NCBI RefSeq assembly: GCF_018977255.1
Contig: NW_024704762.1
Location: 9,238,001-9,302,000, forward strand
Origin: Callorhinchus milii
Taxonomy: Eukaryota
DNA length: 64,000 bases
Reading direction: 5' to 3'
The position numbers and the translations under genes were made by a program. The notes beneath the pieces are model-generated. The model had not been told where the DNA came from and searched no databases. It was given only the letters and a program-made list of their open reading frames with translations. This document shows, one piece after another, positions 1 to 64,000 of this stretch. Position 1 is the stretch's first letter. Every line of letters begins with the position of its first letter.

Positions 1-240
1 GCCCAAACACTCCCCTCCCCTGATCCCATTATTCCCACCGACTGGGAGCAACACGTCCTGGGGATGCAATGCTTTAACTTACTGTGGAGCTCAGAATGCC
101 TAAGCAGTTAGGGCCTTGGCTCACAGGGCTTGTGGACACAGATGTGCCTTGGGTTTCATGTGGGCCTATTGGCATCCAGGCTGAATGAAGCCAGCCCAGT
201 CTGAAGGGTAGCCAACATAACAAGTGTGAAGTCCAATAGC

Positions 241-370
241 ATATTGGTTAGTGCGCTTGCCTCGCAAGCGAGAGAACCCGGGCTCGATTACCGGGCAGGG
301 CGAAACGTTAGACAAGATTCCCTACGCCACACACACACGCGAGCGTGCGCCTGTTTCCCTAGCAGTGCGT
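241..370 (+). mobile_element. SINE 5' fragment (tRNA-derived head)
   Basis: tggttagtgcgcttgcctcgcaagcgagagaacccgggctcgatt matches the head of the full-length copy at 34619. Confidence 0.75.
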
Positions 371-477
371 GTGTGTAAACCTGAACTTCTCTCTCACGAC
401 ATTAAGCGCAAGGTGTGATGCTGCCCAACAACCAGACACTGGCAGCTCGGGCAGAATGAAGTGCAATGCTAGCAGGT

Positions 478-483
478 TTTATT
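478..483 (-). terminator. UBA52 polyadenylation signal AATAAA
   Basis: tttatt on + strand, about 60 nt past the stop codon. Confidence 0.8.
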
Positions 484-545
484 GGAAATTTTGCACAGAA
501 CACAATGTGGCAGAGGAGTCAGCGTGCCCGGCCCCAACTCGCAGG

Positions 546-2935
<2,390 letters not shown>

Positions 2936-3050
2936 TTAGCTGCAAAAATAAGGTATTAAAAAAAATTAACACTTTACCACTGTGAGACACTGAACAGCAA
3001 CTGCGCGGTTTAGAACAAACCAGATTGAGACAGCACCCTTCATGTTGATT

Positions 3051-3265
3051 AATAATAATAATCCTTGCATTTGGTATAGCGCTTTTCACGTCAGGAGGAC
3101 GTCCCGAAGCGCTTCACAGAACACACTGTAAAGTGAATTGACTGTGGGCGAACGCGGCAGCCAATTGCGCACAGCAATGTCCCACAAACAGTCGTAGATT
3201 GAAAATGACCAATTTATTATTGGTTTTGGAGGGATTATTATTAGGCTCTGTGTGGAGTAAGGAAG
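3051..3265 (-). mobile_element. Deu-core SINE, 5'-truncated, short subfamily
   Basis: (AAT)n tail, ccttgcattt..atagcgc L2-type end and ggcagccaattgcgcacagc core; near-identical to the copy at 5105. Confidence 0.85.
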
Positions 3266-3764
3266 CCTACAGCTCATCTCTTTCTGACACTTAGAAACTC
3301 CTAATGTTTCAGGCCCTTTTTGAGAGCTTCAATCGTGTGTTCTCTGCTCTTTTTAAACACTACCTTCCTCTCATCCATGCAGTTTCGTCTTTCCACTGGC
3401 TCTCTCACCCCGAGACCAAAAGTTACTCCTCTCTCTCTCTCTCTCTCTCTGGGTGTATGCAAAATTCTCTCTCTTTCCTCCCTTCCTCTTTTCCAGAGAC
3501 CAAGACGGACAAAATACACAGTCCGTACCCTCTACAACAAATTCTGTGAAGCACTTTGAGATCTTTCAAAGGGACCGGATCAAATACAAGCCTCAACAAT
3601 CCCCACCCCTCTCAAGCTTACAATCACCACAAGCTACATCAGTCTCATCTCTCGCTCTCCCTCACGCTTTCTCTGGCGCTCGAGACTTTTTTGGGGGGAT
3701 CCAACCTCTCGTTTTGGGTGGTGGGTGGAGTGGGGGGGGGGGGTGCGGGGTGGGATACGAAGGG

Positions 3765-3868
3765 ATATGGGGCCGCGGGTGGGTAATTGGAGTTGAGGTA
3801 CGGATCGGCCACAATCTTAATGGTGGAACAGGCTCGAGGGGCTGAAATGGCCTCCTCCTGTCCCTATA
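3765..3868 (+). mobile_element. CR1-like LINE 3' end fragment
   Basis: ggaacaggctcgaggggctgaaatggcctcctcctgtcc; related copies at ~16445-16540 (-), ~21455-21560 (+), ~35445-35550 (-). Confidence 0.6.
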
Positions 3869-4357
3869 AAAATCAGGGACAGTACCCTGAACAAGTCTCG
3901 GGGGGGGGGTTCATGCTCTCATGTGGTCAAGTCTTTCTCGGTGTGAGGGGTCGATGCTTTTAAATGCGGTATTGAAGCACAGGATTCTCCTCGTTTTTTT
4001 GAGAGAGGGAAAAGAGATGTGTTTTAAAGTTTTTTTTTCCTGAGTTTCTGACTTTTAATATCGGTTTGAGGGGTTATTTCCCCCCAAACTCCACCCCTCC
4101 CCCTCTCTCCCTCTCTCCCCTCTCCCAGCCTGGGCCTGGACCGCACCACCAGGCCGGGGCCTGTCACATGGCTCCGGGCCTCACTCACTCCCTCCCTTCC
4201 TCCCCGCCTCTGGAGGCCCGCGGCCGGCGCCCTCTCTCTCCCTTCCCGAGGCCTCCCTCGCTCCCTCCCTCCCTCGCTCGCGCTCCCCCCGGGGCCCTGA
4301 CTAACCGCAGCGCCGCTCTCCCGCCGCCCCTCCGCCCGCAGCGCCGCTCACACGCAC

Positions 4358-4388
4358 CCGCTCAGCAGCCGCTCCGACACCGAAAAGG
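4358..4388 (-). other. UBA52: UBA52 non-coding exon 1 with 5'TOP/TCT-like start (CCTTTTC)
   Basis: Minus strand reads CCTTTTCGGTGTCGGAGCGGCTGCTGAGCGG|GTGCGT inside a CpG island. A pyrimidine start is typical of ribosomal-protein genes. Matching acceptor at 2929-2930 leaves 8 nt of UTR before the ATG. Confidence 0.7.
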
Positions 4389-4399
4389 CCCCGGCTTGC

Positions 4400-4620
4400 C
4401 TGGAGCCGGAAATACCTCAGCGTGATTGTGCTGTCACTTCCTGTGTGGGCAAAGGGGAGGCGGGTGGGGGGCGCCCAGGGCTGCCGCCATCTTTGTTACT
4501 GGCACACACACACACACACAAACCTCACTGCCAGCACAGCGGCATCAACTGTGTTCGCCGCCATCTTTCATACTGGCAACGGCATCAGCTGTGTCGCCGC
4601 CATCTTTCATACTGGCAAAA
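4400..4620 (-). promoter_or_regulatory. UBA52 promoter: ETS/GABP-like sites and three YY1 motifs
   Basis: ccggaaat ~4406, cacttcctg ~4436, gccgccatcttt at 4483, 4557 and 4596; the last two lie in a 39-40 bp tandem duplication. Confidence 0.65.
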
Positions 4621-5104
4621 ACCCATTGCCAATACCAGCCATCATTTTTTTTTGGGTGGGTGGTCCATTCCCAAGCTTTGGTTTGGGGACGCGTAAGCAA
4701 CGGTGGTGGGTTGTGTCCGCTGGTGTCAGACATCCCCCACCGCACCCCCCCACCCCACCCCCACACCCGGCCGACCCCCCGTCCCAAACCGAAATGGAGA
4801 ACCAGTTGACGTTTTCTCTCCCGCCACCAGGCAGCGATCACGGTCTCTCCCCTCAATCCAAACCCGTTGTGGTCTTTGTGCCACTGGAGGGCGATGCTAC
4901 GTTGCAGATCTCTCCCGTCACTGACAACTTGGCAAAAACTTTTGCTTCTCGCTGTGTTTGTTTTTGCAGTTGGGAGTGAGCTCCAGCGGGCGAGAACGAA
5001 ACAGCCGTTGCTGCTGCTTGCCTTTTTTTTTAAAAAAAAGTGTGTTTGAGAAAATAAAGTGAAAATTGAAGCGTTAGCTTCTTCTTTCTTGAGTATCGCC
5101 CGCA

Positions 5105-5424
5105 AAATAATAATAATAATAATCCTTGCATTTGATATAGCGCTTTTCACGTCGGGAGGACATCCCAAAGCGCTTCACAGAACACACTGTAAAGTGAATT
5201 GACTGTATATTTGTGGGCGAACGCAGCAGCCAATTGCGCACAGCAATGTCCCACAAACAGTCGTAGATTGAAAATGACCAATTTATTATTTTTTTTTGGA
5301 GGGATTATTATTAGGCTCTGTGTGGAGTAAGGAAACTTGCCCAAGGTTTGGCCCTCTGCCTGGGATTGAAATCAGGTCTCTCACTTGCAAAGCGAGTGCT
5401 CTAACTACTGAGCTACAGGACTCC
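5105..5424 (-). mobile_element. Deu-core SINE, near full length, short subfamily
   Basis: Tail, core and tRNA head (ctaactactgagctacaggact on + is the reverse complement of the A-box region). Confidence 0.85.
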
Positions 5425-5807
5425 AAAATACGCAGTCAATTCACTTTACAGGGACTGGGTATTCTGTGAAGCGCTTTGAGACGTCTCGAGGACCTGATAA
5501 GGCGCTGTATCATTGCAAGGATTATTAGTAGTAGTAGTTCTGGGTGTTAAAAGATTATTTCTCAAAGTATTTAGAATTTAATTAGCAGAATGACTTGGTT
5601 TTTTTTCCAAAGTAGCCAACTCTGTGTCTGTAACTCTGAATATAAAGAAGTCGCCATCGCTCGTTGTGAGTGGGACAAACAGAGATAGAATGAGAGACAC
5701 AGAGCACAGTGTGTGTAAGTGGAAGTTAGGGAGATGGATTTTCCTCGTTTCCACTTATCTCTTGGACTGAGGAGTCAAACGGGTCAAACACAAACTTTGC
5801 CCAATGT

Positions 5808-6045
5808 GACAACAACAACAACTTGCACAGCGCCCCTCAGGCAGGGCAGCGTCCCAGAGCGCTCGACATCGGAGGAGCACAACACCGAGCTGGGGGAGAA
5901 GGTGAGGAAAGTCTTCAGGCGAGACCTGAAGATGGGGAAAAGAGGGGGCAAGGCGGAGGGATAGAAGAAGTGTGTTCCAGAGTCTCGGGGCGTAGTGGCT
6001 GAAAGCGCGGCCACCGATGGTGGAACGGAGGCAGGGGACGAGGGA
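5808..6045 (-). mobile_element. L2-like LINE 3' fragment
   Basis: (CAA)n tail + gcgccctcaggcagggcagcgtcccagagcgctcgac...gacctgaagatgggg. Related copies at ~11190-11360, 26620-26730, 35550-35610, 55010-55215, 59385-59440. Confidence 0.65.
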
Positions 6046-8247
6046 AAAGCAGGGAGAGAATAGAGAATTCCTCCGTTGGTTCAGATGGAATTTTGAAGTT
6101 CCTGCAAGGCTATCGTACGGACAAGCAGTGAGTTTCTCCCAGTTTTCTGGTCAATGTTCCTCTCTAATTCCACACTCCAAAAAAATATATATGACTAAAT
6201 GTCAATGAGAGACACTTGCAACATGATAAAGTACCATCTTAAACATCTTCCAAAACTGCAAACATAATTCAAGTCCAGTCAAGCCCCAACTAAAATCACT
6301 AACTCCACAAAATGCCACGGTTGCATTCCAAATCCCTGAAATCACTTCCTTTAAACTCCCACTCTGCATAAACCGCCTCACACCCTTTCCCTTACAATAT
6401 GTGCAGCAGTGTTTTTTTTACAACGATCACTGATACTGATCTGGACATCACACTTTTCGATCCACATTCCTACCCAAACGTATCCAAATACAGTACTTTA
6501 CTTGAGGAATTATTTATTATTATTATCTCAGCCAAGGCGGTATTAGGGGCTCCAATTATAATAATACTAATAATCCTTGCAATTGATATAGGGCCTTAAT
6601 CACTTCTTCCGAGGCTATTCAAAGCACTTCACAGCAATTTGACCTCAAGATTATAGAATGATGAGGAATGATCAAGCTGTCAAATGCCTCCACGCCCTTC
6701 CTTGCCCCACCCGGACGCTGATTTTCTGCAATGTCGCTCCTGCCAGTCTGCTAACTCAAGGCCCTCCCCTCTCCTCCCTTGCTCCCTCCACCCCCCCCTC
6801 CACCATCGACACCAAAAAATAACCTTGCGATCCATCAAAAAGGCACATCTCAGTGGCGAACAACTCGGGAACATTTTGCTAAATTAGCTTGCGAGGCGGG
6901 CTTCACTGAACGCTGAATTCTCACTCGTTTTTTTTTCCCCGGGATTTGCCAGGTTTAACAGTGAGAACACACAGCGTCAGGGGACGGTCTGACTCATTTC
7001 TTGTTTTTCCAGCAGCCGGCGCTCGATTGCGACAATGGATTAAGATGAGTCGTGTCTCCTTGGAAACTAGTGCTGTTATTCTGACTGTTTTAAAATAAAA
7101 TTGCCTGAAAAAATGATCAACCAAGAGGAGGAGCCCCAAATATTATTAGTGTTTCCATTTCTGCCCGTCTCTCTCTCTCTCTCTCCTTGTTTCCGTTGTT
7201 TATAATAACGTTGCATAAAATGGATTTGGAGCAGTCTCCGACCAGCTTCAATCTCGCCTGTGCTCACCGCGTAAAAACCGCCCTGTATCTGGAGCTAAGT
7301 TAGGTCATCAATTAAGGGTTAATTAAACTGGTTAAGTGTGTGTTGGCCAGTTGTGAGTTTGAGGTCCACGTCAGCTTACGCTGCCCATACTTTCTCGTAC
7401 AGAAATATTCTGTTCACATGTTAAACCAATGCCCCGTCGCATTTGAAACTGATAATGCAGTTTTCTCTCTCTCCCCCTCTCTCTCTCTCTCTCCCCCGAC
7501 TGCGGTCCTCGATGACTGGAAGTGATCTGAAGGCAAACACTCAAATGTTATTTAGAGACACGATTCTCAGAGTCGATTCCTCTGCCTGTCCTTTCAGTGG
7601 ACGTTAAAAGATCTTGCGATGCTATTGGAAAAGAGATGGCAATACGCCTCCCGCTTTTCCTGGCCGTTACTCACTCACTCCAGATAAACTGGTTGCTCAC
7701 CTCATGCTGGTGCCAATGAGCATTTAAAGCTACATTTGCTTAGAAAAACAAGTCACGGCTCTTTGTGTCCTCAAGTGTCCTCTCCCGAGGTGTCTTGCCG
7801 TGTGTCTCTCACGGCGATACGCTTTGCGGGTAAATAAGACAGGATTTTGGGGGGATTTCATCAACGCCTTTGAAATCCCAGATCCCATTCCAGCTCTCGG
7901 CATCCATCTGGAATCCATTAGAACTAGGAAACCTGACTGCTTTGCCAAGTGCTTGAAAGCTGAACGACGTGTGTGCGTGTGTGTGTGTGTGTGAACTCTA
8001 TCCGCGACTGTTTGTGGGGACGCTGCTGTGCGCAATTGGCTGCCGTGTTTCGCCCACAAAACTCACAGTCCATCACCTCGCAGCACATTCTGTGAAGCGC
8101 TTTGAGACGTCGCCAAAACGTCATGAGGCTCTGAGTCAAATGCAAAGATTGGAATTTTTTTAAAAAGGAAGCTTTGTGGCCCGTGGAGTTTGGAAAATCA
8201 ACGAATTCACATTTAAATTTGTTTTTTGTGAAAGATTCTTCCAAAGA

Positions 8248-8431
8248 CAGATACACACATATACACACACAGAGATACACACAGAGATACAATATACACA
8301 CATATACACACACAGATACACACACACACAGATACACACAGACAGATACACACAGAGATACACATATACACACACACAGATACACACACACACAGATACA
8401 CACAGACAGATACACACAGAGATACACACAG
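8248..8431. repeat. Compound (CA)/(GATACA) microsatellite running into an assembly gap
   Basis: Visible directly; N run at 8432-8582. Confidence 0.95.
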
Positions 8432-8582
8432 NNNNNNNNNNNNNNNNNNNNNNNNNNNNNNNNNNNNNNNNNNNNNNNNNNNNNNNNNNNNNNNNNNNNN
8501 NNNNNNNNNNNNNNNNNNNNNNNNNNNNNNNNNNNNNNNNNNNNNNNNNNNNNNNNNNNNNNNNNNNNNNNNNNNNNNNNNN

Positions 8583-8910
8583 GGTTGGGGCTGTGATGGG
8601 GTTGGGGGGGCTGAGGGCTGGGGGGGGTGGGTCGGGGGCTGTGTTGGGGTGGGGGGTGTTGGGGGGGTTGGGGGGTGTGGAGGGGGGCTGTGTTGGGGTG
8701 GGGGTGTTGGGGGGTTGGGGGGGGTGGAGGGGGCTGTGTTGGGGTGGGGGGTGTTGGGGGGTGGGGGCTGAGTTGGGGGGGGCTGTGTTGGGGTGGGGTG
8801 GAGGGTGGGGTGTTGGGGGGGGGTGGAAGAGGGGGGTGGGGGGCTGTGTTGGGGTGGGGGGGGTGTTGGGGTGGGATGGGGTGGGGGGGGGATGGGGTGG
8901 GGTGGGGCTG
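8583..8910. repeat. G-rich minisatellite (ggggctgtgttggggtgggggg units)
   Basis: Visible directly; G-quadruplex-prone. Confidence 0.9.
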
Positions 8911-8963
8911 CGCAAATTCCTGTGGCTCTGAGCGCTGTGCGGTTGGGGAGAGTGAGAGGGACT

Positions 8964-9092
8964 CCAATCAGCGGTGAGAGCCGCGGTCCGGGGGCAGTGC
9001 TCAGGGAGGAGCGCAGTTATAAGTGAGAGCTCAGAGCGACATCAAAGGCGCAGTGTCTGTCCCTCTCTCTCTCTGCGCTGCGGACCCCACAG
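8964..9092 (+). promoter_or_regulatory. Probable S100 promoter and non-coding exon 1
   Basis: CCAAT 8964, TTATAAG 9017, TCF/LEF-like ATCAAAG 9041, Inr-like CAGT ~9051, donor CAG|GTGAGA at 9092/9093. Fits the canonical 3-exon S100 layout with an untranslated first exon. Confidence 0.6.
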
Positions 9093-9704
9093 GTGAGAAG
9101 GTGCGGAGTGTGGAAGCGCCTTCGGTTATTATAGTATTTGTTGGGGGGTTTTTTTTGGTAAAAAAATAACTTATTCAAAACAATAACCTGAGACATTGTC
9201 TGATCACATCCTTTGCCTTTTGTACAAACTTGTGATTGTGCTTTGTAATGGGATNNNNNNNNNNNNNNNNNNNNNNNNNNNNNNNNNNNNNNNNNNNNNN
9301 NNNNNNNNNNNNNNNNNNNNNNNNNNNNNNNNNNNNNNNNNNNNNNNNNNNNNNNNNNNNNNNNNNNNNNNNNNNNNNNNNNNNNNNNNNNNNNNNNNNN
9401 NNNNNNNNNNNNNNNNNNNNNNNNNNNNNNNNNNNNNNNNNNNNNNNNNNNNNNNNNNNNNNNNNNNNNNNNNNNNNNNNNNNNNNNNNNNNNNNNNNNN
9501 NNNNNNNNNNTGTATGTTCTGAATTTCTCGGAACACACATTTTTTGCTGCTCCTCTATTACCCCAAACTCTCTCCGCTGTGTTTTGCTTTATTCTGCGAC
9601 TTAACTCTAAACTCTCTGAGGAACGGTCAGTCCCTGTTCTTACTGTATTGGGGCTCAGTCACAAGACTGTAAGGGGTGGTGGGGGGGAGGGGGCAAAGGC
9701 AGTT

Positions 9705-9770
9705 CAGTTAGTTGGTTAGTTAGTTAGTTGGTTAGTTAGTTAGTTATTAATTGGTTAGTTGGTTAGTTAA
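9705..9770. repeat. (GTTA/GGTTA)n microsatellite
   Basis: ttagttggttagttagttag visible directly. Confidence 0.9.
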
Positions 9771-10681
9771 ATCTTCCCCACTTCCGTCTTGTCAGTTTCA
9801 CGTTCGCCTGCAGATGCACAGTCACTACACCTGACAGTCAATCCCGCAAAGACGCTTTGAGCGACCAGACACGATAGCGAACGCCAAATGTTACTCAGCG
9901 TCTTGCGGTCTGAGCAAAAGCGGTTCAGTACGACGTTACAGGGAGCGGTGCAATGTCGCTGACCGGCCCACGCTTCGTATTGCCTCTCTGCCCGCGGTTT
10001 GATCGAACGTTTAACGCCTCAAAGCGCGTGATTTACTGCCAAGTTTAGCGACTGTGTTTGTGTCCCGTGTTTAAAAGTGATCTCGCTGAAAGATCCCTCT
10101 CTCGTCAACCACCTTCCGCCCTGGTTTTTTTCTCTGTCTCTCACTCTTCATGACCGATAATTGTTTTTGACTTTATTTTCTAAAAATCGTGTTTATTTGG
10201 GATTAATCCAGTCCCCCCCCACCCCCCACCCCGCCCTTAATTTGAAGCCCTTTTGCAACTAGGACTGATTTGGTGTTTGGTGGTAATTTGGGGTCTGGGG
10301 GCAGAAATGGGAGGGGGTTGTACCTCTAAAGCAAATAAAAAGGGTGCGGTCGGGTTATCTGCCTTGTTCTTTTGAGTCTGCAAACTGTCTGTGCTGAGAT
10401 GGGGCGTATGTGCTGTCCGTGTCAGTATCTCTGGCCAAACTGATCCTCGTTTCGAATCTCTCCACCGCCGCGCCCCTCCCTACAGAGGGTGCCTTCCCGT
10501 AAATCCACCGTCAGTCGATTCGCTTGACAGTATATTTGCGTGAAGCGCATTGAGACGTCTCGAAGACGTGATAAGGCGCCGTATCGAATAGCAAGGATTA
10601 TTGTTGTTGTTGTTGTTTCTCTGATCCCATTTTGCCCCACAGCCGTTCAGTGACCCGTGAGCAGCGATCCTCGAGCCAGCA

Positions 10682-12615
10682 ATGACGAGTACAGCGTGCA
10701 TTGTCCCTTCCCCCCTGGAGATGGCCATGGAGCATCTGATCGACGTCTTTGGCCAGTACTCCCAGAAGGACCAAATGAAACAGACTCTGAACAAGCAGCA
10801 GCTCAGGAAGCTGATGGACGAGCAACTGACCACACTCATGCAGGTAACAGTGGCCCTGAGCCAGGGTGGGGAGGGGGCTGAGATTGGAATGGGGCTTTGG
10901 GTTGGCCATTTAGCAATCGGCTGCCACGTTTCACCCACAAAACACACAGTCACTACACATTACAGTACATTGTGTGAAGCACTTGGGGACGTCTTGATGA
11001 TGTGAAAAGGCGTTATATAAAATGCAAGGATTATTACTATTATTATTGATGTGTGTGACAGTGGGGACAACCTTAGCAGCTAACGTTGTTCCCTCTCTAG
11101 AGGGGCAACTGCCAACCCACCACCCACCTCCCCCCCACCCACCCCACCTCCCTCCCTCCTCCACTCAAATCACCCAACAGAGCGTTACTGTAACATTTAC
11201 AAAGCGTCCACTCATCCAGGGCGGCGCCTCGGAGCGCTCGACAGTGGTGGAGCATGACCCTGAGCTGGGGGGGAGAGGGGGTAACCTAGAAGGGGAAGGG
11301 AAAGGTCTTTAGCAATGACCAGATGATGGGGAAAGATGGGGGCAAAAATGGAGGGATTAAAAATGATCTAAAACAATTTTGCACTGGGGAGGCAGAGGAA
11401 TACAACATGAGCGCCATTCACTCTGGGCAGCGTCTCGGGAGTGCCTCAAGTCTTGTAAGGAATGAGTGAAGGAGTCAGACGGGAGCGGCTGTAGGGAGGG
11501 GACCTTTCTGCCAAACCCTGGACTGAGTCAGCACGGCTGGTTTGCCTGTCTGCTGGTTACCAACGGAAACCAAACAAAGTAGTTCTGTTTTCTTGGCCCT
11601 TCCCTCCCAGAAGCTTCGCTATGTGTGTGTGTTTTTTTTTGTTGCCTGGAACAGCTCCACGGTTGGTTCGGAGAGTTCATTCGATGAATCATACCCTGTC
11701 CTGGGTTCCTTTCTCATCTGTTCAGTGTCGAGTTGAGCGGAGCTGAGGAGAGAGGGAGGGACAGGGGAGGGAGGCAAAGGGATGGGTGGGAGGTGGGTGT
11801 CCGGTTGGGGGTGGGGGGGGGGGGGAAGAGAGGCAGTGGAGTTAGACGAGGGTTAGCCTAGACTGTGAGGTCAGGAAAAACATTCACAGGAAGAACAGTG
11901 GAGGTTGGAGAAAGGAGTGGCTTTTTCCTGTCACTGTTCCTGACTGATGTCAGGCTGGCCCCACTGCAGGAGTCAGGCCGCGAGCAAGAGGGAGCGGGGA
12001 GGAGGAATGCAATAAACTCAGTTCTATGCCACTTAGTCACATCTCGCAGCCACATGATGCCTTTTCCCATTAAGTACATGTCAAAGTGCTCAGCGGACTC
12101 ACTCACAGAGGCCGAGCAGGGCGCTGGAAGATTTAAAGCTTCCATCCCTCATCTATTATGCCAGACTTAAGAGCTGGGAGAGATGTTCATAGATTTTAAC
12201 GATAGGGAGAGGTTTCACAAGATACAATAAGGCCACAACTGCATCGATATCCACCGCACATCCACAGCTAAGTGGTTACAGTCGATTCACTTTACAGTGT
12301 ATTCTGTGAAGCACTTCGAGACGTCTCGAAGGCGCTATAGTAAATGTAAAGTATTATTGCAACGACTGACTGACAGATATGCACCTAACCTAACCAAGGC
12401 ACTTCCTTCACTCTCTCTCTCTCTCTCCGATTATCCAACAGCACCACAACAACCAAAAGGCCATCGACAATGTGTTTAAAGACTTGGATTTCGACGGGGA
12501 CGGGCTGGTGGCCTTCGAAGAGTTCCTGTCCTTGGTCGCTGGTCTCACCAAATCCTGCAATGATCGCCTACTTATTAAAGAGCACAAACGCTTGACTAGC
12601 CAGACCAAACAATGA
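10682..12615 (+). CDS. S100-family EF-hand calcium-binding protein (111 aa), 2 coding exons
   Basis: Exons 10682-10843 and 12442-12615 (phase 0, GT-AG): MTSTACIVPSPLEMAMEHLIDVFGQYSQKDQMKQTLNKQQLRKLMDEQLTTLMQ/HHNNQKAIDNVFKDLDFDGDGLVAFEEFLSLVAGLTKSCNDRLLIKEHKRLTSQTKQ*. Shows the S100 signature LExAMxxLIxVFxxY, EF loop DFDGDGLVAFEE and an intron in the hinge. Subfamily not assignable. Confidence 0.93.
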
Positions 12616-12732
12616 GCAGAACAAGTCCAGGGAGAGAGAAAAAGTTGGAGGGGGTGGGAGGGATCGACGCCAAGTATTGGCATCCTAACTGCACCAAGCA
12701 GCTCCGTGTTAAAATACTTTTGTTTTGTAATG

Positions 12733-12738
12733 AATAAA
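12733..12738 (+). terminator. S100 polyadenylation signal AATAAA
   Basis: 118 nt after the stop, followed by a GT-rich gtgtctgtctgtctt element. Confidence 0.8.
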
Positions 12739-14604
12739 ATGGCCCCCAAGGAGCAATCCCGTGTCTGTCTGTCTTGCTTTACGCCCCCGTTCTTAAAAAC
12801 CTGTTAAACCGTCCGAACGCACAAGTGGGGGGGGCGCGGACGACAGAGAAGCTCCGGGACGGGAAGTGGGAGGAATGGGTGCGCTCGGGGAACAGGAAGC
12901 CGAGAGCTGCCAATGAGCGGCTAAAACGACGACGACAACTTGCATTTGCTTCATGCCCTTCACGTAAGGGCACAACATCGGTCAGCTTCACAACGGGGGT
13001 GGGGTTGGACGACCAGCAAGCGGGGATGGGGAGGTGACGGAAGCCAATAATAATCCTTACATTTGCTGTCGTTTCCAACCCCCTCCTCCCCACCTCCAAC
13101 TCTATACAGCACAAGCTTAGAAGAGCCTCCGAAGGCACAGCTTGTGGGTTCTATAAGAATCTAGAGCCCCCCCCACTCAGGGTTGCTAACACCCCACAGT
13201 GCTTTCTAATAATTGTCCATTCTATAAACGTAGGGCAAAGCGCAGGGAAATCCTACCGTAACGCAGTTGACTGGATCCAATAGCCAACTTCCCATCTCTG
13301 CCGATGCCACTCCCTGTGATCTGGTGCCACAGAAAGTCGGACATTTTGTAGCTTAGGAAGACGTCTGGTGAAGGCCGGATGTACCAGGCTTCCTGTGGGA
13401 GGTGGGCCCACAGCAGAGCCGTTCTGTTGGGTGGGGGGGGGCTGGAGAGGGAGACAGCCCTATAACAGGGTTCTCCTGCATCGCACAAACAATATCACGG
13501 CTGACACAAACTGTATGGGGGGGGGCGCCCTGTGGAGTAACCGGTACATCCACACCTCAAAAGAAAGTCACGAGCGGCACACAACAGGTTAAATCGCCGA
13601 CCAGAATCCTGACTTTAATGAGTCAATGAAAAAAAAATCATACATTTCAAAATTCAGCTTCACCCCCACCCCCCTCTCCTTCCCCAACCCCACTGCCCGA
13701 ACACCAGCATGTTGGAGATTGCGGTTCGCGATGAATATGCATTGCACTGTGGCAATCCCACCCGTATACCCTTACCCCCCCAACCCACCAATCGCAACAC
13801 CACACCCACACACACTCTCCCACCCATCCCACAGCCTTGCACTCACGAGCAATGGGTAGCCTTGGCCAGGATTTCTTGAGCCAGTGAATGTGGGGGCGGG
13901 GGGGGGAAGAGGGGAAGAACTATGGGGGGCGTAGAGAGAGGGTAATGGTGGGAATGTCCTGATCCCTGGGTTTGGGGGTGGTGGGGGGGGCACATGGATG
14001 AGAAGCGTGAAGGGAGGTTGAATTTACCTTTGCGAACAGTGTGGGTGGGGTTGAACCAACTTCCCAGTGTGTTCAACTGGGCCGGGTTCACCCCTCTCTC
14101 CCCCAACCTCCCCCACCACGCCCGCCCGCCCAGCAACTCTACCCCTCAACCCCACCGGCCCCAAAGCCCTGGGTTTCCATCCTCAAACAAAAGCACGATA
14201 CAGGGGGAGAAGGGTTATTGGTGTGTGTATTGGTGTGTGTACTGCTGTGTGTGTGTTGGTGCGTGTGTACGTGTGTGGAGGGGGGTTGGGATTGGGGGTT
14301 GTGGGAGGGGGTTGGGGGTTGTGGGGGGGGGGGGTAAGCAGCACACCGATCCCAGGATCATTGTGTTTCTCTCTGAGCTGTGATTTTTCATGTCTACAAG
14401 GCCAGACACGTGAGGAAACACCAGGTGAGGAAATACGAGGCAGCTCACAGTCACTTTCTGCTCCTCCTATTCTGGGGGTGTGAGGGGGGGGGGAGAGGGT
14501 GGGGGTGTGAGGGGAGTGTGTGTGAGGGGAGGATGGGGGTGTGAGGGGAAGGTGGGGGTGTGAGGGGGAGGGGGTGGTGGGGAGTTGTCGTGAAGGTTAT
14601 TTGT

Positions 14605-17401
14605 TTACCCCGATCCCAGGTTAATCTCTGTTCTCCCCCGATCCCGTGTGGGGGGGAGCTGCTGTGGTTGCCGGCGGCCGCTGATCTGTCCGTTGATGAT
14701 GGGGAGATCTGGGGGGCCGTGGGAGGCGTCCTCCGAGTCCCCACTCGCCCCGGTGGAGAGCAGCGTGGGACTCGTGTCACTGGACTCCGAGCTCGGACAT
14801 GAAGCAGTTGACAGCACCAGCGAGTTCCTGGGCAACGGCTCAAAATCCTCGTCTTCAGACATGGGAGATTCGTGTACACCTGCCCACACAAGAGAGAGAG
14901 GGAGGAGAGAGAGAGAGAGGGAGGAGGGGACGGAGAGGGTTAGAGAGAGAGACAGAGAGCCACGTCACTGACAGCACACATCAGCCCACAGGTAAGAAGT
15001 CCCATAGCGTAGCGGTTAACTCGCTCGCCTTGCAAGCCGGGGTATGGATTCCCGGGCTGGACAGGGCGAAACCTTAGGCAAGTTTCCTTACTCCACCGAC
15101 GTAGACACACACACACACCTCTGTTTACCAGCAGTAAGTAGCCGCCCAGTCCTTCTTCCCCTCCCAGCTCAGCGATCGCTCATTGACTTGGCTAAGTGAT
15201 GCACGTCCCTTATGACAGGCACTGGGCTGCACGCACAATAAAGACAAAAGGCCGCGTATACTTACTGCTGAAAGCTTCTGGGTACTGCTTGGCAAGTTTC
15301 CCCTTCAGAGTCCTGTAGGCAAAAAACACACCGAGGTTATAATCAAGCGATTTAGGGTCTGCCGTGTGGTCAGGTTCCCGAACGAACAAGCTTGTATTTC
15401 AGTAGCACCTCATATGACTATTAGCCCGAGTTTGTCTACATAACTGGACGATATCAGGGAATCAATGGTAATGAGGAGTTCGGAGAAACAGCAACGATAA
15501 TGGGATTAGCTGAGATCTGCTAAACTGTCTGGAACAGGTGTAATGCTTCTAAATTGAGCTTCAGACACTCTATTTTAACGATTTGTTTCACCATTCAGCG
15601 CTTTGGGACCTCTTCCCGACGTAAAAGGAGCTACGCAAGTGTAATTTATTGTTGTCGTTTCCTGAACATCTTTCCCCACTTGCCGTCAATAATAATAACA
15701 ATAATCCTTGCATTTGATGTAGCGCTTTTCACATCTTCTCGACGTCTCAAAGCGCTTCACAGAATATACTGTAAAGAGAATTGACTGTACACTTGTGGGT
15801 GAAACCCGGCAGTCAGTTGGGGACAGCAGCGTCCCACACACATTGAAGTAGCCAAATTATTTTTTTTTAAAAGGATTATTATCCTCGGAACAGCGATCCA
15901 CCAATCGACTAACAACCGGGTTCCTACTTACTGCTCAACAAACAGAGGCGTGTGTGAGGATTTAAGGAAACTTGCCCAATGTTTTGCCCTGACCCGCCCG
16001 GGAATCGAACCCCGGTCGCTCGCTTGCGAGGCGAGTGCTCTCACCACTGACTCTACGTACGATGGTTAGGTTCAGTGACAGATGCAGCCACACAGTCCCC
16101 CACTGACAGTCACCCAAGGCAATCGACTGACCAACAGACAGACTGACCGACAGACATGCAGGTTAAACGCTTCTGTCCTTTCATTGACAAAAGGCGTTGG
16201 AGCGGCTGCTCTCTACCCGAGTGGAGCGCCACCGCCCTCCAGGGGCAGAGAGCAGTACTGCTGCTGACCAGACAAACGGGAGAAAACCGCGGGCAAAAAA
16301 ATTAAAGGCCAAAAGGCCAACAGTTGAGCCATTATCAGCTCTCCGCTCCAGGAAGGCCTTCCGCTCCTGCTGCTTCTCACTCCCCAGAGCCCCGTGCTCC
16401 TCCCCCCCCTCCTCCCCCACTTGCTCACTCCTTGTTAAATCCGAATCACAGGAACAGGAGGAGGCCATTCAGCCTCTCAAGCCTGTTCCGCCATTCTATT
16501 TACTTCGTGGCTGATCTGTAACTGAACTCCATTTACCCAGGTCCTCTCCGCCTGTGAGGCGATTGCTCTAACCGCTAAGCTACAGGACTCTACACATACC
16601 CACCTTTGCCCCATTATCCCCTCACACCCTGAACCTAACGACAATCCACCCCCCCCTCAGTCCGGAGTCTCGCCCCACGCCGTACCTTATCCGCCGGAAT
16701 ATACTATCGAGATCCTTTTTCATCTCCACCAGCGTGCGGGTGTGGTGCTGGTAGCGTTCCGTCATCTGGTGCAGGCGCGCACTCGACAGGCCGTTAAAGT
16801 TCAGCAGCATTTCGTTGGTCTTCTCAAACCTGTCCAGCCTGAGAGGTCACGGAGGCCAAAAGGTTAGCGTGGCAATGTCGTACAATTAATTAATTATACT
16901 TCCATTTCGGCCCATCAAGCCCGTCTCGGCGGTGAGAGAGATAACTTTCTTCTTAGCCTCCGCGCCCCCACACCCCACGCCCCCCACTCCAGCTCCTTTT
17001 AAAGATTCTTATCTTCACCTCGAAGTCCTCTGCGGTCACACCTGACGGCACCTGTTTCGCCCACAACACATAACCTCAAAGCGCTTCACAGAATATACCG
17101 TGAAGTGAATTGACGGTGTGTTTTGTGGGTGTAACCCGGCAGCCGAATCGACTCACAACCGGGCTCCTCCTTACTGCTGGGTAAACGGGGGGCGTTTGGA
17201 GTAGGGAGACTTGCCGAAGGTTTCTCCCTGACCCGGGGATCGAACCCGGGTCCTCTCGCTTGTGAGGCGAGAGGCTCTAACCGCTGAGCCGCAGGACTCC
17301 ACTTACATGTGTCTCTGGGCCTGGACGATGGCGTTGACGTCCTCCCGGTTCACCATGCTCATCATCCTGCTGCAAAACACTCCGGACGCCGTTGCCTCCA
17401 T
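14605..17401 (-). CDS. KXD1: KxDL motif-containing protein 1 (BORC subunit), ~189 aa, 4 coding exons
   Basis: Exons 17401-17307, 16838-16686, 15312-15266, 14879-14605. [47 protein letters not shown]...[29 protein letters not shown] with KxDL motif and Ser/acidic tail. Confidence 0.95.
15689..16055 (-). mobile_element. Deu-core SINE, full length, long subfamily
   Basis: Tail, core, central cctacttactgctc..aacagaggcgtgtgtg segment and tRNA head (gggaatcgaacccc). Confidence 0.85.
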
Positions 17402-17989
17402 CTCTCCCCCTGAATCCCGACCTGTTGGGTGTCAGAAGCGCAGAGTGGCTATTGTTATAGCGGGTCTCAAACGCGCTGCGCGGGTAATCGCTGATCAGTG
17501 TAGTGACTGTACATTTTGGCGGCCAACGCCCCGCCCAACGTCCCACAAAACAGCTTTAGATTCACAGGAACCTACAGCGCAGGACAGGAGTCCACTGTTT
17601 GGCCCATCAGAGGCCTCAACGATCGCATTATTTTGCCGGATGGTGGTGGTGGGGGGGGGGGGGGGGGGGATTGTTGGCCAGGATACCGACACCGGGGAAA
17701 CCTGCCGGGGTTTCGGCACGAGAGCCGGGGAGGCAAGGATTCCCCTCGGCTCTACTCGAAAAGAGAAGGGAAGCAGTTTGTCTCTCCCAGTGTCCTGGGC
17801 AACAATTCCCTCGGATAGAAATGGCCACTCGTTTCATGGCTGTGCGTAAACCGACAGAAACACACAGTCACTACACTGTACAGAGAATCCCGTGAAGCGC
17901 TTTGAGGCGTCTCCACGATGCAATAAACACCAGTTTATAATAATAATAATAATAATAGCCATCGTCATTACACTAATTACATTGCAACG

Positions 17990-18405
17990 GAATATATGAT
18001 ATAAACATATTGTGGGGTATATTATTTCTGCGCATTATTGTTGTATATTATTGTATATTATTATATAAACCTTCTCACAAAGTGAAGCTGATTCACCTGC
18101 GGCTGTGACACACAGAGAGGATCAGTACATTATATCATAGTGAAATATTATGGTACATTAGTATTGTATTGTTGTATATTGTTGTAGATTATCACATATT
18201 ATTGTATATTATTATATAGTATTGTATATTGTGGTGTATTATTGTATAACTAATCTCTGGGTGAAGCTGATCGCCTGCGGCTGTGACACACAGAGAGAGG
18301 ATCGGTATATGATGTTATAGTGACATATTATTGTGCATTATTGTGCATTATTGTGTAGTATTGTGTGACTATGCGCTGAGCTGATCACCTGCTGCTGCTG
18401 TTGCT
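17990..18405. repeat. AT-rich (ATTGTAT/ATT) low-complexity tract with three related gctgat(t)c(a/g)cctgc..gctgtgac cassettes
   Basis: Cassettes at ~18087, ~18266 and ~18380. Confidence 0.8.
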
Positions 18406-18616
18406 GTGACCGACGCGGACTGTGACCGTCAGAGGGAGAGAGACACACGAACGGCCGCCGGTTCCAACTGCTGCCGCTCCGCCGCCGCCGCCGCTCACAC
18501 CCCCTCCCTCCCCGGGGGGTGGTGGGGGGGGGGTTGGGGATTGAGGGCCGCGCGGCTGCTACTCCCAGGCCGAGGCTTCCCGGCCCCGCGTAGGCCTGAG
18601 GGACGGGGAGGACGCA

Positions 18617-18630
18617 CTGCGCATGCGCAG
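18617..18630. promoter_or_regulatory. NRF1 palindrome CTGCGCATGCGCAG in the KXD1 CpG-island promoter
   Basis: Perfect 14-bp palindrome containing the NRF1 consensus TGCGCATGCGCA. Confidence 0.75.
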
Positions 18631-18697
18631 ACCCCGCCCCCCCCCCCGGGGGTGTCGTACCCGCGGCGCCGCCACCAGAGGCCGCCAGAGAGCGCGG

Positions 18698-18900
18698 AGG
18701 GCGGGGCGTCAGGGACCGGGGGGCGGGGCGTCAGGGACCGGGGGGCGGGGCGTCAGGGACCGGGGGGCGGAGCGTCAGGGGCAGGGGGCGGGGCGTCAGG
18801 GACCGGGGGCGGAGCGTCAGCGGCAGGGGGCGGGGCGTCAGGGACCGGGGGGCGGAGCGTCAGGGGCAGGGGGCGGGGCGTCAGGGACCGGGGGGGCGGA
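18698..18900. repeat. ~20-21 bp GC-box/half-CRE minisatellite (GGGGCGG(G/A)GCGTCAGGGACC), about 10 copies
   Basis: Visible directly upstream of KXD1. Confidence 0.9.
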
Positions 18901-18952
18901 GCTGTGGGGGTTATTGCTGTACACTCCTGATAACTCGTCACTCCAACTCGCG

Positions 18953-19175
18953 GGGGTGTGGTGTGGGGCATGTGGGGGGGGGTGTGGGGGGGGTGTGTGG
19001 TGCGGGGGGTGGGGTGTGGTGTGGGGGGTGTGTGGTGCGGGGGGTGTGGGTGGTGCGGGGGGTGGGGTGTGGTGTGGGGGGTGTGTGGTGCGGGGGGTGG
19101 GGTGTGGTGTGGGGGGTGGGGTGTGGTGCGGGGGGTGGGGTGTGGTGCGGGGGGTGGGGTGTGGTGTGGGGGGTG
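18953..19175. repeat. G/T-rich low-complexity repeat (gtgtggtgcggggggtggg)
   Basis: Visible directly. Confidence 0.9.
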
Positions 19176-22100
19176 TCCCGCACGCAGCCGTGGATAGAAA
19201 ACGACCGATTTCTTATTGTTTTGTTTTTGTTTTTTGGAGGGATTATTACTAGGTGCGCGGAGTAAGGAAACTCGCCCAAGGTTTTGACCCCCCCCCCCAC
19301 CCACCCCCTCGCCCGGAATTGAACCCGGGTGTCTCACTTGCAAGGCGAGCGCTCTAACCTCTGAGCTGCCGGACTCCACAAATGACGACGATGATGATGA
19401 TGATAAGCTAAGCCAGGGTCTTGTTATCAGGAGTTTACTGTATATTATATATATATATTTATAAAATGAATCACTCAGGAACTCTGAAAACGTCCGGGTG
19501 TCTTGCGAACATTTTCTAATCGAGTTGATCACAGGGCGATCACCACCTGAGCGTGGGTTGAATTATTATTTTCTCTGTGTGTGTGTGTGTGTGTTTGTCC
19601 CTTGACACTACCCCATAGGACAGCTGTACTGAGATCGTAACCCAAGACACCAGTTTCCCCCCCACCCACCCCCCCCCCCACCCCCCCGGGGGGCCGGGGA
19701 AGATGGAGAGTGGAAATAGGTTCGTTAGCTGCACATTGTGATCTCGCTTCAGAACTGAAATTGTGAAGGTACATGTTGACCCATGTAGTCGAAAGCATTA
19801 TTTAATGTTTAATGTTTGTGTGGAATAGAACACCATTCTGATTCCCGGTTAAAAACAACGATGTGGGCTTGAAAAATCTCAAGGGACGTGTTTACTGCAG
19901 CTGAAGTTTCTTAAAGATGTTTTTCATAACAAATTCATGTTTGCGTTGAAGATGTTCTCTGTAGCAAATCAAGTTTAACAACAATTTCAGGACGAAGGAA
20001 GCAAGACTGCAGAACCTCCAGAATGTCTGAAATCATTCGAAAACTAACGGGAAGAGAGGAATAACAACGTATAACGGTTGTTGAGTAAAGTACACAGCTC
20101 AGCTGTACACCATTGAAGATTCAACTACGACTTCGCAATAAACAAACCCAAACAAGATATTTCTGGTCTGAAGCAACAGACTTTTTCCTTTGCCTTCTGT
20201 TTGTGAATTCTACCAAATGATTCCATCAAAGAAGCGAGATTCGTACGGTTTATGGACTGAACAATAGTCGATTTATTACTTCAATACAAACACTTACGCG
20301 TGGGATTAACTTAGTGTTGCCGTGTGGCGATAATTTAACCGACAAATTTAACATTTCGTATGAAGTAAAAGAATTTTCAAACCATAAGTTGTTGGGGTGT
20401 CTTTGGTTCCTCTGTTCTCAGATCATCTGTTAAAAGTGGGCTCAATAGAATAAGTCGGTTTTATTCTGTTCATTGCCCAGAACCAAACAACTAGAGCATT
20501 GGCACTTGGAGTGTCAAGCTATTTGCCTTGCTCCCTCCCTTGCCTCCATCAAGGCTCCATCTCAAGACCCTCCTCTTCCACCGCACCTTTTTCGGCTACC
20601 CTCCTACCCTCCCTGCCCTCCACCCCTCCTGATCCCAACGCCCAGCTCCGGTCCGTCCAGCGGCTTGGGACGTCCTCCCGACACGAAAGATGCCGTGTAA
20701 ATATCAGTTGTCAACTCGAGGGAGCAGACTCCAAGGCTACGCCACAGGGCACGAGAGCAGGACTCTCGGTTTGTGAGACCATCAGTTGGCTATAGTATTA
20801 GATTGGTTGAAGTTACTGAATATTTGGGTCGACCACTCACTCCTTGGCTGTTTGCGGGATGTTGCTGAGCGCAAATTGACTGCAGCATTTCACCCACAAA
20901 ATACAGTCAATCCACTTACTGTATCCAGTGTAGCCGGGATTTTCAGAAGAGAGAATGAAAGCAAAATCCATACCTCCAATTAATGGAAATAATCCGTAAT
21001 AATCCAGTTTGAAGGATACGACTGAATTGAGATTGGATAATTATTTCCAAAAGGGAATTGGATAGGTACTTGGAAAGGAAAAAAAATTGCAAGGCTGTGG
21101 GGAAAGAGCGGGGGGGGGGGGGGGGGGGAGTGGGATGAATTGGTAGCTCTTTCAATGGGCCAAATAGCCTCCTTCTGGACTGTATGAATTCCCTGCGTAC
21201 ACCCTGGAGATTTTATTAAAGAAGTCTGTGATGTTAAACCCTCAGCAACATTACTCAGAAACAAAGTCTTTAATTCTTCCATACGCGATGTGTCTAATGC
21301 TGTGCCAAACCACAGAGTGAAATCACGAGGCAGTTTTTCCACACAAAGGGGTAGTGGAAATCTACAACTCTCCCTCCCTCCCTCCTCCAAAGAGCTGTGG
21401 ATTCTGGCTCGATCCGTTCGTATTTTCAAGACTGAGATATTTGTTAGTTCAGGGGATCGAGGGATATGGGGCAAAGATGGGTAATTGGATTTGAGGTACA
21501 GATCAACCATTCTCTTGGTACAGGCTCGAGGGGCTGAATGACCTACCCCTGTTTCTATCTTTCTCTTAGACTGGACAGTGAACAGTGTGATTCTGCGACA
21601 GATATGGGGGTCGGGGTGGGGGGGGGGAAGAGAAGGAAATATATTAAACAATTTCCACCCTGCCATTATTTATCTCCTGCCATTATTAGTATTTTATAGG
21701 CCGCTGTTACCATGCACTCGGCTACGCTTGCATAATTTACGGGAATCTAATAAAAAATTTAATTACGTTGTTAAATAATTAGCCTGTAATTTCGGTGAGG
21801 CTGAACCTCTCTGCCCATCCTTATTGCAACGATCTCTCTTTCTCTCTCTCTCTCTCTCTGTGCACGTCTGCTCTCCTTTCGGTTATAGGTTATTGATCGA
21901 TTTGATCGATCACTGTCAAGCGAGAGCCGAGGAGAGTGTCTGCTTTATATTTGGGCTTTCTGAGATTGGACTGAAACAACAAATGACATTTACACAGCAC
22001 TGGTCACGTCAGGAGAACGCCCCAAGGCGTGGGACGGTCACGGATTCGGGACAGAGACAAGAAGAGTACATAAACGCGGAGTTTTATTTATTTTTCTCCG

Positions 22101-24500
22101 TTCCGAGAAACACACAACACTACAAATTCTTACAATCGAGAGCTCCAACAAGCTTAGGTAACGGAATAAACGGTCGCCTAAAGATTGTACTAAAACTTTG
22201 CAAAAAAAAAAAAAACACTAGTGGTTTCAGGAATAAAGCCCTCGGGAAACATTGTTGTGCTTTTTTCTGCAGGTTATAAACTGCGCGGACGTCGATTTAA
22301 TAAAACACGTAACGCACGGCAGAGTTTTGTTCTTTCGATAAGAGGCTGACTTAGTGGTTATACGTTTTGTTGGGAGGCGGAATTAACTCGTTAATACCTT
22401 AGAAACTAGGAATAAATATCCTCAAAGAGGAGGGAGGGTTTGCTCGAACCGTTTAGGAGCTTCAGCAAAAGAATGAGACGCCAGAGAGAAAGGGCATAGG
22501 GAAAGGTCGGTCACAATGAAACACGTTTGTGCTCTGTATCTGCTGATTCTCCCCCCTCCTCACCCCTTCTCCCCCACCCCTCGTTCATTTGTGTACCGTG
22601 CAGTTTGGTCGGAGAGAGAGTGAGAGAGAGAGAGAGAAAGGAACAACACCCTCTCCACACACAACACGGACACCGTGAAGAGAACGAAGCAGAGACTTAC
22701 ATCAATGGGACTCGTAACCCAAACGCCTATGGAAAACGTTGCTCAAAAGTTATGACCAGCAAACTTTGAAGAGTCTCCAACTAGAAACTCTCTCTCTCTC
22801 TTTCCCCCAACCCCCCCTCACCCCGACGCGCGCACACGCACACACAAAACAGGCCAGAGCATCTAGCTGCATCACAGCACAGTCACTACACTTCGCAGTA
22901 TCTCAACCGTGCGAAAGGCTTGAGGTAAAATAATAACCCTCGCATTTAACACAAAGCTGGGGCACTGCCCCTGAGGACAGCTGATGTGTGGCTCCGTGCT
23001 GTGCCGGGTGGGGTACAGTCACCCGCTTGAGCCACACGGGGCGCTGCGTTCATTCGTTCTGGGCGCCATATTGCAGGTGTCGCACAACGTGCCACACGCG
23101 GAGCGTGGACTGGGTGGGTGGGGGGGTGGGGGGTGGGGAAGCAGGGAAGGTTGAGGATGGGTGAGTGGGTGGGTTCCACGTCATTTCATTCTACCACCGT
23201 CTCCATAGTGACGCCAAGCAGGACCACGTAGCAACTGGGGCCCCAAGACACTCTCCCGAGCAGCTGTGCGCCCGAGTGCTAATCCGTTGCCTCCACAAGC
23301 CTTCGAGAATATTAATGATGAAGTTTTTAAAAATATTTTGAGATATTTCTCCGAGGAGGTAAATACCCGATTCAGCTCCGTCTACCTGCACAGCCATTGG
23401 GGTTTGAATGTTCCTCAGAGAAATTGGCCAAATTACACCCCCTCTCTCTCAGGTTAACACATCAATTTATTTCCACGATTAAATATCAATAGGTAACCTC
23501 GATGTTGCACCTCCCCCAACTCCCCGTCCACTTGACAGGCTGGTGAGCAATGTACCCCAACCCTTTGAGCTCGAGGAATCCATTAAACACCGAGCCCGAT
23601 GTTAACCGGACCCAACCCTCCTTGAAAAGAGGCACCAGGAGAGAGAAAATGGCATCTCTTTCATCAACCGAGATCCTGTCTGTGCCTGTCCAGCTGGTCG
23701 CTAAAGATCCCGTGGCGCTATTCGAAAAGAGAAGGGAGTTCCTTGCTCTCCTGGCCCGCAGTCCCCCAAATAAAATTGGTCAATTCTTTCATGGCTGTTT
23801 GTGGGACATCACTGCGCAATTGTGCTGCTGTGTTTCGCCCACAAAGTACACAGTCACTCCATTTCACAGTAAATCCTGATAAGGTAATCTCTCTCTCACC
23901 ACTCTCTCCCCCCCACCCTCCCAGTGTCCTGGCCCTCAGGAAAATTAGTCGCTCCCCTCGCGGCTGTTTGCGGATGTCACCGTGCGGAAAATGGCTGCCG
24001 CCGTCGACTACAAAACACACAGTCACTACACTTTCCACAGCAGTCGCCCGTGAAGCTCTCAAAGATGATGTTTTACAGTCATAAATAAAAACTACCATAA
24101 ATGAGTGGTGGGGTCGGGCGGGGGGGTGGGGGGGGTGCGGTGGGGAGGAGGTGTGCAGGAACTGAGTCACAAGCTAGTGGGGGGTGGGGGTGAGGAAGCA
24201 GTCTCTACCAGGGTCAACATCGGGGGAGTTGAGTTGTGTGGCGAGGTGGGGGAAGTTGGGGGTCTTAGGGGATGGGTGGGGGGTGGTTGGTTGGAGTGGG
24301 GCCGGGGTGGACATTGAGACGTTGGTGCTGGGGGTTGGGGATGGGGTGGAGGTTTGGGTGGGGTTGGGGTTGAGGTGGAAGTTTGGGGGGAGTTGAGGTT
24401 TGGGAGTGGATTTAGGGGATGGAGGTTGGGTGACATTGGGGTTGGAGATGGATGTTAGGGTGGAAAGTTGAGGTGTGAGTTGGGTTGGGTTGGTGGCTGC

Positions 24501-27006
24501 TCAGGATTTGGGGTCTCTCTCAGCCAGCTTGGCCAGGTTTTGCCTCAGGTCGTTGAGTTCGTACAGTTTGATGTCGAGGATCTCCAGCAGGCGGTGGGCA
24601 TCTGCCCGCACCCGCTCCCCCTCCCCCAGCCTCTCCCCCAGAGTCTCCTCAGCCTCCCGCAACTGCTGCTCCAGCTCAACGTTCCTCCTCTCCACAGCCT
24701 AAGCGAGGGAGAGAGAGAGAGAGAGAGAGAGGCAGAGTGTGTGAGAGCGAGCGAGAGAGGGAGTATGAGAAAGGGGAGTGGGGGAAGAAAGAGTGTGAGA
24801 ATGAGAGCGTCAGTGGGGGAGAGAGACCGAGTGTGAGAGGGGATAGAGTGGAAAGAGAGAGGGGGGCCACACCTGGAGCCTGAGCAAAGCCTCTTCCCGG
24901 TCGCTCTCGATCTCGTTTACATCACTTTTCTGGCTTCTCAGCAAGTGGATCTCCTGATGGGGGGGAGAGAGAGAAAGAGTGTGAGAAAGAAAGAGTGTTA
25001 CAGCTCCCCCCACCCTCCCCCACCCCAGGGGCAGTGCTGTCAGAGCAGATACCTCCTCTTTCTCCTTTAGGAGCGTCTCCAGTTCCTCCACTGATTGGCT
25101 GAGGTCCGTGTTCTGTGTGGCCACTGTGTTGGCGTCTTCCCCCTGTAACTCTAGCTCCGTGACCTGGGGGGTGGGAGACACACACAGAGTTAGCTCAAGG
25201 GTTGAACCAGCGCACCCCCCCCATCCCCCATCCCCCAGATATGCTCAGTTACCCATAAACGTCTACGTAAGATAAGACCAAGGTCCATCCATCCAGTTCG
25301 CTTTCCACCATCCACTTGCACATGTTGCGTCCCAAACTATATATTGTATTCCCCTTCTCCCCCCTCTCCCTCCCTTCCCCCACGGTCCGTCCGTCCCTCC
25401 CCCCCTCTCCCTGGCCCACTCCCTCACCCTCTCCCGCAGTTTCTCCGTCTCCTCCTTGTACGCCGAGAGCTGCTTCTTCCACTGCTCCACGTTGACGTTG
25501 GACTCGTGTAGGGCCTGCACCAGCTTGGCATTGCTCTCCTGCAGCCCAAACAGCTCCATCTCCCACTGCGGCTCGCACACCGAGCTACAGGCACAGACAC
25601 AGCGCTCAGAGAGGGCACGGTGGGCCAGCGCGGGCGAGAGAGAGAGAGAGAGCGAGATAGCGAGAGAGAGAGAGCGCGAGAGTGTGTATACAAGAGAGTG
25701 AGAGATCTCAGAGAGAGCGAGAGCGCTTATCAGACAGTCTGTGTTAAAGTGCAGTGACCGTGTGTTTTGTGGGCGAAATGCGTAGCAGTGTCCCACAGTC
25801 GTGTATAATAACCCAAAAAAATTTAGGGGCGCGGCGGGTAGTGGTGAAGAGATTATTAACCCCGGAAAGCAATCCGGGGTGATGTGGAAGGGGGCGAGAG
25901 AGAAAGAGGGAGGGGATTTTTGTTCCAGATACAATTCACCGCGACGTTGGGAACCAACGGGCACGGCTGGAACCGGGAATGGGTTGGAGAGGTCAGGAAT
26001 CCCGTCACGTGTGGGACCGAGAGAGAGACGAGCGAGTGCTGGCGTGATGGGAGTGCAGTTTGCGTGTTGGACGTCATTACCTTTGGGAGAACATGGCCTT
26101 GAGCCGTATTCCGTCCAGCACCCCCTCCCCGTCGCTGCTCTCCCCCCGGTACAGCTTCTGCCCCCCGGGCCCATTGGCGCTGGCCGGGGGCAGCGGTGGG
26201 GAGTGAAGGCCCCCACAGGACAGGTCCTGCACGGAACCAATCACAGAGGAAAACGTTACACAGTCGCGAATCCGTGGAGAGCTGAGCGACAACACGGGCG
26301 AGTTATGATGTTTTTTTTGCCCGACACACACACGGAAACCCATCACCGTTGCGTAAGAGTCTCCAAACCAAACGGAGAATTCCAGACCTCCCACCTACAC
26401 CTGGCAATCCCAGAGATAAATTGTCGGAATTGGAATGCGCTCTCTCCCTCTCTCGCTCTTCCAGGAAGGACACATCCTGCTTAACCTAATTCCGTAAAGT
26501 ATTAGGCGCAGGTTGGCAAGAGCCGAGGCTCGGGGAGGGAGCCCAGAGTTGGGGTAACTCCTGGAGTCTAACCAGCTAAAACCACACAGCTTGGCCATTG
26601 AGAGCGCTGTCTGGTAAGCTTCCCCGCTGCTTGTCCAGCTCGGGCCGCCCTACCCTCACGCAGGCTAGCGTCCCAGAGCGCTCGACAGTGGCGGAGGAAG
26701 AGGAACGACCTGAAGACGGGGGAAGCCTGGGGACAGAGGGAGAACGGCTGGAGCAACATTGCGAAGTTGAGTGCTGTGGGTTTATTGGATAATGGGGTTA
26801 ATTATCAAAGGGCTGAGAGTGACACAAGACACCGATTTGGGTTTTGGCAGGAGGTGAAATGTCAGGATGTGAGCCTGAGTGCTCCAGCCAATTTATATTA
26901 CAGGAAACAGATGTGGGTTTTTTTTTTCCCGTAAGGAACTAAAAACTGAGGGGAAGAGGGGGCAGAATTCAACTAGAGAGAGGGAGCCAGAGACAAAAAG
27001 GAACAG

Positions 27007-27039
<33 letters not shown>

Positions 27040-30000
27040 TAACGAAGAGAGAGATACACACAGACACACACACAGAACGAGAAACACACCCACACACTCA
27101 CACGTACACACAACACACGGAGATTAAGGACGAGACTGTAGCTGAATTCTTCTTGGCTTTCAGGAATCTAAAACTATATCCAAATGCTTTCAATTAAAGT
27201 TACGTGTCTCCAGCATTTCCCGGCAGGCTCTGTGCCCTTTAACCAATATTGGTAGCTCAGTGTTACTCCCCGCAGTGCACTGCCCGCAGACAATAAGTCT
27301 TGGACAAAGATTTTCGGTTCCTGCATCTGTGGTTAAAAAAGCTCGTCCTGAAACAAGCAAGGGTTGGGGGGCCGGGCGGGGGGTGGGGGGTGGGGGGGAA
27401 GGAAGGGGGACGTGTATATAATTAAACAGATCAGATACTGATTCAGCACAAAATCCATTGTTCTTCACACAGCGACACACATCCCTTCATATCGGACATC
27501 TGATCGTGAGTTGGACAAAGCCAGAGAGAGGGAGCGAGAGACCAGCACAAGCAGAACAACACACGGAGTCACACAGAGAGAAAGAGACGCTTATACAGAG
27601 ACACACGGAGGGACAGAGAGAGTGACAGCTCTACTGTAACCTAGGAGTGTGGACTGTTAGTGTAGAGGGAGCTTTACTGTGTCCCTCACCCTGACCTGGG
27701 AGTGTGGACGCACATTGTAGACTCGGAGGGAGCGTTATTGTGTCTCTAACCCTGGGAGTGCAGGATACAGAAACAAGCTGCCAAGTTATAACCAGATTGC
27801 CCGAGGGCACACGGCGCTGAGTCGGGGAAGCTGAGAACGAGTGTATAAACCTCTCGTCCCCAGGGCCAACGTTCCTCCTCCTCCTCCTCACCTCGAATGT
27901 GCCAGAGAAAGAAAATGCGAATTGAAAATGAGAGGACGGAAATTTTACACGGATTGGAAGGAAATAATAATAATAATAATCCTTGCACTTGACACAGTCG
28001 CCTTATCGCGTCTTCGGGACGTCTCAAAGCGCTTCACGGGATACACCGCCAAGTGAATTGACCGTATGTTTTGTGGGCGAAACGCGGCAGCCAATTGTGC
28101 ACAGCGACGTCTCCACAAACAGTCGTGGATTGAGTGATCAAGTTACTGTGCTATTATTTTATTTATTTGAAGGGATTATTACCCTAAATAAAACTCCCGC
28201 CAGCTTGCAGATCTGACGACCAGTTACCGTCATTGAAACACATCTCGTTAATCCCCCCTGAGCAAAAGCCCCGGCTCCTCTTCTCCCCTTCTCCCCCTTC
28301 CCCCCTTTCCCCTCCCTCTCTCCTCTCCCGCCCCCATCACCTCCCCAGAATCAGCCCAGTAGGTTCATGGCCAGGCTGGGTCTCCAGGACCCAGGGGAAG
28401 CCACGAGACGGCCTCATTCCCTCTCCCAGGCTGAAGCTGGTGGTATTTTTGGAACCTTCTGTCCTACATAACTCACCCCCAGAAGATGGATTCATTCCGT
28501 GTTGGAGCGTTAGCGCTAACTGGTTCAACTGCAGAGACGTGTGCAGTCAATGGCCAGGAAACTGACTGCACTTTACAACGAAATAATAATCATCATCATC
28601 ACCATAACAATCCTTGCATGTGATACAGCCCCTCATCACATCAGGTTATGTTATCAAGTGGAGTGACTGTGTATTTTGTGGGCGAAACGCGGCAGCCAAT
28701 TCCCATCGGCTTCCTTCCTACTTACTGCTGGGTAAACTGGTAGGTGTGTGTGTGTGTGTGGAGCGAGGAAACTCGCCCAAGGTTTCGCCCTGACCTGCCC
28801 GAGATTCCTCTCGCTAACCACTACACTACGGGAATCCGTGGCTAATCCCGTGAAGTGCCGGCGAGTGGGAACGCCGGGGTTTCCCCAATCGGCAGACGGA
28901 CACGTGGCACGAGAGAGGGAAACACGAGGAGAAGCGAGTGGAAGGCGGAGAGGATAGCAAAGGGGGCGAGGTTAAATTTAGAAGCGAAAGAGTTGAGCCG
29001 AGAGGAAAAACAGGTGAGCGAGGACCTGTGGATTAACCTTGTCACGCACAGACACCCCCACCCCCCACACACACACAGATACATGCTCAGTTAACCCTGC
29101 AGCAACTGCCTGAACAACCCCCCCACCCTCTCCATCCCGGCTACAACACATTGTCACCGTTTGTCCTGTTAAGCATCCAAGACACTAACCCTGCACGAAG
29201 GGCAATGTATAAATGCAAGGTGATGTTGTTGTTGTTTGCACTTTAACATTACCCTGAGCCTGGCTTCCCCTCACACCCCACCCCCTCCTCCACCCCACCC
29301 CCCATCCCGTTCCCCCCACTCCACCCCCCACTCACCTGTGGGGCAGCGATGTCCAGGGCGGGGTTCGTGAGCTCTATTTTGTCCTGGGATTTCTCTCTGG
29401 CCAATCGAGCCGCTTCCTTCACCTCCTGGAATTTTTCGGCAAACTAAGAGAAAAATATAACGGGGAATGGGACGTCAGCAAAGCCCGGATCGGGGGGAGG
29501 GGCAGGGCCGGGGGGAGGGCAGAGCATCGAGGGGCACAAGACCCCACTCACGAGCGCTGACATACCTGCGCTCACTTTACCTGTGCTCAGGTCCTGGTTG
29601 CTGGCCTGTACCTGTACTCGTGTACCTGCGCTGGCTCAGGGACCTGTGATGTACGTACCTGCGCTAGCTGTTGCTCGGAGCTGAAGCCCAGGCCGTACAC
29701 GGTGTTGGCCCGGCTGTCTGCCCACTGGCCGAACTTCTGGGAGGTTTTCGTGAAGGACATGTTGGGGGTGATGGTGCTGTTGATGATCGCCTGAAAGAGA
29801 GACAGTCACAGCGAGGAGCCGGTGAGGAGCCAAGACATCCAGAGCCGGGGAGTGGGTGGGGGGGGAAGAAGGGTGGGGCGGGGAGGGGATGGAACGAAGG
29901 TGGTCAGTGGGCGGTTGGGGTGGTGGAGGAGAGGAGTGGGGGGGGGGCGGGGCAGTGGAGACCCACCTTGGTGCCGCCCACGCTGATGATACGGTACACA

Positions 30001-33000
30001 TTGCGGTTGCTGTCGTAGAAGTAGGAGACGGTGACGGCATGTTTGCTCGCCGGAATCCAGTTGCGCTTCGTGGCCGGGTCAATCTGGAACACGTGAGCTC
30101 GAGCACTGAAGATAGGCTGCTCCCTGCAGAGAGAGAGAGAGAGAGAGAGATAGAGAGTGAGGGGGAGAGGGAGACGGTCACAGAGAGAGGGAGAGATACA
30201 CACAGAGACACAGAAAGAGAGAGACACAGAGACTCAGTCACACAGAGAGAGAGGGAGAGAGACACAGAGAGAGAGAGAGAGACAACAGCAACAACAGCGC
30301 ACTGGATTTATTCAGCGCTTTTCACGTCGGGAGGACGTCCCAGGAAACAGAGACACATGACACGTCGCAGGTTTTAAACCCCGTAGAGCGACACAGTTTA
30401 GCCAAAGGTCCCGCAAAAGTCTCGCCGGGTTTCGTAAAGCCCACGTGACCAGACGAGACTTGATTTTTAACGATCAGCAAACAAATATGTGAATGGAAAA
30501 GTGGAGGAAATAATATTTGTAAATCCTGCAAAGCTCTAATTTGTTAGATCGCTGCCCAAACGCCCCCCCCCACGGTTCCTCCGGCTCAGTGGCAGGGTCC
30601 CTCCCAGGCTCAGTGTGTCATCTGCTCCATATAAACGTGCCCAATCTATCTCTTTCGCTCTTGCTCCCTTTTACTCTCCCTCTCCCGCTTGCTCTCCCCT
30701 CTCTTTCTCTCTCCTCTTCATCTCCAACCAAGCGTGTTCTTGCCAAACCAAAGCTAAGGGCAGAGGGCGTGGTGTGCCTTTCAGCTCCCGTTGTGCCTGC
30801 GAACCAAAGCCCTACGGTAGGGTGATCCCAGCTGGACAAGCAGCGGGAAGCTAACCGGATAGAGCTCATGTGTGTCAGACACCCGGCTGACCTAAAAAGC
30901 ACAGGCGGGGAAAACGATCCAATCGAGGTTCCACAATCAATCCTCCGCTAGAAATCAGGGAGATTCACACCAAATTGGGCTCAATCTCAGAGTGGCTTAA
31001 ATCAGACTTTTCTCTCGCTTTTGGGGCAGTGTCCCCCGCAGCAGGACTCCGAAATAGCCTTGTGTTTAGTAGGTCGATTGAGTGCTGAGCTGTGGGGACG
31101 GAGCTGGAAAGTGGGCTTGAGGACAAGGATGACCCAAACGATGGGGACATGAGGGGTTGAAGCATTTCACTTCATCCCAGGCTGTAAATGTCTCTCTCTC
31201 TCTCTCCTCTATATATACAGTGTATAACACACACACACAGCTCACAGCAATACTCGGGGTCACTGCACATCTAGGTTAGTTTGCGAGAGAAATGTGTCGA
31301 GAGAGAGGAAAGGAGGAGAGGAAGGGAGGGAGGGAGCGGTCGTTGCAGGCATTTTTTTCTCCCTCTTTGACTGGTCACAGCGATGCTGAAAGTGATTGTG
31401 TGCAGAGAGGAGGCACCTGATCCAGCAGTTGCCTGTAACTCTCAGGAGGGGAGGGGTGGGGGGGTGGAGGGGGATTAAGATTTAATCTCTTTTATCCGCG
31501 AGCGATTCGCCAACACAGAACTCTTCATTTCCCGAATTCCGACCATTGTCCGTGATCTGGGAGGACTGAGATCCCTGGCATGCCTGACCGACCGCGTTTC
31601 CGGATGGATTTCAGGCAATTTGTCTTGAATAATAATAATAATAATCCTTGCTTTCGACACAGCGCCTTATCACGCCTTCGTGGAGTGACTGTGTATTTTG
31701 TGGGCAGCCAATTGCGCACAGCGACGTCCCACAAACCGTCCATGGATTGAGTAACCACTTTTGTTAAAAAAAAAAGGGCTTATTACCCCCGGAAAGTCAC
31801 TACTTACTTACTGCTGGTAAACAGAGGCATGTGTGTGTGTGCGGAGTAAGGAAACTTTCCCAAGGTTTCTCCCTGCCCCGTCTCTGCTTCTTCAGGTGGA
31901 CATTAAAGATCCCGGGGGCTACCGGGAAAAAAAATCAAGGGGGAGTTTCTCCCTCCAGGTGTCTTGGCTGACAATCTTTCGGAAGAATTGTGTGTCGCTC
32001 AGTTCACGGCTGTTTGTGGGACGTGGCTGAGTGTAACGCTCGCCTACAAAATACACGCACTGGCTGCGTTTCACAGTAAATCCTGTGAAGCGGTTTGAGA
32101 CGTCCTCCCGACCTGAAAGGCGTTGGATCAAACCCAAGGAATGCGCTGAAACCCTAACCTTCCACACACCGGGGTGTTCAGGGGGGGGAAAAAAAATATT
32201 GTGAATGATCGCACACCCAAGCAAACAATCACAACATCTAAAAGCCTCCGTCCGGCGTGTGCAGCTTTCATCTTATTCAACAACTCAACACTTAGCGTCT
32301 ACACAGCAACTGAGCCCTGAAGCGCGAGACTTTCTCACTCTAGCCCTCTCTCTCCATCCCTTCCTCTCTCCCAATCCACATCATCTTCCTCTCTTCCTCC
32401 CCGTCTCGCTCTCCCTTCCTCCTGCTCGGCACTGGGTGACATGATCATCCATCAGTGAATCCCCCGGTCACTTAAGCCCGTGTGATTTTGTGCACCCCCT
32501 TTCCTCCCAAACACGAGTAATTACCTTCCCAGACATTTGAGAACAAGACGCAGGTTCGAATGAGAAAAGAGCTTCGAGTCCTTCAACACCTCTTCCTTCA
32601 GTCCTTGCCTCCCCCACCACCCACCCAACAACCTCCCCACAGTGGGCACAGGCTTCACCACCCTTCACCCCCACACCCCAGTGCTCTTCCCCTCCCCACC
32701 CACTGAGGATCCTATATTCAGACACTCCCTAGACCTCAAACCAACTAACAGCACAACACTCCCCCATAGCCACACATCCACGTAACCAACCACTCAGTCT
32801 CCTAACAGCCCCTTTCCTTCTGTCCTCCAAACCCTGACCACCCTCCTCAACACATACACAGGGCACCAAAACCCTCACACCCACTCCTCTTCCCCCCCAC
32901 CCCACCCCACACACCATCCCCGAAGCACCCAGTCTTTCTCTGACTCTCTCCTCTCTTTCCTTCCTTCACTCCTGCTCGACACGCAGTGACACGGTTGTTA

Positions 33001-36000
33001 AAACTTTAGTTTCAAAGCTCACCCACCTGAACCCCAAGTCACCTTCGCTGCTTTTCCCGTAATCCTCCGGGATGTACGCCAGGAACCCGCGCTCCATCTG
33101 TGCTGCCCAACACTTCCCAGTGACTGACCGACCGACCAACCGACCGGACACTCTCTCGGAGTTACATACAGCGCCCGAACACTGTGAGCTCAGCCGCAGG
33201 AGTGGGCCAGTAAATACAGCCGCACTCAGTCAGTGTCACAGTCTTCTTCCCCTGCTCTACTTTCCGTCCTGGCCTGCCCTTCATTGAGTAATGATATTCC
33301 CTATTTTTAGCACCGATGTGTATTACCTTACATTTCCTCCGCATTAGAAGCACCAGCTGCTTTCATCTGCCGGCTTCCTGGCTCGGTGAGCGTGTGTGAG
33401 TGTGCGTTTGAGAGTGCGTATGTTACGTGTGAGAGTGAGTTTCAGAGTATCTAGATGTGAGAGTGACTGTGAGAGTGCGTCGGTGTGAGAGTGAGTGTGA
33501 GAGTGTGCAGGTGTGAGTGTATTTGTGCTAATATCCCCCCATTACAAAGCCCAGCTTCCCACATCACTTCCAATGCCCTCACGGTCAAGGTCAAAGGACA
33601 TTTCTAGGAATCCCCTCCCAGGTCTCTGAGATGGATACCTGAGCCAACATCCAAACTTTCACCAGATAGTTGTGGGCTCGAACCCCAAGTTGATCGAGTC
33701 TTTGAGCTCCTAGTCTAGGCTGAAGCTCCAAGGCAGCGCTGGGTGAGGAGTGAGGTGGTGGGGTGGGGGAGGAAAAAAAAAAGGTGTTAAGAGCACCAAA
33801 CTGCCAGAGACTCCATCCTACGAATGAGACGTTAATCTGAGGTCACATCTGCCCGGCTCTTCAACTGGACATTAAAGACATTTATTAGTAAAGGGGAGTT
33901 TCTGTTCCCCCGTCCCCCGCACCACCCGCACCCCCCGTGTCCTCAGCAATGAACCACCAGATAAATTGTTTGTTGGCTTCGTGGCTGTACAGCGCGATGT
34001 TGCCGAGTGCACAACTGGTTGCCTGCAAATAAGCAGTTACTAGACTTTGACAACAGCAACGTTGTCTGTGAAGTGTCTGGAGATGGTTTGATATACAATT
34101 GGACGAGGCATCAAGAAGCAGGGACTGGAATCGTCTTATTTCATAGCAAATCAGGTACAACGGTGACAGGTTTTCTCAATGAAGAAGGGGTTGAATCAAT
34201 TTTCCAGCTTAAGAAAATACATCCGCGTGACTGAAGATCGAGAGAGGACAATGATCCAGCATTTTGGGGGGTAAAAAATTCTCTTTTAAAAAAAAAAGGC
34301 ATGAATAATAGCAAGTGGGTTATCCATTTAACGTGACTTGCGAATGTAAAGGTTTGGGGAGGGGGAACAAGGATAAATTTAGCAAACCTCAGGCGAGGTT
34401 AGATGAAATACCTGGTTTCTTTTGCCCCCTATAGAGTACGGTTATGTAGAGCAGATGAAAAAGCAATTAACATCGTGTCAATTAATTCCAGTAACAGGAG
34501 AAACAGATGGAGAAAGTGCCAGTTTGCGACGTACGTAAGCACTTTACGTAACCTGCCCTGGTTTGAAAGATGGGATTGAAGGTCAGATTAAAAAAAAAAA
34601 TACCTTTTCTCATTTCAAATCCTGTAGCTCAGTGGTTAGAGCTCTCGCGTCGCGAGCGAGCGAGAGGATTCGGGTTCGATTCCCGGGCGGGTGAAACGTT
34701 GGTCAAGTTTCCTTACTCCACACACACACACACACACACACGCCTCTGTTTACCCAACAGTAAATAGGAACTCGGTTGTTAGTCGATTGGCGGATCGCTT
34801 TCCCGGGGATAATAATCCCTTTTAAAAAAAATATTGTCACTCAATCCACGAATGTTTGCGGGGACGCTGCTGTGCGCAATTGGCTGCCGGGTTTCATCCA
34901 CAAAATGTGCAGTCAATTCGCTTTACAGTGTATTCTGCGAAGCGCATTGAGACGTCTCGAAGACGTGATAAGGCGCTGTATCAAATGCGAGGATTATTAT
35001 TATTGTTGTTGTTATTATATAAAAAATAGCTTAGATTCCAAGTGAGGACAGAGATTTACAAGTGCAAAGCTGGATGGTATGAGGGCGCCTCTGTCTCTGC
35101 TGCTATCAGTACAGAAAGCACCATTCGTGAAGGTTATCAGCTTACATGTTACCAAGTTTGCTGATTTATCTTTGTGGGTCAGCGAGTGATTGCACTGTGC
35201 TTCCCTTCAACAGATTAAATACTGTACTGTACGTCTCTGACAGATTGCAGGGTAACAACGTACAGGAACAGAAAAAATCGCCAATGTGCTCGACTCTAAA
35301 GCAACAAAAGATACACAATGTTTTTCAATAAACCATCCTCGCCTTTCGCGGCCTCGTCTCGCTGTGAAGTCTAGACACCGTGTGTTTTTGTAGGCGTTCA
35401 CTCCATTTCACAGTAAAATCCTGCGAAGCGCTTCAGGGAGCGTAGGCACAGGAGCTTAGGCCATTCAACCCCTCGAGCCTGTTCCGCCATTCGGTAAGAT
35501 CATGGCTGACCGGTACCTCAACACCAATTACCCACACTTGGCCCCATAGCCAACAACAACAACGTGCACTTATATAGCGCCCTCCGGGCAGGGTAGCGTC
35601 TCAGAGCGCTTAAATATATCCCTCGATACCCTGACCTAACCAATATCTATCCACGATGTGATGAGACACTCCATCAACCGCAAGAATTGTTTAGTTATTT
35701 TTGAAAAAAAAAAGGAAGAGCGAGGTTTCTAATGATTCACCCTCAAGCGAGCTGTAGATGCGAACATTTTGCGCCTGGGATAAAATGCAACGTAATAAAT
35801 GTGAATTATTCGTCCAAAGCTCTCATTAACAGCCTGGCTCCGTGTGGCTCTGAGGTGGTGTAAAGCAATAAAAAAATGCAACGCACAAGGAGATAAATTC
35901 CCCACCCTCCACCCACACACACCCACACACACACACCCACACACACATCACTCTCTCTCACACACCGCTGAGTTCCGCTGCTCTCACTCCGGTAACATTG

Positions 36001-38266
36001 TCGTCACTCACTGCTCAATCGGTGAAAATTGAGGAAATCAGGGCGCGTTTAGAAGGTAATAATGATAATAATAATAATACTTGCATTTGATATAGAGCCT
36101 TATCACGTCGTTGAGACGTCTCAAAGCGCTTCACAGAATATACAGAAGTGGATAAGACTGCGTATTTTGTGGGCGGAACACGGCAGCCAATTGCGCACAG
36201 CAGCGTCCCCCAAACAGTCGTGGATTAAGGGAACAAAAGCGTCTGCAAATACACCACCAATCCGCAGTGCAAAGTACAGTATTGTTGTTCAGCGCAAACA
36301 CTCGCCTCGTGGTGGGCGACATCTAAGCCAGTGCTGGACCAGCCTGAACCCAAGGCAAACAGGGGGTCGACCCCCCCCCCAGACACATGACGAGACACCG
36401 TTATGTTACTGAAGCATGCAACATCAGGCACCCGGAGGCATGGTGGGGGGTGGGGGGGAGCGGGGGATTGGGACAATGATGTACCCAACACCCAACGTGT
36501 TACCGAATAGGCTCCCGAGGGAGACGGACGCTGGAAGCAGAGAGAGTTGATCTTTCGAGAAGAAATGAGTTCGATATCTGTTCGGAAACAATATGGTGAG
36601 GATACAGTGTATAGATGTGTTCGGAAACAATATGTTGAGGTTACAGTGTATAGATGTGTTCGGAAACAATGTCGAGGGGATACAGTGTATAGATGTGTTC
36701 GGAAACAATGTCGAGGGGATACAGTGTATAGATGTGTTCGGAAACAATATAGTGAGGATACAGTGTATAGATGTGTTCGGAAACAATATAGTGAGGATAC
36801 AGTGTATAGATGTGTTCGGAAACAATATAGTGAGGATACAGTGTATAGATGTGTTCGGAAACAATATAGTGAGGATACAGTGTATAGATGTGTTCGGAAA
36901 CAATGTCGAGGGGATACAGTGGATAGTTTGGGACACGAAATGTGGCGACTGCCAGGATCGCGGAAGGTGGACCGGATGGACCTCGGTCTTCTTTTGTCTA
37001 ACAAGTTCTAATGCCACCCCTTTCACCCCCTTCACCCCCTCCACCCCCTCCACCCCCTCCACCCCCTTCACCCCCTCCACCCCCTTCACCCCCTCCACCC
37101 CCTTCACCCCCTTCACCCCCTCCACCCCCTTCACCCCCTCCACCTCCTCCATCCCCTCCAGGTCCACGTTAACTCCACACTCCATCCCCTCAACCAACTC
37201 TGTTCCCCAAAGTTGACGAAGAACTGTTTCGACAACGCTTTTGTTTGACCAACGCATGGAATGCATCAGGACTCGCAATACACCACTCTCTCCCCACACA
37301 CTCACTCTCACACTCACTCTCACACACAAACGCACTCACTCACTCTCACACACAAACACACTCACTCACTCTCACACACAAAGACTCACTCTCACACTCA
37401 CTCTCACACACAAACACTCACTCACTCTCACACACAAACACTCACTCTCACACTCACTCTCACACACAAACACTCACTCTCACACACAAACACTCCACAC
37501 ACAAACACTCACTCTCACACACAAAGACTCACTCACTTTCACACACAAACACTCTCACACTCACTCTCACACACAAACACTCACTCTCACACACAAACAC
37601 TCACTCTCACACACAAACACTCACTCTCACACACAAACACTCACTCTCACACACAAACACTCACTCTCACACACAAACACTCACTCTCACACTCACACAC
37701 AAACACTCACTCTCACACTCACTCTCACACAAAAACACACTCACTCTCACACTCACACAACAAAAACACATGTAGACTCAGAACTGATAGAGAGAGAGAG
37801 AGAGATAACCAGAGTCAGTGCCACAGATTGGAGGGGAAGGCATTTGGTCACAGGATTTCATTCAGTCTCAGTCTAAACGATACTTTCTTTCATTCCACAA
37901 AACAAAACCGCTCTCTTTTCTGTCCCTTTTCTCTCCTCTCAATTTTCCCTTTTCACCTCCGCCCTTCCCATTCCCATTCCCATTCCCCCCTTTCCACCAT
38001 TTCCATTTCTTTCCCCCTCTCACCCTCCCTCACCCCCCACCCCCCCCGATCCTTCTCTAACCCATTTCTCTACCCCTTTCCCCCCTTTTCCCCTCATCCA
38101 TCACCACCTCTCCCCCTCCTCAACCCCTCAACCCCAACCCCTAATCCCCAATCCCTCAGACTTTCTCGCTTATCCCCTCTCCCCCCTCTCTCCCCCCCCT
38201 CTCCCCCCCCCCCTCTCCCCCTCTCCCCCTCCCTCTCCCCCCCATTTACTCGCACACTCACCCCAT
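24501..38266 (-). CDS. HOMER3: Homer scaffold protein 3 (EVH1 + coiled coil), ~364 aa, 9 coding exons
   Basis: Exons 38266-38262 (ATG GG), 30123-29967, 29790-29659, 29443-29336, 26226-26081, 25584-25428, 25163-25053, 24953-24873, 24698-24501; 1095 nt in frame. EVH1 [28 protein letters not shown]..., HOMER3-type linker [12 protein letters not shown], leucine-zipper tail. The first exon is less certain than the rest. Confidence 0.93.
27635..27765. repeat. Degenerate ~55 bp tandem repeat (ggagtgtggac...gagggagctttactgtgtc)
   Basis: About 2.5 diverged copies; resembles a satellite-like repeat common in chondrichthyan genomes (from recall, unverified). Confidence 0.5.
34619..35017 (+). mobile_element. 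Full-length tRNA-derived Deu-core SINE (SacSINE1-like 3' half)
   Basis: A box TAGCTCAGTGG (~34625), B box GGTTCGATTCC (~34673), core gctgtgcgcaattggctgcc, L2-type tail gtgataaggcgctgtatcaaatgcgagg(att)n. Many partial copies across the window (e.g. ~8005, 27962, 36060, 42515, 50625, 51215, 52700). Confidence 0.9.
36574..36925. repeat. 39-bp minisatellite, 9 copies
   Basis: tgttcggaaacaat recurs at 36579, 36618, 36657, 36696, 36735, 36774, 36813, 36852, 36891. Confidence 0.97.
37013..37160. repeat. 9-bp tandem repeat CACCCCCT(C/T)
   Basis: Visible directly. Confidence 0.95.
37295..37770. repeat. Compound CACT/CACA/CAAA repeat (cactcactctcacacacaaa units)
   Basis: Visible directly. Confidence 0.95.
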
Positions 38267-38440
38267 CTTTCTGTCCACGATCCTCTTTCGCTCTCTCCTC
38301 TTCCTGGAGTCCCGGCGCTCGGGGTCTCTCCGTTTCTGCCCCGAGTCCCTGTGCTGCTGCTGTTGTTGTTGTTGCTGTTGCTCCCGGACTTGGCTGGAAT
38401 CGCCCGGGACTGCCCCCCCCGCTCCCCCCGCCTCCCCGGC

Positions 38441-38494
38441 GGGGCTGGGGTCGGGGTCGGGGTCGGGGTTGGGGTCGGGGTTGGGGTCGGGGTC
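38441..38494. repeat. (GGGGTC/GGGGTT)n hexamer repeat in the HOMER3 5' region
   Basis: About 8-9 copies. Confidence 0.9.
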
Positions 38495-38669
38495 CCACCC
38501 TCCGCCGCTGACTCCCTGCATTGGGCGCTCCGGGGGCGACCGGTAGCCTTTTTATTCGCCCCCCGTTGTCTCCGCTTCTTTGGTACACAATGTAACTAAC
38601 TAACGGTACTGGAGCTCAGCGACTGGGACTCGGTGCTGCCGTCTGGTGGGGCCACACCGGCACTGTCTG

Positions 38670-38948
38670 AGGGGGGTGTGGGGGGTGTGTGTGGGGGGGG
38701 TTGGGGTGTGTGTGTGGGTTGGGGTGTGTGTGTGGGGGGGGTGGGGGTGTGTGTGGGGGGGGTTGGGAGTGTGGGTGTGTGGAGGGGGGTTGGGGTGTGT
38801 GGGGGGGGGGTGGGGGTGTGTGTGGGGGGGGTTGGGAGTGTGGGTGTGTGGAGGGGGTTGGGGTGTGTGGGGGGGGGTGGGGGTGTGTGTGGGGGGGTGG
38901 GGGTGTGTGTGGGGGGGGGGTTGGGAGTGTGGGTGTGTGGGGGGGGGA
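38670..38948. repeat. G/T-rich low-complexity repeat upstream of HOMER3
   Basis: Visible directly. Confidence 0.9.
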
Positions 38949-40166
38949 GAGAGTGATGGAGGGACCATATGTGTTGAGTAGTCACTCAGAGTGGAGGGGA
39001 GGGAATGAGGGTCCAACTAAGAGAAGGACCACACAGAGATAAAGAGGGATGGAGTGAATGTGAGAGAGAGGGAGAGAAAAAGAAAAGACTTGAGAGAGAG
39101 AGAGAGAGAGGGAGTCAACGACATCCGCACACAACACAGAGGGGGTTAGAGTCTGTGGCACTCCCTTATTTCTCGGCGACGCTGCAATTTAGTTGCATCC
39201 AATTAACCGGAGCGCCATCGCAATTAGCCTCAAGGATCCGGGAAAGAGGGAATTCTGCAGGAGTGAGCCTCGCGTTCCGTCCAGCGCCTCGCAACGCCGG
39301 CAAGAAGTCTCAAAGCTCTTCACGGGATTTTACTGCTCGAAGCTCTTCACACAATGTTTTACCGCCATCGCACAAAACAACAGAAGTCGACCTCGGTTTA
39401 ACGTCTCATCCGAAGGACGACACCTCCAGCAACACAACACTGGAGTGTTAGTCCCAACATATGTCTCGGAAAGTCGTGCAGCTGTTCTATGTATAGAGTG
39501 GGCGAGAGCAATGAGTTAGGAGCGTATCAGGGAAGAGTAACATTTGGGAGGAACAACACAGGAATGTTTATAAATGTCTAGAATATTAAGAACATAAGGG
39601 AAGTATTTCGGCCACAAAATACCCAGTCTTTGCAGTATATTCTGTGAAGCGCTTTGAGATGTCTTGAAGACGTGATAAGGCGCTATATGAAATGCAGGGA
39701 TTATCATTATAAACACGGAGCAAACTCAAGGATGTCTCTGCCGGCGTAGGACACCCTACGGTCGACCAAAAAATGTTAAAAAGTTACTGCACCGAACTGT
39801 TGGCGGAGTGTTGTCCAACGCTGAGGCAGATTAAACAAATCATTTCGTGGCTGTGGGTCGGACCTTGCTGTGGGCAATTTGGCTGCCTGCCCAAAGATAC
39901 AAACATTACCCTTGGCAGCGACGTACGGCAGAGAGCTGTGCCACAAGGCGCTGAATCAAATGCAAGGATTATTATTGTTATTAACTTTTTTACCCGGGGC
40001 GAGAAAATCCCACACGGAGATCCCTAAAGATCGACAAAACTATCCAGTTCCTGATCACCTCGCCCCTTCTACCCACCCCCATCCAAACCAAAATAACTGC
40101 AGCAATCCCAGTAGATAAGTGACACCAGGCAGATGCACATTTAAGCAGATGCTGCCCCAGAGCTCG

Positions 40167-40570
40167 CCTCCAGGGGGCGGTGTCCGGCGACTGCCAGGAT
40201 CAAACATGGCGGCGCGGTCGCCAGCATCAAACATGGCGACACGGCTGCCAGCATCAAACGTGGCGGCGCAAATCGCCGGTGCCGCCGTGCATTTGCGGTG
40301 CCTCGTAAGGGGCCAAACAACGGAGCCGGAGGGAGGGAGGGAGAGGGGGTGGGGGCGGGAGTCGAGCCGTCAAAGCTTCACCGACCTAATCTCTAACGCG
40401 CTGCCGGTGGATCGGTTTTTTTTTAAAAAAAGAGCTGGGATCTGTTTTGCCAGCATCAAAGATGGCGGAACGATGGGGTTCGGGCTGGAAAGACGTAACG
40501 ACGTCGCGTTGGCGTCGCGGGAGTGAGTGACGCTGTCTGACGCACACGCGCGCGCGCGCGCACACACGGC
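40167..40570 (+). promoter_or_regulatory. DDX49 CpG-island promoter: CTCF-like site, four YY1-containing motifs, alternating purine-pyrimidine tract
   Basis: CCTCCAGGGGGCGG 40167-40180; AAA(C/G)(A/G)TGGCG within motifs at 40192, 40219, 40246, 40448; cacacgcgcgcgcgcgcacacacg ~40543-40568. Confidence 0.6.
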
Positions 40571-40597
40571 GGCGGCGGCGGCGCCCTCCGGGTTGAG

Positions 40598-43500
40598 ATG
40601 GCGGCCGCGTCGGGGACGGGGTTCCAGGAGCTCGGGATCAGGGACTGGCTGATCCAGCAGAGCCGGCAGCTGGGCATCAAGGAGCCGACGCCGGTTCAGG
40701 AGCACTGTATCCCGGCCATCCTGCGAGGTGAGGGCCGAGGCCCGAGGCCTGAGGCCTGGGCACACCGTTCCCCCCTCTCTCTCCCCTCCCGGGGACACGT
40801 GTCTCTCTGGGGCCCCTCGACAGTGGCTGCCACTGGTGTTGGGGGCCCAGATGTTGTCCCCCCCACCACACACCCACACCCACACACCAACACCACCCCC
40901 AAACCCCAGGGTCACTGAGGCCAGTTGTGGCCCTCAACTGCTGCCCTCACAGCGGTGGGTGGGTGGGGGTGAGGGGGTGGTGTGGTGGGTGTAGAGGGAG
41001 TGGTGTGGGGGGGGTGTGGGGGGAGGTGGTGTGGTGGGTGTGGGGGGTGGTGTGGGGGGGGTGGTGTGGGTGTGGGGGGTGGTGTGAGTGTAGAGGGGGG
41101 GTGTGGGAGGGGGTGGTGTGGGTGTGGGGGGGGGGTGTGGTGAGTGTAGAGGGGGGGGTGTGGGGGGGGTGGTGGTGGTCTGCGGGTTTCTGAGGACCCG
41201 TCGCTGCCCCTTGGATTGGTGGCGTCGACGCGACATCAGCCGAAGGGAGTACGAGGCGGGGAGGACACCGGAGGGCCCCGACTCCCCCCGCGACTCCCCC
41301 CGCGCTCCGGACTGCCCGGTTGCTGATTTATCCGCCGAGTCTCGCGAGGCTCGGGTGAGAGGGTCTGCCTTTGCCGGCCGTGCCCCGTCTGGTGTGAAAA
41401 AGGGTCCGTCGAGGTGGTTGCCAGGTTCCGACATCCGCCTCTTCTTTCCTCTCTCCCCCCCACCTTCTCAGGGCAAGACTGCATGGGCTGTGCCAAGACG
41501 GGCAGTGGAAAAACAGCAGCGTTCGTGCTTCCGATCCTTCAGAAACTCTCCGAGGACCCGTATGGGATCTTCTGCCTGGTGCTGTCGCCAACCAGGTGAA
41601 TATAAACGCTCCGTGAGAGGAGGTGAAAGAGTTGGCGGCCGGGCGCCCCTTCCACTCGCTCCGCGTGGGAGCTTTACACGTGCAAGGCTTGGTTCTTCCC
41701 ACGCTTCCCCACCCGTCTGGCGCCTCCGCGAGTTTCGCCCACAAAATACGCAGTCAATCCACTTTACAGTATATTCCGCGAAGTGCTCGGAGACGTCTCG
41801 AAACGGGTGGGAAAGCGCCGCATCAAATTGCAAGGATTATTATTGTTGTTGTTGTCAGTTGAGAACCAGTTTGTTTTGCTCTTTACAAGGGAAGGTATCA
41901 GAGGCTCGGTTAACTTGTACAAGTGACGCATCAGCATTTTACCAGAATTAAGAACTCTTTTCTCTTTGCTTGTGGCGGCAGGGAGTTGGCTTCTCAGATA
42001 GCCGAGCAGTTCCAAGTCCTGGGGAAGCCAATTGGTTTGAAGGATTGCATGATCGTCGGGAGAATGGGTACGTGTTGATCAGGGGATTCAGGGACCAGCT
42101 GGGCTCTGGCAGTTGCACTGACACTAAAGTCTTACCTTGTGGCTTCTCTTCTCTGCTTCCCCCCCCCTCCAGACATGGTGAAACAGGCCCTGGAGCTCTC
42201 CAGAAAACCTCACGTCGTCATAGCAACTCCAGGCCGACTGGCCGACCACCTGAAGAGCTCCAACACTTTCAACTTGAAGAAAATTAAATTTCTGGTAAGC
42301 CGGAGGGTTTTATTTTTTACACAAAAAAAATGATTCTATTGGAATGGGATCATTTTAAGGCGCCAACTCTCCGTGTGTACGTTGTCACACGCTTCAGGTT
42401 CAGAAGCTGCTGGCAGTCTGGTTTCTTTGCGGAGTGCGGGAGAACGGAGGAACGGCAGGAAAGAGGTCGGAAGTGACTGTGGAGAACCTTGCAGTACCCG
42501 TTTCTTACCATTAATTGGCTGCCGCGTTTCACCCACAAAATACAGTCACTGTATATTTTGTGAAGCGATTTGGGACGTCTCAACGGCGTGATAAGAAGCT
42601 ATGTATCCAATGCAAGGATTAATATTATTATTATTATTATTAAGAGGGGTTTTCCCAAACTCACCACCGCCCTCTCGTGGCAAAAACATTCCGCTGTTAC
42701 ATTAATGGACTGAATATTTCGAAGGTTGATCTGTGATGCCACAAAGTGTTTTAGTTCCAGAGATTGTGAAGTTGCGCCAAACTGTAGTGGATTTTGCTTT
42801 GATGGCTCAGTGAGTACGGATGGCGGTCCTGGCTTCCTCGCTCGGGGTTAATAGGTGATCTGTGTCCTAGGTTTTGGACGAAGCTGACCGGCTGCTGGAG
42901 CAAGGCTGCACCGACTTCACCAAGGACCTGGAGGTCATCCTGGGCGCCATCCCTGCCAAACGGCAGACACTGCTCTTCAGTGCCACACTGACGGACACGC
43001 TCCAGGAGCTGAAGAAGATTGCGATGAACCGTCCATTCTTCTGGGAGTCCAAGTCTGAGTAAGGAACCCCTGGTGATGCTGAACTGAATGGTCTTGTTAT
43101 TAGCGGCTATTGATTGGGTGCACATGGAGCAGTTTTACACATTGAGCACCTCAGAGCAGCATCGAGCGCTCATAGGTCAGTTAGGACATGTTGTACTGAA
43201 CCGTGTTACTGACCTCTCTTACTGTGCGTGTGTGTATGTGTCTCTCTCTCTCTCTGTAGAGTTCGCACAGTAGATGAGCTGGAGCAACGCTATCTTCTGA
43301 TCCCAGAGCGAATGAAGGAAGCTTATCTTGTTCACTTGATCCAGAAGACTCAGGATGAACATGAGGATTGGTCCATCATGATCTTCACCAACACGTGCAA
43401 GTGAGTGCAGTGGAAGTGGAGGGGGTGGTAATCTAGACGTACTTTACAATTAGAGGGTGGCTGGTGGAATCAGCCGTTAACCAACACTGACCCACTTCTC

Positions 43501-46089
43501 GTTATTTCCTGTTTTGCAGAATGTGCCAGGTTCTGAACATGATGCTGCGGAAATTCAGATTTCCCTGTGTGGCTCTGCACTCAATGATGCAACAGGTCAG
43601 GGCTGGTTTGAACTCAAGTGGGGGAAGAGCTTATTGGAATGGGGAGAAGGGGTGGGAGGAAGAGATGTGGGCACTGTTAGTAGTTTGTGGATCCTTTATC
43701 GTGCATGGTCTGAATGTCCTTACGTGAGCCCCAGGCAGGGAGATGTCACATTGCTGGAGCCCAGGCCTACCCACACAGGTGCTTCCTTCCCATCAGGACT
43801 CGTTGGATAGCTCTCAGGAAGGGAGATTGATTGACGCCTGTTCTTTTTCCCTCTTGTACAGAAGCAGAGGTTCGCTGCTCTTGCCAAGTTCAAATCCAGC
43901 GTCTTCAAGATCCTCGTCGCCACGGATGTGGCCGCTCGGTACGGAACGTTCTAGACTATTTGCACAACATGTAAATGGTAGCCTTGGTGTACTCTGGGCC
44001 GAGATGTGGGGGTGGGGGAGAAGAGGGAGATATGAAAATACTCACAGTTCTGGTGTTTGTCGTCTGAGCTGAATCCTTGCCTTGTTACCTGTTGTGAATT
44101 CAGTCTTTAAGTCTCTCTCTCTCTCTACAGCGGTCTCGACATCCCCACAGTCCAGATGGTTATCAATCACAACACGCCAGGCCTGCCCAAAATCTACATC
44201 CACCGCGTGGGCCGGACTGCACGAGCAGGTACGGAGAGCGTCTGGTCACTGCTTGGGTCGTTATCCATGTGCTACATTTTTCCACTGCTTTGAGGCAGCT
44301 CTCGGCACAACAACCCAACAGCAACACATACATTTACACATCGGGAGGACGTCCCAAGGCCCTGGGCAGTCAAGGAGTTTCATGCGAGCTGGGGGTTGGG
44401 ATCGGGGTGGGGTTTGGAGGATGACCAAAGGCCAGATCAAAGAAGAGGGTCGTGAGAAGAGCTTTGTTGGCGAATAGTTGCTGCACACTGCCTCTCGCTC
44501 CGTAGACTTACCTCCTCGGGGTATTTGTTGCTCTTTCACTGGTTCCTTGATACGTTACGCACAAACGGTTTCCTCCCTCAGGTCGTCATGGCATTTCCAT
44601 CACTCTGGTGACACAGTACGACATCCACCTGCTTCACGCCATTGAGGAAGAAATCAGTAAGTAGCACGGTGACAGACTCAACATAATCTCCAAGCAACGG
44701 CTCCTGATCTCAATGTAAATCTGACGTTTGTGTCACTGCCTCAACAGAATCCAAACTGAAGGATTATCCCGCGGATGAGAAGGAAGTGCTGCGTATCCTC
44801 ACTCACGTGAACGTCACACGGCGAGAATGTGAGATTGTGAGTACGTTTAATTGCGGCGGAAACAAGATCAGGGGGCTGGGAAAACACTGAACCGTTTTTA
44901 CTGGAGAGTTTAAATCGTGCAGGACAGGGATTTGGGAGGGGGCGGTGGTGGTGGTGGGGGGGGGGTCTTCTCAGACGCCATTCTAAACTAGGAGTCTGGA
45001 ATAAGTCAGAGTTACACACCCTGATCCTGTCTTTACTTAATGTCCGGAGGGGTGGTGGTGGAAGAGAATAGTACTTGTGTGCAACAAGGTGGGTGACTAT
45101 GCCTCTTCACCCATTCCCTGCGGTTTCTCTCCTCTGGTGGGATTTCAATGTGTCGGATGTATTTTGCTCACTTTCTAATGCTGTTAAAAACCGAGAAACT
45201 AACTCTGGCCGGTGGGGGAGTTGTTTAACGTACGTAGGTACGTAATTGTTTGCCTGATGTTGTTTTTTTTCGGGGGTGGGATTCGCAGGAACTTGAATCG
45301 ACCGATTTCGATGAAAAGAAGGAGATTAACAAAAAGAAACAGATGATTCTGGAAGGGAAGGTAGGAGACGGCAAACTATCAGAGGAACACGTTGGTGCAT
45401 TGCCAGACTGTGGCTTTGTGGCTACCGGTTGGCGGCCACGCGCAGTGGCCACAGGTGGAGCCTGTAATTCCCCTATCATGCCACTAGGGGCGCCCTTCGA
45501 GTTAAGTAAATAGGAACACTGCCTCCAATGGCCGGAACGTGTCACTGCAGCGCGGAACATATCCTACCAGACTGTACTTCAGTGTTACATGCGCTACGAC
45601 AACAACTTGCCCCTCATGCGTCCCAGAGCCCACGACAGTGGCAGAGCACGATGCTGGGCAAGGAAGGGGCAAGGACGAGAGGTAGAGGAAGAGAGTTCCA
45701 GAGTTCTTCCAGAGCCGAGAGCGTGGCCATCCGTGGTGGACCGGGGAGCACGAGGGGACGCGCGGGAAGCCGAAGCCAGTCGAGCGCGGGCAGCGGGGTC
45801 GGGGGAGTGGAGGTTAAGCAGATCAGAGAGGTAGAGATGCTGTTGCGAAAGCTGAAATGGATTATTTTGTAATGAATTCTCTCGGCTCTCTTCTTTTTTG
45901 CCCACGAAAAAAAAAAAGGATCCAGACCTGGAGGAGAAACGGAAAAGCGAACTGGCTAAAATTAAGAAAGAGAAACGGAAGTTCAAAGAGCGGATTCAGG
46001 AGACATTGGAGAAGCAGAAGGAAGCTCAGCTGAAGCACAAATTGCTGAAGCGAAGGAGGAAAGAGAAAGAGGCTGCCAAAGGAGAATGA
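40598..46089 (+). CDS. DDX49: DEAD-box RNA helicase DDX49/Dbp8, ~482 aa, 13 exons
   Basis: Exons 40598-40727, 41472-41595, 41982-42067, 42173-42294, 42871-43058, 43260-43400, 43520-43595, 43862-43938, 44131-44228, 44582-44656, 44748-44836, 45289-45360, 45919-46089; 1449 nt. Motifs [45 protein letters not shown]. Confidence 0.97.
40955..41180. repeat. G/T-rich low-complexity repeat in DDX49 intron 1
   Basis: Visible directly. Confidence 0.9.
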
Positions 46090-46738
46090 GCTGCCAACTG
46101 GGGGCAGGTTACCGGGAACTCAGGACAGACTCATCGCTGGGCCCTTCTTGATGAACTCAAACCTTTTCAAAACATTAATTCCCATCTGAAAAAACAAGGA
46201 TCTAAGACTTCTTTCGGTGACTTGAGCTGATTGTACCTCACACCCAATGGATTCTAGTCCTGAACATATGCAGCAGCCACTCTGTGTATGACACACAATC
46301 AGTGTATATTTCTTAAGAGCGACTGCTTTTTATTCTGCAACTCAGCTATTGCAGAGTTGCTATTGGGCAGTTTGTGGCTCAGATACCAGTCTTTTAATAA
46401 TCCTTGCATTTGACACAACGCCTTATCACGTCTTCGAGACGGCTCAAAGTGCTTCACAGAATAAAGTGTAAAGTGAATTGACTTTTTTTTCTAGTTGGCA
46501 AAACTTTTCCTCTGAAGTGGTTGACTCCTGTTAAAGGGTAAGGTTTCAATACCTCACTAGACCATTGGAGTATTGAGCATTGATTGACAGGATATTCGAC
46601 TTAGAAAAGCATCTCAAGCGAGCTTAGTCCCACTCACTTGAAATGACTTAAGGATTTCACCTGATACAGTACCACGTGGTTGATTTGTGTGCGTAAGTAC
46701 CTGTCAAATCATAATCTGGATACCCTAACATCTAGCAA

Positions 46739-46744
46739 AATAAA
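46739..46744 (+). terminator. Probable DDX49 poly(A) signal AATAAA
   Basis: Followed by ttgtttg ~25 nt downstream. Other AATAAA hexamers occur at ~46460 (inside a SINE) and 46826. Confidence 0.55.
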
Positions 46745-46769
46745 AGACAGACAATGAATGCCCTTGTTT

Positions 46770-49700
46770 GATGCCAGAGCTAATTTTTATTAATGATATA
46801 CGTTACAGCAGACAAATAGGTTGAAAATAAAACAATTCAGAGATGTTCTTCAGAAAAGGTTCTTTTCCCCACTCAACGGATACAAAACCAGTTGTCGTGG
46901 AGTTTTTTTAAAAAAAAATCGTAACTCCACTCCCTGCCACGCAAGAAAAGAAACTAAACAGCTGTAAGCAAAAAAAGCCATCCAGGGAAAGTGGGGTGGG
47001 GTTGGTGGAGTGAGTTAAGGGTCACTACATTTGATGGGGGGGGGGGGGTCTATAAAATCGATTATCATCTACCAAAAAGCCTACACACAACTATGAAATG
47101 ATTTTGCCAGGAAGCCGAAAAGCAAAACCAAAAAGAAAATCACAAACCAGTTTTCCTAAAACGAGAAGCCCTTTCAGCCAAACCCTGTGCAATAAAACAT
47201 CTCGACCACTTGACAGGAGGATAGGCTACCTTTGCGTCTGTCCGTCGTCCCTATTCCACAGCAGCTGTCCCTCTCGACCCTCTTACCAGCAGGATGGGTG
47301 TGCCAGTTGGTGCTTACAAACACACCAGTATTTTTGTGGGAGGGGTGCAGGACCTGGCTCAGTTGCCTGTGCATGCATATATACACACACACACAGTGTG
47401 GGCCAAACATACTCAGCAAGAGACAATCTAACTTGTTTAATAGTTATACCTTTGGAAACAAGTGATTTGAGGGGGTGGGTTACACAAAATAATTTGTTTG
47501 ATCTTAATTTTTTTGTGGGGGGGGGAGGTAAAGAGACAAGCCCGTAATTACTACTGTGCAGCTCCGGTGTATTGAAGGACCCTGCACCCCAACATTTTCA
47601 GTGCCCCCCCCACCTTTGGGAACCTCAATACTGAGGGCAATTCGTTATTCAGGCCACTGTTATCTGTCTTCTCAAAATCCCAAACGGGCTGAGGGTAAAA
47701 TAAGTCAGTCTATCGACTGCCCTCAACTGCGTATTTTCACTGTAGACGAGGGGCAAGAATTTAAAATTGGGTTGTAACACTCGTGTATTCGAAAGCTGCG
47801 AGTTTTGGTGTTGAGGTTGAATTGGTCGCCTGAAGCCAAAGGTGGTGGTGTCCAGGCAGCCTAGATAGCGAAGGTTTAACCTCGGGAAGCACGAGAGCAC
47901 ACACGGAATTCTGACCCCATCGAGCTGGCTACTGGCACTTTGCCTTTCTGTACTGGATCGGCAGGAGGATTTTCTTTGTTTTGAATGTGCACGGGGAGCT
48001 ACAGATGTTGTGGGATGGGAATACTTGCCAAAGCACAAGGGGAAAAGGTTGTTGCTGCTCACCCAGTTTGGCTCATCCACAGCATCGCCAGTGGAAGACA
48101 CGACATGCTCACTTGACTTAAGACTCATTCTAGTGTCTAGTTAGGATTACACCCCCCACAGCCTTCAGTATCCAGTGTTCACGTTGACAACTGTCAGTCA
48201 TATCCAAGAGGCAACTGTAATCATCCATGTATTCTGCTGGGTTTCTTCCATCGCCCGTGTATACACACGCACCATCTATCAGAAAGTCAGTGGTTGCGTT
48301 TGGCTGGTGTTTTCAGTCACTATTTTCTTTGCCACGTAAGATCAAATGTTCCCGTCGATCATTTAACTCAAGTGGCCCAGGGGTCAAGGCATCTGCCAAA
48401 GTCAACCATCAGGGCCCAGCTAGAGGGTGTCTCCCACACAGCACCGAAGACAAAGCTTTGCAATGGCTCCAATTGAAAACATTTCAGTAATAAACACTGT
48501 ACAAACATCTCACTCACAGAAATTAATCATTAAACACGTCAGCAATTTTTCAAAAACGATTTCACGATTCAGCCTTCGAACAAAGCCCAATAACAAAAGC
48601 ACCTTACCCATCATATGCGATTGACTGCGATGTTGGATAGCGCTGGTTGTACGATCTGACTGGCTCCTCTCTCTCGAAGTACACCATTAGCTGCAGATTC
48701 TCCCACCACTCCTCAAATTAAGTCTGCTCGTAGCCTTTTAAATACACCATCACTTTCTCCCTCCCCATGTGATATACACCCCTCAACACTGCCCTACCGC
48801 TCAACACTGCACTAAAATGCAACTCCCTGCTAAACTGTGCGACTAGCCCCCACCCATCTGTCTACCCCATAAAGTTCAGTTTTTTTTTGTAAGTTTTTTC
48901 CCCACCCGATTTTAAAACAAAATGTGATTTTTCCCTCCTTTCCACTATCCTCATCAACTGCCCGAGTCAGGGCCACCCTTTGCCTTGCTGAATACTGACC
49001 TGTCTCTGGGCTTAGTACACGGAGAGAGAGCGTCTAACGTTCCCACACTCCTGGTTTGACCTGTTCTCTCCCCTGCACTTATCTCTCTGCGGAGCCCGGG
49101 GCTTGGAATGAGCCGAATGGCAGCCACAAGCTCGGTTTCTCAGCTCTCTCGCTTAGCTTAAGACGAGACTCCACGCAGGAACCAGTTTTTTCGTCGTTTC
49201 CACACTTATACATATACAGAAGAAAACAAAAATCGACATTAGCAGATGAGCAGGTTCAAACACCCTCTTTCTTCCGTGTACCAGTACTTTTACAATAGAG
49301 TTATTACTCTTCCCATTTTGTCTGGAAAATAAGGGACTGGGTGGGAGGGGTGGGGAAGGGTTGGAAGGGGAAAAAAAATAGGTTGACCAAATGGCCCGAA
49401 ACAACTTGCATTTACAGACTAGAACTTTCCCGCTGGATTTCCGCGGAAAATTTTGTTTTTTTAAAAAAAATTGTAAAAATCGGCACACCCGCGCCCGAAA
49501 GCACATTCACCTCCCAAAACAGCCACTACCATCTCGGCGACTGACAAGCAAGTCCACAGTTACTTTTGGCGCGATACCCCCTTCCCCCCCACCCGCCCGA
49601 TTTTGAAGACACATTAAAATCAGCTACTTGTGAAAGATCTGGGGAGAAAATCGACGTGAGATGATAGGGGAGAGGCAGTGGGGCGTTGGAGGGATGGGTG

Positions 49701-50543
49701 GGGAGGGATTGGTGGGAGAGCGGAAAACCTGCATCTCAGAGTTGAACTCACGACCTTGGAACAGATTGAATGAACAGGAGGCTGGAAGGCAGGTCTTGTG
49801 TCAACTGGCTCTCTCTTGCTTTCTCTCTCGGTCTTTTTTTTGGAATAGAACAAGGAAACAAATCTTCGCTTCTCGACGGTGACGACTTACTTAACTGCTC
49901 GGATTTACAGCGTTTTAAAAAAAAAAATCGCTAAATGTAGCGTCCAAAGAGAACAACTGTGAGATAAGCTTTTCCTTGTTTTTTTTATTTATTCACACAC
50001 TAAGAACATCCCCTTTTTTCCTCCTAACAAGAAACAGACGATAGGATGTAGCAGGTGACTGTTGGTCGAGCAGTGAGCCCCTCCTCCTCCTCCTTCGACA
50101 AGGTGGGAGCAGGGAGGGACTCAGCAGTCCTATTGCATTCTCTCCAAGGGCTAGTTGGATGGTAACAGGAATAGTTTAGTAGATGTGTGAGACCCAGGTC
50201 TCGCTCGCCTCGCTGACAAGGCACACAAGTGCTCTTTTTATTTTCTTCGCTCCTCCAGTCAATCTCCTCGTCTCAATCTGCTAGCAGTGGTCTCGCTCTC
50301 TCTCTCTCTCTTTCTCTCTCTCTCCTTTTCTTTATCTCTCTCTCTCTCTCCCCCTCTTTTCTCTTCTCTTCCTTTCGTTTGGTTTCTCTTACTCTCTCTC
50401 TTTCTCTCTCGCTCTCCTGTTGCTCTCACACAGTGGTGCTTCAGTTGTCGCAGTTGGAAACAGGTATCCATTTTTGTTTTTTTCCCCAGATTGAATTACT
50501 GTTGAACTAAGCTCGGCTCAAGCCTAGCTCTCTTCACTTTAAC
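46770..50543 (-). other. UPF1: UPF1 terminal non-coding exon (long 3' UTR, ~3.8 kb)
   Basis: Acceptor TTTTTTTTGCACAG| at 50544/50543; donor 3 nt after the stop (TAG AGT|GTGAGG, 50879/50878). The distal end is inferred from the poly(A) signal. Confidence 0.6.
46786..46791 (-). terminator. Probable UPF1 distal poly(A) signal AATAAA
   Basis: tttatt on +, at the end of a long U-rich (minus-strand) tract with few SINE insertions. Confidence 0.55.
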
Positions 50544-50881
50544 CTGTGCAAAAAAAACACAGAAAGTGGGTCACTCAACAGCACCTTATAACATCATCGA
50601 GACATCTTACAACACTTCACGGGATAATAATAATTATCCTTGCATTTAATACAACGCCTTATCATGTCTTCGAGGCATCTCAAAAGTGCTTCAGAGCACA
50701 GTAAAGTGAATTGACTATTTTGTGGGCGAAACTCGGCAGCCAATTGCGAGCAGCAGCGTCCCGTAAAATGGATGTGTAATCAACACTACACACTCGGGCG
50801 AGCTGCTGTTAGAAACTGGGCATCTCCGAGGAGAACAACCGTAGAAACGCAACAACGAGAAGAAAACATGTGCCTCACACT

Positions 50882-63638
<12,757 letters not shown>

Positions 63639-64000
63639 CTACAATACAAGAAACACAAAAAAAATAAACTGATCAGAAAAGACTTGGTTGCAATCTGTGT
63701 ACAAGTCAGTCAGGCTTTGGCTCCTTGTTACCTTGGGCGGAAATTGGCGTCCTCCCTAGCCCTAGACGCACACCCTGGGCTTGAAGGCAAGTGAACAGCA
63801 ATCAGTGTATGTTAGGGCTTTAACTCCAGAGACCCCAAATCCTCATGGTCTTATCATCGAGACTTAATATTTAAGCCTTCAAGTCTTAAGATTTAAACAA
63901 ACAAAAAATAAATGGCCTCCAAATCATAATTGGATTCAAGAGTCTTCCAAAGATCTGCCTGGTCTTAAAATTAAGGTGGCAGCCTCAAGGTTAAGACCGT

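What the first reader, a model, noticed from the sequence alone, without database searches (positions are those of the whole stretch)
9017..12738. Orphan S100 gene between UBA52 and KXD1: candidate lost ohnologue of the S100 family
Seen: an intact 3-exon S100 gene with TATA box, splice sites and poly(A) signal lies between KXD1 and UBA52 on the opposite strand. Known: in human, KXD1 and UBA52 are adjacent at 19p13.11 with no S100 gene; S100A genes cluster at 1q21 and S100Z lies at 5q13 near HOMER1; 1q21/5q13-14/15q/19p13 form a paralogon (HOMER, MEF2, CRTC families). Inference: this gene may be the HOMER3-linked whole-genome-duplication copy lost in mammals, i.e. an unnamed S100 subfamily.
Basis: partly seen in the sequence, partly recalled or inferred. 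Interest (0 to 1): 0.7.

Follow-up and report, generated by a model that had tools for sequence, protein, structure and literature searches.

The report
Cartilaginous-fish S100 left by genome doubling
An intact, spliced elephant shark S100 gene between UBA52 and KXD1 is not an orphan but one of six S100 genes in one block, its likely shark and ray counterparts share a chromosome with KXD1, and it is likely a leftover of early vertebrate genome doubling that bony vertebrates probably lost.

Summary
The gene is real: three exons, a 111-aa S100 (RefSeq label 'S100-A1', Callorhinchus milii), exon 2-3 junction joined in 7 of 7 RNA-like runs laid. It is not an orphan: five more S100 genes lie 45-69 kb away, beyond UBA52 and four PAR-family receptor genes. 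The order PAR(+), S100(+), HOMER3(-) mirrors PAR(+), S100Z(+), CRHBP, HOMER(-) on another scaffold, matching a published paralogon (human 19p13 versus 5q). Its likely ray and shark orthologues share KXD1's contig (consecutive accessions in manta ray), so it is no recent transposition. Trees do not resolve its sister: a weak lean to S100A10/A11, the label a 2016 paper gave these shark proteins without synteny. Relocation of the true A10/A11 orthologue, or a later tandem duplicate, remain open; 1q21 markers were not found in this assembly and absence from gar, coelacanth or amphibians is untested. The protein is predicted to be a dimeric calcium sensor with one intact site, the pseudo-EF-hand glutamate being glutamine. 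The scan had already reported the neighbouring five-gene cluster (e1-9915055); this adds a sixth gene and KXD1 linkage in five elasmobranchs.

The parts
9017..9023 (+). TATA box, about 30-35 bases before the 5' end seen in transcript contigs; a CCAAT lies at 8964
   Evidence: sequence; function inferred
9054..9092 (+). exon 1, non-coding; 5' end approximate
   Evidence: GT donor at 9093; spliced contigs of X4 and X7 carry 39-40 bases before exon 2 and a repeat-length variant at 9062 at the same depth (tables 4 and 8)
10643..10843 (+). exon 2; coding from ATG 10682, residues 1-54, pseudo-EF-hand
10760..10801 (+). 14-residue pseudo-EF-hand loop S27-Q40; last ligand is Gln instead of Glu
   Evidence: alignment: Gln in 4 of 4 members of this clade, 2 of 126 other rows
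12442..12755 (+). exon 3; residues 55-111, stop 12613-12615, 3' UTR to about 12750-12755
12487..12522 (+). canonical EF-hand loop D70-E81 with Asp at 1, 3, 5, Gly at 6, Glu at 12
12733..12738 (+). poly(A) signal AATAAA
   Evidence: transcript contigs end at 12740-12755
546..2920 (-). UBA52 coding exons (left neighbour)
14605..17401 (-). KXD1 coding exons (right neighbour)
24501..30119 (-). HOMER3 exons read here (gene extends further upstream)

Best explanation
This is an intact, spliced S100 gene, one of six S100 genes around a PAR receptor array, and it likely descends from the 19p13-type copy of an ancestral PAR-S100 block made by vertebrate genome doubling, kept in cartilaginous fishes and probably lost in bony vertebrates. 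Its most likely counterpart is the S100A10/A11 lineage at 1q21, with neighbour gene B the counterpart of S100A1/S100Z, so that the shark cluster would be a twin of the 1q21 cluster rather than its orthologue (inferred; trees are weak). The protein is predicted to work as a cytosolic S100 dimer in which Ca2+ binding at the intact C-terminal EF-hand opens a hydrophobic cleft for a target, while the N-terminal site binds Ca2+ weakly or not at all and no S100B-type His zinc site is present. Shown: gene structure, splicing, fold model, neighbours, linkage in elasmobranchs. Inferred: origin by genome doubling, loss in bony vertebrates, dimer, calcium behaviour.
For: Same order and strands in two blocks of one genome: C21 PAR x4(+), UBA52(-), S100(+), KXD1(-), HOMER3(-); C1 PAR x3(+), two hydroxylase-like genes, S100Z(+), CRHBP, and a HOMER(-) 1.05 Mb on. 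PMC8040251 supplement puts HOMER1/SHC3, HOMER3/SHC2, SHC1 and HOMER2/SHC4 in four quarters of paralogon 7; PMC4771116 puts PAR1-3 on human 5 and PAR4 on 19. The gene groups with manta and catshark proteins in 4 of 4 trees (SH 87; 86/76; 96/93; 97/92) and shares rare residues Q40 and F71. In 5 of 5 elasmobranch species with both contig lengths listed, the S100 proteins looked up share KXD1's contig; in Mobula birostris KXD1 is XP_072100105/107 and the S100 XP_072100108/109. No relative above 51% identity among 1.84 billion representatives, and no bony-vertebrate row joined the clade. AlphaFold model pLDDT 86, best fold hits S100A10 and S100Z.
Against: The backbone of every tree is unresolved; the grouping with A10/A11 reached 79/88 in 1 of 4 trees only, and joining the clade to Z (p 0.195), A1 (0.168), P (0.145) or gene B (0.107) is not rejected. 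An ohnologue model predicts gene B with Z; the trees lean to A1 with Z (92/86, 70/79). All non-B, non-Z chondrichthyan S100s that could be placed were on the KXD1 chromosome and none on a 1q21-like one, which one relocation would also explain; five 1q21 markers (SHC1, CHTOP, SNAPIN, INTS3, ILF2) were not found in this assembly, so the test could not be made. Only 150 of 804 hits were seen and 23 named; a frog, bowfin, tarpon or arapaima S100 joining the clade is not rejected (p 0.07-0.34), and a swordfish S100 groups loosely with another gene of the shark cluster (99/73, 95/48). In catshark the accessions of KXD1 and the S100 are 1,610 apart.
Confidence: 0.5

Rival explanations
1. The gene is the true orthologue of S100A10/A11 (and gene B of S100A1); there is one ancestral cluster, which moved between the 19p13-type and 1q21-type chromosomes in one lineage, most likely the bony-vertebrate stem.
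For: PMC5072561 labels the elasmobranch relatives 'A10/A11'; 79/88 support; clade with A10 alone or A11 alone not rejected (p 0.42, 0.25); one move replaces two reciprocal losses; an A11-like query finds no further S100 locus in the assembly.
Against: The cluster would have had to land on the paralogous chromosome by chance (paralogon rows); B with A1 is not recovered in any of 4 trees; the EF-hand damage differs from S100A10 (here the C-terminal loop is intact); the assembly seems to lack the 1q21-type region, so says little.
Confidence: 0.2
2. Only one S100 came through genome doubling at this place (twin of S100Z); this gene is a later tandem duplicate or the fast-evolving positional twin of S100Z within the chondrichthyan stem, and its A10/A11 likeness is noise.
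For: It lies downstream of the PAR array on the same strand, as S100Z does on C1; clade with Z or with gene B not rejected; long end branch 0.85-0.98; the cluster shows much local duplication (genes C and D, two-domain sawfish protein).
Against: One clade of all 11 KXD1-chromosome S100 rows tested gives p 0.029 (one of 15 tests run, not significant after correction); nearest rows outside the clade are teleost A10a proteins.
Confidence: 0.2
3. A recent, chimaera-specific transposed or retro-copied S100.
For: Low identity (45-48% over the core) to the elasmobranch proteins, hardly above 44% to zebrafish s100a10a.
Against: Two introns at the family positions; starred clade with elasmobranch proteins in 2 of 4 trees; manta ray relative has accessions consecutive with KXD1; no close parent in the genome (at most 45% to other C. 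milii S100s).
Confidence: 0.02

Closest known systems
Elasmobranch 'S100A10/A11' proteins of Wheeler et al. 2016 (PMC5072561, S1 spreadsheet rows)
   Same: The catshark row reads the same as the last 100 residues of P0015 (compared by eye), which groups with this gene; same Phe in the second EF loop; Gln at the last pseudo-EF ligand in catshark, white shark, nurse shark and stingray rows.
   Different: The paper had no C. milii member of this group and no synteny for sharks; the skate row keeps Glu; the elasmobranch proteins have a 2-residue shorter first loop, the chimaera protein does not.
S100Z with F2R/F2RL1/F2RL2 and CRHBP (human 5q13; G000 C1)
   Same: Same PAR(+), S100(+), HOMER(-) layout; same intron position between EF-hands.
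   Different: C. milii already has a true S100Z on C1 (94/95 to 100/98 in trees); this protein is 41% identical to a Z-type protein over the core and lacks the pseudo-EF Glu.
S100A10 / S100A11 / teleost s100a10a (1q21 cluster)
   Same: Weak tree affinity; best phmmer single-domain hit is a wrasse S100-A10a (47%); best fold hit is S100A10.
   Different: Different chromosome quarter (19p13-type); canonical EF-hand intact unlike S100A10; no strong clade support.
S100A1 (the RefSeq label of this protein)
   Same: 43% core identity; S100 fold.
   Different: Never grouped with A1-like rows in 4 trees (not formally rejected, p 0.168); gene B of the same cluster is far closer to A1/Z.
One-site S100 proteins such as S100A7 and S100A16 (recalled, no call)
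   Same: Loss of the terminal Glu of the pseudo-EF-hand with a working C-terminal site.
   Different: No sign of kinship; would be convergent.

Membership tests
S100 family | N-terminal 14-residue pseudo-EF-hand (Pfam S_100) | tested here: met
   PF01023 E 1.7e-12, 47.2 bits over cut-off 22; last ligand Gln
S100 family | C-terminal canonical EF-hand | tested here: met
   PF00036 26.3 bits over cut-off 25.4; Asp 1, 3, 5, Gly 6, Glu 12
S100 family | Four-helix S100 fold | tested here: met
   model pLDDT 86; Foldseek hits S100A10, S100Z, S100A1, S100B, target TM 0.84-0.89
S100 family | Non-coding exon 1 and a phase-0 intron between the two EF-hands | tested here: met
   family pattern per PMC2266712 passages
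S100 family | Dimer formation and Ca2+-dependent target binding | not testable with these tools
   hydrophobic residues of helices I and IV are conserved; no binding assay or complex prediction was run
S100A10/A11 orthology group | Supported clade with A10 and A11 | tested here: inconclusive
   79/88; not at 80 or more
S100A10/A11 orthology group | Position in the 1q21-type cluster (CHTOP, ILF2, THEM4, SHC1 chromosome) | tested here: not met
   neighbours are SHC2-, TPGS1-, CDC34-, SIN3-, PAR-, UBA52-, KXD1-, HOMER3-type genes
S100Z | Clade with Z and position beside CRHBP | tested here: not met
   another gene on C1 fulfils both; clade of this gene with Z not recovered, not rejected (p 0.195)
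S100A1 | Clade with A1 | tested here: inconclusive
   not recovered in 4 trees; AU p 0.168
2R ohnologue | Lies in a paralogous block with other duplicated families in matching order | tested here: met
   PAR, HOMER and SHC pairs on C21 and C1; paralogon 7 rows
2R ohnologue | Gene tree dates the split to the genome doublings | tested here: inconclusive
   backbone unresolved with about 100 columns
2R ohnologue lost in bony vertebrates | Absent at the matching interval in bichir, gar, coelacanth, amphibians, birds | not testable with these tools
   no vertebrate genomes other than G000; only indirect hints (fused KXD1-UBA52 gene models in coelacanth and mammals; 3 of 3 bowfin/arapaima S100s on other contigs than KXD1)

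The most novel reading that the evidence does not exclude
A two-type S100 cluster (A1/Z-type plus A10/A11-type) already lay beside a PAR gene before the vertebrate genome doublings; cartilaginous fishes kept and expanded the 19p13-type copy while bony vertebrates kept the 1q21 copy that became the epidermal differentiation complex. Most 'S100A1' and 'S100A10/A11' genes named in sharks would then be ohnologues of a subfamily set that bony vertebrates lack, this gene being a one-calcium-site member.
Probability: 0.35. Interest if true: 0.62.

Novelty: new member of a known kind. Interest (0 to 1): 0.42.

Why it matters
It would correct the orthology of shark S100 genes (automatic labels call one clade S100-A1, S100-B-like and A10/A11), push a linked S100 cluster back before the genome doublings, and give a case of reciprocal retention of a whole gene cluster between cartilaginous and bony fishes, with an independent twin of the locus that became the mammalian epidermal differentiation complex. 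It is a gene-family history result, not a new mechanism; lost ohnologues in chondrichthyans are a familiar pattern.

Tried and rejected
Word-seeded protein searches with exon 2 and with the whole protein returned only the protein itself (1 of 1 and 1 of 3 candidates). No listed run is on record as RNA (no RNA holder listed); tissue and level of expression could not be read from contigs. Search for the 1q21-type region in G000: the candidate SH2 hits were SHC4-like beside MYO1E-like exons (C26) and a FES-like kinase (C75); the candidate ILF2 scaffold carries a GOLPH3-like exon and so is probably ZFR (C79); names recalled from the translations. No S100 match in 200 kb of C26, 110 kb of C75 or 200 kb of C79. 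CHTOP (one hit, probably ALYREF, not checked), SNAPIN and INTS3 family searches gave nothing usable; these blanks do not show absence. The Atlas search with the manta protein gave generic S100 clusters only. Wheeler's tree files could not be read and the catshark paper's supplement, whose S100 tree and synteny figure may bear on the claim, is too large to open. PDB searches do not tell PAR2 from PAR4 for the neighbouring receptors (220 vs 216 and 264 vs 251 bits); PAR4 identity rests on recalled human synteny (SIN3B, CPAMD8) and an earlier scan note. No complex prediction was run, as an S100 homodimer would pass by likeness to solved structures. Rejected: orphan status, retrocopy, recent transposition, identity with any of the five C. 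milii genes of Kraemer 2008 (these match genes A, D, C6, C27 and C1).
Full report
Observation. The window is G000:C21:9238001-9302000. The joined frame equals database protein P0003, labelled 'protein S100-A1 [Callorhinchus milii]'. Exon 2 is Pfam S_100, exon 3 an EF-hand. All 7 RNA-like runs laid (of 10 listed; 3 studies) hold a contig joining exon 2 to exon 3, two also carry exon 1, and the 1 DNA-like run laid (of 4 listed) is unspliced. The runs were found through this gene and are contigs, so they show splicing, not tissue or level. UBA52, KXD1 and HOMER3 flank it on the minus strand.

It is not an orphan. A Pfam search of the genome gave 7 matches of 17 candidates, 4 on C21; local searches added two more. 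The order on C21 is CPAMD8-like, SAC3-family, IQ-motif, JUN-family, SH2 (SHC2-like), TPGS1, ubiquitin-conjugating (CDC34-like), SIN3, then S100 genes C(-), D(+), F(-), B(-), A(-), four PAR-family receptors (+), UBA52(-), this gene (E, +), KXD1(-), HOMER3(-). Domain calls are; the paralogue-level names are recalled. E is 45 kb from A and 69 kb from C and at most 40% identical to the other five. Other S100 genes are on C1 (S100Z), C6 (S100B) and C27 (S100B-like).

The block has a mirror. On C1 three PAR genes (+) precede S100Z (+) by 128 kb, CRHBP follows, and a HOMER gene (-) lies 1.05 Mb further; an SHC paralogue is on C1 too. On C21 the PAR array (+) precedes E (+), and HOMER3 (-) follows. 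Lamb 2021 (PMC8040251; passages and supplement rows seen) lists HOMER1/SHC3, HOMER3/SHC2, SHC1 and HOMER2/SHC4 as the four quarters of paralogon 7, on chicken Z, 28, 25, 10 and human 5 or 9, 19, 1, 15; S100Z, S100A1 and F2RL3 are not in that table. PMC4771116 (passages) places PAR1-3 on human 5 and PAR4 on 19. An S100 next to a PAR gene before the split of these two quarters is the simple reading (inference).

It is old. Among 1.84 billion representatives 804 matched; the best 150 were listed, none above 51% identity. I named 23 of the 150. Three elasmobranch proteins (two manta rays, catshark) group with E in all four trees: SH 87 (130 rows), 86/76 (70 rows, mixture model), 96/93 (40 rows), 97/92 (48 rows). 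They share Gln40 (2 of 126 other rows) and Phe71 (4 of 125). A KXD1 search and look-up gave contig lengths: in Mobula birostris, Scyliorhinus canicula, Pristis pectinata, Chiloscyllium punctatum and Rhinoraja longicauda, 5 of 5 species with both listed, the six S100 proteins share KXD1's contig; only the first two species concern E's own clade. Mobula hypostoma, Heterodontus and Hemiscyllium had no usable KXD1 contig and are not counted. Accessions are consecutive in Mobula birostris and 2-3, 15 and 74 apart in sawfish, bamboo shark and skate, but 1,227 and 1,610 apart in catshark; that accession order tracks gene order is my assumption.

What it is sister to is unresolved. Rows: 13 proteins without a long S100 match and 43 near-duplicates were dropped for the 130-row set; the 70-row set was hand-picked without gene F; 30 long or redundant rows were dropped for the 40-row set and 8 put back for the 48-row set. 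Subfamily labels on unnamed rows are recalled from their sequence. E's clade joined A10, A11 and teleost A10a at 79/88 in one tree only. Of 15 AU tests run, two fell under 0.05 (E clade with S100B 0.046; all KXD1-chromosome rows as one clade 0.029), neither safe after correction; Z, A1, P, B, A10, A11 and four unplaced bony-vertebrate proteins were not rejected. Gene B forms its own supported clade with shark and sawfish proteins (97/94 to 98/95) outside a loose A1+Z group.

What is in print. Wheeler 2016 (PMC5072561; passages, section 7, spreadsheet rows; trees not readable) labels E's elasmobranch relatives 'A10/A11', labels B-type skate and catshark rows 'Z', and lists C. milii genes C and D as unassigned. 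Kraemer 2008 (PMC2266712; passages, section 11, supplement rows) had five C. milii genes, none of them E. PMC12047837 and PMC13044992 (passages) treat the bony-vertebrate 1q21-type cluster only; PMC11979771 (passages; supplement unreadable) confirms s100z synteny in catshark. Nine searches found no description of S100 genes beside KXD1, UBA52 or F2RL3; the library lacks most subscription papers. The scan's own note e1-9915055, read after my mapping, reports the five-gene cluster and PAR array on the adjoining DNA with the same reading; it is not independent support.

How it probably works. The model has four helices with pLDDT 86 and matches S100A10, S100Z, S100A1 and S100B. Helix I and IV hydrophobic positions are conserved, so a standard S100 dimer is expected (inference from family knowledge). 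The C-terminal loop keeps all side-chain ligands (position 9 is Ala); the pseudo-EF-hand ends in Gln; the three His positions of the S100B zinc site are Gly, Gln and Asn. I therefore predict one Ca2+ per chain, a calcium-opened target cleft, and no S100B-type zinc site. The target is unknown; an annexin partner would fit an A10/A11 kinship. None of this was measured.

Limits. Whether chondrichthyans also keep an S100 cluster at the 1q21-type place could not be tested, since five markers of that region were not found in G000. Loss in bony vertebrates rests on the absence of a member among the hits seen, on fused KXD1-UBA52 gene models in coelacanth and several mammals, and on recalled human annotation.

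Verdict. Real gene, old chondrichthyan S100 lineage in a block that very likely arose by genome doubling (about 0.75 for the block); that this gene's lineage is itself an ohnologue lost in bony vertebrates about 0.5, relocation 0.2, later tandem duplicate 0.2, other 0.1. A new member of a known family with a useful correction to S100 history; interest 0.42.

Noticed in passing
G000:C27:906981-909145 (L022): S100B-like gene (Kraemer's Cm_S100B2; 59% to S100B of C6) among C1q-domain, three CCCH zinc-finger, band-3 and GALNT-type genes, which recall human 12q13; may be a second lost ohnologue, of S100B. It also has Gln at the last pseudo-EF ligand.
   Followed up: partly
window 1313-1380 (-), UBA52 exon 4: The start of eL40 just after the ubiquitin Gly-Gly begins Gly-Met and differs at several residues from the usually near-invariant vertebrate sequence (recalled); only one L40e locus in the assembly.
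   Followed up: partly
G000:C21:9225152-9226400: One of the four PAR genes is split in its 7TM exon; an earlier scan note reads this as a SINE-derived intron.
   Followed up: no
G000:C21:9186686-9187457 (L011): Gene F is a highly divergent S100 (19-35% to the others) with a lengthened first loop and an Asn at the first position of the second loop; similar nurse shark and catshark rows are unassigned in PMC5072561.
   Followed up: partly
G000:C1:117541000-117571000 (L058, L061): Two fatty-acid-hydroxylase-family (CH25H-like) single-exon genes sit between the PAR genes and S100Z; one looks frame-broken.
   Followed up: no
P0017 (Pristis pectinata): A 204-aa protein with two B-type S100 units, either a tandem pair fused by annotation or a real double S100.
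   Followed up: no
G000:C27:857000-881000 (L033-L035): Three single-exon CCCH zinc-finger ORFs of the ZC3H10 type in tandem, beside the S100B-like gene.
   Followed up: no
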